Shown here in pieces: positions 1 to 64,000 of a DNA stretch of 64,000 bases. Numbering within the stretch: the stretch's first letter is position 1; each line of letters opens with the position of its first letter. Source of the DNA: Candidatus Poribacteria bacterium. Its GTDB lineage: Bacteria; Poribacteria; WGA-4E; WGA-3G. The notes beneath the pieces are model-generated. The model had not been told where the DNA came from, did no database searches, and worked only from the letters and a program-made list of their open reading frames with translations. The translations under genes and the position numbers were made by a program. The stretch is taken from NCBI GenBank assembly GCA_964291315.2, contig OZ219752.1, positions 299,968-363,967 of the forward strand, read 5' to 3'.

Positions 1-2
1 AA

Positions 3-1619
3 GCGCTCGTCCATGGATCGCAACTTCAGCTACTTGAAAGAAGTCAACAGACCCAGATTTTAAACCGGTTTGACGAGCTTTGTGCCCAATTTGACATCGT
101 AGAGGAAAAGAAAATTGCCCAATTTCGCAGATTGATCCGTTGTGGGATTGCCTATCATCATGCGGGGATGCTGCCCACACTCAAAGAGGTTGTAGAACGC
201 TTGTTCACCTCTGGATTGATCCAACTCCTCTTTACCACTGAAACTTTTGCTGTCGGTATTAATATGCCTGCCTGTTCTGTCGTCTTTGATAGTCTAAAAA
301 AATATGATGGAATCGGATTTCGACCCCTCAAAGCACGGGAATATCACCAAATGTCCGGACGTGCCGGTAGACGCGGCATTGACCCTATCGGCTATGTCTA
401 TGCCCAGATTGTACCCGAATATGCTGATTCAGAAGAAATTCGAAGCGTTGTTGCTGATAAGATAGAGCCTATCGAAAGCCAATTTAATCTCTCCTATTCC
501 AGTATTCTCAATCTTTATCAGAGATATGGAGAGGGGATTTACGATATCTATACGATGAGTCTGAGCAATCACCAAAACTACGTGCGTGTCGCAAAACTCA
601 ACAAAGAAATTGAGACCAAAACAGAGAAGCTCCAAGGGCTACCTGAGCCTGAGTGTATCCATGAGGGGATCAATGGAATCAAACAGATTGGGCAACATTA
701 TCGCCAAAATAGAGAGCGTGAAAAGGAACGTCAACGTTTATACGCAGAGCGGGCGCAAATCAGATCCGAAATTCGAAAAAAGAGGCGGAAAAAAGCGCAA
801 AATAAAAGATTAAAGGCAGTTCAACGAAAGATAAACCTGTTGCAGCGAAGAGCGGAGCCGAGCCTTTGTGATGCCTGTCAACACTTAAACACATGCACTA
901 CAAGATATAAAGCCATCCGGAAAGAGGAGGTGCGCCTCCAAAAACTCAAAGAGAGAACGACACGCATTGAAAACAACCCGATGGCGCAAATAATAGCTCG
1001 TCTCAGAGTACTTAAGGAATTAGGTTACATTGAAGCCGAAGCGCTGCTGCCGAGGGGCAGTACGGCTGCACACATTTCTGGATACGAGCTCGAATTAACC
1101 CAGCTCCTCCTTAACGGATTCTTTGAGAGACTGACGGAAGATGAAATTAACTGCCTCATAGTCGCAATCGTCTCTGAACCGCGTAAAGATGGGTATTTTA
1201 AGCCCCTCAAGGATCCACACTTGTTGGAGGTCCTCTATGCCGTCAACTCCGAAATTTCGTTCATCCAATCTTTAGAGAATAAACACGGCGTGACAGAAAT
1301 CACCCCTCTCTTGGAACTACGGTTTTGCACGGCGATGCTGGCCTGGAGCCGAGGGTGTCGCTTCGACATGCTTGAAAAGTATGCGCGCGTGGATGCTGGC
1401 GATTTTGTCCGAACCTTTCGGCTCGTCATCGATCAACTCCGTCAAATGTGCCGTGCAATGAGTGGACACACCGCTCTAGTTGATAAGCTCAACCGATGTA
1501 TTGAAAAAATCAATAGGGACGTTGTCGACGCGGAACGCCAATTACGGATTACACAAGAAAATCTTGATGAAGCAGACAGTAAGGCTGCTGAAGAGACGTT
1601 ACGAAAAAAGGCATTGTAA
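3..1619 (+). CDS. Ski2/HelY-like DEAD/DEAH-box RNA helicase, 5' end outside the window
   Basis: Frame is open from base 3. Motifs GIAYHHAGMLP, TETFAVGINMPA, QMSGRAGRRGID and SQF, plus a DSHCT-like C-terminus (AWSRG...GDFVR...INRDVV). Confidence 0.9.
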   Translation, partial: ALVHGSQLQLLERSQQTQILNRFDELCAQFDIVEEKKIAQFRRLIRCGIAYHHAGMLPTLKEVVERLFTSGLIQLLFTTETFAVGINMPACSVVFDSLKKYDGIGFRPLKAREYHQMSGRAGRRGIDPIGYVYAQIVPEYADSEEIRSVVADKIEPIESQFNLSYSSILNLYQRYGEGIYDIYTMSLSNHQNYVRVAKLNKEIETKTEKLQGLPEPECIHEGINGIKQIGQHYRQNREREKERQRLYAERAQIRSEIRKKRRKKAQNKRLKAVQRKINLLQRRAEPSLCDACQHLNTCTTRYKAIRKEEVRLQKLKERTTRIENNPMAQIIARLRVLKELGYIEAEALLPRGSTAAHISGYELELTQLLLNGFFERLTEDEINCLIVAIVSEPRKDGYFKPLKDPHLLEVLYAVNSEISFIQSLENKHGVTEITPLLELRFCTAMLAWSRGCRFDMLEKYARVDAGDFVRTFRLVIDQLRQMCRAMSGHTALVDKLNRCIEKINRDVVDAERQLRITQENLDEADSKAAEETLRKKAL

Positions 1620-1955
1620 TGAAAAACGAATTGTATTACAATAGAGCACTTGCACACGGTGCTGTTTTATGCTCAAAACCGCGTAAGTCCGAAACGATCG
1701 GATAGCCAAGCATATCCTTCGTTTGATTGAACGGGTGATTACAGTGAGCAGAGAGGCGATGTTGATTGTTAGTCAATTGCCGGCATTTAGTAAGAAGAGG
1801 CATCGTCGGGTTTCCAGCTCACAATCTACCAGCAGCTTGCAAGGTGTATAGAAAATGTTACACTTTCCGCGAAATTGTTTTTTTACAACAAAAAAAAAGA
1901 ATGCGGATTAACCCGCTTATTCACTGTGTTTTCTGCCCATAACACCTCTACTCCT

Positions 1956-1977
1956 AATGTTACACCAGTGTAACATT
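1956..1977. promoter_or_regulatory. Perfect inverted repeat AATGTTACAC-CA-GTGTAACATT, candidate operator
   Basis: 10-bp arms with a 2-bp spacer. A further AATGTTACAC half-site lies at about 1854-1863, upstream of the paralog array. Confidence 0.45.
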
Positions 1978-2107
1978 TTTACACGGAGAATTCATTACGC
2001 CGGTCTAAGGATTTCTGCTAACATGTCACGTCAGCGATCGGATTTGCTTCTCGCCATAGGTTGACCTATAAAAGTATTACATATTATACATAAAACAGTG
2101 TTTTTCC

Positions 2108-2136
2108 TTGACAGAAACTATATTATCTCATAAATT
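2108..2136 (+). promoter_or_regulatory. Candidate sigma-70 promoter of the array
   Basis: TTGACA-N17-TAAATT, about 135 nt before the first paralog. Confidence 0.5.
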
Positions 2137-2270
2137 CTATTGTAGAGACACGCTGCGGTTTGCCTCGGTCTCCTGCTTCCGAGAGAACACGAAGAAGCGC
2201 ACCGCTAGAGGCATTGTGAGTCTCACACATTAGCAATAAAGTCTAGTGGAGAAAAAAGGATAATAACATA

Positions 2271-2975
2271 GTGTTGAAGCAACTGTTATCAGACAAGCGT
2301 ATTTTATGCGGTTTTATCTGTGTGTTGGTGCTGGTTGTTGGCGGCGTGGTATATGAGAGATCGGTGAAACAGCAAGCCCGCCGCGATATCCGACGCACTG
2401 AAAAGATCGTCAAAGAGAGGCAACGTCAGGAGACCGGCTCTCAGCCCACAGAGAGTGGTCACTACCATTCGGATGGAACATATCACACAGGCTCACATGA
2501 AGCACCGGCCGGCACGACTGCCCCGTCAGAAGAGGGTAAGAAGAGCGGTATAGCTCCTGAGCGTGTGATATGGACAGGCAAGCCCCTGCGTGAGGTGTCC
2601 GCACCCGATCCGCTGAGTCCCGCGGAGCGCAAAGCACGCAATGCGAAGATCCAAGCACTCAATATACAGATACAGAAACTCAGAGGCGTAACAGAAGCAA
2701 AAACCGTCGAGTGTGATGAACGCATTAAGGCATCTTCTAAAATCCTCAGGGAAAGGGAAGCAATCTCGGCAGAGCTGGACGCATTCCTCGTTGCAGAGGA
2801 TCGCACTGCGGAAGAACAAGCACGCTTTGATGCACTTTTAAAACAGTATTTAGAATTGCGCAACCTCTTTCATGAAAAGCACGCCATCGCTAAGCAAACG
2901 CTAGAAGAGAAGCGCACACTTCTTGAAAATCTCTATAGACTTGAAACGGATCGCGATGCGTTACGACGCCGATAA
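2271..2975 (+). CDS. Membrane-anchored His-motif/coiled-coil protein, paralog 1 of 7 (234 aa)
   Basis: N-terminal hydrophobic helix, GHYHSDGTYHTGSHE, conserved WTGKPLREVSAPDPL linker and a heptad-rich C-terminus. Confidence 0.85.
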   Translation: MLKQLLSDKRILCGFICVLVLVVGGVVYERSVKQQARRDIRRTEKIVKERQRQETGSQPTESGHYHSDGTYHTGSHEAPAGTTAPSEEGKKSGIAPERVIWTGKPLREVSAPDPLSPAERKARNAKIQALNIQIQKLRGVTEAKTVECDERIKASSKILREREAISAELDAFLVAEDRTAEEQARFDALLKQYLELRNLFHEKHAIAKQTLEEKRTLLENLYRLETDRDALRRR

Positions 2976-2987
2976 GGAGGCATGTTG

Positions 2988-3035
2988 ATGAAGCACAGAC
3001 GTATTGTAGTTGCAATAATATTAGGTTTGATGTAA
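2988..3035 (+). pseudogene. 15-codon stub MKHRRIVVAIILGLM*, a truncated signal-peptide-like remnant; also at 3793-3840, 4598-4645, 5401-5448 and 10892-10939
   Basis: Follows TAAGGAGG with the same 12-nt stop-to-ATG spacing as the 6206 gene, and aligns without gaps to its start MNRKYTVTVFLCGLF. Confidence 0.6.
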
Positions 3036-3075
3036 TGTAAAGTTTACGGACTTAACTGAAAAGGAGAAGGATGTA

Positions 3076-3780
3076 ATGTTGAAGCAACTTTTATCGGACA
3101 AGCGTATTTTAGGTGGGCTTATCTGTGTGTTGGTGTTGGTTGTTGCCGGCGTGGTATATGAGAGATCGGTGAAACGACAAGCCCGCCGGGATATACAGCG
3201 CCCTGAAAAGATCGTCAAAGAGAGGCAACCTCGGGAGACCGGCTCTCAGTCCGCAGAGAGTGGTCACTACCATTCGGATGGCACATATCACACAGGCTCA
3301 CATGAAGCACCGGCCGACACGACTGCCCCGTCAGCAGAGGGTAAGAGGAGCCGTATAGCTCCGGGAGATGTGATATGGATGGGCAAGCCGCTGCGTGAAG
3401 TGTCAGCACCCGATCCGCTGAGTCCCGCAGAGCGCAACGCACGCAATGCGAAAATACAAACACTCAATACACAGATACAGAAACTCAAACGCATAACAGA
3501 AGCACAGACCAACGAGTGGTTGGAACACCTTAAAAAATATCCTAAAATCAGCCGAGAAAAAAGGGCAATCTTGGCTGAGAAGGATAAACTCCTCGCTGTA
3601 GAAGATTGGACTGCGGAAGAACGAGCCCGCTATGACGCACTTTCAAAAAGGTTTGAAGAATTGAACGATCTAAGTGACAAAAGACGCGCTATCTCTGAGC
3701 AAATGCAGGAAGAGAACCTCCAGCTTCTTGAAAAGCGCGATGCCCTTGAAGCGGAACTGAGTGCCTTACGGCGCCGATAA
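3076..3780 (+). CDS. Paralog 2 of 7 (234 aa)
   Basis: Same architecture; AAGGAG RBS upstream. Confidence 0.85.
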   Translation: MLKQLLSDKRILGGLICVLVLVVAGVVYERSVKRQARRDIQRPEKIVKERQPRETGSQSAESGHYHSDGTYHTGSHEAPADTTAPSAEGKRSRIAPGDVIWMGKPLREVSAPDPLSPAERNARNAKIQTLNTQIQKLKRITEAQTNEWLEHLKKYPKISREKRAILAEKDKLLAVEDWTAEERARYDALSKRFEELNDLSDKRRAISEQMQEENLQLLEKRDALEAELSALRRR

Positions 3781-3880
3781 GGAGGGATGTTGATGAAACA
3801 CAGACGTATTGTAGTTGAAATAATATTAGGTTTGATGTAATGTAGCATTTACTAACTTAACTAAAAAGGAGAAGGATATA

Positions 3881-4585
3881 ATGTTAAAGCAATTGTTATC
3901 GGATAAGCGTATTTTATGCGGTTTTATCTGTGCTTTGGTGCTGGTTGTTACGTCGCTGGTGTATCAGGGATCTGTGAAACGGCAAGTCCACCGAGATATA
4001 CAACGCACTGAAAAGATCGTCAAAGAGAGGCAACGTCAGGAGACCGGCTCTCAGCCCACAGAGAATGGGCACTACCATTCGGATGGCACATATCACACAG
4101 GCTCACATGAAACACCGTCTGGCATGACTGCCCCGTCAAAAGAGGTTGAGAGGAGCGGTATAGCTCCTGAGAGTGTGATATGGACAGGCAAGCCGCTGCG
4201 TGAAGTGTCAGCACCCGATCCGCTGAGTCCTGCAGAGCGCAAGGCACGCAATGCGAAAATACAAGCACTCAATACTGAGATAAAGCAACTTGTGCGCGCA
4301 ACGCGGGCACACATGCACAAGTATAATGAACAAGTTGACAAATATCCCAAAATCAGGCAAGAAATAAAGGCAATCTCGACAGAGTTGGACACTTTCCCCG
4401 CTGCAGAGGATCGCACTACGGAACAACAGACACGCTATGACACCCTTTTAAAACGGTATTTAGAATTGGAGAACCTTGCTGACGAAGTTCTCACTATCGC
4501 AAATGAAATGCGGGAAGAGAGCCGCCAGCTTCTTGAAAATCTCGATCCACTTGAAACGGAGCTGAGTGCGTTACGGCGCCAATAA
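3881..4585 (+). CDS. Paralog 3 of 7 (234 aa)
   Basis: Same architecture. Confidence 0.85.
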   Translation: MLKQLLSDKRILCGFICALVLVVTSLVYQGSVKRQVHRDIQRTEKIVKERQRQETGSQPTENGHYHSDGTYHTGSHETPSGMTAPSKEVERSGIAPESVIWTGKPLREVSAPDPLSPAERKARNAKIQALNTEIKQLVRATRAHMHKYNEQVDKYPKIRQEIKAISTELDTFPAAEDRTTEQQTRYDTLLKRYLELENLADEVLTIANEMREESRQLLENLDPLETELSALRRQ

Positions 4586-4683
4586 GGAGGGATGTTGATG
4601 AAACACAGCCGTATTGTAGTTGAAATAATATTAGGTTTGATGTAGTCTATACTTCAGGAACTGAAAAGTAGGAGCATAACAAA

Positions 4684-5388
4684 GTGTTGAAGCGTCTATT
4701 ATCAAACAAGCGGATTTTGGGTGTGGTTGTCTGTGCTTTAGTGCTGGTTGTTGCCGGCGTGGTATATGAGAGATCGGTGAAACAGCAAGCCCAACGCGAT
4801 ATCCGACGCACTGAAAAGATCGTCAAAGAGAGGCAACGTCAGGAGACCGGCTCTCAGTCCGCAGAGAGTGGTCACTACCATTCGGATGGCACATATCACA
4901 CAGGCTCACATGAAGCACCGGCTGACACGACTGCCCCGTCAGAAGAGGTTGAGAAGAGCGGTATAGCTCCTGAGAGTGTGATATGGACGGGGAAGCCGTT
5001 GCGTGAGATTTCGGCACCCGATCCGCTGAGTCCCGCAGAGCGCAACGCACGCAATGCGAAAATACAAACACTCAATACACAGATACAGAAACTCAAACGC
5101 ATAACAGAAGCACAGACCAACGAGTGGTTGGAACACCTTAAAAAATATCCTAAAATCAGCCGAGAAAAAAAGGCAATCTCGGCAGAGCTGCGTGCACTCC
5201 GCGCTGCAGAGGATTGGACTGTGGAAGAACGAGCTCGCTATGATGCACTTTCAAAAAGGTTTGAAGAATTGGGCGATCTAATTGACAAAATTTTCTCCAC
5301 CTCTGATCGGATGCAGGAAGAGAACCTCCAGCTTCTTGAAAAGCGCGATGCCCTTGAAGCGGAGCGCGATGCGCTGCGGCGCCGATAA
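4684..5388 (+). CDS. Paralog 4 of 7 (234 aa)
   Basis: Same architecture; GTG/TTG start after a second spacer type. Confidence 0.85.
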   Translation: MLKRLLSNKRILGVVVCALVLVVAGVVYERSVKQQAQRDIRRTEKIVKERQRQETGSQSAESGHYHSDGTYHTGSHEAPADTTAPSEEVEKSGIAPESVIWTGKPLREISAPDPLSPAERNARNAKIQTLNTQIQKLKRITEAQTNEWLEHLKKYPKISREKKAISAELRALRAAEDWTVEERARYDALSKRFEELGDLIDKIFSTSDRMQEENLQLLEKRDALEAERDALRRR

Positions 5389-5488
5389 GGCGGAATGTTG
5401 ATGAAGCACAGACGTATTGTAGTTGAAATAATATTAGGTTTGATGTAATGTAGAGTTTACGCACTTAACTAAAAAGGAGAAGGATATA

Positions 5489-6193
5489 ATGTTAAAGCAA
5501 CTGTTATCAGACAAGCGTATTTTATGCGGTTTTATCTGTGTGTTGGTGTTGGTTGTTGCCGGCGTGGTATATGAGAGATCGGTGAAACAGCAAGCCCAAC
5601 GCGATATCCGACGCACTGAAAAGATCGTCAAAGAGAGGCAACATCGGGAGACTGGCTCTCAGTCCGCAGAGAATGGGCACTACCATTCGGATGGAACCTA
5701 TCATACAGGATCACATGAAGCACCGGCAGACACGACTGCGCCCTCAGGAGATGGTAAGAGGAGCAGTATAGCTCCTGAGCGTGTGATATGGACAGGGAAG
5801 CCGCTGCGTGAAGTGTCAGCACCCGATCCGCTGACTCCCGCAGAGCGCAAAGCACGCAATGCGAAAATACAAGCACTCAATACACAGATACAGAAACTCA
5901 GACGCATAACACAAGCAAAAACCGTCGAGTGTGATGAACGCATTAACGAAACTGATAAAACCCTCAGCGAAATCGATACAATCTCGGCAGAGCTGCGTGC
6001 ACTCCACATTACAGAAGATTCGACTGCGGAAGAACAAGCACGCCATGACGCACTTTTAAAACGGTATTTAGAACTGCACAACCTCGCCCGCGAAAGGAAC
6101 GTCATCGCTAAGCAAACGCTAGAAGAGAAGCGCGCACTTCTTGAAAATCTCGATGCTCTTGAAGCGAAGCTTAGCGCTTTACGTGGTCGATAA
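5489..6193 (+). CDS. Paralog 5 of 7 (234 aa), directly upstream of the large Cys/His protein
   Basis: Same architecture; its stop codon overlaps the TAAGGAGG RBS of the next gene. Confidence 0.85.
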   Translation: MLKQLLSDKRILCGFICVLVLVVAGVVYERSVKQQAQRDIRRTEKIVKERQHRETGSQSAENGHYHSDGTYHTGSHEAPADTTAPSGDGKRSSIAPERVIWTGKPLREVSAPDPLTPAERKARNAKIQALNTQIQKLRRITQAKTVECDERINETDKTLSEIDTISAELRALHITEDSTAEEQARHDALLKRYLELHNLARERNVIAKQTLEEKRALLENLDALEAKLSALRGR

Positions 6194-6205
6194 GGAGGAA
6201 TATCG

Positions 6206-9200
6206 ATGAACCGAAAATATACTGTAACCGTTTTTTTATGCGGTCTTTTTTGCCTCCACACAGTGGCGCTCGTGTTAGCTAACAATGAAGAGCGAACCCA
6301 ATCGCAGAAAGATGCGGAAAGTAAATATGCCCAAGCACTTGATGGTTATCAAGACGCTCAAATTGCTAGGGGGAATGTTAAGATTGATGTTAGAGCTTTA
6401 GAAATAACTAGAGGATTGCTACAGAAGGAGATAAGTGATGAAAAGTTGGCAGCGTACGGTACGGTGCTCAACACGGCGGTGGCCTTGCTCACTGGGGCGT
6501 CTGCGGCGACCATAGCAACGAGAACGGCCGCAGCAATTGTCATTGGCAAGAGTGTTTCTGATATGGTCCGGACAATCCGTGACGCGCTGAAGGAGAATAA
6601 GAAAGCCACGCTTCATAAGTTGAAGCAAGGAATGTATAACTTGGAGACAGAGCTAATAGAAAGGACGAAGGTGGTTCAAGATGAGGCAGCTGATGCTAAC
6701 AGCGAGTTAGATGCTTGGAAAGCCGTAGAGCCCGGTGCGACGTATGACAAAAAGCCACTTGATGAACGGTATATTGATGTCGAAACAATGCATCCGGACT
6801 ACACTCGGACGTTGCCGGATCCGCCGACGTATCGTTCCGACACGACGGAAACGATTGCGTGCCCTGCCTGTCGTGATCAGGTCAAGCCGCCATATTTGAC
6901 AAAGATAGTGGTTTTATCCCCTGGTCTGATTATGGGTATAGAGAAAACGGTCAAAAGGTATCGGGGTCATGAGGTCACGTGTGCAGAGACGCGTCACTCG
7001 ACAGGCAAAGCGTGTGATGGTGAGTATTATAGTTGCTTGTCTCCGTATTCGAGTGCTTCCATAGTTTGCCCGAATGATGCGGATCACCGAGTTGTTGGCA
7101 CGTGTGGTGAGCTCAAGGGCTCTAGGTTTAAGAAGCATGAGTATGCGAAGGGTTCGCCTGGGAATCATGGCAAGAAATTGAAGACTTGTGGTTCTATTGG
7201 TATGAGGTGGGAGCAATCCGATGGAACGGTCACACGGCAGGTATGTAAGATTAAGGTTTTTCCATGTGCGCCGGCGCATGGTCGGCATAATTGGGATCTG
7301 GTGTCTTTTAAGAAGCTATCACTGAATTTGGGTTCGGGCAGTAATTATATTTGTGCCAATTCCTCGTGTTCCATGAGCGGTAGCAGTTCATCGGGCGACG
7401 ATGAAGACGACGAGGACGATACCGCTGACAATACCCAGGGCGGTTCCGAATACGGTATGGGTATGGATGTGCGTTCGATAAACGGTAGCGGTTCGCCGAA
7501 CGTCCCTCATCGAGAACAGGTTGCTCGAGCGTTAGCGTCTCGGGCGTGGAGAGCTTTACATTGGAACCACTCCGTCTCGCTAGGTATCTCTGCTGCACCG
7601 GAGCAGACTACCTCGCCGCTGAAGTTATCGTATGAGCATCAGCGGGTGTGTTCAGAGGGGCATAAGTATTGGCTCTGTGATGCATCACAGAGGTTGGGGC
7701 ATGCCCAATTGGTGTGTAGTCGTTCGGCGTGCGGGCAGGCGTTCACGCAGTGTTCTAACCACAGCTCAGCGTGTGTCGGGGGTTGGCATACCGGGGGTGC
7801 CGGTGATTTTTCCGAGACAGCAGATGCCTTGGCGGTGGTGTGTGGTAACCCGCACCGCAGGGATGGTGCGTGTGCATATGGGGGTCAGACCCCCTCGGTG
7901 AATGCTCATCGGACGACGTGTCTGGCAGGTCATACATATTGGTCGTGTAATGCGCAGGCGGTCCTAACGCATAGCAAACATACAGCCCGGCTTGTTACGT
8001 GTGGCAACTCGAACGCTGGGGAAGGAGCGTGTTCACAGGGGCGTCAAGCCGTCTCGTTGAATGCTCATCAGACGACGTGTCTGGCGGGTCATACATATTG
8101 GTCGTGTAATCCCGTGGCAAAACAGACGCATTCCTCTCACACCGCCTCATCCGGCGAAGGTACGGATGCTCCTAATACGGTTCCTGCTCGGGCTCCTGCA
8201 CCTACTCCTGCGCGCCCTCCGACGGGAGATGGTGCGTGTGGCAACTCGAATGCTGGTGCGGGTGCGTGTTCTGTGGGAGGCAAGGCGCCGTCAGCGAATG
8301 CTCATCGGACGACGTGTCTGGCGGGTCATACGTATTGGTCGTGTAATGCGCAGGCGGTTATAACGCATAGCCGACATACTGCGCCGCTTGTTGCGTGTGG
8401 CAACTCGAATGCTGGTGCGGGTGCGTGTTCACAGGGAGGCCGAGTCGTCTCGTTGAATGCTCATCAGGTTCGGTGTCTGGCGGGTCATACATATTGGTCG
8501 TGTAATCCCGTGGCAAAACAGACGCATTCCTCTCATACCGCCTCATCCGGCGAAAGTGCAAGTCTTTCTAAGATATCTTCTATGCTACTCCTGACGGGAG
8601 ATGGTGCGTGTGGCAACTCGAATGCTGGGGATGGTGCGTGTTCTGCGGGAGGCAGGGCGCCGTCAGCGAATGCTCATCAGATTCGGTGTTTAGCAGGTCA
8701 TACGTATTGGTCGTGTAATGCGCAGGCGGTTGTAATACATAGCCGACATACTGCGCCGCTTGTTGCGTGTGGCAACTCGAATGCTGGTGCGGGTGCGTGT
8801 TCTGCCGGAGGTCAAGCCGTCTCGTTGAATGCTCATCAGGCGCGATGTCTGGCGGGTCATACGTATTGGTCGTGTAATCCGTTAGCAAAACAGACGCATT
8901 CCTCTCATACCGCCTCATCCGGCGAAGGTACGGATGCTCCTCATCTGGCTCCTGTGGCACCCGATCCTAAACCGTCTCGGGCGCCTGCACCTACTCCTGC
9001 GCGCCCTCCGACGGGAGATGTTGCGTGTGGCAACTCGAATGCTGGTGCGGGAGCGTGTTCTGCGGGAGGCAGGGCGCCTTCAGCGAATGCTCATCAGGTT
9101 CGGTGTTTAGCGGGTCATACGTATTGGTCGTGTAATGCGCAGGCGGTTGTAAGGCATAGCCGACATACTGCGCCGCTTGTTGCGTGTGGCAACTCTAACG

Positions 9201-10084
9201 CTGGGGATGGTGCGTGTTCACAGGGAGGCCGAGCCGTCTCAGCCAATGCTCATCAGACGACTTGTTTAGCAGGTCATACATATTGGTCGTGTAATGCCCC
9301 ATCGGTCCTAATGCATAGCAAACATACTGCCCCCGTGGTCTGTCCTGCGGATAGTTGGACGGATTGTGGTGGCACGGTATCACATGCGGCGACGTGTCCA
9401 GCGGGTCATTCGTATTACACGTGTAACTCATCGTCAGCGTCGACACATTCAGCACATACCGCTCCGCCGCCGCCACCCCCTCCGCCGGAGGATCCGGTTG
9501 TTTGTCCTGCGGATAGTTGGACGGATTGTGGTGGCACGGTATCGCATGCGGCGACGTGTCCAGCGGGTCATTCGTATTACACGTGTAACTCATCATCAGC
9601 GTCGACGCATTCAGCACATACCGCTCCGCCGCCGCCACCCCCTCCGCCGGAGGATCCGGTTGTTTGTCCTGCGGATAGTTGGACGGATTGTGGTGGCACG
9701 GTATCACATGCGGCGACTTGTGCGGCGGGTCATTCGTATTATACGTGTAACTCATCGTCAGCGTCGACACATTCAGCACATACCGCTCCGCCGCCGCCAC
9801 CCCCTCCGCCGGAGGATCCGGTTGTTTGTCCTGCGGATAGTTGGACGGATTGTGGTGGAAAGGTGTCACATGCGGCGACTTGTGAAGCTGGGCACGAGTA
9901 TTATACATGTAACTCGTCAGCAGCTTCGGAACATTCGGAACATACCGCTCCCGAACCGGCCTGCCCTGCAAGTAGTTGGACAGATTGTAGTGGGACCGGA
10001 ACGGAGCATAAGGCGAAGTGTGGTAGAGGGCATACGTATTACACGTGCAATTCTTCGGCGCTTAAGAAACACTCCAAGCATTAG
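6206..10084 (+). CDS. Large secreted Cys/His-repeat protein (1292 aa) with an N-terminal coiled-coil/hydrophobic segment
   Basis: Sec-type signal ending LVLA, an Ala-rich hydrophobic stretch at about aa 82-114, and 14 H-x3-C-x2-GH-x-Y[WY]-x-C-x7-H units with Pro-rich linkers. Confidence 0.85.
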   Translation: MNRKYTVTVFLCGLFCLHTVALVLANNEERTQSQKDAESKYAQALDGYQDAQIARGNVKIDVRALEITRGLLQKEISDEKLAAYGTVLNTAVALLTGASAATIATRTAAAIVIGKSVSDMVRTIRDALKENKKATLHKLKQGMYNLETELIERTKVVQDEAADANSELDAWKAVEPGATYDKKPLDERYIDVETMHPDYTRTLPDPPTYRSDTTETIACPACRDQVKPPYLTKIVVLSPGLIMGIEKTVKRYRGHEVTCAETRHSTGKACDGEYYSCLSPYSSASIVCPNDADHRVVGTCGELKGSRFKKHEYAKGSPGNHGKKLKTCGSIGMRWEQSDGTVTRQVCKIKVFPCAPAHGRHNWDLVSFKKLSLNLGSGSNYICANSSCSMSGSSSSGDDEDDEDDTADNTQGGSEYGMGMDVRSINGSGSPNVPHREQVARALASRAWRALHWNHSVSLGISAAPEQTTSPLKLSYEHQRVCSEGHKYWLCDASQRLGHAQLVCSRSACGQAFTQCSNHSSACVGGWHTGGAGDFSETADALAVVCGNPHRRDGACAYGGQTPSVNAHRTTCLAGHTYWSCNAQAVLTHSKHTARLVTCGNSNAGEGACSQGRQAVSLNAHQTTCLAGHTYWSCNPVAKQTHSSHTASSGEGTDAPNTVPARAPAPTPARPPTGDGACGNSNAGAGACSVGGKAPSANAHRTTCLAGHTYWSCNAQAVITHSRHTAPLVACGNSNAGAGACSQGGRVVSLNAHQVRCLAGHTYWSCNPVAKQTHSSHTASSGESASLSKISSMLLLTGDGACGNSNAGDGACSAGGRAPSANAHQIRCLAGHTYWSCNAQAVVIHSRHTAPLVACGNSNAGAGACSAGGQAVSLNAHQARCLAGHTYWSCNPLAKQTHSSHTASSGEGTDAPHLAPVAPDPKPSRAPAPTPARPPTGDVACGNSNAGAGACSAGGRAPSANAHQVRCLAGHTYWSCNAQAVVRHSRHTAPLVACGNSNAGDGACSQGGRAVSANAHQTTCLAGHTYWSCNAPSVLMHSKHTAPVVCPADSWTDCGGTVSHAATCPAGHSYYTCNSSSASTHSAHTAPPPPPPPPEDPVVCPADSWTDCGGTVSHAATCPAGHSYYTCNSSSASTHSAHTAPPPPPPPPEDPVVCPADSWTDCGGTVSHAATCAAGHSYYTCNSSSASTHSAHTAPPPPPPPPEDPVVCPADSWTDCGGKVSHAATCEAGHEYYTCNSSAASEHSEHTAPEPACPASSWTDCSGTGTEHKAKCGRGHTYYTCNSSALKKHSKH
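7841..9334 (+). repeat. Eight ~53-aa type-A repeats (CGNSNAG..C...AH...CLAGHTYWSC...H..H), arranged as four alternating pairs
   Basis: Visible in DNA and protein; 159-nt period within pairs (8237 to 8396). Confidence 0.9.
9335..10081 (+). repeat. Four 54-aa type-B repeats (CPADSWTDC...H...C.AGHSYYTC...; first three followed by P8) plus one diverged terminal unit
   Basis: 162-nt period (9341, 9503, 9665, 9827). Confidence 0.9.
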
Positions 10085-10097
10085 GCGATTTCTTTGA

Positions 10098-10131
10098 GAA
10101 CAAAGCCTTGTTTTTCAGTAGGGCTTTGTTC
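10098..10131 (+). terminator. Stem-loop after the large gene (terminator or mRNA-stability hairpin)
   Basis: GAACAAAGCC...GGCTTTGTTC; no clear U-tract on the + strand. Confidence 0.45.
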
Positions 10132-10174
10132 AAAAGGAGGCAAAGCGAGTGCCTAATATTAAGGGGATGACGTA

Positions 10175-10879
10175 ATGTTGAGGCATCTATTATCAAACAA
10201 GCGGATTTTGGGTGTGGTTGTCTGTGCTTTAGTGCTGGTTGTTGCCGTCGTGGTGTATCAGGAAACGGTGAAACGGCAAGCTCACCGCGATATACAACGC
10301 ACTGAAAAGATCGTCAAAGAGAGGCAACGTCAGGAGACCGGCTCTCAGCCCACAGAGAATGGGCACTACCATTCGGATGGCACATATCACACAGGCTCAC
10401 ATGAAACACCGTCTGGCATGACTGCCCCGTCAAAAGAGGTTGAGAGGAGCGGTATAGCTCCTGAGAGTGTGATATGGACAGGCAAGCCGCTGCGTGAAGT
10501 GTCAGCACCCGATCCGCTGAGTCCTGCAGAGCGCAAGGCACGCAATGCGAAAATACAAGCACTCAATACTGAGATAAAGCAACTTGTGCGCGCAACGCGG
10601 GCACACATGCACAAGTATAATGAACAAGTTGACAAATATCCCAAAATCAGGCAAGAAATAAAGGCAATCTCGACAGAGTTGGACACTTTCCCCGCTGCAG
10701 AGGATCGCACTACGGAACAACAGACACGCTATGACACCCTTTTAAAACGGTATTTAGAATTGGAGAACCTTGCTGACGAAGTTCTCACTATCGCAAATGA
10801 AATGCGGGAAGAGAGCCGCCAGCTTCTTGAAAATCTCGATCCACTTGAAACGGAGCTGAGTGCGTTACGGCGCCAATAA
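10175..10879 (+). CDS. Paralog 6 of 7 (234 aa)
   Basis: Identical to paralog 3 from about codon 39 onward; N-terminus resembles paralog 4. Confidence 0.85.
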   Translation: MLRHLLSNKRILGVVVCALVLVVAVVVYQETVKRQAHRDIQRTEKIVKERQRQETGSQPTENGHYHSDGTYHTGSHETPSGMTAPSKEVERSGIAPESVIWTGKPLREVSAPDPLSPAERKARNAKIQALNTEIKQLVRATRAHMHKYNEQVDKYPKIRQEIKAISTELDTFPAAEDRTTEQQTRYDTLLKRYLELENLADEVLTIANEMREESRQLLENLDPLETELSALRRQ

Positions 10880-10977
10880 GGAGGGATGTTGATGAAACAC
10901 AGCCGTATTGTAGTTGAAATAATATTAGGTTTGATGTAGTCTATACTTCAGGAACTGAAAAGTAGGAGCATAACAAA

Positions 10978-11682
10978 GTGTTGAAGCGTCTATTATCAAA
11001 CAAGCGGATTTTGGGTGTGGTTGTCTGTGCTTTAGTGCTGGTTGTTGCCTTCGTGGTGTATCAGGGATCAATGAAACAGCAAGCTCACCGCGATATCCGA
11101 CGGACTGAAAAGAGCATCAAAGAGAGGCAACCTCGGGAGACTGGCTCTCGGTCTGCAGAGAGTGGGCACTACCATTCGGATGGGACATATCACACAGGCT
11201 CACATGAAACAACGTCTGGCACGACTGCTCCGTCAGCAGAGGGTAAGAGGAGCGGTATAGATCCTGAGCGTGTGATATGGACGGGCAAGCCGCTGCGTGA
11301 GGTGTCCGCACCCGATCCGCTGAGTCCAGCAGAGCGCAAGGCACGCAATGCGAAGATCCAAGCACTCAATACAGAGATCGAGCAACTCTGGCGCGTAATA
11401 GAGGCACAAACCGTCGAGTGGAATGAACACGTTGATAAATATCCTAAAATCAGCCGAGAAAGAAGAGCAATCTTAGCAGAGATGAACGCCCTCCCTACTG
11501 CACAGGATTGGACTGCGGAAGAACGAGCTCGCTACAACGCACTTTCAAAAAGGTTTGAAGAATTGGACGATCTAAGTGACAAAATTTTCTCTACCTCTGA
11601 TCGGATGCAGGAAGAGAATCGCCTGCTTCTTGAAAAGCGCGATGCCCTTGAAGCGGAGCTGAGTGCGTTACGGCGCCAATAA
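10978..11682 (+). CDS. Paralog 7 of 7 (234 aa)
   Basis: Same architecture; not followed by the stub. Confidence 0.85.
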   Translation: MLKRLLSNKRILGVVVCALVLVVAFVVYQGSMKQQAHRDIRRTEKSIKERQPRETGSRSAESGHYHSDGTYHTGSHETTSGTTAPSAEGKRSGIDPERVIWTGKPLREVSAPDPLSPAERKARNAKIQALNTEIEQLWRVIEAQTVEWNEHVDKYPKISRERRAILAEMNALPTAQDWTAEERARYNALSKRFEELDDLSDKIFSTSDRMQEENRLLLEKRDALEAELSALRRQ

Positions 11683-11739
11683 TAGTTGCGAACTACATCC
11701 TGATAACAACTATCTAATAACAAATTAAGGAGAATATCC

Positions 11740-12300
11740 ATGGCTAATCAAGACTTCAATCTCACTGGTGCTATTAAAGTACGACCGGCTGAAGAAACCG
11801 ATGCAGCTAATTTGCACATGTACTGCTTTCCTGAAAAAACCAAAAAGCAGGTCACTGAAGAGCTGAAAAACGATCTGAAAGCTGAAAATCAGACACACCG
11901 ACTTGTTGCTGAATCGAGTGGATACCCTATTGGGCAGGTCACTGTCAAGCAAAACGTTGGTAACCCCGAGATCGCACAGGTTGGGAATCTTGCTGTTGCA
12001 GGGCCTTTTCGGCACTTCGGGGTCGCTAATTACCTGATAGAGGCGGCTCAGGATGCTGCTGCAGCGAACGGTGTAAAATCGCTTCAAATAGAGTTATCCC
12101 CCTCCGATACGAGCGTTATTCAGCGGTATAAGGACTGGGGGTTCTCCGAAAAACCGGTCGTTGTTCTCGAAAAGATACTCGGTGAATCAGAACCGGAGGC
12201 AGAGGAAGGAATACAGGTAGAGGCAGACGACACCGACGAAGATGCCGAAGATGGAGCCTCAGCAGACGACGATGAACAACCCAGCCTGCTTGACTCCTAA
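11740..12300 (+). CDS. GNAT family N-acetyltransferase with an acidic tail
   Basis: VRPAEETD, LAVAGPFRHFGVANYLI (motif A) and YKDWGF. Confidence 0.8.
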   Translation: MANQDFNLTGAIKVRPAEETDAANLHMYCFPEKTKKQVTEELKNDLKAENQTHRLVAESSGYPIGQVTVKQNVGNPEIAQVGNLAVAGPFRHFGVANYLIEAAQDAAAANGVKSLQIELSPSDTSVIQRYKDWGFSEKPVVVLEKILGESEPEAEEGIQVEADDTDEDAEDGASADDDEQPSLLDS

Positions 12301-12315
12301 AAGGAGAATAGATTT

Positions 12316-13200
12316 ATGAACAGAATCTGGCTCCCGCTCCTCCTGGTCCTTTTTGTTGTCGGGTGCGGCACCCAAAACGAAAATCTTGCCAAGGGGAAGG
12401 AGTTGATTAAATCCGATAAACGCCGGAAAGAAGAACGGGCTGTTCGAGAATTTAAACTTGCACTCCAACAACCGATCGATAAGGCAGAATCACACTACCT
12501 GCTCGGACTTTACAATTCCCAGGAGTTTTACGAACCGAATACCGCCGACCGGGAAGCGGCCTCAATCGCTGCGCGCGGGGGACACATGTTCCTTGCATAT
12601 AAGGAAGAACCGCGTAAGTATCTTGAGATACTCATTTTTGAGACGCTTCGCGATGACGATCTAGATATTCAAAACGTCGCGCTCGATGCTTTAACGCGCA
12701 TATATAAAGAGGGCGATCGGAAACGACTGATCAGTCAACTTCAGAAGGCTATCAAATCCGGGGATAATCGCGATAGACACAGCGCACATTGGGTATTTGG
12801 ACACCTCGGTAAGGAAGACCCCGGGGTGCTTGTCCCCATTTTGTTAGAACTGCTTGATCACGGCCGCGAAGAAACCCGCTTGAATGCCGTTAAGGCCCTT
12901 GGCGACATCGGGAGCGAAGAAGCAATTCCTGCCCTCGCTGCCCTGATTGACTCCGGCGCTGCTAGATGGAAACGCGACCGGGAGAAACCTGAAGTTCGTC
13001 AACTCGCTGTAGAAGCCCTCGGCAAAATCGGTGGTGCTGCTGTCCCAGAACTCATCAAAATTGTAGAGAATAAGGGGTCTTCGCTACGTGTCGACGCTAT
13101 TCGCGCCTTAGCAACCCTCGGAGATGAAAAAGTCGTTGTGCCGCTCTTAGATGTTTTGAAAGAGCAGAGCAGCCGGGATGTGAGTATCCCCCTTAATTGA
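12316..13200 (+). CDS. HEAT/PBS-lyase repeat lipoprotein
   Basis: Lipobox-like VVGC; repeats RLNAVKALGDIG, RQLAVEALGKIG and RVDAIRALATLG. Confidence 0.8.
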   Translation: MNRIWLPLLLVLFVVGCGTQNENLAKGKELIKSDKRRKEERAVREFKLALQQPIDKAESHYLLGLYNSQEFYEPNTADREAASIAARGGHMFLAYKEEPRKYLEILIFETLRDDDLDIQNVALDALTRIYKEGDRKRLISQLQKAIKSGDNRDRHSAHWVFGHLGKEDPGVLVPILLELLDHGREETRLNAVKALGDIGSEEAIPALAALIDSGAARWKRDREKPEVRQLAVEALGKIGGAAVPELIKIVENKGSSLRVDAIRALATLGDEKVVVPLLDVLKEQSSRDVSIPLN

Positions 13201-13277
13201 AGGGACAGGCGTTATGGCACGCCCCGGGGCGCCTAATACCTTGATGAAACCTGCTATTCAATGGAAAGGACTGAAGT

Positions 13278-14729
13278 ATGGTAGGGAAAACAACACGCAT
13301 GAAACAAATCTGCCGCTTCGCGGTTATTGTGCCCTTTTTCGCGCTTGTACTCGGACTGGTACTCGGATGTGACAACCGGTATTCCGATGAACGTTTGAAA
13401 ATGGAGGTACAGCAGTTAGACAGTGACCTTATGAACCGTTGGGCAACAAGTGGTGTTATCGTTTTAAACACGACCCCCAACGGGCCGGCGAATAAGGCAC
13501 AACTTGAACCTGGAGAACTGATCTCCTATGTCATTGCGGAATATCCGGTCCAAAGCACAGACGACTTCAACAGGGCGCTCAAAAAAGCACTTGAGGGTGA
13601 TAACAACCTCATTCTCTATTTGAAAGGCAAGCCACCTATCCGTATTGCCCTTCGGAGACAAGGCGATAAGGTAGGCCTCAGCACTGAAGGAACGGGAACG
13701 GTGCGAGTCAAGGAAATTCAAGCTGGGACTCCTGCTGCAAATGCGGATATTCAGGTAGGCGATGTCGTTGAAAAAATTGTTGATGAGCGAAATATTTATG
13801 ACCTTGCGGATTACAAAAAGACCTTGGGGAAACTCTCCAAACACAAAATTACCTTCCGAACATCTGAATTAATAGGCGTGAAGATCGCTGCTGTGACGGC
13901 CCTTGGTGATTTGGGGGATGCCCGGGCGATTCAGCCGTTAATGGATCTCTTCAAAAATAGTGCAGAGTTCTCGGTTCGCAAAGCCGCCATCATCAGCCTG
14001 CAACGGCTCGTTGAATTAAGCATGCTGAACAACCTTTTCCACGAATTTCAACGGGCGAATGTGAATCAGCTCCCCGCTGATAGTATGCATGTGAGCCAAT
14101 TGGAATCTGCTGCTATCCTGGGCTTACTCACTGTTGATAGAGCCGGAAATACTGCTACACTCAAAGAGCCTTTCGGAACACAATTCAGACACAGGTCAGA
14201 AACACTCTATCGAGAAATCAACGGGGGACAGCTTGCTGAGATCGCGCAAGAATACATTCAGATGCATGTAGAGCCTGAACAAGAGATTCGGCGTGCGTGT
14301 CTCGCGATACTCGGAGTCCTCAAACCGGTTTCGGCAATTGAGGATCTCGTTGTTGTCCTCGAAAGCCCGTCAGAAATTCCCGGCATCCGTTTCCAAGCGG
14401 GACTTGCCCTCAGTCAGATTGGTGAGCCTGCTGTTGATGCGCTCATCGCGGTTTTTGAAAATAAAGATACCAGCACAAAAGATATCGCGGCTTCCGCCCT
14501 CGGCAGGATCGGTGGAACTAAGGCGCGAGATCGATTGATTGATGAGCTTGAGACAACTCATCAACCTGCGATTCGACTAACGCTTGTTGACGCGATTTCC
14601 AAAATCGGTGATGCCCCGTCTATACGGGCACTTGAACGCCAACGTGAACGATACCAACAGAATGCTGATCCTGGCCTGCGTATCTTTCTAGATGAGGTTT
14701 TTAGAAACTTAGCCAGTGGATCCATGTAA
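13278..14729 (+). CDS. PDZ-domain plus HEAT-repeat lipoprotein
   Basis: VLGC lipobox, two PDZ-like segments (GPANKAQLEPGELI, GTPAANADIQVGDVV) and C-terminal HEAT repeats. Confidence 0.75.
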   Translation: MVGKTTRMKQICRFAVIVPFFALVLGLVLGCDNRYSDERLKMEVQQLDSDLMNRWATSGVIVLNTTPNGPANKAQLEPGELISYVIAEYPVQSTDDFNRALKKALEGDNNLILYLKGKPPIRIALRRQGDKVGLSTEGTGTVRVKEIQAGTPAANADIQVGDVVEKIVDERNIYDLADYKKTLGKLSKHKITFRTSELIGVKIAAVTALGDLGDARAIQPLMDLFKNSAEFSVRKAAIISLQRLVELSMLNNLFHEFQRANVNQLPADSMHVSQLESAAILGLLTVDRAGNTATLKEPFGTQFRHRSETLYREINGGQLAEIAQEYIQMHVEPEQEIRRACLAILGVLKPVSAIEDLVVVLESPSEIPGIRFQAGLALSQIGEPAVDALIAVFENKDTSTKDIAASALGRIGGTKARDRLIDELETTHQPAIRLTLVDAISKIGDAPSIRALERQRERYQQNADPGLRIFLDEVFRNLASGSM

Positions 14730-14758
14730 ACCAATGCAGTCCTCACACAACGTGGACT

Positions 14759-15604
14759 GTGCTATGCATGAAAATTGGACTTATTTCAGATTTACACACT
14801 GACGTTACGTCTTTCAACAAAGCGCTTATCCCGTATCTCATTGATGCAGTAAATGCAGCGGAACTGGATGTTTTGGTGATGGCGGGCGATCTTGCGCGAC
14901 ATCTCGTCCAACTTTCTGAAACGCTCAACCTTTTTCACCTTGCAAATTTAGCGTGTGAAAAATTGTTTGTGCCCGGAAACCATGACATTTGGGCTATTGA
15001 GACGCCCGATGTGACAAGCGAGCAGAAATGTGACATTATTTCGAAACTCTGTTATGAGTGTGGGTTTCATCCGCTCATGCGTGAACCCTTCATCACTGAG
15101 AAGATCGCTTTCTGTGGAACTATCGGCTGGTACGATTACAGTTTCGCCCCCGAGGGTTATACCTTCTCGGATACACAATATGCGGAAAAGGAACTCATGG
15201 GGGCTGTTTGGAATGATAAACGATACGCGAGATGGTTGGATACCGATCGCGTTGTCGCTCAAGGTTTTGAAAATGCCCTTGAGGCGCAAATTGCTGATGT
15301 CCGAAACAGGGTAGCTTCTATCGTTGTAGTTACCCACCATGTCCCGTTTCGTGAGTGCATCCAATACCGGGGCGAATTACCTTGGGATTTCTTCCGCGCC
15401 TTCATGGGCAGTGAAGGTCTCGGGGCTTGCTGCTTGCGAGAGCCTCGCGTCACGCACACACTTTTCGGGCATAGCCACCGCTCGGTTGATATGCAACTTC
15501 GTAACGTTCGTGCTATCTGTGCCCCTATCGGCTACCTCTATCAAGAACCTAAGCTTGGATTGAAAGCATACGCCTCACAATGTTTGACCTGTTTCAACGT
15601 ATAA
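14759..15604 (+). CDS. Calcineurin-like metallophosphoesterase
   Basis: SDLH, AGD, PGNHD, THH and GHSH motifs. Confidence 0.9.
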   Translation: MLCMKIGLISDLHTDVTSFNKALIPYLIDAVNAAELDVLVMAGDLARHLVQLSETLNLFHLANLACEKLFVPGNHDIWAIETPDVTSEQKCDIISKLCYECGFHPLMREPFITEKIAFCGTIGWYDYSFAPEGYTFSDTQYAEKELMGAVWNDKRYARWLDTDRVVAQGFENALEAQIADVRNRVASIVVVTHHVPFRECIQYRGELPWDFFRAFMGSEGLGACCLREPRVTHTLFGHSHRSVDMQLRNVRAICAPIGYLYQEPKLGLKAYASQCLTCFNV

Positions 15605-15634
15605 TGCAATTCCAAAGATAGAAAGGAAACCACT

Positions 15635-15994
15635 GTGGAGATAACGCTAACTAACAGTAATGACACTGGTGCCCTCGAATTTCCATGGGGGGCAATTAAA
15701 TGGCTCTGCAACGATCAAATAGACTCGAATGCTGAGATGACGTTCGGGGTTGTCTATATTAATGTTGGTGAAAGCAATCCTGTCCACTACCATCCGAACT
15801 GTGAGGAGCTCATTTATGTCCTCTCTGGTGAATGCGATCACAGTTTGGGCGATGAGCTCATCCGTCTCAAACCTGGCATGATGTTGCGTATACCGCGGAA
15901 TGTCAAACACAATGCGGTCAACATAGGCTGGCAGCCTGTGACAATGATTATCTGTTATTCGGATGCCGACAGGCAGAGCGTATTTGAGGAATAG
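15635..15994 (+). CDS. Cupin domain protein
   Basis: HYHPNCEE...H cupin metal motif. Confidence 0.85.
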   Translation: MEITLTNSNDTGALEFPWGAIKWLCNDQIDSNAEMTFGVVYINVGESNPVHYHPNCEELIYVLSGECDHSLGDELIRLKPGMMLRIPRNVKHNAVNIGWQPVTMIICYSDADRQSVFEE

Positions 15995-16080
15995 GAGCCT
16001 TGATTTGTAGGTGGGATTTCCAAATCTCGACCTTATCCGATATACGATACGTCCATTCTCCTAAAAGGAGTTACTGTACA

Positions 16081-16770
16081 ATGTCCAAAGAATCATCTTG
16101 CAGTGTTAAGATCTGCGGTATTACCTCTATCCATGATGCTCGACTTGCTGCTGACGCAGGTGCAAACTATATCGGTGTGTTAGTTGATGTTGCTGTATCA
16201 GAACGGACTCGTTCTGTGCTCCAAGCGTCTGAAATCAGAAGGGCGAGCCCGATCGCTGCCGTAATTTTACTGTACAACCGCACAACAGCCGATATCCAAC
16301 AGATAGTGGCACAAGTTCAACCGTTTGCTCTACAACTCCTCGGTCAGGAGCCGCCGCAACAGGTTGCGGAACTTAAAGAGACTGTGTCGTGCCAGCTTTG
16401 GAAGTCTATTTATCTGCCTGCCGGGAGCCCCGAAAACGTAGATATGTCGGCCGTCAGAGCGGAGATGCAAACCTACCGGGACGCTGGTGCGGATTTCTTG
16501 CTCTTTGATAGCGTTGATATGAGTCTGGAGAAACCCAGATACGGCGGTACAGGCAAAACTTGCGATTGGAATGTTGCTGCTGAACTTATTTCAGATAGTC
16601 CCCTGCCGGTATTTTTCGCGGGTGGGATTCGACCAGAGAATGTTAAAGCTGCTATTGAGACAATCCATCCACACGGTATTGACCTCTGTTCTGGCGTTGA
16701 GGCATCAAAGGGGATCAAAGATCCACGTAAACTTGGACAACTCATGGCACAGGTTAAACAAGCGTATTAA
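16081..16770 (+). CDS. trpF: Phosphoribosylanthranilate isomerase
   Basis: VKICGIT, GGTGKTCDW, FAGGIRPENV and DLCSGVE; RBS precedes the ATG at 16081. Confidence 0.92.
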   Translation: MSKESSCSVKICGITSIHDARLAADAGANYIGVLVDVAVSERTRSVLQASEIRRASPIAAVILLYNRTTADIQQIVAQVQPFALQLLGQEPPQQVAELKETVSCQLWKSIYLPAGSPENVDMSAVRAEMQTYRDAGADFLLFDSVDMSLEKPRYGGTGKTCDWNVAAELISDSPLPVFFAGGIRPENVKAAIETIHPHGIDLCSGVEASKGIKDPRKLGQLMAQVKQAY

Positions 16771-16881
16771 AAAATATCAGTCGCCGGTTCCCGGTTGTAG
16801 GTGAGGGGCATCCTGGTGGAACGCCCGCTTAACCGGCAGCTGATGACAGATGATTGGTAACCATGTAAAAAGGAGCCTATT

Positions 16882-17622
16882 ATGAATAACGGGTTGATCT
16901 GCCGAGTACGACAGGCGTTCGGCACTCTTTTTCGGCTAACCGCTGTTTTTCTATTAATGTCTATGGTATCCATTGCTGATTTTTCTACGGCTTTCGGTGA
17001 TAGTCATGAAGCTGCAGGTGAAAAATTGGAAGAAAAACCGGGTATCTCAGGGTGGTTCCAGCTTGATGTTGATAGTCGCGGCACCTATTTTTTGGTTGGT
17101 GCCAGCCATCCCCTCGGCGGTGTGTCCCTTGATTCTAATATCTATATTAACGATCATTTCGGTGAATTTGATATCGGGTTCTCGTTCCCTGTTATAAAGA
17201 ACGATAATGCGACACTCATACTGCTCCCGATGCTCGGCGTTGGGTTTGATTACACCGCGGCAGATGCTCCGAATGCCCTATTTCCACAAATATTTGTTTT
17301 TTTACCTGCTGGTAAAATTTATGGGTTTCATTGGACCATTGGCACAGTCAAAACTATATTTGATGAGGAAGTCCTTAATGAACTCTACAATAGGACTTAT
17401 TTTACCTATGCCCTTAATGATACGCTCGCTATCGGTCCACAGTTTGAATCTGTGATGGGTTTTGGTGGTGATGACAGGCTCTGGGCTCTCAATTTCGGGG
17501 CTCGCCTAAATATTGGTTACGGTAAGCACAACACGCTCGGTCTATACGTTGGCTATGAAACTCAAAAAGAGGATGGAGAAACCGGACTGACCGGTAGAAT
17601 GAATTTTACTCGGCGCTGGTAG
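16882..17622 (+). CDS. Putative outer-membrane beta-barrel protein, paralog of 19529-20248
   Basis: Signal peptide, amphipathic beta-strand pattern and C-terminal TGRMNFTRRW. Confidence 0.6.
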   Translation: MNNGLICRVRQAFGTLFRLTAVFLLMSMVSIADFSTAFGDSHEAAGEKLEEKPGISGWFQLDVDSRGTYFLVGASHPLGGVSLDSNIYINDHFGEFDIGFSFPVIKNDNATLILLPMLGVGFDYTAADAPNALFPQIFVFLPAGKIYGFHWTIGTVKTIFDEEVLNELYNRTYFTYALNDTLAIGPQFESVMGFGGDDRLWALNFGARLNIGYGKHNTLGLYVGYETQKEDGETGLTGRMNFTRRW

Positions 17623-17716
17623 GGTAGCTTTCTCTATCGATCCATAGGTGTGCTTCAAACGGATCAGAGGCACGTCTTTTAAAACCTGTGTAATCCGTGC
17701 TTCAGATGTCGGGTAT

Positions 17717-19126
17717 CTATTCCAATAAGTAGATATGAATGGTTCTGTCTTTTGCCCGTGAGAATGCTGGCAATGTTTCTACAAGATGTCCACGTTTGCG
17801 GATCCAACTGCGAGCTGCCACATCTGCGTCAAAGACGTTAAAACTCGCCACGTCCACAATGAACCACAGTCGATCTCTTCCAGAAGTTTCCCATTGTTTC
17901 TCGAATTTTTCTGCATCGTCTAACAGCCCGCCAATGTAGACTGCGGTCAATTCTGGCAGATAATATCTTCCCATTTCAGGTTCCGAAAGGACCACTTTAT
18001 CGGTTGGTTTCTTCTCGGCTTGAATTGCTTCAAACGCCTCGCGCCATCTCGGTCGCCCACCGTTTTCAATCTGAAAGTAGAGATAGGTCTGTGAGAGTAA
18101 GGTTGCTATTAGAATATACGATAATACGTTTGCTTTTTTCTCTTCTGATTGATGTGTCGTTGCCTTCCAAACAAATTTTTCACACCCAACGCCAGCGAGA
18201 ATAAAATAAGCGGGAATAGTCCAGAATAAGTAATAGCCAGCGACGTTTTGAAACTTCGATGCCACAAGAAAGAGTAGAAGCGGGATACCCGCGTAACAGA
18301 ATAAAAAACGGGTCTGTTTGTTAGACAAGGTGGCGATGAAACCGACGAGGGCAGCCGCTGCTACTGGGACGCTTACTCCGTGTACAAGCGTTAGCACGAT
18401 ATACAATGGGCTCCGTTGCCATTCGTTGCGCCCCCACCCGGAAAAGAGGTAACTCCGAATTTGCGGAAGGATTAGTGCTAACACCGGTATTGCGAACGGA
18501 ACGAAGAAGAGAAGCAAATTTAGCCACCGTTTTTTGTTGGGGTTCTCTAATAGACAGATGGCCGCATAGACGGCTAATGCTGGTACGATCACAACGGAGA
18601 GGGTGTGTGAGAGAATTAGGCAGGAACAAGAGAGGAGCGCGCCTATGGTCAGAAGCGTCGAATTGCGTTCCAGAGACAGATAGAAGAGCCACGCTGTCAA
18701 TACTGCAAAAAGAAGCGTGAACACCGGATAACGGGCATTCTGTGTCCAAAATAGATGCCAGCTTGAACATGCCATAAAGGTGCTACTAAGAAGTCCAATT
18801 CGCCAATTGAATAGCGTTCGTCCTAAGCCAAAAACTGCGGGAATCGAAACAACCCCGGCTATACATGGAATGAGACGACTGCTCCATTCGTTGTCGCTTG
18901 AAAGTGTGATGGATAATTTCACTGCAAGATACGGAATAGGATTTGGCACATTCTGCCAATTCTTCAGTGAAAGTTTATGGGCATCTCTAAGGGTAAAGAC
19001 CTCATCGATCCAGAAGCTCCACTCGCCCAAATGCCAGAATCGGAGGAGTCCTCCGATCATCACAACAGCGCTCAAAAGCACAAAATGCTTTTTTTTTGGG
19101 CAATCTTTTGTTGAAAATTTCAGCAT
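17717..19126 (-). CDS. GT-C (PMT/ArnT-like) membrane glycosyltransferase
   Basis: LRFWHLGEWSFWIDE, SRL, WTQNARY and many transmembrane segments. Confidence 0.8.
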   Translation of the reverse strand: MLKFSTKDCPKKKHFVLLSAVVMIGGLLRFWHLGEWSFWIDEVFTLRDAHKLSLKNWQNVPNPIPYLAVKLSITLSSDNEWSSRLIPCIAGVVSIPAVFGLGRTLFNWRIGLLSSTFMACSSWHLFWTQNARYPVFTLLFAVLTAWLFYLSLERNSTLLTIGALLSCSCLILSHTLSVVIVPALAVYAAICLLENPNKKRWLNLLLFFVPFAIPVLALILPQIRSYLFSGWGRNEWQRSPLYIVLTLVHGVSVPVAAAALVGFIATLSNKQTRFLFCYAGIPLLLFLVASKFQNVAGYYLFWTIPAYFILAGVGCEKFVWKATTHQSEEKKANVLSYILIATLLSQTYLYFQIENGGRPRWREAFEAIQAEKKPTDKVVLSEPEMGRYYLPELTAVYIGGLLDDAEKFEKQWETSGRDRLWFIVDVASFNVFDADVAARSWIRKRGHLVETLPAFSRAKDRTIHIYLLE

Positions 19127-19313
19127 TTTTGTTAGAAGTCTGTTTCCTCGCTTTACGGTTAACGATTAAGGGTTGTCTATAGAGGGTTTGCGTTTATTGC
19201 AGTCATAGACTCAACAGCTGCTACTTGTGCACTACTTGCAGCTGACGTTTGCCAGCTCATAAGCCGATAACTGAAAAGTAGATTAATAAATGCCGTGCCT
19301 GCCGGTTGCAGAT

Positions 19314-19329
19314 TGGCACGCGTTTTGCT
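19314..19329 (+). promoter_or_regulatory. Sigma-54 (-24/-12) promoter
   Basis: TGGCACG-CGTT-TTGCT is an exact consensus match and lies upstream of the beta-barrel/amt cluster. Confidence 0.75.
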
Positions 19330-19528
19330 TTAAACACGAAAATAGGTGCACAGTAAGTGTCAATAAAAGTTTGCGGTTGGCAGGCGCGTGAGTATATCAC
19401 AAAATTATGCCGAAGTCAACTGATACCGCACTCAGTAAAACCTGAAAAGGCCCTGTAGCACTATGATTGTCCATTAATTAAATCACATAACATTTCGGGC
19501 GTGTATTGATGCCACAAAGGAGATTTTG

Positions 19529-20248
19529 ATGAAAACGTATGCATTTTGGTTCGTTCAATTGTTAGCAGTTGTCTGTATTTTCGCAGTCGGTACGACCCCT
19601 CTGCTCTATGCAGACGCACATGAAGCAGATGAAGAGACTGAAGAAGAGTCGTCAGGTGCTTCCGGTTGGTTCCGTACCGACACGGACGGTTTAGGAACCC
19701 AGATTTGGTTCGGGGCAAGCCATTCCCCAAGTTTTCTGGGTAGTCTTTCGCTGGATACCGATATCTACGTCGTTGATACGTTTGGTGAATTAGACATCGG
19801 AATCGGTGTGCCTGTTGCTGATAGCGACTCGCTGTCACTCAGCTTTCTGCCTATGGTCGGTATTGGATTTGACTATGCTGCCCCGAATGGTCCTTCTTCC
19901 TTAATTGCCCCGCAGCTATTTACGTATCTCACTGCTGGTTCTATCTATTTTGAGTCGTGGATACAAGGCTTCTTCAATACTATGTTTGACGAAGAAGCGG
20001 GGGATTCCCTCTACACGCGTGACTTTATTCTGTTGTCGCTCAATGATACTGTTTCTGTCGGCCCGCAAATAGAAGTAACGATTGATTTGGGAGATGATGG
20101 CGGCTTAGGGAGTATGGTGGTGGGCGGCCGCGCAAACGTGGCCTACGGTGAAAATAATACGCTCGGTGTTTTCGTCGGATTTGAGACGCAGAAAGAGGAC
20201 GATGAAACGGGAATTACCGGTAGAATGACCTTCCTCCGGACCTGGTAG
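19529..20248 (+). CDS. Putative outer-membrane beta-barrel protein upstream of amt
   Basis: Signal peptide, beta-strand pattern and C-terminal TGRMTFLRTW; clear paralog of the 16882 gene. Confidence 0.65.
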   Translation: MKTYAFWFVQLLAVVCIFAVGTTPLLYADAHEADEETEEESSGASGWFRTDTDGLGTQIWFGASHSPSFLGSLSLDTDIYVVDTFGELDIGIGVPVADSDSLSLSFLPMVGIGFDYAAPNGPSSLIAPQLFTYLTAGSIYFESWIQGFFNTMFDEEAGDSLYTRDFILLSLNDTVSVGPQIEVTIDLGDDGGLGSMVVGGRANVAYGENNTLGVFVGFETQKEDDETGITGRMTFLRTW

Positions 20249-20432
20249 GGCGCATATATTATTGTGCCGTTCATCGCGAACGCAAGTTCGCGCAAAGGCG
20301 ACATCGTTCGCGGTGAATAGGCACCGCCCCTCAACGGATTCCAGCAGATGACCTGATACGAGGACAAATATCGCGTCCATCACTCGCGATACTAGAGTCT
20401 AAACAAGTACTGACACAAGGAGATATTACAAA

Positions 20433-21782
20433 ATGAAGAAAAAGGTTGTTATAGTCGTTTTTACCCTCACGTGTCTATTAAGTTTGAACGTTTTCGCTTT
20501 AAATGGATCGATTGAGGAGGATGGAGCGGTTAAAAAGGTTTCTGACGCGCAATATATGGCGGACACGCTGTGGGTGCTTGTCGCTGCATTTCTGGTGTTC
20601 TTTATGCAGGCAGGATTCGCTATGGTGGAATCTGGCTTCACGCGTGCTAAGAATGCTGTCAACATTCTCATGAAAAACCTAATGGACTTCTCAATGGGGT
20701 CCATTGCATATTGGGCGATCGGTTTCGCTATCATGTTTGGCGCTGGCAACGCTTTCATGGGAACGAGCGGATGGTTCGTTCCCGCTGATTCTAAAGCGTT
20801 TAGTTCATTAGAATGGAGTTCTGTCCCGACACATGCCGCGTGGCTTTTCCAATTGGTGTTCGCTGCTACCGCGGCAACTATTGTCTCCGGGGCAATGGCT
20901 GAGCGTACACAATTTAAAAGTTACCTGATTTATAGCGTGTTCATCACCGGTATTATTTATCCGATTGTTGGACACTGGATTTGGGGAGGCGGTTGGTTAT
21001 CAAGTCTCGGAATGTCTGATTTTGCAGGTTCAACCGTCGTTCATTCCACTGGAGGATGGCTAGCATTAACTGGAGCGATTGTGCTAGGACCGCGCTTGGG
21101 CAAATATGATGCTGAAGGTAGATCGAGACCGATAGCCGGGCACAATCTTCCGCTTGCTGCGCTGGGTGTCTTTATTTTATGGCTTGGATGGTTCGGGTTT
21201 AATCCTGGTAGTCAAATGGCGGCAAGTGCGCCTGAGATTTCTGCTATCGCTGTAACGACAAACCTTGCCGCTGCTGCTGGTGCTATTACTGCGATGATTA
21301 CCGCGTGGATATTTCTCAAGAAACCCGATGCGGGCATGTCGCTTAACGGTGCACTCGCTGGATTGGTCGCAATTACTGCAGGATGTGCCTCCGTCAGTCC
21401 GGTATCGGCTGCGATTATTGGTGCGCTCGGTGGTATTGTTGTTGTTTTGAGCGTTCTGATGTTTGAAAAGCTTCGCATTGATGATCCTGTCGGCGCTATC
21501 TCCGTTCACGGTACCTGTGGGGCATTAGGCACAATCCTCCTCGGTTTTTTTGACAGTGAAAATGGGGTCTTATTTGGAGGAGGATTTGGACTGCTCTGGG
21601 CACAGATCGTCGGTGTGGTTGCCGTTTTCGTGTGGTGTCTTGTGACAGGCTTCACTCTCTTCTACAGTATCAAAGCTGTTACAGGCTTGCGAGTCACTGA
21701 AGAAGAAGAAATGGAAGGACTCGATTACCAAGAACACGGTGCAAGTGCATATCCTGACTTCAATGTCTCCTCAATACGGTAG
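20433..21782 (+). CDS. amt: Ammonium transporter
   Basis: FFMQAGF, AER, DFAGSTVVH, WFGFN and DDPVGAISVHG. Confidence 0.95.
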   Translation: MKKKVVIVVFTLTCLLSLNVFALNGSIEEDGAVKKVSDAQYMADTLWVLVAAFLVFFMQAGFAMVESGFTRAKNAVNILMKNLMDFSMGSIAYWAIGFAIMFGAGNAFMGTSGWFVPADSKAFSSLEWSSVPTHAAWLFQLVFAATAATIVSGAMAERTQFKSYLIYSVFITGIIYPIVGHWIWGGGWLSSLGMSDFAGSTVVHSTGGWLALTGAIVLGPRLGKYDAEGRSRPIAGHNLPLAALGVFILWLGWFGFNPGSQMAASAPEISAIAVTTNLAAAAGAITAMITAWIFLKKPDAGMSLNGALAGLVAITAGCASVSPVSAAIIGALGGIVVVLSVLMFEKLRIDDPVGAISVHGTCGALGTILLGFFDSENGVLFGGGFGLLWAQIVGVVAVFVWCLVTGFTLFYSIKAVTGLRVTEEEEMEGLDYQEHGASAYPDFNVSSIR

Positions 21783-21790
21783 ACACATTT

Positions 21791-21883
21791 TACCGATAGC
21801 TTTCAGGCTGCAAACCTAATAGGGACCGCCTCCAGGAAATATCTCGTATCTCTTGTGGGGTGTTCCCTCTTTTGCTATCGGTA
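21791..21883 (+). terminator. Long nested hairpin between the two amt genes
   Basis: TACCGATAGC...GCTATCGGTA outer stem, inner AGGGA...TCCCT stem, followed by T-rich sequence. Confidence 0.45.
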
Positions 21884-22206
21884 TTTCATGCGCTTTTTCA
21901 ACCGAAAAATACTGCTTGATACTGTTTTAACATTCTGCTAAAATTTGAATGGTTTTCGGTTCGATAATGATATAATACCCTTCTTGTAATGAGAACTGAG
22001 ACTACCCGTGATTGGCGGGGTCCAATTTCTCGACATCATTATTAAATCGAAAAACCCACAAATTTTGGATCTATATCTTCTTAAAAATTAAATCTCTCTT
22101 ATCAGGAAACAATTGAATTGTGATTGGAAAGATAGACAAAGCCGTTTGGTTTTATGGCAACAACAAGATAAGCGGTATCTGCTTGTCAATATTATGGAGG
22201 ATTCAG

Positions 22207-23574
22207 ATGCAACGACGATGTGCATCAACGTTTGCGAAAAAGCGATTTGGTTACCCGCGAATTGGAACGCTAATTGTAATACTACTAATTTGTGGTGTAC
22301 CAAGTTTGGCGATGGCACAAGAGGCCTCTGTTGATTCAGGCAATACTGCTTGGATGCTTACCTCAACAGCCCTCGTCCTATTTATGACTATTCCCGGGCT
22401 TGCTCTCTTCTACGGGGGACTTGTGCGGGTTCAAAATGTACTATCTGTGCTTATGCAATGCTTCGCCCTGACAGGATTGATTACTATCGTGTGGGTCGTT
22501 TGTGGATATAGTCTTGCTTTTAATACGGCTGGTATGGAGGAAGGGAAAATCACTCTCGGCTCTTTTGTCGGAGGGCTCGGCACTATGTTCCTGCGGGGTA
22601 TCGGCGTGGATACTCTCTCTGGAGATATTCCTGAAACCGTTTTTATTACCTTTCAACTGACATTCGCGATCATCACGCCGGCTCTGATTGCTGGGGCATT
22701 CGCGGAACGAATGAAGTTCTCGGCGATGTTAATTTTCTCTTTCCTATGGTCGATCATTGTGTATGCCCCCCTCTGCCACATGGCCTGGGCTGGCGACGGA
22801 TCGCTCTTTGGTGATATTATCGGTGCGCTTGATTTTGCTGGGGGAACCGTTGTGCATATTAATGCGGGGATCGCGGCATTAATCGCCGCTATCTTAGTCG
22901 GAAAACGGCTGGGTTACCAGACAACGCCGATGCCGCCTCATAGCTTGACGCTGACTGTTGTCGGAGCATCTATGCTCTGGGTTGGATGGTTCGGTTTCAA
23001 TGCGGGGAGCGCTCTTGCCGCTGACGGTACCGCTGGTATGGCGATGCTCGTTACCCAAATTTCAACCGCAGCCGCTGCTATTGCCTGGATGTTTGTTGAA
23101 TGGGCAAAACATGGGAAACCGAGCGTCTTAGGGATTGTAACGGGGGCGGTTGCTGGCTTGGTCGCTATCACGCCCGCTTCCGGTTCCGTCGGACCCATGG
23201 GGGCCTGCTGTATCGGTATCGTTTCAGGCGTGATCTGTTTCTGGGGCGCTACCAGCTTGAAAACCAAGCTGGGTTACGATGATTCCCTTGATGCATTCGG
23301 TGTTCACGGCATCGGTGGAATTGTTGGTGCATTATTGACAGGCATCTTTGCTGCAGAAAGTTTAGGCGGAGCTGGGCTGGAAAAGAGTAGCATCGGGATG
23401 CAGATTTGGGCACAGTTTCTCAGCGTTATTATTACGCTTGTTTGGAGCGGTGTGCTATCGTTTATCATCCTCAAAATTGTTGATGCCACAGTCGGCTTAC
23501 GTGTTGAAGAGGATGAGGAGCGCATGGGTCTCGATCTTTCGCAACACAACGAGCGCGGATATAACCTCTCTTAG
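22207..23574 (+). CDS. amtB: Ammonium transporter, AmtB type
   Basis: PGLALFYGGLVR, AER, DFAGGTVVH, WFGFN and DDSLDAFGVHG; GGAGG RBS before the ATG at 22207. Confidence 0.95.
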   Translation: MQRRCASTFAKKRFGYPRIGTLIVILLICGVPSLAMAQEASVDSGNTAWMLTSTALVLFMTIPGLALFYGGLVRVQNVLSVLMQCFALTGLITIVWVVCGYSLAFNTAGMEEGKITLGSFVGGLGTMFLRGIGVDTLSGDIPETVFITFQLTFAIITPALIAGAFAERMKFSAMLIFSFLWSIIVYAPLCHMAWAGDGSLFGDIIGALDFAGGTVVHINAGIAALIAAILVGKRLGYQTTPMPPHSLTLTVVGASMLWVGWFGFNAGSALAADGTAGMAMLVTQISTAAAAIAWMFVEWAKHGKPSVLGIVTGAVAGLVAITPASGSVGPMGACCIGIVSGVICFWGATSLKTKLGYDDSLDAFGVHGIGGIVGALLTGIFAAESLGGAGLEKSSIGMQIWAQFLSVIITLVWSGVLSFIILKIVDATVGLRVEEDEERMGLDLSQHNERGYNLS

Positions 23575-23592
23575 AAAACGGTTTTGCAATTG

Positions 23593-23647
23593 GGCACGGT
23601 GTGAAATCGCGCCTACAAATGTAAGGGCGGCCGACACAGGCCGCCCA
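23593..23647. repeat. GTAG-type REP-like palindromes between convergent genes
   Basis: GGGCACGGTGTGAAATCGCGCCTAC (reverse GTAGGCGCG...) and GGGCGGCC...GGCCGCCC. Confidence 0.5.
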
Positions 23648-23657
23648 ATATTTTCCG

Positions 23658-25682
23658 TTAATTAACTGCTATTGTTACCCGTGCAACTATCTCTTCGTGG
23701 GATAACCTACTTTTCTCCACAAACAGATGTTGACTTGCTTGTATATTGTCGTAAACTTCGGCGATCCATTTTGTGTTGAAGGCCTCGCCAGTGTTGTGAA
23801 TAGTCAGGGTGCGAGGAGCAATCAGGGTTCCCGCAGTCCGAAAATCTCCAACTTGTCGGATATTCGGTATCGGTAGGGTTTCCAAGAAGGCAGCATCGCC
23901 CTCAAGGTCGTGCTGCAAGTCAAATTCTGTCGCATCAGCAACAACGTTTTTCACATCCGCAAAGCCTGCCGCTAGTAGGCACCACAATCCGGCTTCGCCT
24001 ATTCCGACTAAATTCACGGCTGAAACGCCGTTTCTGCCTATAAAACAGTGCAGTGCTGTCACAATGTCTTGTATGCGGAGGGCGGCAGTCGTTCGGTTGT
24101 AAGTCGTAAAATAGTTGATTTCTTCCGCTCTTTCGTAATCTGGATGTTCACCTGTTCCAAAGACATCAATCAGAAGCACTTGCTGGTGAGCAATAAGTAA
24201 GTCTGTAATAATCGGTAGGGGTTCCCCTGTTTCTGGGTCAATTAATTTATTTTTTCCTTCTGGATGGACGACAAGAGCTAGATCGTGTTGCGTTTGTGAT
24301 TCCGGACTAAACAGAAGAGCAGGTATAGCGTCGCCTATATCTTTTCTGCCAATTACAAGGTGCCTTGCAGATAAGTTTGTTCGGTAAGTTGTTGGAAACG
24401 CCCCCGCTGGTTGAACAAGCGTTATATCTGTGCCTTTGGGAATCTGTAGTCCGAGTGCGTGTTGCAACCTGCTGCGTGTTTCCGCGTGGGATCTCTGGCG
24501 TTCCAATTCACTCTTGGGTTTCCATTTTTCTATTGCTTGCAGCGAACGATTCACCCAGGTCGGTAGAAACGCTTCCTGCTTCAAAGCGTGCTCGGGCATC
24601 TTGCGTTTGGAGAAAACCAGCAACGCATCATCTGGTTCTACTTGGAATGGGACCTCTTTGAATGCCGAAGGGTCTTTTGATCCTAAGAGCCATTTAGCAA
24701 ACCAAGCATATACTGCCTCGCGGCTCTCTTGGTTGTAATTATGTTCTGCGTTTACCTGAACCTGATGCACTTTATCTTCAGCGTCACAGTGAGCGTAGAT
24801 ACTTCGGATAGCGGGATATTCAACCGTTGGTGTGTTCGCTGTCCAATCGCCTGTAGCTGACACTAGTAGGAGCGGTCGTGGTGCCATCAATGCCCCAATC
24901 TCAATGTTGCTGACATCTAAACGGAGGTTTGGGGCGTTTTCGCAGAGACAACCGCCTTGCATTGTCGCTGAGATCATATTAACGGGGGCTGATACTTTGA
25001 TTCGTTGATCTATTGCAGTCAAGATGAAGGTTTGTGTTCCGCCGCCAGATGCTCCTGTGCACCCGATCCGTTCACTGTCAACATCTGGTAGACTCTCCAG
25101 GAAGTCTATAGATCGGATACCGTTCTGGAGTTGAAGCCCCATTGCACTTAAGCCCCAAAGCCCCTCGCGTGCCCCTCCATAATGGTGTTCTATCTGTTTT
25201 CCGCTGTCGTTGTAACCGAGCATATCATATGTAAAGATAACGTATCCTTGTTTGGCAAAATTAATACAACGCCCTGGAATTGAGCCGCGTTCTATATTCT
25301 CAAGCCTACCGCGTGCCCAATGTCCATGGGGACTCACGATCCCTGGAAATGGGCCGGATTTCCCGATCGGACGATACAGATTGCCTGTTGTGAAGAAACC
25401 CGGAAAGGGTTCAAAATAAACTTTTTCTACGCTATAATCTTCGCGCTCGATCCTTTCAAATATCTCTGCATTTAAGAGTTGCGGTTCGGGCCTTGGGACT
25501 AAACCGTTGGCAACCCGAATTTGTTGACGTAATGCGGCAGCTTTTTCTGTCCATTCTGCTTTCGTGTAACCCGGGAAGGTATAAAGTGTATTAAAATCGC
25601 GTGGTCTACTGCCACGTGCGTCGTTAACAACCTGCGAAGCCTCTCCAAAAACATGAGCAAGCTCGTGGTGTTGTTCAGTCAT
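23658..25682 (-). CDS. Acetylxylan esterase-like alpha/beta hydrolase with a duplicated fold
   Basis: VEKVYFE, PHGH, GCTGASGGG nucleophile elbow, GGCLCE and HNYN. Confidence 0.85.
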   Translation of the reverse strand: MTEQHHELAHVFGEASQVVNDARGSRPRDFNTLYTFPGYTKAEWTEKAAALRQQIRVANGLVPRPEPQLLNAEIFERIEREDYSVEKVYFEPFPGFFTTGNLYRPIGKSGPFPGIVSPHGHWARGRLENIERGSIPGRCINFAKQGYVIFTYDMLGYNDSGKQIEHHYGGAREGLWGLSAMGLQLQNGIRSIDFLESLPDVDSERIGCTGASGGGTQTFILTAIDQRIKVSAPVNMISATMQGGCLCENAPNLRLDVSNIEIGALMAPRPLLLVSATGDWTANTPTVEYPAIRSIYAHCDAEDKVHQVQVNAEHNYNQESREAVYAWFAKWLLGSKDPSAFKEVPFQVEPDDALLVFSKRKMPEHALKQEAFLPTWVNRSLQAIEKWKPKSELERQRSHAETRSRLQHALGLQIPKGTDITLVQPAGAFPTTYRTNLSARHLVIGRKDIGDAIPALLFSPESQTQHDLALVVHPEGKNKLIDPETGEPLPIITDLLIAHQQVLLIDVFGTGEHPDYERAEEINYFTTYNRTTAALRIQDIVTALHCFIGRNGVSAVNLVGIGEAGLWCLLAAGFADVKNVVADATEFDLQHDLEGDAAFLETLPIPNIRQVGDFRTAGTLIAPRTLTIHNTGEAFNTKWIAEVYDNIQASQHLFVEKSRLSHEEIVARVTIAVN

Positions 25683-26109
25683 TGCTAATTCCTCCGTTGT
25701 GAATCGTCAATCTGCCGCCCTGACCCCATATTTTGGCAGAAAGAATGTGTTACGTATCTGATGAAGTTGCGTCATCCAGTAATCCTGTCTTCATATTATT
25801 GGTAGTTTCCACAATATTTGCAAGGGCGTTGTTTTTTTCTTCTATGAAAAGGAAACAAGAGGGAGCACCTATAACAAAGGTGATGCAGAGACCGGCCCCA
25901 AGCTGGAGTCAGCAATGACAAGAATCGATGAGACTATTCCGAGACTTTGTTTGCAGTTATTGTATCAGAACTGCTTGCAATCCGTAGATACTCAGGCCCC
26001 GTGAAGGCAAGCTCCGAGGGATTCCGAGAATAATTGTGGTGCAACGCCAGGGAGAATCCTCGCTTTCCCGAACGCTTCATGATATAATACAGAAAGAAAG
26101 GAGAGACGC

Positions 26110-27384
26110 ATGAAAATTCTTGTTATTGGGCAAGGGGGACGTGAACATGCCCTTGTCTGGAAACTTGTTCAGAGCTCACTTGTTGAAAAAATCTATTGTG
26201 CCCCCGGAAATGCCGGCATCTCACAAATTGCGGAATGTATCTCTATGCCCGACGAATTTGTTGACTTGGCAGATTGGGCGAAATCGGAGGGTATCGCATT
26301 GACTGTTGTCGGGCCCGAAGCCCCGTTGGCTGAAGGGATCGTCGATGGGTTTCGCGAGCGCGGGCTAAAAGCTTTTGGACCCGATAGGCGCGCCGCTCGC
26401 CTTGAAGCTAGCAAAGATTTTGCGAAATGCCTGATGGCAGAGAATAGGATACCTACGGCTGCACACCGAACCTTCACGGATGCCGAGGAGGCCCTGGCAT
26501 ATATCGAAGATAAAAAAACACCTGTTTTTGTTAAAGCGAACGGACTTGCTGCAGGGAAAGGGGTTATCCCCGGACGCACCTTCGAACAGGCTGCGCAAGC
26601 TGTTACAACTATTTTGGTGGATAAGGCGTTTGGCGAAGCGGGCGATAGCATCGTGATCGAAGAAGAACTTATCGGAGAAGAAGCCTCCTTTACTGTTCTG
26701 ACAGACGGTACCTACTGTCTCCCTTTTGTTTCCTCACAAGACCATAAAATGTCACACGATGCGGACACCGGCAAAAACACTGGCGGGATGGGTGCGTACT
26801 CTCCGGCGCCTGTTATGACGCCAGAATTGCACAATTATGTAATGGAGCAAGTGGTCTATCCGACTATCAACGGTATGAGACAGATCGGAAGTGCCTTCAA
26901 AGGGGTGCTATACGTCGGACTTATGATTACGGACACCGGCCCAAAAGTGCTGGAATTCAACTGCCGTTTTGGTGATCCAGAGGCACAGGTGCTTTTGACT
27001 CGTCTCAAGAGCGATTTAGTGACTTTGTTGATGGCGTGTATAGATGGAACACTTGCCCAGCATGCTCATGTTGAATGGCATGACGACGCAGCAGCTTGTG
27101 TTGTTATGGCTTCGGGGGGTTACCCAGATCCGTACCAAACAGGCGAAATCATCACAGGCTTGTCGGAAGCAGCAGCCATTCAAGGAGTAAATGTTTTTCA
27201 TGCAGGCACGAAACACAGTGATCAAAATGTTGTCACCGATGGCGGGAGAGTGTTAGGTGTTACTGCAACTGCAGATGGATTACACAATGCTATTCAACGC
27301 GCATATCAAGGCGTTGCTGCTATTCAATTTGCCAATGCCCACTTCCGAAACGACATCGGATACCGGGCGCTGGAACGCCTTTGA
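26110..27384 (+). CDS. purD: Phosphoribosylamine--glycine ligase
   Basis: GGREHAL, VGPEAPL, GLAAGKGV, NTGGMGAYSP and EFNCRFGDPE. Confidence 0.97.
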   Translation: MKILVIGQGGREHALVWKLVQSSLVEKIYCAPGNAGISQIAECISMPDEFVDLADWAKSEGIALTVVGPEAPLAEGIVDGFRERGLKAFGPDRRAARLEASKDFAKCLMAENRIPTAAHRTFTDAEEALAYIEDKKTPVFVKANGLAAGKGVIPGRTFEQAAQAVTTILVDKAFGEAGDSIVIEEELIGEEASFTVLTDGTYCLPFVSSQDHKMSHDADTGKNTGGMGAYSPAPVMTPELHNYVMEQVVYPTINGMRQIGSAFKGVLYVGLMITDTGPKVLEFNCRFGDPEAQVLLTRLKSDLVTLLMACIDGTLAQHAHVEWHDDAAACVVMASGGYPDPYQTGEIITGLSEAAAIQGVNVFHAGTKHSDQNVVTDGGRVLGVTATADGLHNAIQRAYQGVAAIQFANAHFRNDIGYRALERL

Positions 27385-27533
27385 GATGATATAAGAAAAT
27401 TTGCAGACACTTGGATATCCGAGTTGCTTAAGTGAGGTAATCCGGCAAATCTTAAAATCTTGGAAACTTGATCCTGACAGACAAAGCAGCCTCTATTTGG
27501 GGCAATATATTAGTGTCGTAATGGAACGAATAA

Positions 27534-28052
27534 ATGGCAGCTGAACTTGCATACAAAATCGCTAAATGTTGTGCCCCGCAAGAGGGGGACGCGATCACTG
27601 GCTATTTCAAAGAGGATGGAACAATTACTGTCCATGGCACCGGGTGCAACGCAATTCAAAGTTTACGGACAGAACGACTGCTGAGAGTCACATGGAATGA
27701 GATCCGGACCACGCAAGCACTATCGAACGAGGTTTCTGTCCCGCCCGAATTCGCAGAACTTGATGAAACCGACTATTTCATACTCAAGCATCACCAAGAA
27801 TTTGGGATCGACTACTCTATTGTTGTTGCAGAAGCTTTAAGAGTTCCGCTTGAAGAGATGCAACAGCGACATCGAAAATTAAGGGAACTTGGCGGGCTAA
27901 AACGGGTGCAAGGACGTATAATTCAATATCGAAAAAATATCGTCAAAGGTAAATGGATTAAGCACCGAAACCACACCTACTATGAACTTACGCCAGAAGG
28001 CGGAACATGGATTGACGTTTTTGAAAATCAGCAAGCTACTGTTGGAAAATAG
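27534..28052 (+). CDS. RelA/SpoT zinc-finger-like domain fused to a DUF2250-like winged helix
   Basis: AKCCAPQEGDAITGY...ITVH...C, followed by GIDYS...PLEE...KHRNHTYYELTPEG. Confidence 0.7.
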   Translation: MAAELAYKIAKCCAPQEGDAITGYFKEDGTITVHGTGCNAIQSLRTERLLRVTWNEIRTTQALSNEVSVPPEFAELDETDYFILKHHQEFGIDYSIVVAEALRVPLEEMQQRHRKLRELGGLKRVQGRIIQYRKNIVKGKWIKHRNHTYYELTPEGGTWIDVFENQQATVGK

Positions 28053-28190
28053 ATATATCAAATCTCGGTATCTACCAAGTCGCGTAAGCTGTGAGTTTTG
28101 AAATTTGGAACTGCCCCTATAAAATACTAGAACCGTTGATTGCCGAGACGTACCCGTTGAAGGACTAAAACATACTAAGAGGGTTTTATC

Positions 28191-29396
28191 ATGTTAAATC
28201 AACTCCTGAATTGGCGTTTTGATGCCGAGCGGCGTAGGAATAGGATACATAATCTTATCTTATTGTCTCTTATTGCACACATTATTGTTGCCATCGTCTA
28301 CAATTCTGTGTCCATCGATCAGTTTAATGAAGGGCCGGACGATGTTTTTGTTGTTGATCTACTTAACGACAAAGAGGCGCCCAAGAAGCGGAGTCCAAAA
28401 CCGAAACCGCCGCTCACAAAAAAATTATATGATCCTAACGAGGATCTTGCAAGAGCGGCAGAGAAGCGGCGGATTGAATCTACGCGGAACAAGATAGATG
28501 AAGTCATAACCCCTAGTCCACGCGTTGTGCTTGAGGACGTTGAAGCCATCAAAGCACCGGTCAGTGAATTCATTCCAGATGTTATGACCGATGCCCAATT
28601 ACGCGATGCAGAGGCCTCAGACCTCACACGACTCTTCTCAAACCCCGGACGTACGGATGGGCGCGGGGTCGTTACCGGCAGGGTCCGGGCGCGCGGGGAT
28701 GGCGGGATGGGTAGATTCCGCGGCAGTGGTCAAGGCGGCGGAAATGGACTCCAAGGCGGTGGCGGCAAAGACGGTACTGCTGATCGACTCGGTATCATCG
28801 ATTTCCTCGATGAACTCAATGGCCCCAAGGAGGTAGTCTATTGCCTTGATGTCACCGCAAGCATGCAGGCAGCTGGAATGAAAAAATTGCCGCTTGCAAT
28901 AAACTCGCTCAAGGACTCTGTCCTGATGCTGGGAAATGATGACAAGCTGAATATTGTAGCGTTTTCTGACACAGCGGAAGTTATGAGTGAGGAGATGCTG
29001 CCAGCGAACGCTACAAACGTAGATCGCGTCTTCAAATATCTTAATAGATTCACACCAGAGAGTATTCAGGGCAATGATAAGACGAACATTCTCACCGCTA
29101 TTGAAACCGCCTTAGCATTTAACCCCACTGTTGTCGTTTTGATAACAGACGGTTTACCGCGAGCAAATATGAGCCCGATATACATTGAAACGGACACACA
29201 GAAGATCCTTGATATTGTCAGGGAACGAAATCACAACAATGCAGCTATCTATGTGGTTGGCTTTGAAATTGATTTAAAACGCTCGCCCGGGGCAGAGCTA
29301 CTTGTCTCGCTCGCTGCGGAGCACAACGGGAAAATAAAACCAATAGGGGGCGAGCTGTTGTTCGAGTATGCAAAACAGGAAGGGTTGAATGATTAA
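28191..29396 (+). CDS. Membrane-anchored VWA-domain protein
   Basis: N-terminal TM with S-x3-H, Gly-rich linker, MIDAS-like CLDVTASM and ITDG. Confidence 0.8.
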   Translation: MLNQLLNWRFDAERRRNRIHNLILLSLIAHIIVAIVYNSVSIDQFNEGPDDVFVVDLLNDKEAPKKRSPKPKPPLTKKLYDPNEDLARAAEKRRIESTRNKIDEVITPSPRVVLEDVEAIKAPVSEFIPDVMTDAQLRDAEASDLTRLFSNPGRTDGRGVVTGRVRARGDGGMGRFRGSGQGGGNGLQGGGGKDGTADRLGIIDFLDELNGPKEVVYCLDVTASMQAAGMKKLPLAINSLKDSVLMLGNDDKLNIVAFSDTAEVMSEEMLPANATNVDRVFKYLNRFTPESIQGNDKTNILTAIETALAFNPTVVVLITDGLPRANMSPIYIETDTQKILDIVRERNHNNAAIYVVGFEIDLKRSPGAELLVSLAAEHNGKIKPIGGELLFEYAKQEGLND

Positions 29397-29415
29397 CGAA
29401 ACACACGGAGTAGAT

Positions 29416-30222
29416 ATGAATCAGAAATCTGCTGTGACTATCGTCCACCAGTTTCGACTTGATGGCAAGGTCAGCCTTGTTACCGGGGCCAGCCGTGGCA
29501 TCGGACTTGCTATGGCAGAGGGGCTCGCGGGTGCAGGCTCCGAGCTCGCCATCGTTGGGAGGAAACTTGAGACGTTGACGCCGATCGCTGAACAAATCGC
29601 ATCGGAAACTGGTAGAACTGTTTTGCCTCTTCAGGCGGATGTCGGAAACCTTGCTGAAATTAATGCCCTCGTCGCACAGGTGCTTGATACCTTCGGCAGA
29701 ATCGATGTACTCGTTAACAACGCAGGGGTGAATAGGCGGAGTCCTGCCTTGGAATTCAGTGAAATAGATTGGGATTTCGTCACAAATGTTAATCTCAAAG
29801 GGGCATTTTTTCTTGCAAAAGCTTGTGGCAAGGTCATGAAAGAACAGAGGGCTGGGAAAATCATTAACACCTTGTCGCTTACCTCAGCGATCGGGTTGCC
29901 TACAAGCGTTGCCTATACGGCAGCTAAGGGCGGACTCCTGCAGCTCACAAAACTTCTTGCCGTAGAATGGGCGGAACACAACATACAAGTCAACGGCATC
30001 GCCCCCGGTTTCATCAGAACAGAAATGACTGCTCCTGCCCGTGAAGACAACCGAAATGAATGGATACTCAACCGAACCCCTGCGTATCGCTGGGGTGAAC
30101 CTGAAGATTTGGCGGGGTTGACTATCTTCTTTGCATCCAACGTCTCTGATTTTGTTACAGGCCAAATGGTTTTTGTTGACGGTGGATTCATGGCGGGGAG
30201 CGATTGGAGGCGGCGTTCCTAA
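29416..30222 (+). CDS. Short-chain dehydrogenase (KduD/gluconate 5-dehydrogenase-like)
   Basis: TGASRGIG, NNAG, YTAAK and VDGG. Confidence 0.9.
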   Translation: MNQKSAVTIVHQFRLDGKVSLVTGASRGIGLAMAEGLAGAGSELAIVGRKLETLTPIAEQIASETGRTVLPLQADVGNLAEINALVAQVLDTFGRIDVLVNNAGVNRRSPALEFSEIDWDFVTNVNLKGAFFLAKACGKVMKEQRAGKIINTLSLTSAIGLPTSVAYTAAKGGLLQLTKLLAVEWAEHNIQVNGIAPGFIRTEMTAPAREDNRNEWILNRTPAYRWGEPEDLAGLTIFFASNVSDFVTGQMVFVDGGFMAGSDWRRRS

Positions 30223-30223
30223 C

Positions 30224-30460
30224 ATGGAAAAAGAACACGCTCTGCGACCCAGCAATAGCCAGAACGCAGTAAAAAAGATCAAACAGATTCTGAAAGAATG
30301 TCAAATTGAAAATGCGGACATCTTTGATCATGCCCCAGTTTTGCGCATCCAGGTACCGGAAGAAGTGTTTGCACACGCACTTCAAGTCCGAGAACGCTTA
30401 CTTGAGCGAATAAAACCACTCGGATACCGATTCGTTGCCCTTGATTTGGATGAATTGTAA
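30224..30460 (+). CDS. Small protein resembling the C-terminal domain of LarE-family proteins
   Basis: VLRIQVP...RERLLERIKPLGYRFVALDL; ATG lies right after the SDR stop. Confidence 0.55.
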   Translation: MEKEHALRPSNSQNAVKKIKQILKECQIENADIFDHAPVLRIQVPEEVFAHALQVRERLLERIKPLGYRFVALDLDEL

Positions 30461-30520
30461 AATTTGGGAAAAGAGGGAGCCATCACGAAAAATAGAGTGT
30501 TAGCAATTAAGGAATACTAC

Positions 30521-31477
30521 TTAGGTAAGATTCCTCATAATGATATTCCTCCTAATTCTTTCTTGAGCGCAAATCGCCATTTCTGTCTCAATCTCATATC
30601 CGATAAACGATCTGCCCTCAACCTTGGCAGCTACCCCTGTTGAACCAGAGCCCGCGAAAGAATCAAGCACGAGTGCCCCCGGTGCAGAGAAAATTCGAAT
30701 AAGATGTCGAAGTAGATCAACAGGTTTTGCTGTCATGTGTCCATACCGTTCTCGTGGTTTTTTCGCTGGAATGACAGTCCCAGGAAATTGAGTAGGGCTG
30801 ATGAATGGGTTTTTCACATCAATCAATCCTGTTTCCCATTTATCCCAATTATCCACAAAAGTGCCTTCTCTAGGGGCCTGTCCAAGGATTACCATTTCCC
30901 CTTGAGGCTTCAATTGGGGTGTTTTTCGTCCGCCCAATTTCTCTATAAGTCTCTCTTTTTCTTCTTCTGTTAATTTCCGCTTGCGTATGAAATGATCCTG
31001 AGTGAAAGCTTTCGCTTGTCCTTCATATCGCCATAGCAAAACGTCTCGTATTTCAAACCCTGCATCTTCTAATGCTATAGCGGCTCTGTGCGCTAAGCGA
31101 TTCTGGCTGAAAACGAGGCAAAACCCGCCTGGGCGAATGACTCGCATCCATTCCTGTGCAATAGGTGCGAGAAAATTTTGCAACTTTCGTCCCTGGTCAA
31201 CGGAGAACTTCATACCCGCTGGTAGCGAACCGACAACACCATCTTTGACGCGGGCAGTCAATTTCTTTGTGTTCCAATCTGCATCCATGCCGTCAATAAA
31301 ATAGGGAGGATCTGTTAGCACAAGGGAGACGGTATTCTCACCGATTTGCTTCATACCTATTCGGCAATCCGCATTTTCTACTTTTGCCTTCAAGTTTTCG
31401 GTCCCTAATGTATTGTGTAAGTTTGACGGGTCCATAGCGGGTAGGTGCACCTCGTTAATAATAGTGTGATTTTTCAA
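30521..31477 (-). CDS. Solitary site-specific DNA methyltransferase (N4-C/N6-A, beta motif order)
   Basis: TDPPY precedes H-x-x-KP and VLDSFAGSGST. Confidence 0.9.
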   Translation of the reverse strand: MKNHTIINEVHLPAMDPSNLHNTLGTENLKAKVENADCRIGMKQIGENTVSLVLTDPPYFIDGMDADWNTKKLTARVKDGVVGSLPAGMKFSVDQGRKLQNFLAPIAQEWMRVIRPGGFCLVFSQNRLAHRAAIALEDAGFEIRDVLLWRYEGQAKAFTQDHFIRKRKLTEEEKERLIEKLGGRKTPQLKPQGEMVILGQAPREGTFVDNWDKWETGLIDVKNPFISPTQFPGTVIPAKKPRERYGHMTAKPVDLLRHLIRIFSAPGALVLDSFAGSGSTGVAAKVEGRSFIGYEIETEMAICAQERIRRNIIMRNLT

Positions 31478-31737
31478 AATTTGATTTTGTAATTGAGAGT
31501 CAGTATTTTATATAATGAGCGATGTGGGTTGCCTCTCTTGCAAAACTGCCTAAGGAGTCTATCACTGTTAAAAAAGAAGGTCAAATATTTTTTTACTTCA
31601 ACAAAAATTTGATTTTCTTCCTGCGCTGTGTTATAATTTTAAAGCAAAACTTGTGAGGTTTGAAGGTGCTAAGGCACTTGATAGAGACCACGGGGGCTGC
31701 GTGAAACAGATAAACGGCATGAAATATAAGGAAACCG

Positions 31738-32796
31738 ATGCAGAAAACTGGACAGGATCCCTCACTAGCACAGCTCACCTCTTACCTCAGTGATGTCAAA
31801 CGCAGGATTGATGCCTGCATCTTCGATTTTCTCCCAACTGCCCACGAGCATCCGGATGTACATCAATTGTACCAGATGATGTTAGACTACCCCCGGCGCG
31901 CTGCTAAAGGGTTAAGACCTGCCCTCTGTATGCTGATTTGTCAAGCATTCGGTGGGGATCCAAAGCATGCTGTAAATACTGCAGCCTCGCTCGAACTCCT
32001 CCAGAATTGGCTCTTGATTCATGATGACATTGAAGACAGTTCTGAACTTCGTAGAGGGGAGCCCTGCCTCCATCAAAAGCATGGAATTCCGATGGCTATC
32101 AACGTGGGGGACGCACTACACTGCAAAATGTGGGAAATGCTACACCGAAACACAGATATTCTTGGACACGAACTCGCCTTCCGAATTTTATCAGAGTTTA
32201 TACAGCTCAGCAACCAAGTTGTTGAGGGGCAGCATATTGAACTAAGTTGGGTCAACGATAACCGTTGGGAGCTCGATGAAGAAGATTACCTGACAATGTG
32301 CGTACAGAAAACTGCTTGGTATACCTGTATTACCCCTTGTCGGGTTGGTGCAATTATTGGTGGGGCAAACGTAACAGAGATAGATCAGTTCATTGAACTC
32401 GGCAAAGATATCGGAGTAGCCTTCCAGATTCAGGACGATGTGCTTAACCTCATCGGCGATGTCGGTAGATATGGTAAAGAAATTGCGGGCGACATTAGTG
32501 AGGGCAAACGGACTCTCGTTCTCATTCATCTCATCAATAACTGTACCGCTGCGGAGGCACAGCAGGTTATTGATATTATGGCGCGCCCGCGCGGTGAAAA
32601 GACTGAGGTAGAAGTCAAGAATGTTCTCCAGATGATGCAAAAATATAAATCTATTACTTACGCCCAAGAACGTTCTAAAGCTCTTCTACAAGCGGCTGCA
32701 GGGCGATTTAATCGTAACTTTGCGCATCTCCCTGATGACCATGCCAAACAATTGTTTTTATCTTTAATTCGTTTTTTCGTTGAGCGTGAATACTAA
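31738..32796 (+). CDS. Polyprenyl/geranylgeranyl diphosphate synthase
   Basis: KGLRP, LIHDDIED..RRG, EGQ, KTA, FQIQDD and GDISEGK. Confidence 0.92.
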   Translation: MQKTGQDPSLAQLTSYLSDVKRRIDACIFDFLPTAHEHPDVHQLYQMMLDYPRRAAKGLRPALCMLICQAFGGDPKHAVNTAASLELLQNWLLIHDDIEDSSELRRGEPCLHQKHGIPMAINVGDALHCKMWEMLHRNTDILGHELAFRILSEFIQLSNQVVEGQHIELSWVNDNRWELDEEDYLTMCVQKTAWYTCITPCRVGAIIGGANVTEIDQFIELGKDIGVAFQIQDDVLNLIGDVGRYGKEIAGDISEGKRTLVLIHLINNCTAAEAQQVIDIMARPRGEKTEVEVKNVLQMMQKYKSITYAQERSKALLQAAAGRFNRNFAHLPDDHAKQLFLSLIRFFVEREY

Positions 32797-32930
32797 ATAG
32801 GTATCGGTATTTCTAGCAGCAGGCTATGGATAAAAACAAGTAGTATGCGGCAAGCAAACTATAGCGATGTCCACACACGCTGCGAACAGCTGATAGCTAG
32901 ACACTACAACTATTGAAAAAGGAGAGATTA

Positions 32931-33995
32931 ATGAACGATATTTCTTCTGGAAAATTTCGGGGCATCACAAAACTTGCAGATGCGAACGGCCGTTTTAAAA
33001 TGATGGCAATTGACCAGCGGGGTTCCATGGTTCAAGCCCTTGCAGATACACTCAACAAGGACAAAATTGATGTCCAATATGAAGAAGTCGCAGCAATCAA
33101 AACTTTGATAACGCGCGTCCTTGCCTCCAATGCAACCGCAGTTCTTACTGATCCGATCTACGGGCATCCGTATTCCATCATGGAAATTCCGCGTGATGTT
33201 GCGCTTCTACTCGCTTATGAAGCGTCTGGCTATGTTAACGAAGGGGTCGCCGAGAACGAACGCCTCTCCAATCCGATTGAAAACTGGAGTATTGCAAAGG
33301 CCCGGCGTGCTGGAGCGGATGCGATTAAGCTCCTCGCCTATTACCATCCGGATGCCTCCTCAGAAACGGTGAAGCATCAGCAAGCTTTTGTTCGTCATGT
33401 CGGCGATGAATGTCAGAAGCATGATCTGCCATTCCTGTTGGAATTAGTAAGTTACGCTCTTGAAGGCACGACTAAGAGCGTTGCATTTGCAAAACAGAAA
33501 CCGGACCTTGTTATCCGCAGCGTTGAAGAATTCACGGATCCGAGTTACAAAGTTGACATTTTGAAGTTGGAATTCCCAGCAGACTTGAAATATACCGCGG
33601 ATTACCAGAATTCTGATTTTTATGCCGGGGAGTCGGCTTATGAAATTGCTGAGGTAAGGGAAATCTGCCAGAAATTAGATGAAGCTTCAACGCTGCCTTG
33701 GGTAATTCTGAGCGCCGGTGTTGATATTGCAGAATTCATTGAAAACGTGCGCCTTGCAACTGAGGCGGGTGCTAGTGGATTCCTCTGTGGGCGAGCTATC
33801 TGGAAAGATGCACTCCAATATTATCCGGACACAAATGCTGTCAAGCTATTTCTTGAGAATGAGGCAACAACAAATTTCAAAAACGCGAATGCAGTAGCAG
33901 AAAATGCACTGCCCTGGGTTGAGCATCGTCAATTCGGCGGCGCACAAAACGTTCGTATTGCCAAACAGTCGGAAACATGGTATCAGGACTATTAA
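32931..33995 (+). CDS. lacD: Tagatose-1,6-bisphosphate aldolase family protein
   Basis: AIDQRGS, VDILKLEFP, LSAGV and SGFLCGRAIW. Confidence 0.88.
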   Translation: MNDISSGKFRGITKLADANGRFKMMAIDQRGSMVQALADTLNKDKIDVQYEEVAAIKTLITRVLASNATAVLTDPIYGHPYSIMEIPRDVALLLAYEASGYVNEGVAENERLSNPIENWSIAKARRAGADAIKLLAYYHPDASSETVKHQQAFVRHVGDECQKHDLPFLLELVSYALEGTTKSVAFAKQKPDLVIRSVEEFTDPSYKVDILKLEFPADLKYTADYQNSDFYAGESAYEIAEVREICQKLDEASTLPWVILSAGVDIAEFIENVRLATEAGASGFLCGRAIWKDALQYYPDTNAVKLFLENEATTNFKNANAVAENALPWVEHRQFGGAQNVRIAKQSETWYQDY

Positions 33996-34767
33996 ATTCT
34001 GTATGGGTTCAATTGACGCAAAGTGCTAGGCAGTTTGAACAACGGTTTGAACGGGATTTAATTAGCAATTATTAGGATGCTGATACGCGTATTCCATGCT
34101 GGGTAAATCTAAAAAATTGTGCAATCTAGAGGGTGTGTTCGCCGAGACCTTCCCTCTTATTTTGGCAGCTAATATAAAACAGTTTCTTGGACAAATAGGA
34201 AATTCGTCCCCGGCCGCTATCCGGTATTGCCTAGCCCGTGCGTATTATTCGTTGATGGTTGATAGATGGAATTGTGCCCCGGGGTTTCGCAAAGTCTGCG
34301 TCGAGAGCTGGAATCTACCTTCAGTAGCCGCTGCATACGCCTCGGCTGTCGAGGCGAAGAACCGATGATTAGTCACAACCGTCTCCGCAGCTGTCTAGTT
34401 TAACCACCATCGATCACGCTAGCCGAATTGTGCACAATGCCAATGCAGAGTTGCGGGAGAATAAATTTTTTGTGAGGATACGTAGCGTGCTGCCACATCC
34501 GTGAGGTTATCTGTTGTGAGTTGAATTTTTCCAACGTGAGTTTCATATAGTGTGTAATATCATCTCAGGCACGGAATCTCGAATTAAAAGAAGAACATAT
34601 TCCTACCAACTTATCGGCTCTCTAAAAAAACAAAGGTTTTTTAGCCACAAATCAACTAATGGAAAAATTAGATAGACATTTTTAAGGTTTCGATTCTCAG
34701 CTAACGGTATCGAAATTGTTGAAAACGTTTTACCGTCACAAGCGAGGTCTAACAGCCGATAAGCGAT

Positions 34768-35970
34768 ATGCGAACATTATCACGATATCTCCTCAAAGAG
34801 TTTTTTCCACCTTTCATAATAGCGCTGACTTGTTTCACTATTATGCTTATCTTCAATGATCTGTTTCGGTTGACGAAACTTTTTGTTCAAAAAGGGGTGA
34901 GTCCGTTCTATCTTGCTGAGTTAATCTTTTATATGATGCCGGTGATGATGGTGTTAGCACTCCCAATGGCAGGCTTGGTGGCAATTTTACTCGCCCTCGG
35001 GCGGCTTTCTGTTGATAATGAGATAACCGCAATGAAGGCTCACGGTGTAGCATTCTACCAACTTATGCTGCCGTTTTTGGCCATATCGCTGATATTAAGT
35101 CTCGTTAATTTGATGCTCATGGACTATGCCTTGCCGCGAGCTAACCTCGCCTATGCTTCCCTCAGGCGTGATATCCAAAGGCACAACCCTGCCTTTGTTT
35201 TAGAGGAAGCCACTGTTATGAAAGAATTGCAAACTGAGGGTAAACTCTGGATGTACGAGTCTACCGATGCAGAAAGTGGTCGCCTGCAGAACGTCAAAAT
35301 CTGGGATAGCATTTGGAGTGGGCATCCAAGATTCAGTCAGGCGGCAGAGGCGACCCTCGCCTTTGAAGACGGCAGAGCAACCCTCACGCTTTACAATGGT
35401 TTCACCTACGAACCCACACCGGAGAATTCTGATGAGTTTCGTGTAACAAAGTTTCAACAACAAAAACTGACGCTTCAGGTGATGGAAGACCTCAAGCGTG
35501 GTGAATTTCAAAGTCAGACGCCTCGTTCGATGAGTATTGCTCAACTTAAGACGTTTGTGGGCAGTTTGCGCTCCTCTGTCCAAACCAGCACAAACCGGGA
35601 CCATATGCAACAGAAGCTCCGATTTGCCGAGGTGGAGTATCACAAAAAATTCTCTATTCCGTTTGCATGTTTTTCGCTCGGTTTAATCGGTATCCCCTTA
35701 GGGATGATGGTGAAGCAAAGCGGTAAAATGATTGGACTTGGGATCGGATTGGCTGTGATCGTTGTCTACTATTTACTATTACAAGCTGGACAAACCGCAG
35801 GGGTAGACGATATCCTCCCGCCAATGTTTGCTATGTGGTTACCAAATCTTGTAATTGCAATATTTGGAATTTTGCTCAGCGTCTCGATGATAGGCGAAGG
35901 GAAGATATTGGCCTGGCGCGATCCGGACAGAAAACTGCCGATTGTTGTTAATAGGACGGCAGGATCTTAA
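34768..35970 (+). CDS. lptF: LPS export permease, LptF/LptG family
   Basis: LSRYLLKE, GRLSVDNEITAMKAHG and AMWLPN. Confidence 0.85.
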   Translation: MRTLSRYLLKEFFPPFIIALTCFTIMLIFNDLFRLTKLFVQKGVSPFYLAELIFYMMPVMMVLALPMAGLVAILLALGRLSVDNEITAMKAHGVAFYQLMLPFLAISLILSLVNLMLMDYALPRANLAYASLRRDIQRHNPAFVLEEATVMKELQTEGKLWMYESTDAESGRLQNVKIWDSIWSGHPRFSQAAEATLAFEDGRATLTLYNGFTYEPTPENSDEFRVTKFQQQKLTLQVMEDLKRGEFQSQTPRSMSIAQLKTFVGSLRSSVQTSTNRDHMQQKLRFAEVEYHKKFSIPFACFSLGLIGIPLGMMVKQSGKMIGLGIGLAVIVVYYLLLQAGQTAGVDDILPPMFAMWLPNLVIAIFGILLSVSMIGEGKILAWRDPDRKLPIVVNRTAGS

Positions 35971-36109
35971 CTGCACATCAAGTGCCTGAAACACGAAAGA
36001 GCACCTATCAGTCCTCATATGATGGTTGGAAGCGCCGCAATGTCCATAACATTAACATTCTGCTGGCTGCCAACTTGTTGAAGCCCGATACCTATATGGG
36101 AAACATCGT

Positions 36110-37171
36110 TTGAATATCTTAGACCGTTATCTGCTCCGGGAATATCTCCGCGCATTCGCTGTTGGAATCTGTTTCTTTATCGCCTTGGTCGTCATCGTCC
36201 GGCTATTGGATTACGACCTCAAGAAATTTGAGGATGGCATAGACTATATCACGGCAGTCAAGATCGTGCTTTTTTTAACACCTCGCCGGATTATGGAAAT
36301 GGTGCCGATTGCTGCGTTTGTTGCAGTTTTTTTTACCTTGGGCAGGATGGTGAGAAGCAACGAATTCACTGCAATGAAGGCAGGTGGCATAAGTGTTTAC
36401 CGGATTCTCTTTCCTATTCTTGCAGTAACGGTCCTTATTTGTGCAGTCTTCGCTCTTTTCTATGATCGAGTTGCTTCACCTGCTTTCCACCAAGCGCATC
36501 TTTTGCAAAACAAAGTCCGCCCCCGACAGGGCAGGAACATTGTCTTCAAAGGGAAAAATAACCGTATCTTTTATTTGCAACGTGTTTCTTTGGATGCACA
36601 GAAAATTAGTCACTTGACGATTTATGAATATGATCCAGATGTGCGGCTTAAACGTATAACGTTTGCGAAATCGGCAACATGGACGTCGACGCAGTGGGAA
36701 CTCTCTGATGGATATATCCGACGCTTTGAGGAAGGAGTTGAGGTTGATTATGAAATTTTTGATGCTTATGCCCTTCGACGTTATGAAGATCCTGCGCGTT
36801 TTATCGGAAGCGAAAAGGACCCGCGAGCGATGACGATGAAAGAGCTGCGTGAGCAGATCGCCTATAAACAAGAAGCAGGACAGATTTCTCGGAAAGAACG
36901 CGTGAAGTTTTATCATAAAACAGCGTACCCATTTGCTGCTGTCGTTGTTATTATGCTTGGTGCTCCAATTGCCATCCGATTCGGGAGAGCAGGCTTTTTT
37001 GCTGGTTTGGTTATCGCCTTCTTCATCTCTTTCATCTACTGGGCGCTCTCCTTTGCGACGCTGGAAGGGTTGAGTGAAAGCGGCAAACTCCATCCATTTC
37101 TTGCCTGCTGGGGGGCGAATATCCTCTACGCTGTGATGGGCGGTGTTCTCCTCTGGCAGACCCCAAAATAG
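36110..37171 (+). CDS. lptG: LPS export permease, LptF/LptG family
   Basis: ILDRYLLRE, NEFTAMKAGGIS and LACWGAN. Confidence 0.85.
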   Translation: MNILDRYLLREYLRAFAVGICFFIALVVIVRLLDYDLKKFEDGIDYITAVKIVLFLTPRRIMEMVPIAAFVAVFFTLGRMVRSNEFTAMKAGGISVYRILFPILAVTVLICAVFALFYDRVASPAFHQAHLLQNKVRPRQGRNIVFKGKNNRIFYLQRVSLDAQKISHLTIYEYDPDVRLKRITFAKSATWTSTQWELSDGYIRRFEEGVEVDYEIFDAYALRRYEDPARFIGSEKDPRAMTMKELREQIAYKQEAGQISRKERVKFYHKTAYPFAAVVVIMLGAPIAIRFGRAGFFAGLVIAFFISFIYWALSFATLEGLSESGKLHPFLACWGANILYAVMGGVLLWQTPK

Positions 37172-37193
37172 AATCAAATTGACCTATGATCCG

Positions 37194-37784
37194 ATGCAAA
37201 ACATAATACCCGCAAAAATTGGCAACTATCTCTTCAGGATCCGCAGCTTCACTCCAATTCCGGTTATTTTTGCTCTTTTCTATTTTGCCGCTCCAACGTC
37301 CTACAGTGTAGCGATGGGTGCGCCCTTTATTGCTGTAGGCGAGTTTCTTCGAATATGGGCGGTCGGTTATGCCGGAGCATCTACCCGTGCTAGAACGCTT
37401 GGTGCGGCACGGGATCTCGTCACAACCGGGCCCTACAGTTACGTTCGCAACCCACTCTATCTCGGCAATTTCTTACTCAGTTTTGGGGTTTGCCTTCTTG
37501 CGAATGTGTATTGGCTCGTCGTTGTGCTTGTTATTGGTTATTTTTCGCAATATCTTCCAATCATTGCACTCGAAGAAGGATACCTATTAGAGTCCTGCGG
37601 TAAAACTTACCAGGCCTATAGAGAAAGAGTACCTCGCTTTGCTCCGAGCTTACGTTCCTATTCTAATCCGTCGGCTCATGATTTTTCTTGGAGGCGCGCC
37701 ATTAAAAGTGAAAAGCGGACCTTGACGGCGATCGTCTGTGTTATCGGATTGGTTTTCGCAAGGCAGCTTATCGAGCTGTCATAG
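37194..37784 (+). CDS. Isoprenylcysteine carboxylmethyltransferase-family membrane methyltransferase
   Basis: LVTTGPYSYVRNPLYLG, EE..L and VPRF. Confidence 0.85.
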   Translation: MQNIIPAKIGNYLFRIRSFTPIPVIFALFYFAAPTSYSVAMGAPFIAVGEFLRIWAVGYAGASTRARTLGAARDLVTTGPYSYVRNPLYLGNFLLSFGVCLLANVYWLVVVLVIGYFSQYLPIIALEEGYLLESCGKTYQAYRERVPRFAPSLRSYSNPSAHDFSWRRAIKSEKRTLTAIVCVIGLVFARQLIELS

Positions 37785-37900
37785 ATTTTCCTCTAACCAC
37801 GACAACTCATACATTGCAGACACGCAGCGTTCTCTAGAGACTCTAGTGGCATACGTTACCCTAATCAGTGAGTAGATTAATTTTGGGGATTTCCATTTTC

Positions 37901-37929
37901 TTGACACTAATTTCTCGATAGTCTATTAT
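37901..37929 (+). promoter_or_regulatory. Sigma-70 promoter
   Basis: TTGACA-N17-TATTAT, about 40 nt before the RBS and ATG at 37971. Confidence 0.65.
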
Positions 37930-37970
37930 ATAAATGTTGTCTATATATAGAAATAGGAGGAAACTATCTC

Positions 37971-38660
37971 ATGAAAAAGACTTTTTTTTCATTCATGTTT
38001 CCCGCTGCTTTCCTGATGTTGATCCTGCTATCCGTGAGCCCCGCCTTGGCGCGCACGTTTGACAACGATTTCGAAACAGGCGACCTCACGGACTGGGAAA
38101 AAGAGGGCGAAGCGTTTGATTTTCAACCCACTTGGGGCGATAACCCGACAGCACGGAACCGCGGTCAGCCTTCTGAACATCAGGGCGATTGGTGGTTAGG
38201 GTTGTACGAGAAGTACCAAGGCCCAGATAAAGGCGAAAAACTTGGACAGAATCCAGGCGGCACTCAGGGGGATGGCCCCCAAGGCACCCTCACCTCCATC
38301 GAGTTCACAATTGTCGGGAAAACAATGAATTTTCTTATCGGTGGCGGGAAACACCCATGGGAGGATGATCCGGGCGCCTGCAGCGTCAACCTTGAAATTG
38401 ACGGGAAAGTCGTGCTCACGGCAACAGGAAACGATACCGAAACCATGGCGCGCGTAGAATGGGATGTTTCTGAATTTAGCGGCGAAACAGCACAAATTGT
38501 TGTCGTCGATAACAACGGTGGGGGTTGGGGGCACCCGAATTTTGATGATATTCATCAGGCCGATGCCAGAGGGAGAAATATTCCGTGGGAACAGGTACTC
38601 ACAGTTGATGCCCGTGGTAAGTTGGCTGCCACTTGGGCGCAAATGAAAAAGTACTACTAA
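37971..38660 (+). CDS. Secreted beta-sandwich (carbohydrate-binding-like) protein with a C-terminal KLAATW motif
   Basis: Signal PALA; DFETGDL, GTLTS.EFTI, FLIGGG, WDVSEF and GWGH..FDDI, as recalled for GH32 accessory domains; ends VDARGKLAATWAQMKKYY. Confidence 0.65.
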   Translation: MKKTFFSFMFPAAFLMLILLSVSPALARTFDNDFETGDLTDWEKEGEAFDFQPTWGDNPTARNRGQPSEHQGDWWLGLYEKYQGPDKGEKLGQNPGGTQGDGPQGTLTSIEFTIVGKTMNFLIGGGKHPWEDDPGACSVNLEIDGKVVLTATGNDTETMARVEWDVSEFSGETAQIVVVDNNGGGWGHPNFDDIHQADARGRNIPWEQVLTVDARGKLAATWAQMKKYY

Positions 38661-38722
38661 TCGGGAAGTTAAGCAATAAAAGCGGGCTTTCACGGCTTAA
38701 GGAATGAAATACGGTATATTCT

Positions 38723-39676
38723 TTAAGCCGTTATCTGTTCCTTGCCCGCGCGTTCCCGAAACTGGTTGAACGTTTTCAGAATACCTTGCTCCATTGTATA
38801 CTCCGGGGTAAAACCTATTTCTTCGGCAATCGGAGTTGCATCGTAATCCCATGAGATGCCGAAAACGCCTGGTTGCAGTGTAATTTCAATGTCTGGTACT
38901 AATGTCTTTAGGTACGCTACGCCTTCTTTGACAGGGCGAATACCGCCCTTCACGTTAAAGACGCGCGTTGGTGTTGTCGGGCAAGTACACGCCAGCACAA
39001 TTGAACGAGCCACATCTTCTACATACTGCCAGTCCACAGCATCGTCACCGAAGGGACAAACGTGCGGGTTCCCTAATGCCGCAGCCTCAATCATTTGTGT
39101 TGTAAACGAACTCATCCCGCGTGTTCTGCCTACTCCATAGACAGCCGTAAAGCGAAGTCCAATAGAGTCAACCCCGTAAGCATCGAAGTAGTGCATCGCA
39201 TATCTCTCGTTTAGAGATTTGCAGGCTCCGTAAATAAATTTCGGATAGTGTGGGGCATCATTGAGAATTTGTTGTTGGTTGTAATCCTCTGGCGCTCCGA
39301 ACACTGCAACACTGCTTGCCCATACAACGCGTTTGAGTTTGAAAAGACGAGCTGTCTCCAGTATGTTAATTGTTCCTTCGCAAACAACTTTGAGCGCCTG
39401 TGGGGGATTTGCGTTACATGCCGGCACCTGCCATGAAGCGAGATGGATAATGCGATCTATGCTGTGCTCTTGAACCGTCCGTAGAACGTGGGGCAGGTCG
39501 GTAATATCTCCCTGCACAAAGGTGAATCCTTCAATCTGGGCATCCGTCAGTACCATGTTCGGAATAGTTAAATCATAAGCAAAATCGTAAACGATGACCT
39601 TTTCCCCGGCTGCCAACAGGTCACGGATCACATAACTACCGATGCATCCCATGCCACCGGTGAGCAGATATGCCAT
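38723..39676 (-). CDS. NAD-dependent epimerase/dehydratase
   Basis: TGGMGCIG, ASS and YGACK. Confidence 0.9.
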   Translation of the reverse strand: MAYLLTGGMGCIGSYVIRDLLAAGEKVIVYDFAYDLTIPNMVLTDAQIEGFTFVQGDITDLPHVLRTVQEHSIDRIIHLASWQVPACNANPPQALKVVCEGTINILETARLFKLKRVVWASSVAVFGAPEDYNQQQILNDAPHYPKFIYGACKSLNERYAMHYFDAYGVDSIGLRFTAVYGVGRTRGMSSFTTQMIEAAALGNPHVCPFGDDAVDWQYVEDVARSIVLACTCPTTPTRVFNVKGGIRPVKEGVAYLKTLVPDIEITLQPGVFGISWDYDATPIAEEIGFTPEYTMEQGILKTFNQFRERAGKEQITA

Positions 39677-39759
39677 ATTGGTCTCTCCTCTTAAAACAGC
39701 GCGATCCCAGGATCACGCTGTTTTGCCAAAACTTACATGCATTGCTCGGCCTAATTATG

Positions 39760-40077
39760 TTAGAGCGGTGTGTCGACATCCACAAGGATATCTTCGCCCT
39801 CCACTTTAACAGCGTATGTAGGTAACTTTTCCTCAGTGGGCCATACGCACTCGCCTGTTGTCACGTCAAACTCCCACATGTGGAGCGGACATGTGATACA
39901 GTTACCGTCTACGAAACCGTGACTCAAGACCCCACCAAGATGCGGGCAAATATTGTTCATGGCGTAATACTCGCCCTTTATATTATAGATACCGATGAAA
40001 ACGCCGTCCACTTTCACGCCGATACATTTACCCGGCTGAATCTGGTCAACTGTTGCGGCTTTTACAAATTGTGCCAT
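39760..40077 (-). CDS. Rieske [2Fe-2S] ferredoxin
   Basis: CPH...CPLH. Confidence 0.92.
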   Translation of the reverse strand: MAQFVKAATVDQIQPGKCIGVKVDGVFIGIYNIKGEYYAMNNICPHLGGVLSHGFVDGNCITCPLHMWEFDVTTGECVWPTEEKLPTYAVKVEGEDILVDVDTPL

Positions 40078-40284
40078 AATTTCTTCGTCTTTTTCCCTCC
40101 CTTACGAAACACGAATTGAAATTGTATCCGAAAATCTATGCTTCTGCGTCCAAAAATCAATATCTCACGTAGTAGCATAGCCTGTTAATTAGTGATTTTG
40201 TGTTCAAAAACCAACCGACTTCCCGCTCTATGAACGTTTGTAGGTATCTCATTGCTCTTCCGGTGATGCTTTCACTTCACTACG

Positions 40285-43200
40285 TCAATCTCTTAAGCCT
40301 ATCCGATATTTGATGTCGTAGTTGATGATGAAGTCTAATTCCTCATCGCTGAAGCCGTAGTGCTTTGCGAGGACGCGGTCTATTTCGTCTATGATGTGCT
40401 TGGAATGTCGCGGATAAAACTCATCGTAGATGACCTGTCCAGTGGTCTTATAGGACACCTGCTTGCGTTGTGCGTGATGTTTGAGATCTACCATCAAGTC
40501 CTTGCACAGCTGGGAGAGGCTCTGCTTGGTTTGCTGCTCGATTTGAGCTATTCCCATCGGAAAACTTCTAATTTCACGTAAGGTTAAGGATCGGCAACTT
40601 GAAAGCACAACAAACCACCAATAAAAAAGTGAACTGTTTAGGGTTGCTATAGCAACATCTGCATCTAATTCTGATTCAAAGTACAGTGATTTGATAGTTG
40701 GAGATACTTTCTCTCCATCTCGCTCGTTCCAGAAGTAGGGGACGAAGTCCATTGCTCGCAGCCAATAGCGAGCTGCGCTATGGTAATATACTGTGTAGGG
40801 GACTCGCTTCGTATTAAGGTGTTTGCCCAAAACCGAGAATTGGGATAATTTCTTCCATACGTTTTGTTCGAGCTCACTCCGGACTTTCGGCACAGAATTT
40901 TGAAATGAGATATGCGTAACCTCTGTGTATTCTGCGACACTGAAGAGATATTCACGAAATATCTCGTTCCATCTGTTGTAGCCGGATGTATACAACAGAT
41001 TGGATGCTTTTGAATTCTGTTGAAGGATATAAATCGCTAAACGTTGCTCGGCTCCGACAAACAATTTGGCTGGTCTGATGCTATACGTCTGTATCCATCC
41101 AACTTGTTTATGGTGCTGGAATAAATGTTGGAGGGGCGCCATTCTGTCGGTGCAGTATGCGGAATGCGGGATTATCATTGATTTCCACCCATTCTTTTGA
41201 AGCAGCCGAAAGCTCCTTTCAAACACAAAGGCATATAAATTGCCGCAGGTTTCGGTTTCGTATCCTTTTACTGTGTAATCCTTTTTGACTTTGCTATATT
41301 CTATGTAGGGCGGGTTTCCGATGATGACATCAAATCCGCCGTCTTTGAGGATGCTGTAGAAAGCGATAAACCAGTGGAAGGGCTTATGCGTGTCAAGCCA
41401 TTTGTGGTAATCCGTGATTACCCCCCCCCACTTATATTATGTGAAGTGTTCACGCCATACTCACCCGCAAGGTAAAGGTTCAACTCATCTTCTAAGACAC
41501 CCAGTCTCTCCCGCAATGCCTGCTTATCCGCACGCGTCACGACCCCGCCTAACGCCGTCTGTTGCCTGCGAAACGCTTGGAACAACGCATCCACATCCTC
41601 CGCCTTCTCCCGAAGCCGCCGCATCGTGTCGTCAAAGTCCAGCTTGCCCGTCACCGCACGCTCTACCGCATCATACGTTGAGAACCCGACGAGACTATTC
41701 CCCGACTGGATGTTGAAGTCGATGTCTGGCAACGGCTCTATCTGCCGCACATCTTCGATCTGTGAGACCATCTTCAGGAAGAGCCGGAGCTTACAGATTT
41801 CAACCGCCTCCGCCATGATGTCCACACCGTAGAGGTTATTTATCACAATAGACTTGAGAATAAAATAGGCTCTGTTCGGATGCTGCTCTATACGCTTAAG
41901 CGTCTCTCGGAAGTCAGCGTAGCGCCGGCCGGCACCCAAGTCGTCGTTGAGAAAGGCTTGCATTCGGTCGAGACACGCCTCATAGAGCGGCACGAGGATA
42001 TTCACAGCGGCGAAGAGGAACGCCCCCGAGCCACACGTCGGATCCAGGATGCTGACGTGTCTGATCGCCTGCCAAAACGCACGCAGCAGCTCGGGGCCCT
42101 CACATCCCGCGATTACGTCCTGTGCGAACTGGCGGACATCTAGATTGTAGGTAATCAGATCGTTGATGCTGGCGACGTCTCCGTTGACCAGCTTCGCACG
42201 CAGCGTCTCGTAGCGTTGTCGTCTCGCAACGACTTCCCGCCATATCTCGGTCGGCAAGGCATACTCGGAAGGCGCAACGGTGTTCCAATCCGTGCGCTTA
42301 GAGACATCCGCAACCCCCGCAGCGATGTTAGGCGGCAGCTCTAACGCAGCACCTTTGCTCACAGCCGGGTAGATATAGCGCTCCGGGGCATCTCGCAGCA
42401 ATTGCCACACCGCACCATCCGCCGCAAACGCTATCTCACACGACCGACGCGCCGCATCAAAGAGGAACGGAATAATCGTGTTTTTGCTGATATACTCGGT
42501 GATGTCTTCCTTCGTATAATAAGCACCCATCTGCTTCTGATTGATGTATTTCTCAAAGATATATCCCAGCACATCCGGGTTGATCTCCGTGTCGTTTTTC
42601 AACGGGCGATCGTCCAAATGCCACTGATACTCATCAAAGAAGCCGAAGAGCTGCTCAAACGCCGCATCCGGGATCTCAATACGCTCCCCGTGATGTGTCT
42701 CTATGGCGTGCTGCTCAAAGATGCCGCCGTTGAGATACGGCACATCCCCGAGGAGCCCGACCACGGCTCTGCTCCGCTCTGCCTCCGGCTTTGCGAACCC
42801 TTCAAAGAACAGCGGACACAGAAACGATCTATAGTACCGGTCGCTGCCTTGCTTTTGCGTCTCCGTCAACGTGTGCCGCAGATAGTCTGGGTCATTGTTG
42901 AGAAACCCCTTCTTCTGAATGAAGTAGATGAACATCAGCCGATTCAGCAGGATAGAGACATATGCGCGCTGCACCTCGGTGTCCGGGATGCCCGTGAGGA
43001 AGGTCAGGAACGCCGTCTGCTCTCGCTTGAAGCGATCGTAAAACTTCTTGGTCACCCGCTCCGCATAGAACGCGCTCCCGACGCGCCCTGTCACATCAGA
43101 GAGCGTCAGTTCGGCTTCTTCGTCAAGACTGAAGGCGATCGGCTCTAACTTTTGTATCAGCGACTCCCCCGATTGTGCCGTGTGATACCGGTGTTCTCGG

Positions 43201-43541
43201 CACGCATCCGGCTTGCCCGGCTCTCGTCTGACCCACTGCCAGAGGTGCGTTGTTTTGCTTGCATCGGTGTAGATGATAATATGCTCATGCGCAGAGCGCG
43301 CCACCTGCTGCTGGATCTTCCGGCGCAGCGCATACTTGGGGAGTTGTCCGGCCGTGTCTGTTGCGTGGCATTCAAAGACGATCATGCCGCGTTTCTCTGC
43401 GACTGCGGAGAGGTGCCACTCGGTGGTGTCTACGCTGATATTTAGCGCCTGTGTGTAGTGCTCCCACCCGAGTGCTTGGGTGAAGAGAGCGCTAAAGTTA
43501 GCAGCTCTGAGATATTCAAGGATTCGTTCTCGATGAAGCAT
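40285..43541 (-). pseudogene. Eco57I/type IIG-like DNA adenine methyltransferase, frameshifted at a G9 tract (41421-41429)
   Basis: The 5' ORF has YLNGGIF, GAYYT and DPTCGSGAFL (motif I) and stops right after GGG GGG GGG. The shifted frame continues ...KPFHWF...FDVIIGNPPY (motif IV) into the 40285-41226 target-recognition region. Confidence 0.88.
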
Positions 43542-43611
43542 GGACGTTTTTTCCTATTCGTTGGTTTTCACAGATTATACCTAGGTTTCTAACACTGTTT
43601 TTTCGGAGGTT

Positions 43612-43708
43612 CGGACAGGCTAACGGACTATGCTACAAGTGCTACTGCACAACCTGACACGTTATGCTACGAAAGAGTCTACTCAATCTTTTTTAAAACT
43701 CACGTTAA
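43612..43708. mobile_element. Partial MITE carrying two GTAG-type REP-like palindromes
   Basis: Colinear with 55280-55371 over about 90 nt; ends in ACTCACGTTA. Confidence 0.6.
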
Positions 43709-43822
43709 TCTCCGTTCTCTTAGGATCCTAGAACCTCTTTTAGGAATTTTATGACGTTTGAGGATGAAGATCTCTGTCAAAGTCCTATTTTTTATTTTTT
43801 AATCGAACATAGATTCAGATCT

Positions 43823-45910
43823 TCAAAGTTTTTCTTGATATAAGTAACAGTGGCATGAATGTGTCTGTGTGAAATGCATTTCCTCTGGATATGTGTCTTT
43901 ACATACAGACATTACTTCTGGACAGCGAGGGTGGAAATGGCAACCGGATGGACGGTTGATTGGCGAAGGCACATCGCCCTCCAATCGCATTTTTTCAACT
44001 TCGGGCTGCTTGTGCATCCTCGGTACAGCAGAGAGGAGGGCGCGCGTGTACGGATGCTTAGGTGAATCAAAAATCTCTTCTGCTGTGCCGCGCTCAACAA
44101 TTTTACCGAGATACATCACTGCGACTTCGTCCGCAAAGTACTCAACGACAGAGAGGTTATGTGTGATAAAGAGATAGGTGAGGTTAAAATCTGTTTGCAG
44201 CGATTTGAGTAAGTTTAGTATCTGTGCTTGTACGGACACGTCGAGGGCGCTGGTGGCTTCATCACAGACGATGAATTCCGGATCAACGGCGAGGCATCGG
44301 GCAATCCCGATGCGCTGTCTTTGACCGCCGGAAAATTCATGCGGATAGCGGGTTACCATGTCTGGTGATAAACCGACACGTTGCATTAGTTCTGCGATCC
44401 GGGCTTGTCGGTTGTGCGTCGAACCGCCGATATTGTGTGCCTGCATTCCCTCTTGGATAATAGCCCCGATTGTCATTCGTGGGTTAAGGGATGCATATGG
44501 ATCTTGGAAGATAATTTGCATCCGTTTTCGGTACGGATGCATCTGCTCCCGCTTCACGGTAGCGATATTGACATTGTCATAGACTAGATCACCTTTAACG
44601 GGTACCCGCAATCGAAGGACAGCTTTTCCGAGGGAGCTTTTGCCTGATCCGGATTCACCAACGAGGGCAAGCGTTTTACCGCGTGGAATATCGAGCGTGA
44701 CGTTATCGACAGCGTAAACATAACCGATCGTTCGTTTCAAAATTCCTTTCCGAATCGGATAGTGGACGCAGAGGTTTTTTATTTCAAGTTGCGTGCGCGT
44801 ATCTGTTAATTGTGTTGGAGTCTCTCGATCTTCTTCATCTGCGTTTGTTTCGAGCTTAAGTTTTGCCGTCGGAGTTCCTACCATTTTAAACGGAGGTTCA
44901 GAATTATAAAGGTGACAAGCGACGTTGTGTCCGTCGCTGTTAACGTGGTGTAGCGGTGGAACGATGCTCTCACAACCATCCATAACTGTTGGGCACCGTT
45001 CAGCAAATCTACACCCGTCGTTATAGGCGGTGGCTTTCGGGACTCTCCCGGTAATTGTCTGGAGCCGCGTCCCGCGTTTATCGCGCTCCGGTGTTGATTC
45101 GAGAAGCTTTACGGTATAGGGGTGTTGCGGTGTGTTGTAGAGTTGATTCCATGTGCCTATTTCGGCAATTTTTCCGGCATACATAACAGCGACCCGGTGT
45201 GCGATGTTAGCGACAACGCCCAGGTCGTGTGTAATCAACAGCACTGCCATCTGGAATTCTTGTTGGAGACGTTGAATGAGTTCTAGAATTTGTGCTTGGA
45301 TGGTGGCATCGAGGGCAGTTGTGGGTTCATCGGCGATAAGGAGTCCTGGGTGACAGGAGAGTGCCATGGCGATCATAACGCGTTGTTTCATCCCCCCGGA
45401 CATCTGGTGCGGATATTCATCGTAACGGGTGCTTGGTTCCGGGATCCCGACGAGGTCGAGCATCTCTATTGCTGCATTTCTGGCAGCAGAGCGTTGGAGG
45501 TTTTGATGTTGTCGGATTGCCTCTGAGATCTGATTACCGATTGTGAAAACGGGATTGAGACTGGTCATCGGTTCTTGGAAAATCATGGCGATGTCATTGC
45601 CTTGAATTTTTCGTTTTTCGACTTCAGAAAGCAGCGTGATGTCTCTACCTTTGTAATAGATAGCACCGCCGGCGATGAAACCTGCAGGTTTCGCGATGAG
45701 TTGAATTATGGAAAGTGCAGTTACACTTTTACCACAACCTGACTCGCCGACGAGTGCGAAAATTTCGTTCGACTTGATGTCAAAAGAGATACTGTCGACT
45801 GCGCGTGCAAGCCCTTCCGGGGTGCGAAAATAAGTTTGGAGGTTCTGGACGCTGAGCAATGTGTCTATGACATTCCCGCCTCTAGGGGCGTGAGATTCTT
45901 TGTTCGTCAT
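43823..45910 (-). CDS. Fused dipeptide/oligopeptide ABC ATPase (DppD-DppF)
   Basis: Two Walker A motifs (GESGCGKS, GESGSGKS), two SGG signatures and two HPYT/Cys-rich tails. Confidence 0.93.
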   Translation of the reverse strand: MTNKESHAPRGGNVIDTLLSVQNLQTYFRTPEGLARAVDSISFDIKSNEIFALVGESGCGKSVTALSIIQLIAKPAGFIAGGAIYYKGRDITLLSEVEKRKIQGNDIAMIFQEPMTSLNPVFTIGNQISEAIRQHQNLQRSAARNAAIEMLDLVGIPEPSTRYDEYPHQMSGGMKQRVMIAMALSCHPGLLIADEPTTALDATIQAQILELIQRLQQEFQMAVLLITHDLGVVANIAHRVAVMYAGKIAEIGTWNQLYNTPQHPYTVKLLESTPERDKRGTRLQTITGRVPKATAYNDGCRFAERCPTVMDGCESIVPPLHHVNSDGHNVACHLYNSEPPFKMVGTPTAKLKLETNADEEDRETPTQLTDTRTQLEIKNLCVHYPIRKGILKRTIGYVYAVDNVTLDIPRGKTLALVGESGSGKSSLGKAVLRLRVPVKGDLVYDNVNIATVKREQMHPYRKRMQIIFQDPYASLNPRMTIGAIIQEGMQAHNIGGSTHNRQARIAELMQRVGLSPDMVTRYPHEFSGGQRQRIGIARCLAVDPEFIVCDEATSALDVSVQAQILNLLKSLQTDFNLTYLFITHNLSVVEYFADEVAVMYLGKIVERGTAEEIFDSPKHPYTRALLSAVPRMHKQPEVEKMRLEGDVPSPINRPSGCHFHPRCPEVMSVCKDTYPEEMHFTQTHSCHCYLYQEKL

Positions 45911-46322
45911 TGTCAAACCTTTTGTGGCATGCGGTGTTTTTTCTTCGCCCAATTTTCTATATATGAATGCTTGGTCTTGTTAAGGGAGCCCCTCATAAGA
46001 TTACTTTAGCATAGAAACTCCTGAAAATCAAGAATAAATTTGGTCCATTCCGAACTTTATCTTATTTTAAAGGATTAAGTTATCAATGCATATAAATTTT
46101 AAAGCAAATTTACGTTAGAATTAGCTATGCACTCTGCTCCGGCCGGGTGAGGAAGTTTCGCCCTTGTGCCTTATCGAAATGTTTACTTATTCCTATAATG
46201 GACCATAAATAGTCCTAATTCGTTAAAAATAAAGGTTGATCTTTTCTGCGATTTGGCGTATAGATAGAAAGGTAAACAGTTTTTCACTTCAGAAATACAT
46301 GAGAGCTGAGAGGAGAAGAGTT

Positions 46323-47339
46323 ATGGCAGAACAGCGTTTTTTGACAGCAGAGCAAGGTGTTGCGCAGCTTCTGAAAGCAAGACCATCGCTTCACTTCGAT
46401 GGTACGACCAAAAAGGAGTGGGAAGAGTGGCGACACGGATTCCGGCGTAACCTTGTTAAACACTTGGGGCCTTCACCGGAGTCAATCCCGTTAGAGGTTG
46501 AAACATTGGCACGGACGCAGCACGATGGCTATAGGCGCGAAAAAATTATCTTTAATCCGGATCCGTTTTCTTCAATTCCGGCTTATATTTTAATTCCAGA
46601 TGGAGCAGGCGTGAACAATCCTGCGCCCGCTGTTCTCTGTGCCCATGGACACGGTGCTGGTAAAGACGGGGCAGTCGGTCTTGTAGCAGACTATCAGAAA
46701 CAGTACGCTGTAGAATTGGTGCGGCGCGGCTTTGTGACACTTGCCCCGGATTGGCGCTGCTTTGGGGAACGGAAAGATAGAGATGAATGGGTGCGTTATC
46801 CGAGCCGTGACGGGTGCAATGTCGCTTATTTCGCATTTGGGTATTTTGGCTATCAACTCTTGCAACTGAATATCTCGGATGGACAACGGTGCTTAGACTA
46901 TCTCCAGTTGCGCCCTGAAGTCGATAGTCGTCGTTTGGGGTGTATGGGATGTTCATTTGGTGGCACAATGACAATGTACATTTCCGCCTTGGACCATCGG
47001 ATTAAGGCGGCTGTCATTGTCTGTTATTTGAGTACATTAACGGACGCTTTGAACGATCGCGGCCGTGGGAATACGTGCGGTTCACAGTTTATGTTGGGGC
47101 TACGGAAGGTGGGCGACATCGCCGACGTGGCAGGGTTAATAACGCCGCGGGCATGTATGGTGCAGATCGGCTCAGACGATATGTGTTTCATTGAGTCTGA
47201 TGCGCTGGCAGCGTTTGAGCAATTGAAGAGAATTTATGCAGCATCAGGACGAAGCGATCAGTTGGTACTAGATCATTTTCAGGGCGAACACGAAATTGAT
47301 TTGGAAGCGGGAATCGCGTTTTTGGAAGAACGATTGTAG
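46323..47339 (+). CDS. Alpha/beta hydrolase (dienelactone hydrolase/esterase-like)
   Basis: HGH, GCSFGG, and C-terminal D and H residues. Confidence 0.85.
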   Translation: MAEQRFLTAEQGVAQLLKARPSLHFDGTTKKEWEEWRHGFRRNLVKHLGPSPESIPLEVETLARTQHDGYRREKIIFNPDPFSSIPAYILIPDGAGVNNPAPAVLCAHGHGAGKDGAVGLVADYQKQYAVELVRRGFVTLAPDWRCFGERKDRDEWVRYPSRDGCNVAYFAFGYFGYQLLQLNISDGQRCLDYLQLRPEVDSRRLGCMGCSFGGTMTMYISALDHRIKAAVIVCYLSTLTDALNDRGRGNTCGSQFMLGLRKVGDIADVAGLITPRACMVQIGSDDMCFIESDALAAFEQLKRIYAASGRSDQLVLDHFQGEHEIDLEAGIAFLEERL

Positions 47340-47387
47340 CGGCGATGGGCCAGCATCCGAACCTACCCAAATATCTATTTTTTCTGT

Positions 47388-48647
<1,260 letters not shown>

Positions 48648-48705
48648 CTATCTGCTGTGTTTTAAAATAAAAGGGCATCTCATATTCACGTTCAAAGAAA
48701 TTGGA

Positions 48706-49851
48706 TTAATATTCACGTTTGTGCCAGTCGTTTTCCCAGAGGTTGAATGAACCTTCTCGATACGGGTGCTCGGCAATGAGGGCTTCGTTGAGTTCTACAC
48801 CAAGTCCAGGTCCATTGGGCAAGCTAAAATGGCCGTTGATGACTTCAGGGCATCCTGTCGCTGCCTCTTTAACCCATGCTTCAGAGAAATCGTTGAAGTG
48901 TTCCTGAATCTTAAAGTTTGTCGTACACGCTGCGAAGTGCAAGGCGGTTGCAGTAGAGACAGGCCCCCCGACATTATGCGGGGCAACGGTCATATAGCAC
49001 ATATCGCCCATTGCTGCGATTTTCTTAGTCTCCAAAAAGCCGCCTGTCTGGGTAATGTCCGGTTGCAGGATGTCTGCTGCTTGCAAGTTAATCACCTCAC
49101 GATACTCATATTTATTGTGGAGACGTTCACCTGTAGCGACAGGCAGTTTAATTTTCTCAGCGGCTTTTGCGAGTGCTGCGATATTATCAGGTGGTACAGG
49201 TTCCTCAACCCAACTCGGTTGATACGTCTCTAATTCTGCGGCAATCTCAATTGCAGTGTACGGGCTGAATCTGCCGTGCATTTCAATAAGAATTTCCACA
49301 TCAGGTCCCACGGCATCCCGCACGGCCTCGACGAGTTCAACAGACTTCAGTTTTTCTTCATAGGAGAGTTCATAGTAACCGGCACCAAACGGATCAAATT
49401 TGAGTGCTTGATACCCTTTTTGAATAACCTTTTTGGCGGCAGCGTGAAATTCTTCAGGTGCCCGTTCAACACGATACCAACCGTTGGCGTACGCTTTAAT
49501 CTTATCACGACAGGCCCCGCCGAGTAGGCGATAGACCGGCTGGTTGAGTGCTTTGCCGATAATATCCCAGCAAGCAATCTCAATAACACTAATGCCGGTT
49601 GCGACGATTTCACCTGCGCGGCCGTAGTCGTCGCGGAATAGGCGTTGGTATAGGTCTTCTGTATTGAATGGATCGCTTCCGATGACGTGTCGTCGTTTGG
49701 CTCCGTCGATATAGGCGACGAGTGCGTCTGTCCGGTTGTTCATCCGCACTTCACTGACGCCGGTCAAGCCTTCATCTGTTTCAACTTTGACAAACGTTAA
49801 ATTGCGCCAGCTGGTTCCCATCACTAAGGTTTTGACATCTGTAATTTTCAT
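48706..49851 (-). CDS. Mandelate racemase/galactonate dehydratase-family enolase
   Basis: WDIIGK, YANGW, KFDPF, EMHGR, EEP, TGE and APH. Confidence 0.9.
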   Translation of the reverse strand: MKITDVKTLVMGTSWRNLTFVKVETDEGLTGVSEVRMNNRTDALVAYIDGAKRRHVIGSDPFNTEDLYQRLFRDDYGRAGEIVATGISVIEIACWDIIGKALNQPVYRLLGGACRDKIKAYANGWYRVERAPEEFHAAAKKVIQKGYQALKFDPFGAGYYELSYEEKLKSVELVEAVRDAVGPDVEILIEMHGRFSPYTAIEIAAELETYQPSWVEEPVPPDNIAALAKAAEKIKLPVATGERLHNKYEYREVINLQAADILQPDITQTGGFLETKKIAAMGDMCYMTVAPHNVGGPVSTATALHFAACTTNFKIQEHFNDFSEAWVKEAATGCPEVINGHFSLPNGPGLGVELNEALIAEHPYREGSFNLWENDWHKREY

Positions 49852-49934
49852 TTTTTTAACAGTTTCCTCTGGACACCTTCTATTATAGGCGAGGTTCTAA
49901 TGTGGGGTTTTACGGTACTATCTTATCAGTAGTA

Positions 49935-51302
49935 TTAGCTTCTTGCTTCTGTGTCAGATACGCTACGTTGCCCGCTTCTTTGTGTAGGAGCAGGTTCAAT
50001 CATAGGTTTTTCTTCACCAGCCTCTAGCATGCGTTGGATAAGTCGCTTGCGCATTACTTCTGTTACAGTTTCATGTGATTGCAGTCCGATGAGATTCCGT
50101 AGTTCATAAGGGTCTGCTTGGAGATCGTAGAGGTATTGCTCGGTATACCGGTCTGATCCGGCATCGCTGCCCCCATTTTTGTGAGGGGCATCTACACTGT
50201 ATTTCCAGCGTTGGGTGCGAACAGCACGTCCAACTTGTGCCTCGCTAATTTGGACGAAGACCTCTTCTGGCCAATCGTCTGTTTCTCCGCGAAGGAGGGG
50301 CATGAGCGTGCGTCCTTGCATTTCGACCGGTACTGCTAAACCCGCCGCGTCGAGGAGTGTAGGTGGGAGATCCACGAGGCTCACAAGTTCTTGAATCTGA
50401 CCGCCGCCGATGAAACCGGGGCCGTCGAATGCAGTCGGAACACGGATTGAACTCTCGTGGCATGAGCGTTTGTATTCACCGTTTCGGGTTTTGAAGTGGC
50501 ATCCATGATCGGAGGTAAAGAGGATGATGGTATTGTCAAGGATCTGGAGACTTTTCAGGGCATCCAAAATTCTGCCGAGTGCCTCGTCCAATCTTTTTAC
50601 CATACCGTAGTAGCCGCCTAAATGTTGGTGGGTTGAACCGCCTAGTGCTGCGAGGTCTGGTGGTATCCATTTTCCTGTATAGCGTTCCCGATACCCGTCC
50701 GGTGGCGGATAGTCATCCAGATGGTTCTGATGGTGCGGTTCAATATATGATGTAAAGAGATAAAAGGGATCATTCTTGTGTCGATCAACGTAGCGAATCG
50801 CGGCATCTGTGAGTGCATCCACACGATAGCCCGGGAGGTCAACGGGTTTATTGTCATTATCGTAAAGCGTTGTCTGATAAGCGTCGGACGTGAATTCGAG
50901 AACGTTGGATGCTAACCAGTAATCATAGCCGCCACGATGTTCGACTGGCACAGGTCCGGGTCCTGTGCCCCCACTATGGAGGTGCCACTTGCCGATGTAG
51001 CCGGTGGCGTAGCCTGCTTCCCCGAAGTGGTGCGCGAGGGTTTTGAGGTTCGGCGACAACGGTATACCGTTTCGGAAGCATCCTGTGCGGGTTGCGTATA
51101 ATCCTGTTTGGAGGCAGGATCGGGCAGGACCACATACCGGCTGGCATGTAAAGGACCGGTGGACGTGTGTGCCACGTTGTGCCATCCGGTCGAAATTAGG
51201 AGTCAAGTCGAGTGGGTTTCCGTGCAAGCCGGAGGTATCCCACCGCTGTTGGTCGGTGAAAAAGACGATCACATTGGGTTGGTCTGCATGATTTTGCGGC
51301 AT
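49935..51302 (-). CDS. Sulfatase (Cys-type formylglycine)
   Basis: PNVIVFFTDQQR, CGPARSCLQTG, GKWH and SDHG. Confidence 0.93.
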   Translation of the reverse strand: MPQNHADQPNVIVFFTDQQRWDTSGLHGNPLDLTPNFDRMAQRGTHVHRSFTCQPVCGPARSCLQTGLYATRTGCFRNGIPLSPNLKTLAHHFGEAGYATGYIGKWHLHSGGTGPGPVPVEHRGGYDYWLASNVLEFTSDAYQTTLYDNDNKPVDLPGYRVDALTDAAIRYVDRHKNDPFYLFTSYIEPHHQNHLDDYPPPDGYRERYTGKWIPPDLAALGGSTHQHLGGYYGMVKRLDEALGRILDALKSLQILDNTIILFTSDHGCHFKTRNGEYKRSCHESSIRVPTAFDGPGFIGGGQIQELVSLVDLPPTLLDAAGLAVPVEMQGRTLMPLLRGETDDWPEEVFVQISEAQVGRAVRTQRWKYSVDAPHKNGGSDAGSDRYTEQYLYDLQADPYELRNLIGLQSHETVTEVMRKRLIQRMLEAGEEKPMIEPAPTQRSGQRSVSDTEARS

Positions 51303-51540
51303 ATTTCTATTTTCCTCTCTGTTCAGGTTTGGCTGTTCTCATTTTAGGGGGTTTTTCGCTGGATGTCAAGCAGAAAATTCGGATAAGGCGAATTGCATCG
51401 GACGGGACGAAGGGGTAAAAGTGGATAGTGAGATTTGTGGTAGATCTGTTGAAGCTGAAAGTAAGGCATGCTATACTTTTTAAGATACCAAGGGACTTCA
51501 GAATGAGTACTGACGCATCGTTGCTCGGAAGCATTTAATA

Positions 51541-52683
51541 GTGGCAATACTTTCTCTACAAGGGTTCATTAGGGATGTAAGATATATTCCTTGCTTCAGC
51601 CGGGATACGCTCAGTTTGTACAATATAGAGCAATTTGATGTAAATCAAGCACAGTCTTATGGACTAATTGATTTGGGAACATCTGGTAATAATCTTGCTT
51701 TTTCAAAGTGGGTCTCCCCGAAGCGAACGCGCTCCTATCCGTTCGCACGGATTTATAACACATATCACCTCAATACGAAAAAAGTCACGATTATTCCAAT
51801 TATTAAAGATGAGGGAGCAGGGACACAGAACAATGATCGGATTAACTTCATCACATTTTCATGGATGAATCTCCTGAATATCTACATCGTTTTGGCTTGG
51901 TATGAGGGTGCAGAAAGAAAAGCAGGTACAACTGACCGAATTACTAATCAAGTTCTGAACGTTAAGGGCGTGCGTGAAAAATTGTTTGAGATAAGTCGGT
52001 ATCAGATGAGTGCTCTACATTGGAACACGACCCACTTTGAGAGAGAGTTCGAGTCAATTTATCTGAATGCAGTTGATGGGTATAAGAAAATATCTCAGGT
52101 GGAAAAAGTTGGCATTCACAGTCCAAAAAACCATATTCAGACGCTTGAAAAATTCAAGGCGGACGGTTGTTTCAATTTAGCAGCCTTCAAAGCGGCAAGT
52201 CTCCGAGGCTCATACGAAGCTGCCCATAGAGAATCTGTAACAACACATCTATTAGAATCCCTTCAGGAAAATACCAAGAGTGTTTTCCAAATTTCAAATT
52301 ATCTCGGCGGGCAGTATTATCTAACTGCGGATGAAGTTTATTGGGAAGATGGTCAGCTAGTTATACAAGAGTCCAAAAACAGTAGCAAAGGAAAACTACC
52401 TTCTGAAAATGACATTAAGGACGGTTTATTCAAGTTGATTCTTTTTGCGGGTATGGAAGAAGTGTCGATTGATCAGAGAGCAAATGTCCGATGTATCACT
52501 CGATTGAAGCTAACTGGTGACCTTATTGGTAATCTCCTCTTACCGGGCAAAACCGAGTGTATATTTAGATTCTGTGCACAAAATCGTCTGACTCACATAC
52601 AAGAGAAAAGAATTTTCTTGCTTAACCAGGAAGCAAGTCAAAATCACAGGCTACATATATGGATAACAGGTCGTCATGCGTAA
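51541..52683 (+). CDS. Probable type II restriction endonuclease (PD-(D/E)XK)
   Basis: TAD...IQESK motif; overlaps the downstream Dam-family methyltransferase. Confidence 0.6.
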   Translation: MAILSLQGFIRDVRYIPCFSRDTLSLYNIEQFDVNQAQSYGLIDLGTSGNNLAFSKWVSPKRTRSYPFARIYNTYHLNTKKVTIIPIIKDEGAGTQNNDRINFITFSWMNLLNIYIVLAWYEGAERKAGTTDRITNQVLNVKGVREKLFEISRYQMSALHWNTTHFEREFESIYLNAVDGYKKISQVEKVGIHSPKNHIQTLEKFKADGCFNLAAFKAASLRGSYEAAHRESVTTHLLESLQENTKSVFQISNYLGGQYYLTADEVYWEDGQLVIQESKNSSKGKLPSENDIKDGLFKLILFAGMEEVSIDQRANVRCITRLKLTGDLIGNLLLPGKTECIFRFCAQNRLTHIQEKRIFLLNQEASQNHRLHIWITGRHA

Positions 52684-53509
52684 ATTAGCGAGAAGCCCGC
52701 TGCGATACCCGGGTGGTAAATCCAGAGCTCTAAAACAGATACTGCCGCTTGTTCCAGGGAACATATCGGAATTTCGCGAGCCTTTTGTCGGTGGCGGTTC
52801 TGTCTTTTTTGCAATCCGAAGTCTTTTTCAGCATCGTATTAAAACTTATTGGATTAATGACCTTAACTACGATCTCTACTGTTTCTGGCAACAGGTAAGA
52901 GACAACGCCCCGGATCTCGTCAAAGCACTCATAGAGATTCATACAACGACTACAGACGGCCGCGTCCTGTTTGAGGAGTTAACACAGGCAAAAGATAAGT
53001 TGAACCAGAACCGAGAGATGCTCAGTGGGTTTGAACGCGCGGTGCGCTTTTTTTTGCTCAATCGGATTACCTTTTCCGGGGCTGTGGATTCTGGTGGGTA
53101 TTCACAATCCGCTTACGAAAAGCGTTTCACTCCGTCGTCTATTGAGCGCGTAAAACATATCTACCCCTATCTTTCCGGGGTTAAGATTACAAATTGTGAC
53201 TATACCGATGCTCTTTTCCATGACGGTGAAGGTGTCTTTATTTTTCTCGATCCACCGTATTGGAAAGCAACTGATTCAAAGCTATATGGTGTGAGAGGCG
53301 AACTACATACCGCATTTGACCATGCACGGTTCGCGCAAGATGTGAGGGGGTGTCCTCACAAGTGGCTGATTACTTATGATGACTCGCCTCTTATCAGGGC
53401 TCTCTTCGATTTTGCTGAGATTCAGGAGTGGACGTTGCAATACGGTATGAACAATTATCGGCAGCGGAGTGCAGCAAAAGGGAGAGAGCTGTTTATCAAA
53501 AATTACTAA
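52676..53509 (+). CDS. Dam/D12-class DNA adenine methyltransferase
   Basis: YPGGK, EPFVGGGS, IND and FLDPPY. Confidence 0.92.
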   Translation: MRKLARSPLRYPGGKSRALKQILPLVPGNISEFREPFVGGGSVFFAIRSLFQHRIKTYWINDLNYDLYCFWQQVRDNAPDLVKALIEIHTTTTDGRVLFEELTQAKDKLNQNREMLSGFERAVRFFLLNRITFSGAVDSGGYSQSAYEKRFTPSSIERVKHIYPYLSGVKITNCDYTDALFHDGEGVFIFLDPPYWKATDSKLYGVRGELHTAFDHARFAQDVRGCPHKWLITYDDSPLIRALFDFAEIQEWTLQYGMNNYRQRSAAKGRELFIKNY

Positions 53510-53595
53510 GCGGGCGATTTAGATACACTGCTGATAGACCGCAAGTCGTTTGATAGGGGCTGCATTATTATAAGTTTGCTGCATGCAATTTCCGC

Positions 53596-54576
53596 TTATC
53601 TACGCCCCCGGTCGACTAGCCAAAGGTCGCCGTCGCTGACGGTAGCGAGTTGCTTCAACATCACTGCCCCGGGGAAATTAGGAGCCATTCCGATGCCCAT
53701 AGCGAAGATTCGTCCGTTGCCCCTTGCATGTTCGCCAACCAGCGTGAGGTCTGGACGTTCAATCGTCGTAGGGATGCCGTCACTGAAGAGAACGACAAGG
53801 GTAGGGGTCCTCTTCGCGACCGCTGTCAACGCTGTTAGCATGTCGTGGTCTGTCCCTTTTCTACTGGTTGTTGGCTCAATGTTGGCTATATAGTTTGAGG
53901 CGGTTGCAACTGTCTGCTCGGTTACGGGGACGAAATCATCTTGATAGATCGCTAGTTCCGTACTAAACGTCACGATATTGAAGCTATCATGCGGCTCAAG
54001 GAAGGTGAGCGAATCACGCATAAGGTCTATGATCCGTTTAAGCTTGTGCGGTGGAAGGTTTTGCATGCTCGTAGAGAGATCAAGGCAATATACGATGCGC
54101 TGTGCTCCCTCTTGTGCCTCAATGAACTTCACTAATCTGCTTTTGGCGCGCTTGTTCTTTTTCGGTCGTTTTTTGAAAGGCCGGTCAATCACTTTTCGTT
54201 GTACATGTGGGGCATCATCAAATTCAAAGGTCGTCGCTGTAGGACCAACCGGTTCGCCTAAATTGCTTGTGTCAAAACGTTGGAAAGGGACTGGTTCCGC
54301 AGCGGAGACGACCCCCCGGGTAGCAGCGGGCTGATTGCTTGTTAGGATTTTCAGACGTGGTTGGTTGGTATCACGGGTTGTTTTCTGCGTTATTTGGACG
54401 CGTTTTCGCCGTGGAACACGCCTAACTTTTGTTTTTTCTTCTGTAACAAGTAGTGCATTAATACCGTCGGCGTTTCGCTGTGGGGTTGTACTGAACCAGT
54501 AGAAGAATCCAAGGACCCCGACGCTAAGATGTAATAGAACGGAAACAAGTAGGGCTTTGCCGGATTTCGGTTTCAT
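53596..54576 (-). CDS. Membrane-anchored VWA-domain protein, paralog of the 28191 gene
   Basis: SVLLH TM anchor, CLDLSTSM MIDAS and FSDG. Confidence 0.8.
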   Translation of the reverse strand: MKPKSGKALLVSVLLHLSVGVLGFFYWFSTTPQRNADGINALLVTEEKTKVRRVPRRKRVQITQKTTRDTNQPRLKILTSNQPAATRGVVSAAEPVPFQRFDTSNLGEPVGPTATTFEFDDAPHVQRKVIDRPFKKRPKKNKRAKSRLVKFIEAQEGAQRIVYCLDLSTSMQNLPPHKLKRIIDLMRDSLTFLEPHDSFNIVTFSTELAIYQDDFVPVTEQTVATASNYIANIEPTTSRKGTDHDMLTALTAVAKRTPTLVVLFSDGIPTTIERPDLTLVGEHARGNGRIFAMGIGMAPNFPGAVMLKQLATVSDGDLWLVDRGRR

Positions 54577-54795
54577 ACTGTAATAACTCTCCGATTAGGA
54601 AATCTAAAGTGCTTAACAATCAGCCGAACCTGAATGCTCATATCCGCGTTCTGCAAACAAGTCAGCGAATTCTAGGACGGTTGACGGAAACTCACTCTAA
54701 GCTTATTTTCGATCTTTTGTAGTGTTTCATAACTGATCAATCATATCCTTTTCGTGAAAAAACGGGAACCAGTCTTCTGCGAATATCCGTTTCTT

Positions 54796-55062
54796 TCATC
54801 CTTTACCTGTTAAAATTTGAGGTCGGCACATTGAAGGGATATAACACATTGCGTGATCGGATACTTCAGTCGGTTGGCAATTGTAGTAAACATGCCCGCT
54901 TGGGCACATCTGACGATGTGCTTCTTTGACATTTAACTTACGGCATGCCGTGCATTTATTTAGGAAACTGTGGAGATAAACGGCTGCAACGATGAAAAAA
55001 AATGCTGTGACAATTACAATGACCTTTTCGTATCTCTCAAGAAACATTTTAACATTTTCCAT
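54796..55062 (-). CDS. Small membrane protein with one Cys/His unit of the type repeated in the 6206 gene
   Basis: TM helix, CxxC, then HRQMCPSGHVYYNCQPTEVSDH. Confidence 0.65.
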   Translation of the reverse strand: MENVKMFLERYEKVIVIVTAFFFIVAAVYLHSFLNKCTACRKLNVKEAHRQMCPSGHVYYNCQPTEVSDHAMCYIPSMCRPQILTGKG

Positions 55063-55192
55063 AAAGGTGCAATTGCTCCTCGGGCAGTATTATAGGTTTA
55101 CGTTGTCACAGAGTCTGCAAGACTTTTACTCATCTTCAGTTAGTTTTGGTAACACTAGCAGGAATTTTGCTAAACTAACTTTTCATAAAGGA

Positions 55193-55370
55193 TAGCGTGA
55201 GCTTGAATAATTATTGGGTTCATCTTTGGATAAAAATGTTCCTTGCACAGCCTAACAGGAAACCACGCTACAGATGCGAAGACTCACAGCCTATACTACA
55301 AGAGCTATTGCACAATCTAACAGGTTATCGGAGAAAAGAACCGAATCAATCTTTTTTCAGACTCACGTTA
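55193..55370. mobile_element. MITE of about 180 bp with imperfect terminal inverted repeats and TA at both ends
   Basis: Left TAGCGTGAGCTTGAATAA versus reverse-complemented right TAACGTGAGTCTGAAAAA; internal REP-like units. Confidence 0.6.
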
Positions 55371-55497
55371 AAGGATACGCATCCGCCGATTCGGGCAAAT
55401 CGGTCGATGCAGCTAAATTTGCTCATTGTGCATAGAATGTAACACATCTAACTTGAGATCGAGGCGTTGTTCTGCTAAGTTCATACAAATTTACAAC

Positions 55498-58400
55498 CTA
55501 CCGCATTGACATCTGTTGCTGTGTCTCTAACTTCCGGCGGAGGACTACCCCCCACTGTCCAACAACCCATAGTGCTTTACCGTCTTTGGATTGGGTGATA
55601 ACGTAGAGGTTATTATCAATATCGGTGTGCTCTTGTTTCCATGTTTCACCGCTATCCGTTGATCGGATAATTATCCCGTCTTCGCCGACTGCGTAAATTT
55701 CCTTTTCAGAAAGCGCGATGATACCGTGAAGCGTTTTGTTAGTTCCAGTGGATTTAGGTTTCCAATTGAATCCGCCATCAGTTGTCTTTAGTACAATACC
55801 GGCTTCGCCAGCTGCCCATCCTGTGCGTTTAGCAATAAATGAGACAGCGTTGAGGTCATAATTAACATTTGTCTCATGCATTCGCCAATACTCGCCGCGG
55901 TTGATAGTGCGCTGTGTCACCCCTCCTTGTCCGACTGCCCAACCGAGGGGTGCGAATTTCATATCCACGTCCATGAGCGTGTCGTTTGCGGTGGTGCGTT
56001 GAGGTGTCCATGTAGGCCCCCCGTCTCTGTTATGGATGATGTATCCGAGTCTACCGACGGCCCAGCCTTCAGACAACTTACCGAAATCAACATCGTTTAG
56101 CGAGAATGTCCCCGGTGGATCACCTTCCATGAATGGGGGTTGTTCGGGAGTGTCGCCTGCTGTCCAGACTGTGCCATCTGTGGTATAGAGGACAGTTCCG
56201 TCACGTTGCATTGTCCAACCCCATTTCGGTTCGAGGCTAGCGAAGTGTATACCGATAAGACGTTGACGCGTTGAGCTGGGGAGCGCCTCCCAGGTTTGGC
56301 CCCCGTCTTGAGTTTCGAATAAAACACCGCTATCGCCTGCTATCCAGCCGTTTTGGTCGTCATAGAAGAGTACCTCTCGGAAGTCATTGCGTTCCGATTG
56401 GCCAAGTTGACGTTCCCAAGTCTGTCCACCGTCTGTAGTGCGGTAAATGCTACCTCCACTGCCAACTGCCCATGCGCGCTCTGGATCGAGAAAGTGCACA
56501 TTAGCGACTCGGTGCCTCTGGCCCCTCCTTCTTTGTCCTTCAGGTTCCGGCAGTGGGGGCTGCTGTGTTGATTGAGGCGCTGGTATGGTGCGTTCTGCAT
56601 TAGGTGGAAGTTCGCCCTCAGGGGCGAACCGTCCCGGACGTTGCCACTGCGTCCGGAGTCGATTTTGAATTTCCTCCGGAGTCTCATCGTATGTTAGCGT
56701 CGGTTCCTCTGCAACCTCTTCTTCGGATTCTGATTCAAATTCCTCCGGTAACAAGGGATTGAATTCTCCGGTGTCGAACATATTGTTGTGTGCCTCATCT
56801 CCCGTATCGACAAGGATAGTCTCCCATGTCAATCCCTGGTCCTCGGTAACATAAGCGCCGCCGCCGCCGAGTGCCCATGCGTGTGTGTGAGAGCGGAAGG
56901 TAATACGGCGCAAACGGCTTGTACTTTGGGCGGTGGTTTGCAGTTTCCAAGTTTCGCCGCCATCTTCAGTCAACAAAGAGTTGCCATTGCTGAGAACCAC
57001 CCAGCCGCGGTTTTGATTGGCAAAGTGGACAGCGATGCCGGGTTGGTTCGTCTTTGCCTGAATTTTCCAATAATCGCCGCCGTTAACAGTATAGAGAACG
57101 AACCCGCCATCTCGACGTTGCGGAGTGACTGCCCACCCAACGTGACTATTGATGAAATGAATATCAGTAATGTCCGCGGTAGTGGTTCCGGTTTTTTGAA
57201 TTTTCCAGGTTTTTCCGCCATCGGTTGTATGCAAAATTTGCCCGATCGCGGCACCAAGCCAACCTTCTTCAGTATTCAGGAAGTGCATCATGCTAGCATG
57301 CGGGAGGTTCTGCTTGACTGCCTGTAGAATCGGCTGCCACGTTTCGCCGCCATCTTCGGTCTGAATTAAGATCCCATCACCAAGTATGCGTCCATGTGTC
57401 TCATCGACAAATTCTACTTCTTGCAGATTTACACTGACCCCACTATGTTGCGGGCCCCAGGTTTTTCCGCCATCGGTTGTACGGGCAATTGCGCCGTCTG
57501 AACCGACTGCCCATCCGTTTTGTGCATCTGTAAAGTGAACATCCGCAAAGTCAGTTCTCCAAGTTGCCTGTCGGAGAATATCCCAATGGTAGACGATAGG
57601 TTCAAAATCGGTGTCTTCTGCAGGGGATACAATAACTTCCGTCTCTTCGGCGACCGGCGGCAATTTGGTAGGTAATTCTGTTTTCTCGAGGGAGTAACGC
57701 ATCGCTGTTCCACCCTTGCCCACTGCCACGACCCCGTCAGGCGATAAAGCTAATCCGTAAAGATCATTATCGGTGCCGCTTTTTTGGATTTCCCACCTTG
57801 CCCCACCATTGATGGTAGTGAGCATCACACCGTTATCGCCGACGATTAATCCGTGCTGCGTGTCGGCAAAATAGAGTTTATTTAGGTTTTCTTGTGTCCT
57901 GCTGCGTTGGAAACTCCATTTTTTGCCCCCGTTTTTCGTATGTAGAATTTCTCCGAATTGTCCAATGATCCATCCAGTATTTTCATCTGTGAAGTAAACA
58001 GCATAGAGTTCGTTGAAGGTGCCAGTCGTCTGCTGCGTCCAGCTCAAACCGCCGTCTTCGGTTGCGAGACAGACCCCTGGCCATCCGATAGCCCAGCCCT
58101 TTTTGTCATCAAGGAAAAACACCCCTTTTAGCATGAGAGAGAGAAAATCTCCAACTGCGGTTTGTGGAAGCCATGTTTGTCCGCCATCGATTGTATGTAA
58201 GATTGTCCCCATGTCTCCGACAATCCATCCAACTTGTGGGCTAATGAAGTGGACAGATCGGAGAGTAAAAGCTGAAGTGCTCCGTTGACGTTCCCAATTA
58301 AGTCCGCCATCGTTAGTATGTATAACAAGTCCTCGTTCGCCGACTGCCCAACCGTGTTTGTCAGTCGCGAAATAGATATTCCAAATACCGTCCCAGATAT

Positions 58401-59571
58401 CTGTCTCAATTTCGTTCCAGGTTTCGCCTCCATCTTCGCTCACTGCCATAGTCCCTCGTCTACCGACTGCGATGGCTCGGTTTGCATTAGTAAATTGGAC
58501 ATTCTGCAGATCGTTGGCAGTTGTCCCGCTAGTCATTTTCCAGGTGGTGCCGGCATCCGTTGTGTGCAAAATTGTCCCGTACCATCCAACTGCCCACGCC
58601 TCTGTCTGCGTTGTAAACTGGATACTCGTCAGGTTGTTCTCAGTGCCGCTTTCCACCAACTGCCAATTATCCCCTCCATCTTCAGTACGGGTGATAAAAC
58701 CCACATCTGCTACGGCGATTCCGGAGTTTATATCTGTGAAGTGAATGCTGTTAATGGTATCTCGGACGTGCCCGTTAATAAGCGGGATGCGGCTATCTTG
58801 GCGCTCCCAGTTTATGCCGCCTGTAGTTGTATGAAAGATGGATCCGTCGCTGCCAACAATCCAACCTTCGTTATCATTAACGAAGAAGACTTGTTTGTTG
58901 TCATTAATCATCCGATCGCGTTCACCTTTAAAGCGATTGCTCTGTTCTTGCCATGTCTCGCCGCCTGTTTTAGTATGGAAAATCCTATCATGTGTGCCGA
59001 CGGCCCATCCCCTGGAATCATCAACGAACCAGATGCCGTTGAGCATAAACTCGCTGACGTACTCGTAACGTTTCCATTCTTTCCCGCCGTTCTTTGTATA
59101 AAGAACATCGGAATCCTCTCCAACAATCCAGCCTTCGTTTGAATTGGCGAAAAAGACATCAAGCAGCATCGCGGAGGTGCCGCTCCGCTGCAGGATCCAA
59201 TGTCTACCGCCGTCGTCAGTTGCTGCAATTAACCCTTCATCGCCAACTGCCCATCCATAGTTCGCGTTTGTAAAATAGACTGCTTTGAAGTCCAAAGAAG
59301 CATCTGGCATGCGATATCCAGGTCTTGTTGTATCAATTTCCTGTTGCCGCCACGTCTTACCACCATCTGCAGTATGGACAATTACCCCTTGTTCTCCGAC
59401 AATCCAACCCAGCTTGTGATTGATGAAGTGCAAGTCTGTGAAGTGTGTCTCCCAATCTGCTTTTCGGGTCACTTCCATCTTTACACAACCGTTGAAAACG
59501 ATCAAGATTCCAAACAGAAATGCTATGATAGGAAAATTCAGATTACGTCCTAAAGTCATTTTTGTCTCCAT
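55498..59571 (-). CDS. YCF48/BNR-repeat multi-beta-propeller lipoprotein
   Basis: More than 25 F...GW.VG..G.I..T.DGG.TW repeats, FNGC lipobox-like motif, and acidic and Pro-rich linkers. Confidence 0.9.
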   Translation of the reverse strand: METKMTLGRNLNFPIIAFLFGILIVFNGCVKMEVTRKADWETHFTDLHFINHKLGWIVGEQGVIVHTADGGKTWRQQEIDTTRPGYRMPDASLDFKAVYFTNANYGWAVGDEGLIAATDDGGRHWILQRSGTSAMLLDVFFANSNEGWIVGEDSDVLYTKNGGKEWKRYEYVSEFMLNGIWFVDDSRGWAVGTHDRIFHTKTGGETWQEQSNRFKGERDRMINDNKQVFFVNDNEGWIVGSDGSIFHTTTGGINWERQDSRIPLINGHVRDTINSIHFTDINSGIAVADVGFITRTEDGGDNWQLVESGTENNLTSIQFTTQTEAWAVGWYGTILHTTDAGTTWKMTSGTTANDLQNVQFTNANRAIAVGRRGTMAVSEDGGETWNEIETDIWDGIWNIYFATDKHGWAVGERGLVIHTNDGGLNWERQRSTSAFTLRSVHFISPQVGWIVGDMGTILHTIDGGQTWLPQTAVGDFLSLMLKGVFFLDDKKGWAIGWPGVCLATEDGGLSWTQQTTGTFNELYAVYFTDENTGWIIGQFGEILHTKNGGKKWSFQRSRTQENLNKLYFADTQHGLIVGDNGVMLTTINGGARWEIQKSGTDNDLYGLALSPDGVVAVGKGGTAMRYSLEKTELPTKLPPVAEETEVIVSPAEDTDFEPIVYHWDILRQATWRTDFADVHFTDAQNGWAVGSDGAIARTTDGGKTWGPQHSGVSVNLQEVEFVDETHGRILGDGILIQTEDGGETWQPILQAVKQNLPHASMMHFLNTEEGWLGAAIGQILHTTDGGKTWKIQKTGTTTADITDIHFINSHVGWAVTPQRRDGGFVLYTVNGGDYWKIQAKTNQPGIAVHFANQNRGWVVLSNGNSLLTEDGGETWKLQTTAQSTSRLRRITFRSHTHAWALGGGGAYVTEDQGLTWETILVDTGDEAHNNMFDTGEFNPLLPEEFESESEEEVAEEPTLTYDETPEEIQNRLRTQWQRPGRFAPEGELPPNAERTIPAPQSTQQPPLPEPEGQRRRGQRHRVANVHFLDPERAWAVGSGGSIYRTTDGGQTWERQLGQSERNDFREVLFYDDQNGWIAGDSGVLFETQDGGQTWEALPSSTRQRLIGIHFASLEPKWGWTMQRDGTVLYTTDGTVWTAGDTPEQPPFMEGDPPGTFSLNDVDFGKLSEGWAVGRLGYIIHNRDGGPTWTPQRTTANDTLMDVDMKFAPLGWAVGQGGVTQRTINRGEYWRMHETNVNYDLNAVSFIAKRTGWAAGEAGIVLKTTDGGFNWKPKSTGTNKTLHGIIALSEKEIYAVGEDGIIIRSTDSGETWKQEHTDIDNNLYVITQSKDGKALWVVGQWGVVLRRKLETQQQMSMR

Positions 59572-59727
59572 TTTTTTCTCTTGTTGCAACCGAGTAGGTG
59601 ATCATATCTTTTTGTTATGATACAAAACAAATTCCTTACTTTCCGAAGATAACACCACTTAACAAAATCAGACTTAGATATGATTCTAGACAGACACCTC
59701 CAGTTGTTTGTTGGCTCTTTAAAATAA

Positions 59728-60630
59728 TCAATAACCGTTGTTTCCGAAGAAACCGGAGTGGATAATCGCAGTACCGATTGCAATGAGGACAGAAATTGCC
59801 ATAGTTACTATCTGGACAATTGCGGATCGCCGAGCGCCGAGTCGTTGAACTGCAGCTATTCGCCCAACTTGGGCTAGGAGCGGTGAAAATGCCAATAAAA
59901 AAGCGCTCACTGCTGGCACTTCTGCAAAAAAGTAGCCGTTCATCCAGATACCAACAAGTAGAAGTGCTAGAACGGGCGAGGCGCTCCGTGGAAAAACGAA
60001 CGGATTCCTGTCTCGCTGTAGGGCAAGAGTGATAATCCAACTTACTGCGAAAAGCGCTACTAAAATGCCACCGTGCTGTGCCAGTCGTAGACTTCCTGAA
60101 AGTGCCAGAATTAAGGCAGTGCCCCCACAAAGTCCAAAGTAGACAAAAGGGCCGGATGCTCCAGACGGTAGTGCGTTAAAGCTCTGTTCTACAAGATGCC
60201 AAAAAATAAAGATAGCGACAGCGAGGCATATCCACCAGATAATCCGTTCGATGGGTCCCCATGTATAACTAAATATTGAAGTTAGGAGAAAGCGCGGTAT
60301 AACAATAGAAATTGCTATCTGTGCTATCGGTCCCCATACCGGGAGATGCCAAAACATCGCAAGAATCAATCCACTAATAGCAAGATAGAGGAGCCAATGT
60401 GTTCCTAACTTGGGTGGAAATGTTGGCACGCCTTCCAGACCGAGATAACCAACTATATAGCCAGCGCCCAATGCGCTGGCTATAAGCCAGCCTACAAGTC
60501 CATTTTGCTCTTTTTCGTATCGAGATGTCGCATATGCTTTAGGAGAAAGAGTACGTGCGAATGTAAAAGTCACACCGCCCACGACAGCTGGTAGGAGTAA
60601 CCCAAAGAAAAGTTGTTTACTTAGCACCAT
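59728..60630 (-). CDS. Polytopic membrane protein of unknown function
   Basis: About 9-10 hydrophobic helices; GGAG RBS. Confidence 0.7.
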   Translation of the reverse strand: MVLSKQLFFGLLLPAVVGGVTFTFARTLSPKAYATSRYEKEQNGLVGWLIASALGAGYIVGYLGLEGVPTFPPKLGTHWLLYLAISGLILAMFWHLPVWGPIAQIAISIVIPRFLLTSIFSYTWGPIERIIWWICLAVAIFIFWHLVEQSFNALPSGASGPFVYFGLCGGTALILALSGSLRLAQHGGILVALFAVSWIITLALQRDRNPFVFPRSASPVLALLLVGIWMNGYFFAEVPAVSAFLLAFSPLLAQVGRIAAVQRLGARRSAIVQIVTMAISVLIAIGTAIIHSGFFGNNGY

Positions 60631-60870
60631 CGCTCATCTCCTTAATCGCCTTAATTGTCTTACGCCTATTTTCCAGGCAGAGGCGCTTAGATGAAGTTAA
60701 AAGAGCGTTATGTGATTCTGTGAGGGTCCGTTGGCAACTCTGACGCGACCATAGTCTTGTCCAATCTTAAGATCATGTAAATCTCAATTCAGACAATTAG
60801 GATCGTATATTCCGCAGATTCTTGTTAAACTTCATCAAAGCGCACAAACAGCAGACGAGGGCGTATGTAT

Positions 60871-61482
60871 CTATTTCTGCTTCGCTTCGATAGTGACCGT
60901 AAGACGGATATCGTCGCTAACAGCTCCTACACCGTAAGTCATACCGAATTCGCTCCGCTTGATTGTAAAAATACTTTCAAAACCGATTAGAGATTCGCCC
61001 TTTTCCTCGCCTCTGCCCGTAACTGCAACATCTACGGTGATGGATTTTTTAACGCCGAGTAGTTCAAGATCACCAGTGACCTCTAGCATGTCTTTTTTCT
61101 TTTCCTTCAGGCTCACCGCTGTACTTTTGAAGGTAATGACGGGGAACTGCTTTGCACTAAAAAAGTCGGGGCTTCTGAGGTGCTGATCGCGTTTGTTGTT
61201 CGCAGTATCGATACTCGCTGTTTTTACCTCAAATTCCACTGAGCTTTTGGACATATCTGTTTCATCTAACGTGATTTCGCCGGTGAACTCATTGAATCTG
61301 CCATAGTTGTAACTGATATCTTTGTGTTTGGCCCGGAAGAGTATCATTGAGTGTGCGGTGTCTATTTCATACCTATCCGCTGCATATGCAAGTTGTACAC
61401 TTCCGGAAAGAATAATGAGTAGTGATAACATGAAACCGCCGATACCGGATATCGGTCGGGGGTGCCTTAAGTCTATTTTCAT
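60871..61482 (-). CDS. yceI: YceI family lipid/polyisoprenoid-binding protein
   Basis: IDTAHS, GRF, SIDT...RDQHLRSPDFF, FP.ITF and RSEFGM. Confidence 0.92.
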   Translation of the reverse strand: MKIDLRHPRPISGIGGFMLSLLIILSGSVQLAYAADRYEIDTAHSMILFRAKHKDISYNYGRFNEFTGEITLDETDMSKSSVEFEVKTASIDTANNKRDQHLRSPDFFSAKQFPVITFKSTAVSLKEKKKDMLEVTGDLELLGVKKSITVDVAVTGRGEEKGESLIGFESIFTIKRSEFGMTYGVGAVSDDIRLTVTIEAKQK

Positions 61483-61714
61483 GTGAAAAAGCTCCTTGAT
61501 TGTTTTAATTCGCTTAATGTATTGCCTTCATTAGGCAAAAAAGTATATCGTATTTTAGGACATAAGTCAACAAGAAATGTTCGGGACAAAATTTTTATTG
61601 AGTTGTATTCTAATAGTGTGGTATAATTTTTCTTTAATGTTGTATGTGAGTTTCAAGACTTGAGTGCAGTGCTTTGGACGCGAGCTGTAACCGGTGGGAG
61701 GGTTTTCAAGAGAA

Positions 61715-63142
61715 ATGAAGCAATTGAGATCATGCCTTATTATTCATGTAGCGATCTATCTATTTTGCTTTGCCGTGTGGAGCACTATGGCAGCGGCAGA
61801 CAGTCATGGCGACGATTCGGCAGTCAGTTATCACTCCCAAATTGTTCCGATTCTCAAGCGGAGTTGTCAAGGCTGTCATCACCCCGGTGATCCGAACGGT
61901 GACCTAATTGTGACGACTTATGTTGAGCTTAAGCGCGGTGGAATGGCAGGAGAGGCGATCCTCCCGGGCAAACCGGATGTGAGTCTCCTCATTAAGCTTA
62001 TTTCTGGTGATGAACCGGCAATGCCGCAGAACCAAGAACCGCTTTCGGCTGAAGAGGTAGAGCTGTTCCGTCGATGGATACTTGAAGGTGCGCAAGACGA
62101 CACGCCTACCGAGGTTGATGATATAGCTGGCAGAGACTATCCTACCTACACAGTACCTCCCGTGGTTTCCGCTATCGCATATTCACCGGATGGCAGTACC
62201 CTTGCAGTTTCAGGGTTCCGTGAAGTTTTATTATATGATACAACGGACTTTCAACTCAAGGCGCGTTTAGTAGGTAAAGCACATCGTATAGAATCCCTAA
62301 CTTACACAACAGATGGAAAAATATTAGGCGTAGCAGGGGGTTCCCCTGCACAGTTTGGCGAAGTACAATTATGGGACACGGTAACGAATACGCTCATCAA
62401 AGCGATGCGCTCGAGTTATGATACTGTCTACGGGCTTGCCTTCTCACCAGATGCCGGTCGCGTCGTCTTTGGATGTTCAGATAAAACCGTACGTGTCCTG
62501 TCTGTCGCGGATGGAAAAGAGCTGATTAAATTCGACAACCACAGCGATTGGGTTTTCGGTACAGTTTTCTCGATCGATGGTTCGCATTTTGTAAGTTGTG
62601 GGCGCGATACAGCTCTTAAATTAGTTGAGGTAGACACAGGTTCTTTTGTGGATGACATTAACTCCAGTAACAAAGGCTACGGTGAGATCAATACTATTGC
62701 ACGGCACCCATTCAAGGACCAGGTTTTAAGCGCAGGCGAGGACCGGATACCACGACTCTACAAAATTTTCCGCGAAATCCGAAGAGATGTTAGCAATACT
62801 GACTTTAACCTCATTCAAGCTTATGAAGCCCAATCAGGTTCAATTGAAGGGGTCGCTTTTTCAGCAGATGGTAGTAAGTTTGCGACGGGTTGCTCTGGCG
62901 GTGAAGCGCGTGTCTACAACGTAGCTGATGGAAACCGAATAGCGAGCATGCAAGGCGATGCAGTTGGGGTCTTTGCAGTATCATTCCATCCTGATGGGAC
63001 TCAACTGGCTACAGGTGGTTTTGACGGCAAGATTCGCGTGTTTGACGCGACCTCTGGAAAGCTACTCAATGCCTTTATATCTGTACCGCTTGAGCCAGCC
63101 GGTAGCGAGGAGGTCGCTTTAGTTGTGACGGGTATGACGTGA
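61715..63142 (+). CDS. Planctomycete-type cytochrome c domain plus WD40 repeats
   Basis: Signal peptide, IVPIL...CQGCH...MP...WI.EGA, then WD40 blades. Confidence 0.88.
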   Translation: MKQLRSCLIIHVAIYLFCFAVWSTMAAADSHGDDSAVSYHSQIVPILKRSCQGCHHPGDPNGDLIVTTYVELKRGGMAGEAILPGKPDVSLLIKLISGDEPAMPQNQEPLSAEEVELFRRWILEGAQDDTPTEVDDIAGRDYPTYTVPPVVSAIAYSPDGSTLAVSGFREVLLYDTTDFQLKARLVGKAHRIESLTYTTDGKILGVAGGSPAQFGEVQLWDTVTNTLIKAMRSSYDTVYGLAFSPDAGRVVFGCSDKTVRVLSVADGKELIKFDNHSDWVFGTVFSIDGSHFVSCGRDTALKLVEVDTGSFVDDINSSNKGYGEINTIARHPFKDQVLSAGEDRIPRLYKIFREIRRDVSNTDFNLIQAYEAQSGSIEGVAFSADGSKFATGCSGGEARVYNVADGNRIASMQGDAVGVFAVSFHPDGTQLATGGFDGKIRVFDATSGKLLNAFISVPLEPAGSEEVALVVTGMT

Positions 63143-63357
63143 CAGGCCTGTGTCGCAAAAGTGCGGGTTGCACTTATACATCACGAAAGCGTTATCGGTG
63201 TTGAAGTTTCTCTCCCAAATCAAGCGACCATTAAAGTCCGTAAAAACACCGTTACCGCCGGTGACCTTGTGAATATTGTTAAAGAGACCGGCTTTAGCGC
63301 TACGACGAAATAAGATGCACACAAATTTGCCTTAAACTAAAGTTTGACTTTAATTTT

Positions 63358-63401
63358 AATAATATTGTGCTACTATAATTTAAATAATATTGTGCTACTA
63401 T
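63358..63401. repeat. 19-bp direct repeat AATAATATTGTGCTACTAT x2 (25-bp period)
   Basis: Seen directly in the AT-rich region upstream of the last gene. Confidence 0.7.
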
Positions 63402-63468
63402 GCAGTAAACTGCATTACAGTACAACACCACATAGCAATTTATAGGTAGGTATGAGAGGAGATTATGT

Positions 63469-64000
63469 ATGGCTAAAACTGCTATAGATATAGAGAAAAA
63501 AATAAACAATGTGCCTCTCAAGCAAGAGGTTGCAGATCTTATTATTTCGACACAATGTTTTGGCAATATGGAAAAGTAGGATATCGTTGAAAAAGTCCGT
63601 GAGGTACACAAAGATCTTGGAGGGAAAGAGACAGAAGCTCAGGCTGCCGGATCTGCTATCACAGCAGCACTTAAAAGACTAGTAGAACGAGGCAAGGCAA
63701 GTAAGCCATTTAAGGGTATTTACCATTTTCCGGTTGAGGAAGAAAATGGTAAGGGTTCAGTTTATCTTTATTATTATCCTGCGTACAAGAAGCTTGCTGA
63801 AGAGAAAGATGAAGAATTTTGGGAATGCAAGATAGGAAAGACGGTAGAGGATACTCACGGAAGAGTAAAATCCCAGGTTACTGGGAATCCGGAAAAAGCA
63901 GTTATTGCCTTGGAAATCAAAACTGATCGTCCGGAAGAGTTGGAGGCTGCTTTACATGCAATACTCAAATTACGCTGGAGAACAAAGGTTGGGGGCTCGG
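63469..64000 (+). pseudogene. GIY-YIG (T5orf172-like) nuclease with an in-frame TAG at 63577-63579; runs off the window
   Basis: GAGGAG RBS, then MAKTAID...MEK*DIVEKV...GSVYLYY...CKIGKT...GRV...ELEAALH in one frame. Confidence 0.75.

Follow-up and report, generated by a model that had tools for sequence, protein, structure and literature searches.

Lif (PF03280), the lipase-specific foldase, is a private chaperone that is anchored in the membrane and serves lipases secreted by the type II route. Its N-terminus provides the anchor, from which a flexible linker leads to a periplasmic domain made of helices only; it is single-copy and not known to be polymorphic. A second group to be considered is that of polymorphic toxin/immunity loci with arrays of orphan genes, among the examples of which one account treats CDI (cdiA-CT/cdiI), Rhs and T6SS effector-immunity islands (PMC3482391). 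We analyzed a 64,000-nt stretch of the genome of an apparent sponge symbiont (Candidatus Poribacteria), hereafter the window, which carries a locus that can be compared with both. Like polymorphic toxin loci, it contains a secreted protein with an adjoining small cognate gene. Their variable, predicted interacting parts are contiguous on the DNA between conserved flanks, and tandem extra small genes with divergent binding parts are accompanied by partner relics and recombination mosaicism. Indeed, a variable region beside a cognate small gene and orphan copies were both found here. The polarity is reversed, with the secreted protein varying at its N-terminus and the small gene located upstream. 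In polymorphic systems the immunity gene is usually downstream of the toxin gene and without a shared conserved module, whereas the putative binders of the window are upstream and have one. This upstream position and shared module fit a machinery-docking adaptor equally well. Unlike polymorphic toxin loci, no known toxin or trafficking domain was recognized here. The features of the locus are as follows.

2108..2136, + strand: promoter-like site (TTGACA-17-TAAATT) upstream of copy 1, 10/12 hexamer matches, a consensus match only
2271..2975, + strand: anchor-binder copy 1 (234 aa; ORF list, alignment)
2976..3035, + strand: stub 1, a ribosome-binding site and 15-17-codon relic, matching the copy 5/large-gene junction at 37/62 nt without gaps
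3076..3780, + strand: anchor-binder copy 2 (234 aa; ORF list, alignment)
3781..3840, + strand: stub 2, 37/62 nt identical to the copy 5/large-gene junction
3881..4585, + strand: anchor-binder copy 3 (234 aa; ORF list, alignment), 3' half the same as that of copy 6
4586..4645, + strand: stub 3, 36/62 nt identical, in a spacer identical to the one after copy 6
4684..5388, + strand: anchor-binder copy 4 (234 aa; ORF list, alignment)
5389..5448, + strand: stub 4, 37/62 nt identical
5489..6193, + strand: anchor-binder copy 5 (234 aa), coupled directly to the large gene and used for the fold and complex models
6206..10084, + strand: secreted partner (1292 aa) with signal peptide, helical N-domain, Cys-rich region and 14 Cys/His modules
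6290..6421, + strand: partner helix 1 (residues 29-72), predicted binder contact (interface residues 29-67 in the complex model)
6437..6550, + strand: partner hydrophobic Gly/Ala/Thr-rich helical hairpin (residues 78-115; predicted helices 78-96 and 100-112, low pLDDT)
7613..10081, + strand: 14 Cys/His modules (1 + 8 type A + 5 type B) separated by Pro-rich linkers
10175..10879, + strand: anchor-binder copy 6 (234 aa; ORF list, alignment)
10880..10939, + strand: stub after copy 6, 36/62 nt identical
10978..11682, + strand: anchor-binder copy 7 (234 aa; ORF list, alignment), without a stub behind it

As stated in the preliminary description, seven intact genes of exactly 234 aa each in the ORF list share the + strand, five before and two after a signal-peptide gene of 1292 aa. 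Their starts are spaced 803-805 nt inside each of the two runs, and the 1292-aa ORF starts 12 nt beyond the stop codon of copy 5. The 650 nt upstream of copy 1 (1620-2270) are free of ORFs other than short ones of at most 71 aa, and the number of promoter-like sites was 14, with 10.6 expected from shuffles. The seven small proteins aligned over 234 columns without indels (mean column identity of 80%), residues 63-77 (GHYHSDGTYHTGSHE) being invariant in all copies and W101, G103-E108 and S110-L115 being conserved across them, so that the invariant motif, conserved linker and lack of indels described earlier were recovered. The conserved N-terminal module (N-module) of these proteins consists of the membrane anchor and an HxHxDGTxH motif. 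For copy 5, AlphaFold2 (mean pLDDT of 76) predicted an N-terminal helix that includes the membrane segment (residues 2-55) and, at the His motif, a small beta hairpin; residues 76-106 form a disordered linker to a confident helical hairpin (117-171 and 180-233, pLDDT mostly >90). A fold search returned target-normalised TM-scores of up to 0.79 over ~115 residues, and 0 of at least 500 counted matches (E≤10) reached E≤0.001. Solved helical hairpins (colicin E2 receptor-binding domain, p85 iSH2, EmrA hairpin, PspA/Vipp1) resemble the binder in their long antiparallel two-helix shape, with 12-20% identity, a generic shape match and not homology. Models of the WXG100, LXG and Lap families gave no match at E≤1, the fold search yielding generic hairpins only, and neither the small nor the large protein matched Pfam, NCBIfam, PADLOC, PHROGs or PDB sequences. 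A membrane segment was detectable in 97 family members; in 82 of these, the N-terminal flank was more positive than the C-terminal one, and the segment started at a median of residue 9 in the family. In the window's copies more K/R follow the membrane helix, which makes the charge rule ambiguous for them; the C-terminal domain is probably periplasmic.

Apart from copies 3 and 6, the last 300 nt were 67-88% identical between copies, for which the term hypervariable, used previously, is too strong. Copies 3 and 6 were 100% identical over these 300 nt. Hence, the array encodes six distinct hairpins, not seven. It is a mosaic, in which identical spacers precede copies 4 and 7, and copies 4, 6 and 7 resemble one another by 90-93% in their 5' ends. 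The dS between copies was 0.2-0.6, yet all seven are intact and of equal length, and the whole 4.4-Mb genome contains copies of this subfamily at this array only. The spacers after copies 1, 2, 3, 4 and 6 carry a ribosome-binding site and a relic of 15-17 codons that is colinear with the 5' end of the large gene, a partner-start stub thus being retained behind five of the six copies without the large gene directly after them. Because of these stubs the extra copies look like orphans, which agrees with the suggested amplification of the binder beside one partner, as does a similar array in another genome (G044). There, a single partner of 400 aa sits among five binder paralogues, the last of which is followed by a partner stub; the N-terminal parts of the paralogues are 84-100% identical and their C-terminal parts 64-68% identical among three types. 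The G044 array is an independent parallel to the orphan array of the window.

The start of the large protein is signal-peptide-like. Its 14 Cys/His modules match CxxGHxY[YW]xC and each contains four Cys and four to five His, and the module region holds near-identical internal tandem repeats of 159, 372 and 162 nt (162 nt x 3.8 at 93%). Pfam returned 0 families at E≤1 for this protein, confirming that no Rhs, CdiA, VgrG, LXG or WXG signature is recognizable, and NCBIfam and PDB sequences gave 0 matches. No toxin, pore-former or enzyme domain was recognizable in these three resources. Of what characterizes polymorphic toxins, the 1292-aa protein thus presented neither a trafficking domain (Rhs/YD, CdiA/haemagglutinin repeats, PAAR/VgrG, LXG, WXG) nor a toxin domain in its variable end, the N-domain being without a family match. 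The N-domain was poorly modeled (mean pLDDT of 49), and for this reason the partner is at most putatively membrane-active. Helix 1 was the least conserved part of the partner, with 28, 14 and 22% identity to three relatives vs 23-62% elsewhere. Searches with the whole protein and with residues 1-465 detected no second homologue of the N-domain in the genome. The Cys/His modules had 79 relatives, two of which carry a precomputed PF08291 annotation; the repeats were present in 13 of 60 congeners, and the N-domain of the window's partner in only 2 of 60. In the genome G022, the counterpart of the large protein is split into two genes (384 and 500 aa). Together with the PF08291 annotations, a match to Peptidase_M15_3 (E 1.3e-4, below cut-off) suggests that some partners in other cassettes bear a cell-wall peptidase signature.

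A series of 14 small Cys/His modules joined by Pro-rich linkers, and containing near-identical repeats, is typical of extended extracellular proteins. The large protein could be an adhesin or host-binding fibre for which the small proteins would serve as membrane docks, the variation then coming from phage or sponge-host pressure and not from strain conflict. The restriction of the family to sponge-associated Poribacteria and the long disordered linker between the binder's membrane part and hairpin would suit such a tether. We consider it improbable, as an inner-membrane dock cannot hold a protein beyond the outer membrane unless the partner is periplasmic or envelope-spanning, orphan docks would be useless without a ligand, and it is the binder/partner contact that varies, whereas the exposed repeats are conserved.

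The complex model of the copy 5 hairpin with partner helix 1 had an ipSAE of 0.85 (runs 0.88, 0.85 and 0.85) vs 0.00 for the best control, the controls being unrelated natural proteins and not helical decoys, and coiled coils docking easily. The runs agreed in at least 79% of contacts, with a partner pLDDT of at least 86. Of 80 solved complexes, 58 attained this ipSAE mark, as did 2 of 110 mismatched pairs; these figures hold only roughly because our own alignments were used. The model supports binding of the copy 5 hairpin to the partner's first helix, in agreement with the interaction foreseen in the preliminary description for the N-terminal part of the large protein. The contact set was derived from this model and largely corresponds to the exposed face of the hairpin, which is expected to vary anyway. 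Contact positions were more variable among the seven copies (1.13 vs 0.61 bits, Mann-Whitney p=1.6e-4). Their codons had a median pairwise omega of 1.44 (>1 in 10 of 15 pairs) and a pooled pN/pS of 1.17, compared with 0.52 and 0.57, respectively, for the 55 other helical codons. Over the whole hairpin, omega was 0.55-1.06, not clearly diversifying and compatible with relaxed constraint; only the predicted contact codons exceeded 1. At two loci of G022, the partners are identical over residues 1-118 (one of them is interrupted) and the upstream binders differ at many hairpin positions; one-to-one co-variation of binder and partner is therefore not strict.

A search with a profile of the N-module identified 483 representative clusters (E≤1e-3). 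The module invariably formed the N-terminus, in proteins that measure 90-514 aa and whose C-termini vary across the family. Of 176 genomes sampled in the phylum, 93 contained the module, in numbers of up to 30 each; it was found in 91 of 111 genomes of one family (f1) vs 1 of 64 in other families. A fresh sample of 20 anchor genes comprised 12 with a complete Cys-rich signal-peptide gene immediately downstream, 3 for which this gene was truncated and 5 that lacked it. A homologue of the small protein lies directly upstream of a homologue of the large-protein N-domain in G022 (two loci) and at G050/L057; at L056, only a fragment resembling large-protein residues ~470-500 was found, further downstream. 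Across loci, the C-terminal class of the binder and the N-terminal class of the partner change together. These adjacencies, together with 15 of 20 anchor genes in the wider family, sustain the two-gene module of the earlier interpretation, which the binding model and the orphan-like copies support as well; strict pairing was not supported, adjacency being frequent but not invariable, and neither was clear diversification of the whole hairpin. The locus is one member of a cassette family spread across f1 and not confined to this site. This gene-pair family is large and undescribed, and has so far been observed almost only in one family of Candidatus Poribacteria.

An anchor, a linker, a helical periplasmic domain and an adjoining client gene, as in Lif, are all found in the cassette (with a presumed topology). 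As for Lif, the neighbouring gene encodes the protein that the binder is predicted to embrace, and related cassettes may use a type II-like route via GspC-like genes. Unlike Lif, the partner here is not a lipase and there are seven binder copies in six variants; PF03280 matched neither copy 1 nor copy 5, and only 1 of 123 family members, weakly (E 2.6e-4). A private, Lif-like export chaperone or adaptor would hold its cognate partner in the periplasm and pass it to a secretin-based (type II-like) machine on which the N-module docks, the extra copies providing dosage or being redundant. A conserved N-module and a variable partner-binding C-domain are what such an adaptor needs, and the copy 5 binding model fits it equally well. 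Many cassettes include a GspC-like gene (~200 aa), which adjoins the binder in G022, G050/L057, L011 and L056 and follows the partner in L012, L063, L065, L066 and L068. It scored E 3.4e-5 with T2SSC (Pfam; 24.1 vs a cut-off of 27) and E 5.5e-8 with GspC_delta (NCBIfam; 32.9 vs 150). The window's genome has one secretin and one GspE-type ATPase ~12 kb apart, and sub-threshold echoes in the family include GspL_C, whose weak matches (E 3.6e-4 and 0.01; on a relative, 20.9 bits vs a cut-off of 29.6) fall on the membrane segment, as well as Lipase_chap and OmpH, each weakly in 1 of 123 members. Still, we judge the adaptor unlikely. Every type II-related match fell below curated cut-offs, GspC, GspL and GspM models giving none above them and none at all for the window's copies. 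The GspC-like gene is absent from the window's array, the genome's only one being on another contig, and six of the seven copies are without their own partner gene in a genome where no other N-domain homologue was found. Variation concentrated at the predicted contact face would also be odd for redundant chaperones of one substrate.

The G-H-x-H-x-D residues and a later H of the N-module are invariant or nearly so across the family, one relative (P0150) consists of four to five repeats of the motif alone, and every Cys/His module has four Cys and four to five His. Both motif and modules could bind metal ions, the anchored proteins being ECF-linked sensors or regulators, and ECF sigma genes do lie upstream of the anchor gene at L012, L014, L020, L024, L025, L063, L064, L067 and L068. 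We find a role in metal handling or ECF-sigma signalling very unlikely, given that the nearest sigma-like match in the window's own genome is ~70 kb from the array and that a cytoplasmic tip of ~9 residues is too short for an anti-sigma domain. Neither a cytoplasmic anti-sigma domain nor an adjoining sigma gene was found here, no metal-binding family was matched in Pfam or NCBIfam, and an invariant motif leaves the variable hairpin and the orphan array unexplained.

We tentatively prefer to see the locus as a polymorphic cassette of binder and secreted partner, extended by an array of orphan binders, that would act in the manner of immunity or a holdase. Gene 1 would encode a small inner-membrane protein whose conserved module starts with a cytoplasmic tip of ~9 residues, crosses the membrane once as a helix and continues with a charged helix and the HxHxDGTxH beta hairpin. 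This module would hold a variable C-terminal domain, here a 115-residue helical hairpin, in the periplasm. The product of gene 2, directly downstream, would be Sec-exported and carry a variable N-terminal domain ahead of conserved Cys/His-rich modules; at this locus the domain is predicted to consist of two long helices with a hydrophobic hairpin between them. The gene 1 hairpin would clamp the first helix encoded by gene 2, so that the coding sequences of the two variable, interacting parts lie side by side, with conserved sequence on both sides, and would form a cassette swappable by recombination. The live pair in the window would be copy 5 and the large gene. The other six copies would be orphan binders, probably derived by tandem duplication of the binder plus the first ~16 partner codons and then reshuffled by gene conversion. 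The binder may cap the amphipathic/hydrophobic N-domain of its partner at the producer's own membrane, as an immunity-like holdase, and the orphan copies may broaden the range of neighbour-strain partner alleles that the cell can neutralise. We infer this neutralising function, and likewise any harmful activity of the partner.

These gene pairs may let related strains distinguish each other's secreted proteins. A broader and somewhat unlikely possibility is that Poribacteria possess an undescribed, recombination-ready self/non-self system. It would comprise dozens of cassettes per genome, in which an anchored binder with the conserved HxHxDGTxH module and a secreted effector with conserved Cys/His-rich carrier modules would meet via variable domains whose coding sequences adjoin. 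The effectors would be routed through a single secretin by private GspC-like proteins, and orphan arrays, like the seven-copy array described here, would represent an immunity library against the effectors of the many Poribacteria strains that share the sponge. If true, the binder, the effector N-domain and the carrier module would all be new families.

The ORF listing agreed with the preliminary description of seven co-oriented genes for a 234-aa membrane-anchored protein (the binder, copies 1 to 7) around a single gene for a 1292-aa secreted protein (the partner), arranged as follows:

Starts at 2271, 3076, 3881, 4684 and 5489, + strand: binder copies 1 to 5, each exactly 234 aa
6206-10084, + strand: large gene encoding the partner, 1292 aa, starting 12 nt past the stop codon of copy 5
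Starts at 10175 and 10978, + strand: binder copies 6 and 7, each exactly 234 aa

The claimed absence of indels among the binder copies was borne out by a gap-free protein alignment, with a mean column identity of 80%. Residues 63-77 (GHYHSDGTYHTGSHE) were identical in all seven copies, a W-x-GKPLRE-x-SAPDPL stretch was kept across them, and the substitutions lay mostly beyond residue 135. No further copies of this binder subfamily were found elsewhere in the genome (4.4 Mb in 4 contigs). The 650 nt 5' of copy 1 contained short ORFs only (≤71 aa) and one promoter-like site.

Modeling of the small protein with AlphaFold2, using 14 homologues (mean pLDDT 76), predicted these elements:

Residues 2-55: N-terminal helix including the membrane segment
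Residues 63-65 and 71-73: two-strand hairpin exactly at the HxHxDGTxH motif (His motif)
Residues 76-106: disordered linker
Residues 117-171 and 180-233: antiparallel helical hairpin, confidently predicted

A Foldseek search of this model against the PDB returned 0 matches at E ≤ 0.001 and generic hairpins only. According to the charge rule, 82 of the 97 family members with a clear membrane segment are oriented N-in/C-out, the window's own copies being ambiguous. Such an anchored protein might serve as an envelope tether, a reading that we consider unlikely. An anti-sigma reading of the anchor protein was rejected on account of its too-short cytoplasmic tip and the lack of a sigma gene nearby.

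The partner begins with a signal-peptide-like sequence, and its residues 1-400 were modeled poorly by AlphaFold2 (pLDDT 49). Four helices (3-72, 78-96, 100-112, and 117-174) were present in this weak model, in which the two short ones (78-96 and 100-112) would form a Gly/Ala/Thr-rich hydrophobic hairpin. They are followed by a Cys-rich region and then by 14 modules matching CxxGHxY[YW]xC, arranged as tandem repeats within the gene, with units of 159, 372, and 162 nt. Window positions 9341-9951, inside the large gene, hold 3.8 tandem copies of the 162-nt unit (93% identity), which are the type B Cys/His modules with their poly-Pro linkers; the module number likely varies between strains. The N-domain of the partner was rare: it was found in 2 of 60 congeners (related genomes of the same genus), and a length-limited search of 5.8 billion clustered proteins gave a single relative. 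The Cys/His part had 79 relatives and was present in 13 of the 60 congeners. Two of these relatives carried a precomputed PF08291 assignment.

Neither protein matched anything above chance in Pfam or NCBIfam, and only chance-level matches were obtained with PADLOC and PHROGs (LmuB, E 0.0059; one unknown phrog, E 0.0078). ESM Atlas gave no usable match for the small protein or for residues 1-400 of the large one, nor did PDB sequences yield anything meaningful against the profile of the conserved N-terminal part of the binder (the anchor module, comprising membrane anchor and His motif) or against the Cys/His part. The large protein had no homology pointing to toxic activity. A full-text search of the published literature, judged from abstract-level results, found no description of these proteins.

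We then considered whether the two proteins interact. The complex predicted for large-protein residues 26-200 and copy 5 residues 108-234, with an alignment supplied for each, had a median ipSAE of 0.85 (runs 0.88, 0.85, and 0.85) vs. 0.00 for the best of three controls. Among solved complexes, 58 of 80 attained this mark, as did 2 of 110 mismatched pairs, although this calibration is only rough here given the custom alignments. At least 79% of the contacts were common to the runs, with a partner pLDDT of at least 86, in a type of model where helices dock easily. Both hairpin helices (131-169 and 187-225) clamp partner helix 1 (29-67) in the modeled interface, and the prediction supports binding of this helix by the hairpin of copy 5. 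Three independent observations fit such an interface. The binder contact positions, a model-derived set that overlaps the exposed hairpin face, were more variable among the seven copies (1.13 vs. 0.61 bits, p = 1.6e-4). The contact codons had a median pairwise omega of 1.44 (>1 in 10 of 15 pairs) and a pooled pN/pS of 1.17, after removal of copy 6, which duplicates copy 3 in the hairpin part; the corresponding values for the other helical codons were 0.52 and 0.57, and omega over the whole hairpin was 0.55-1.06. Finally, in each of the three available relatives, no segment of the partner was less conserved than helix 1.

The array is a mosaic. Copies 3 and 6 were 100% identical over their last 300 nt, 98.7% over nt 105-330, and 75% over the first 105 nt, while the 98 nt preceding copy 4 were identical to those preceding copy 7 and the 5' ends of copies 4, 6, and 7 were 90-93% alike. 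These identities indicate a recent duplication, or conversion, into copies 6 and 7 of the stretch extending from within copy 3 into copy 4. Between copies, dS was about 0.2 in codons 36-135 vs. 0.2-0.6 in codons 136-234, and the lower value of the conserved half fits its homogenisation. The spacers of about 100 nt after copies 1, 2, 3, 4, and 6 all open with one shared stop codon and GGAGG. Next comes a reading frame of 15-17 codons that matches the copy 5/large-gene junction colinearly and without gaps, at 36-37 of 62 nt; no such stub was found 3' of copy 7. This colinearity with the partner start defines the repeat unit as one binder plus the first ~16 codons of the partner. The extra binder copies are orphans of a former pair: the window has six of them, all intact, besides a single live pair. 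Contigs from four sequencing runs, three from one study and one from another, were compared with the array, over which they are short and fragmented. Joints skipping 805 or 3291 nt among them hint that forms with a different copy number exist; these joints were not counted as evidence, each being a single contig with a shorter side of 39-45 nt and 85% likeness.

Among small-protein homologues in congeners, only the first ~87 residues were widely conserved. A profile of this anchor module, built from 23 sequences, matched 483 representative clusters at E ≤ 1e-3 and 198 at E ≤ 1e-10 (of 1.84 billion representatives), invariably at the N-terminus of proteins of 90-514 aa. The module occurred in 93 of 176 sampled genomes of the phylum: of 111 genomes in one family (f1), 91 had it, compared with 1 of 64 in other families. 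Individual genomes had up to 30 matches, and the genome studied here had 21 (E ≤ 1e-3). No recurrent C-terminal domain emerged from a Pfam scan of 123 family members. The His motif itself is repeated in some of them: P0150 (154 aa) consists approximately of a membrane segment and 4-5 motif copies, and P0008 has two, so that the motif looks like an autonomous small unit, possibly metal-binding. Outside the window, the same genome has a second tandem array (L062, C4:1673500-1690500) comprising nine or more membrane-anchored paralogues of 252-332 aa, with two subtypes in alternation. These have the N-terminal portion of the module (membrane segment and helix) in common, lack the His motif, and have no Cys-rich partner between them.

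The preliminary description had also proposed that binder and partner form an adjacent two-gene module. In genome G022, two contigs share the order GspC-like gene, anchor variant, 183-aa secreted protein, small-protein homologue (239 aa), 384-aa homologue of large-protein residues 1-382, and 500-aa Cys/His-repeat protein, indicating that the 1292-aa gene of the window equals two genes there. Two different binders in this genome precede partners identical over residues 1-118, one of the partners being interrupted, which is a caveat for the predicted interface. The same adjacency was seen in G050 (locus L057); at locus L056, only a fragment resembling large-protein residues ~470-500 was found, further downstream. 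In a sample of 20 further anchor genes from eight genomes, at loci not used to form the pairing idea, the gene directly downstream was a full signal-peptide Cys-rich gene (14-30 Cys) in 12 cases and a truncated one in three. Adjacency therefore stood for 15 of the 20 genes and failed for the five without a partner. Across loci, the C-domain class of the anchor protein switches together with the N-domain class of the downstream secreted protein, and the partners retain their Cys-rich C-terminal parts. A similar array of another subtype was observed in G044 (L063, C2:1431500-1442500), where five anchor paralogues (200-206 aa) surround a GspC-like gene and a single Cys-rich partner of 400 aa. The paralogues share 84-100% identity in their N-terminal parts and fall into three C-terminal types (64-68% mutual identity), and behind the last of them the partner-gene start recurs as a stub. 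In G076 (L064, C1:1436000-1454000), five or six different anchor/partner pairs stand in a row behind an ECF sigma gene, four partners having the same Cys-rich C-terminal tail and differing N-domains. This row is interrupted by a transposase-like gene.

Other features of these loci were also noted. Chimeric ORFs at L049 (9740-10291 and 11006-11641; G022:C17) and L050 (9158-9712) fuse a partner-family N-terminal helical part to the last ~20-45 residues of a GspC-like protein, and their sequences suggest recombination scars inside cassettes. A conserved, unannotated membrane peptide of ~62 aa with a CPYP...CPY tail (L014 1261-1452, L025 1157-1345, L057 975-1349) lies between ECF sigma and anchor genes or before the GspC-like gene. 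At L014, L020, and L025, the anchors have a different, HEAT-like-looking C-domain, and the secreted partner encoded downstream is beta-rich and matches Peptidase_M15_3 below threshold.

The cassettes repeatedly contain GspC-like genes, with T2SSC and GspC_delta matches below threshold, and ECF sigma genes; neither kind is found near the window's array. The genome encodes one secretin and one GspE-type ATPase. The binder could accordingly be a private export chaperone or adaptor coupled to the secretin pathway, to which we assign a rather low probability; a role in metal handling or sigma signalling appears very unlikely. We tentatively favor an immunity-like holdase, at somewhat less than an even chance. 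The coding sequences for two variable parts, the binder C-domain and the partner N-domain, directly adjoin each other and are flanked by those for the conserved anchor module and the conserved Cys/His modules, respectively. Polymorphic toxin/immunity loci have this layout of a swappable cognate cassette too; here the polarity is reversed and the proteins are unrelated. The protein families and the polarity are new, and the logic resembles that of known polymorphic systems.

Poribacteria are abundant, uncultured sponge symbionts with many co-resident lineages. The gene-pair family is found in 91 of 111 sampled genomes of one of their families, yet none of the libraries searched annotates it. 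Should the binders be immunity-like, the family would represent a new polymorphic conflict or recognition system of reversed polarity, with three new protein modules and a clean layout that joins the two interacting variable parts in one swappable cassette. Should they be private chaperones, the family would provide a rare example of adaptors that are specific to their substrates and serve a secretin-based pathway. Under either reading, the predicted hairpin/helix interface would offer a simple, testable specificity code, for which the seven natural binder variants in one genome are a ready-made panel.

Follow-up and report, generated by a model that had tools for sequence, protein, structure and literature searches.

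A repeated gene-start fragment in the spacers of a Poribacteria gene array, probably a relic of the start of a partner gene

Within the first 12 kb of a 64,000-nucleotide stretch of a Candidatus Poribacteria genome (GenBank assembly GCA_964291315.2, contig OZ219752.1; the window in the following), seven 234-codon (705-nt) paralogs, A1 to A7, flank a single 1292-codon gene, B, and five of the spacers behind A genes hold a 15-codon open reading frame, which we call the stub. We regard these stubs as probable junction relics of the start of a B-family gene. A preliminary description of this DNA had presented the stub as the 5' end of a lost partner gene. This idea is borne out by the position of the stub, the order of A and B in related genomes and the N-termini of the B family, which together make an origin from B the most likely reading of the sequences, but not by the alignment with the B gene resident in the array, which alone does not show such an origin. 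The scar itself is of an ordinary kind in genomes, here found in an uncharacterised gene family. It is tidy and datable and would record the way in which an uncharacterised family of Poribacteria surface proteins came to form a tandem array, with A and the giant Cys/His-rich B as an old two-gene module. For annotators it means that the 15-codon frames should be called neither genes nor signal peptides. A full-text literature search for this Poribacteria array found nothing.

Organization of the array and of its spacers

The A units follow each other with a repeat period of 803-805 nt and the first run has the order A-stub-A-stub-A-stub-A-stub-A-B, with the intact B behind the last copy, A5 (Table 1). 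A6 begins 90 nt past the end of B. A consensus scan detected no promoter-like or terminator-like site inside any spacer, and since a promoter-like site is present upstream of A1, the whole array reads as one putative operon. The gene upstream of the array encodes a Ski2-type helicase (DSHCT and Helicase_C domains), and the region 3' of the array (11740-15604) contains genes for a GNAT acetyltransferase, two HEAT-repeat proteins, one of them with a PDZ domain, and a calcineurin-like phosphoesterase, which have no obvious link to the array. Just past the stop codon of B (10097-10134) there is an inverted repeat, GAACAAAGCC...GGCTTTGTTC, which has no T-run and was not flagged in the terminator scan.

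Table 1. Coordinates of the array genes, stubs and flanking elements within the window.
Feature	Position	Strand	Description
Candidate promoter	2108-2136	+	Best sigma-70-like match upstream of A1, TTGACA-17-TAAATT; consensus match only
A1	2271-2975	+	234-aa paralog; N-terminal membrane helix, His-rich motif GHYHSDGTYHTGSHE, C-terminal helical hairpin
Spacer 1	2976-3075	+	SD GGAGG at 2976-2980, stub ORF at 2988-3035, variable linker, SD of A2
Stub 1	2988-3035	+	15-codon ORF, MKHRRIVVAIILGLM, then stop
A2	3076-3780	+	Paralog ORF
Stub 2	3793-3840	+	MKHRRIVVEIILGLM, then stop
A3	3881-4585	+	Paralog ORF
Stub 3	4598-4645	+	MKHSRIVVEIILGLM, TAG stop; second spacer type after it
A4	4684-5388	+	Paralog ORF, GTG start
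Stub 4	5401-5448	+	MKHRRIVVEIILGLM, then stop; SD weakened to GGCGG
A5	5489-6193	+	Last A ahead of the intact B
B	6206-10084	+	1292 aa; signal-peptide-like N-terminus, Cys/His-rich repeats; translation begins MNRKYTVTVFLCGLF
A6	10175-10879	+	3' 591 nt identical to A3
Stub 6	10892-10939	+	MKHSRIVVEIILGLM, same as stub 3, then stop; inside the 761-bp perfect repeat
A7	10978-11682	+	Final copy; then TAATAG and unrelated sequence, without SD and without stub

The layout of the spacers had been described correctly before, as a reading of the sequence confirmed. The stop codons of A1 to A4 and A6 run into TAAGGAGG (TAAGGCGG after A4), so that GGAGG follows the stops of A1, A2, A3, A5 and A6 and GGCGG that of A4. 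In all five spacers an ATG exactly 12 nt past the stop opens the 15-codon frame MKH(R/S)RIVV(A/E)IILGLM, in which the reported change from A to E is present in four of the five stubs. The real junction between A5 and B has the same arrangement, i.e., the stop of A5, TAAGGAGG and, after 12 nt, the ATG of B at 6206 (position +13). Over the stop codon and the 12 nt after it, 12/15 nt are identical between the stub junctions and the A5-B junction, followed by a shared ATGAA. A second in-frame ATG is located 6 nt 5' of the stub ATG (ATGTTGATG), only 1 nt after the GGAGG. Length, frame and stop position of the stub are constant across the copies. Its end lies 37-40 nt ahead of the start of the next A, which has an SD of its own. 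The 5' type of this next A and the right half of the spacer vary together. SD sites are in use in this genome, a 4-mer core preceding 28 of 45 ORF starts.

The stub and B each have their ATG in the reading frame of the A gene before them, at a distance of exactly 12 nt, a placement that is probably without meaning. Read-through of TAA at the A-stub junctions (e.g., 2973-2990; for B, 6191-6208) would add GGMLMKHRRIVV.IILGLM to A. Read-through of A into the stub was set aside; the other genes of the window end normally, the stub is followed by a second in-frame stop, and TAA-G is a strong context for termination.

The stub sequence is confined to the array. A pattern search and a six-frame search did not recover it elsewhere in the window or in any of six related loci, and only the five stubs matched when both were searched in six frames for MKH[RSK]R, RRIVV, KHRRI and IILGL. 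The five stubs are repeats of one unit and their mutual agreement is not independent evidence. The number of independent copies is moreover four rather than five, because a 761-bp perfect direct repeat (3995-4755 = 10289-11049) includes stubs 3 and 6. This repeat extends over the 3' 591 nt of A3/A6, the entire spacer with its stub and 72 nt at the start of A4/A7 (to codon 24), whereas the other units of the array differ by 10-30%. Its origin is either a duplication or gene conversion across B that happened very recently, or an artefact of metagenome assembly.

The AF2 model of A1 (pLDDT 76.8; helices 2-55, 117-173 and 180-233) starts with a membrane helix, which is followed by a small His-rich hairpin and, modelled with confidence, a helical hairpin at the C-terminus that is the variable, mosaic part of the paralogs. 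B is a secreted-type protein, and the AF2 model of its residues 1-330 has low confidence (pLDDT 59) and shows long helices whose hydrophobic tip is rich in Gly/Ala. Its Cys/His repeats have periods of 159 and 162 nt and are built from many copies of the modules CGNSNAG.GAC...NAH...CLAGHTYWSCN and CPADSWTDCGG.VSHAATC.AGH.YYTCN, with Pro-rich linkers between them. Neither model had a PDB match at E<=0.001, the entries listed being generic helical hairpins for A and generic helical proteins for B, and for this reason the earlier designation of A as a binder is unsupported. No family for A or B was found in Pfam and NCBIfam, apart from one sub-threshold coiled-coil match, and the ESM Atlas gave no usable match for A.

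Resemblance of the stub to B and its relatives

The preliminary description had aligned the stub without gaps to the N-terminus of the resident B. The identities it named, M1, V7, G13 and L14, are correct (4/15) and the ungapped BLOSUM62 score is 19. The expectation that this alignment is better than that of other signal peptides did not hold up at the protein level: a shuffle that kept the basic and the hydrophobic part of B separate gave P=0.086 (8.6% of 100,000 trials), and 4 of 32 signal-like N-termini behind SD-like motifs, taken from the window and six related loci, reached at least the same score. The match to the resident B thereby comes close to being no better than that of shuffled signal peptides. 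On the DNA level, codons 2-15 agree in register at 21/42 nt, a value reached by 0/35 signal-like (maximum 20), 0/208 SD-preceded and 1/110 broad controls, in control sets that are small and drawn only from the window and the six loci. We consider this in-register match between the two sequences suggestive but not decisive. In the register of the family, which requires a one-codon gap, about 15/39 nt agree (hand count), and over the full length of the stub 25/48 nt are identical to the 5' end of B. When the stub DNA was aligned locally and with gaps to the 5' ends of A, B and controls, A and B were both unremarkable, and reading the translations in every frame revealed no B-like coding past the stop of the stub.

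The comparison with other members of the B family is more informative. A HMMER search with residues 1-520 of B against 1.84 billion representatives yielded 16 matches and a profile search for the B family in a 5.8-billion set yielded six; all relatives of B with a named source organism are Poribacteria. Among the 12 B-family N-termini that were read, P0027 starts with MKHRHILL (MKHRHILLTFFLLCV) and P0016 with MKHRNLWL (MKHRNLWLTIFLLSA). P0027, a protein of 507 aa, is 36% identical to B (E=1e-89) and colinear with it from residue 2/3. Scored in register with the stub, P0027 reaches 29 and P0016 24, with six identities out of 15 in each case, and neither score is reached by any of 32 SD-preceded or 107 broader signal-like N-termini, for which the maximum is 23. 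The difference between the B family and these controls corresponds to Mann-Whitney P=0.004 and 2e-5, values that are overstated because the family members are related to each other. The opening MKH itself occurs in 0/209 and 1/2332 control starts. A large-protein homolog that starts like the stub, as had been predicted, therefore exists as far as the first residues are concerned, since P0027 and P0016 both begin with MKHR; the complete MKHRRIVVAIILGLM start was not found, and none of the B-family matches in the databases opens with the entire 15-mer.

The order of the two genes in other genomes is in line with this. While a scan of a genome collection with the seven paralogs of the window resulted in 11 pattern matches and no relatives, a repeat scan with two database relatives as additional queries led to six loci in Candidatus Poribacteria MAGs (L001, L003, L004 and L006 among them). 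Judging by these relatives, the window most likely stems from a poribacterial genome of the sponge-symbiont type. In L003 an A homolog (1991-2704) is followed by a B homolog from 2701, and in L004 an A homolog ending at 10882 is followed by an 800-aa B homolog from 10879, both with an ATGA overlap. L006 has two A-like genes and then a 618-aa B-like gene at 11164. A thus stands directly before B at three Poribacteria loci, and in L001 a B-like fragment lies 1.7 kb downstream of an A homolog. Next to the A and B homologs, L001 (2600-3607), L004 (9075-9962) and L006 (10004-11148) have extra small genes for membrane-anchored proteins whose His-rich motif is related (HESGHWHGDEWH, DHYHSDGTYHHGQH), separated by gaps of 4-15 nt and without stubs, which indicates that the module has several A-like members in other Poribacteria.

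Decay, constraint and other readings of the stub

The preliminary description had also taken the change from A to E as a sign of decaying signal function, and for the peptide this is plausible. The stub peptide consists of an n-region (KHRR) and an h-region of 10 residues followed by the stop. As it has no c-region or cleavage site and no passenger, and as E is placed inside the h-region of four of the five stubs, it cannot work as a signal peptide. Eight B-family N-termini from the databases are all free of acidic residues at positions 6-20, and six of them have T at position 9, which would fit an order of changes from T to A to E. The stub is probably translated into a 15-residue peptide, a presumption based on the good SD kept at a spacing of 7 nt.

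The DNA, on the other hand, does not look decayed. The SD and the stub (60 nt) form the most conserved block of the unit with a mean pairwise identity of 94%, compared to 91% in the A core (codons 31-130), 75% in the adjoining 3' part of A and 72% in the next 20 nt of the spacer. Only 6/60 columns of this block are variable as opposed to 18/58 four-fold sites of all A (Fisher P=0.006), 10/38 four-fold sites of the A core (P=0.049) and 21/35 columns of the remaining spacer, and the conserved island is cut off sharply at the stop of the stub. The highest conservation within the unit is not what one expects of a neutral relic, and this counts against our favoured reading and for the view that the stub, of whatever origin, is now a selected functional element, for example a ribosome-retaining mini-ORF on a long polycistronic mRNA (a relay that guards against polarity or decay), a small hydrophobic peptide or a site acting at the DNA or RNA level. 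The equal length, frame and stop position in all copies, the strong SD and the spacers free of terminators would suit such an element as well, but on balance we hold it to be unlikely. One of the three changes within the ORF is synonymous and the other two, R to S and A to E, are radical, which is unlike purifying selection on the peptide and leaves no sign of selection on it. A pure ribosome relay needs no conservation of sequence, one of the SDs is weakened (GGCGG) and the stub is absent from every related locus. The earlier suggestion that the stub couples translation along the array finds no support in RNA structure either: the folds of the spacers are not consistent (z -0.4 to -2.05, with differing structures), Rfam 15 has no match at E<=1 on either strand of 1600-12000, and in a comparison of native, shuffled and ribosome-covered stubs (sp67 being omitted as identical to sp34) the stub did not sequester the start of the next A, with opening energies within those of shuffled stubs in 4/4 distinct spacers, nor did covering it, as by a ribosome, consistently lower the opening energy of this start in 4/4 distinct spacers. 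Furthermore, homogenisation by gene conversion, which is clearly active as seen from the 761-bp perfect repeat, could mimic constraint and may be enough to account for the conservation of the SD and the stub. The sharp edge at the stop is left unexplained by our best model. It is doubtful to us that selection and not just homogenisation keeps the island of 75 nt formed by the last A codons, the SD and the 15-codon stub. If this were the case, the start of a signal peptide would have been recruited as a mini-ORF that is translated or as a nucleic-acid element, and would punctuate a diversifying array of membrane-anchored coiled-coil cassettes in a sponge symbiont, e.g., as a ribosome relay for the operon of about 9.5 kb or as a fixed anchor in cassette shuffling. 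The scar is better conserved than synonymous sites of the neighbouring genes, and if this reflects selection, a dead gene start would have been reused as an operon-internal element.

It is also conceivable that the stub has nothing to do with B and is either a chance hydrophobic ORF behind an SD that belongs to the 3' context of A, or the decayed 5' end of an A gene. At the protein level the stub is not significantly similar to the resident B, and the pattern of basic and then hydrophobic residues is common to all these N-termini. An A origin can moreover point to ATGTTG[ATG]AAGCA..., which resembles the A start ATGTTGAAGCA... and is then followed by ...CGTATT..., to a spacer that reads ATGTTGATGAAGCAC where A genes start with (A/G)TGTTGAAGCAAC, to peptides that align by eye as ML-K...RI..I.L with two codon-multiple gaps, and to a local DNA score of 11 between the stub and the start of A2, which is reached by 7/110 signal-like controls. 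However, 6/7 A starts score 7-8 and fall within the bulk of the controls, the in-register score with A is about -5 (hand sum of BLOSUM62 values), and the two gaps needed here contrast with the ungapped, in-register match to the B family. A stub unrelated to B would leave its exact position at the place of the B start, with the same SD and spacing, as well as the MKHR match to P0027 and P0016 unaccounted for, and we judge this possibility very improbable.

Formation of the array and comparison with known systems

Given an origin as a junction relic of a B-family gene, the ancestral module would have been A directly followed by B, the order seen in the related genomes. A rearrangement could then have joined a point about 15 codons inside a B-type gene to a point about 40 nt upstream of A, either by a tandem duplication with one breakpoint within B or by loss of the body of B between two A genes and subsequent amplification. 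The observed layout is expected equally from a duplication breakpoint inside B and from deletion followed by amplification; the neighbourhood of B and A6 shows that the B-A adjacency needed for the deletion route exists. The captured piece would comprise the RBS, the start codon and roughly the first 12-15 codons of the signal peptide and would have been fixed at the junction of the 805-nt unit and copied along with it, while unequal crossing-over and gene conversion may have multiplied and homogenised the unit and left the intact B behind the last copy. As the stub has the family-typical MKHR and the resident B has MNRK, with the full-length DNA identity given above, the stub probably derives from a B that was ancestral or paralogous and not from the 5' end of the present one. 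For the second breakpoint, the 150 nt upstream of A1 were compared with the spacers and gave scores of 19-21, compared to shuffles that averaged 18-19 and reached at most 28-33, and the sequence upstream of A6 likewise did not score above shuffles. Since the region upstream of A1 aligns to the right part of the spacers only around the RBS, this breakpoint is not mapped.

Recombination may also have shaped the A genes themselves. Codons 31-130 are 89-93% identical, whereas codons 131-234 (e.g., 2661-2972) are variable and mosaic, with 68-91% nucleotide identity between pairs among A1 to A4 and patches in the C-terminal hairpin that are common to different pairs such as A2/A4 and A1/A5. This looks like a cassette-style diversification of a membrane-anchored coiled-coil protein. 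In addition, B shares TTTTATGCGGT at 6233-6251 with A1 at 2301-2320 and also with the 5' ends of A3 and A5 (11 nt exact, 16/19 overall). The match has a local score of 13-14 compared to a control mean of 7.25 (sd 1.6) and places FLCGLFC of the signal-peptide region of B against ILCGFIC of the membrane-helix region of A at a near-equal distance from the start; it could be due to gene conversion or to shared ancestry of the 5' ends of A and B.

Truncated gene fragments occur at the junctions of tandem duplications or deletions. The array resembles such cases in that every repeat junction carries the 5' part of the gene next to it, including RBS and start codon, that the intact gene follows the last copy and that the frame runs on for a few codons beyond the presumed junction. 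It differs from them in that the stub does not closely copy the resident B at its 5' end and is closer to distant family members, and in that it is better conserved than the synonymous sites of the flanking genes. Leader peptides and mini-ORFs for translational coupling are known from bacterial operons as well, e.g., attenuator and erm-type leaders. Like these, the stub is a short ORF with its own SD, located in a polycistronic spacer upstream of the next cistron, but unlike them it is accompanied neither by an alternative RNA structure reaching to the next start nor by a terminator or attenuator.

Among published systems, the lpl tandem paralogs of Staphylococcus aureus were the nearest counterpart found. 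According to the part of the lpl account drawn on here, the 3' part of one ORF, the intergenic stretch and the 5' part of the next ORF evolve together as a unit that recombines at conserved blocks (Tsuru and Kobayashi, 2008; PMC2568036), and nothing is said in this part about intergenic stubs that derive from another gene. The two systems differ in organism and in protein family, and the array described here is known from one genome. In both systems, however, tandem paralogs of a surface or secreted type are composed of conserved and variable blocks, and the 761-bp repeat spans a unit of just the kind described for lpl in that part of the account (PMC2568036).
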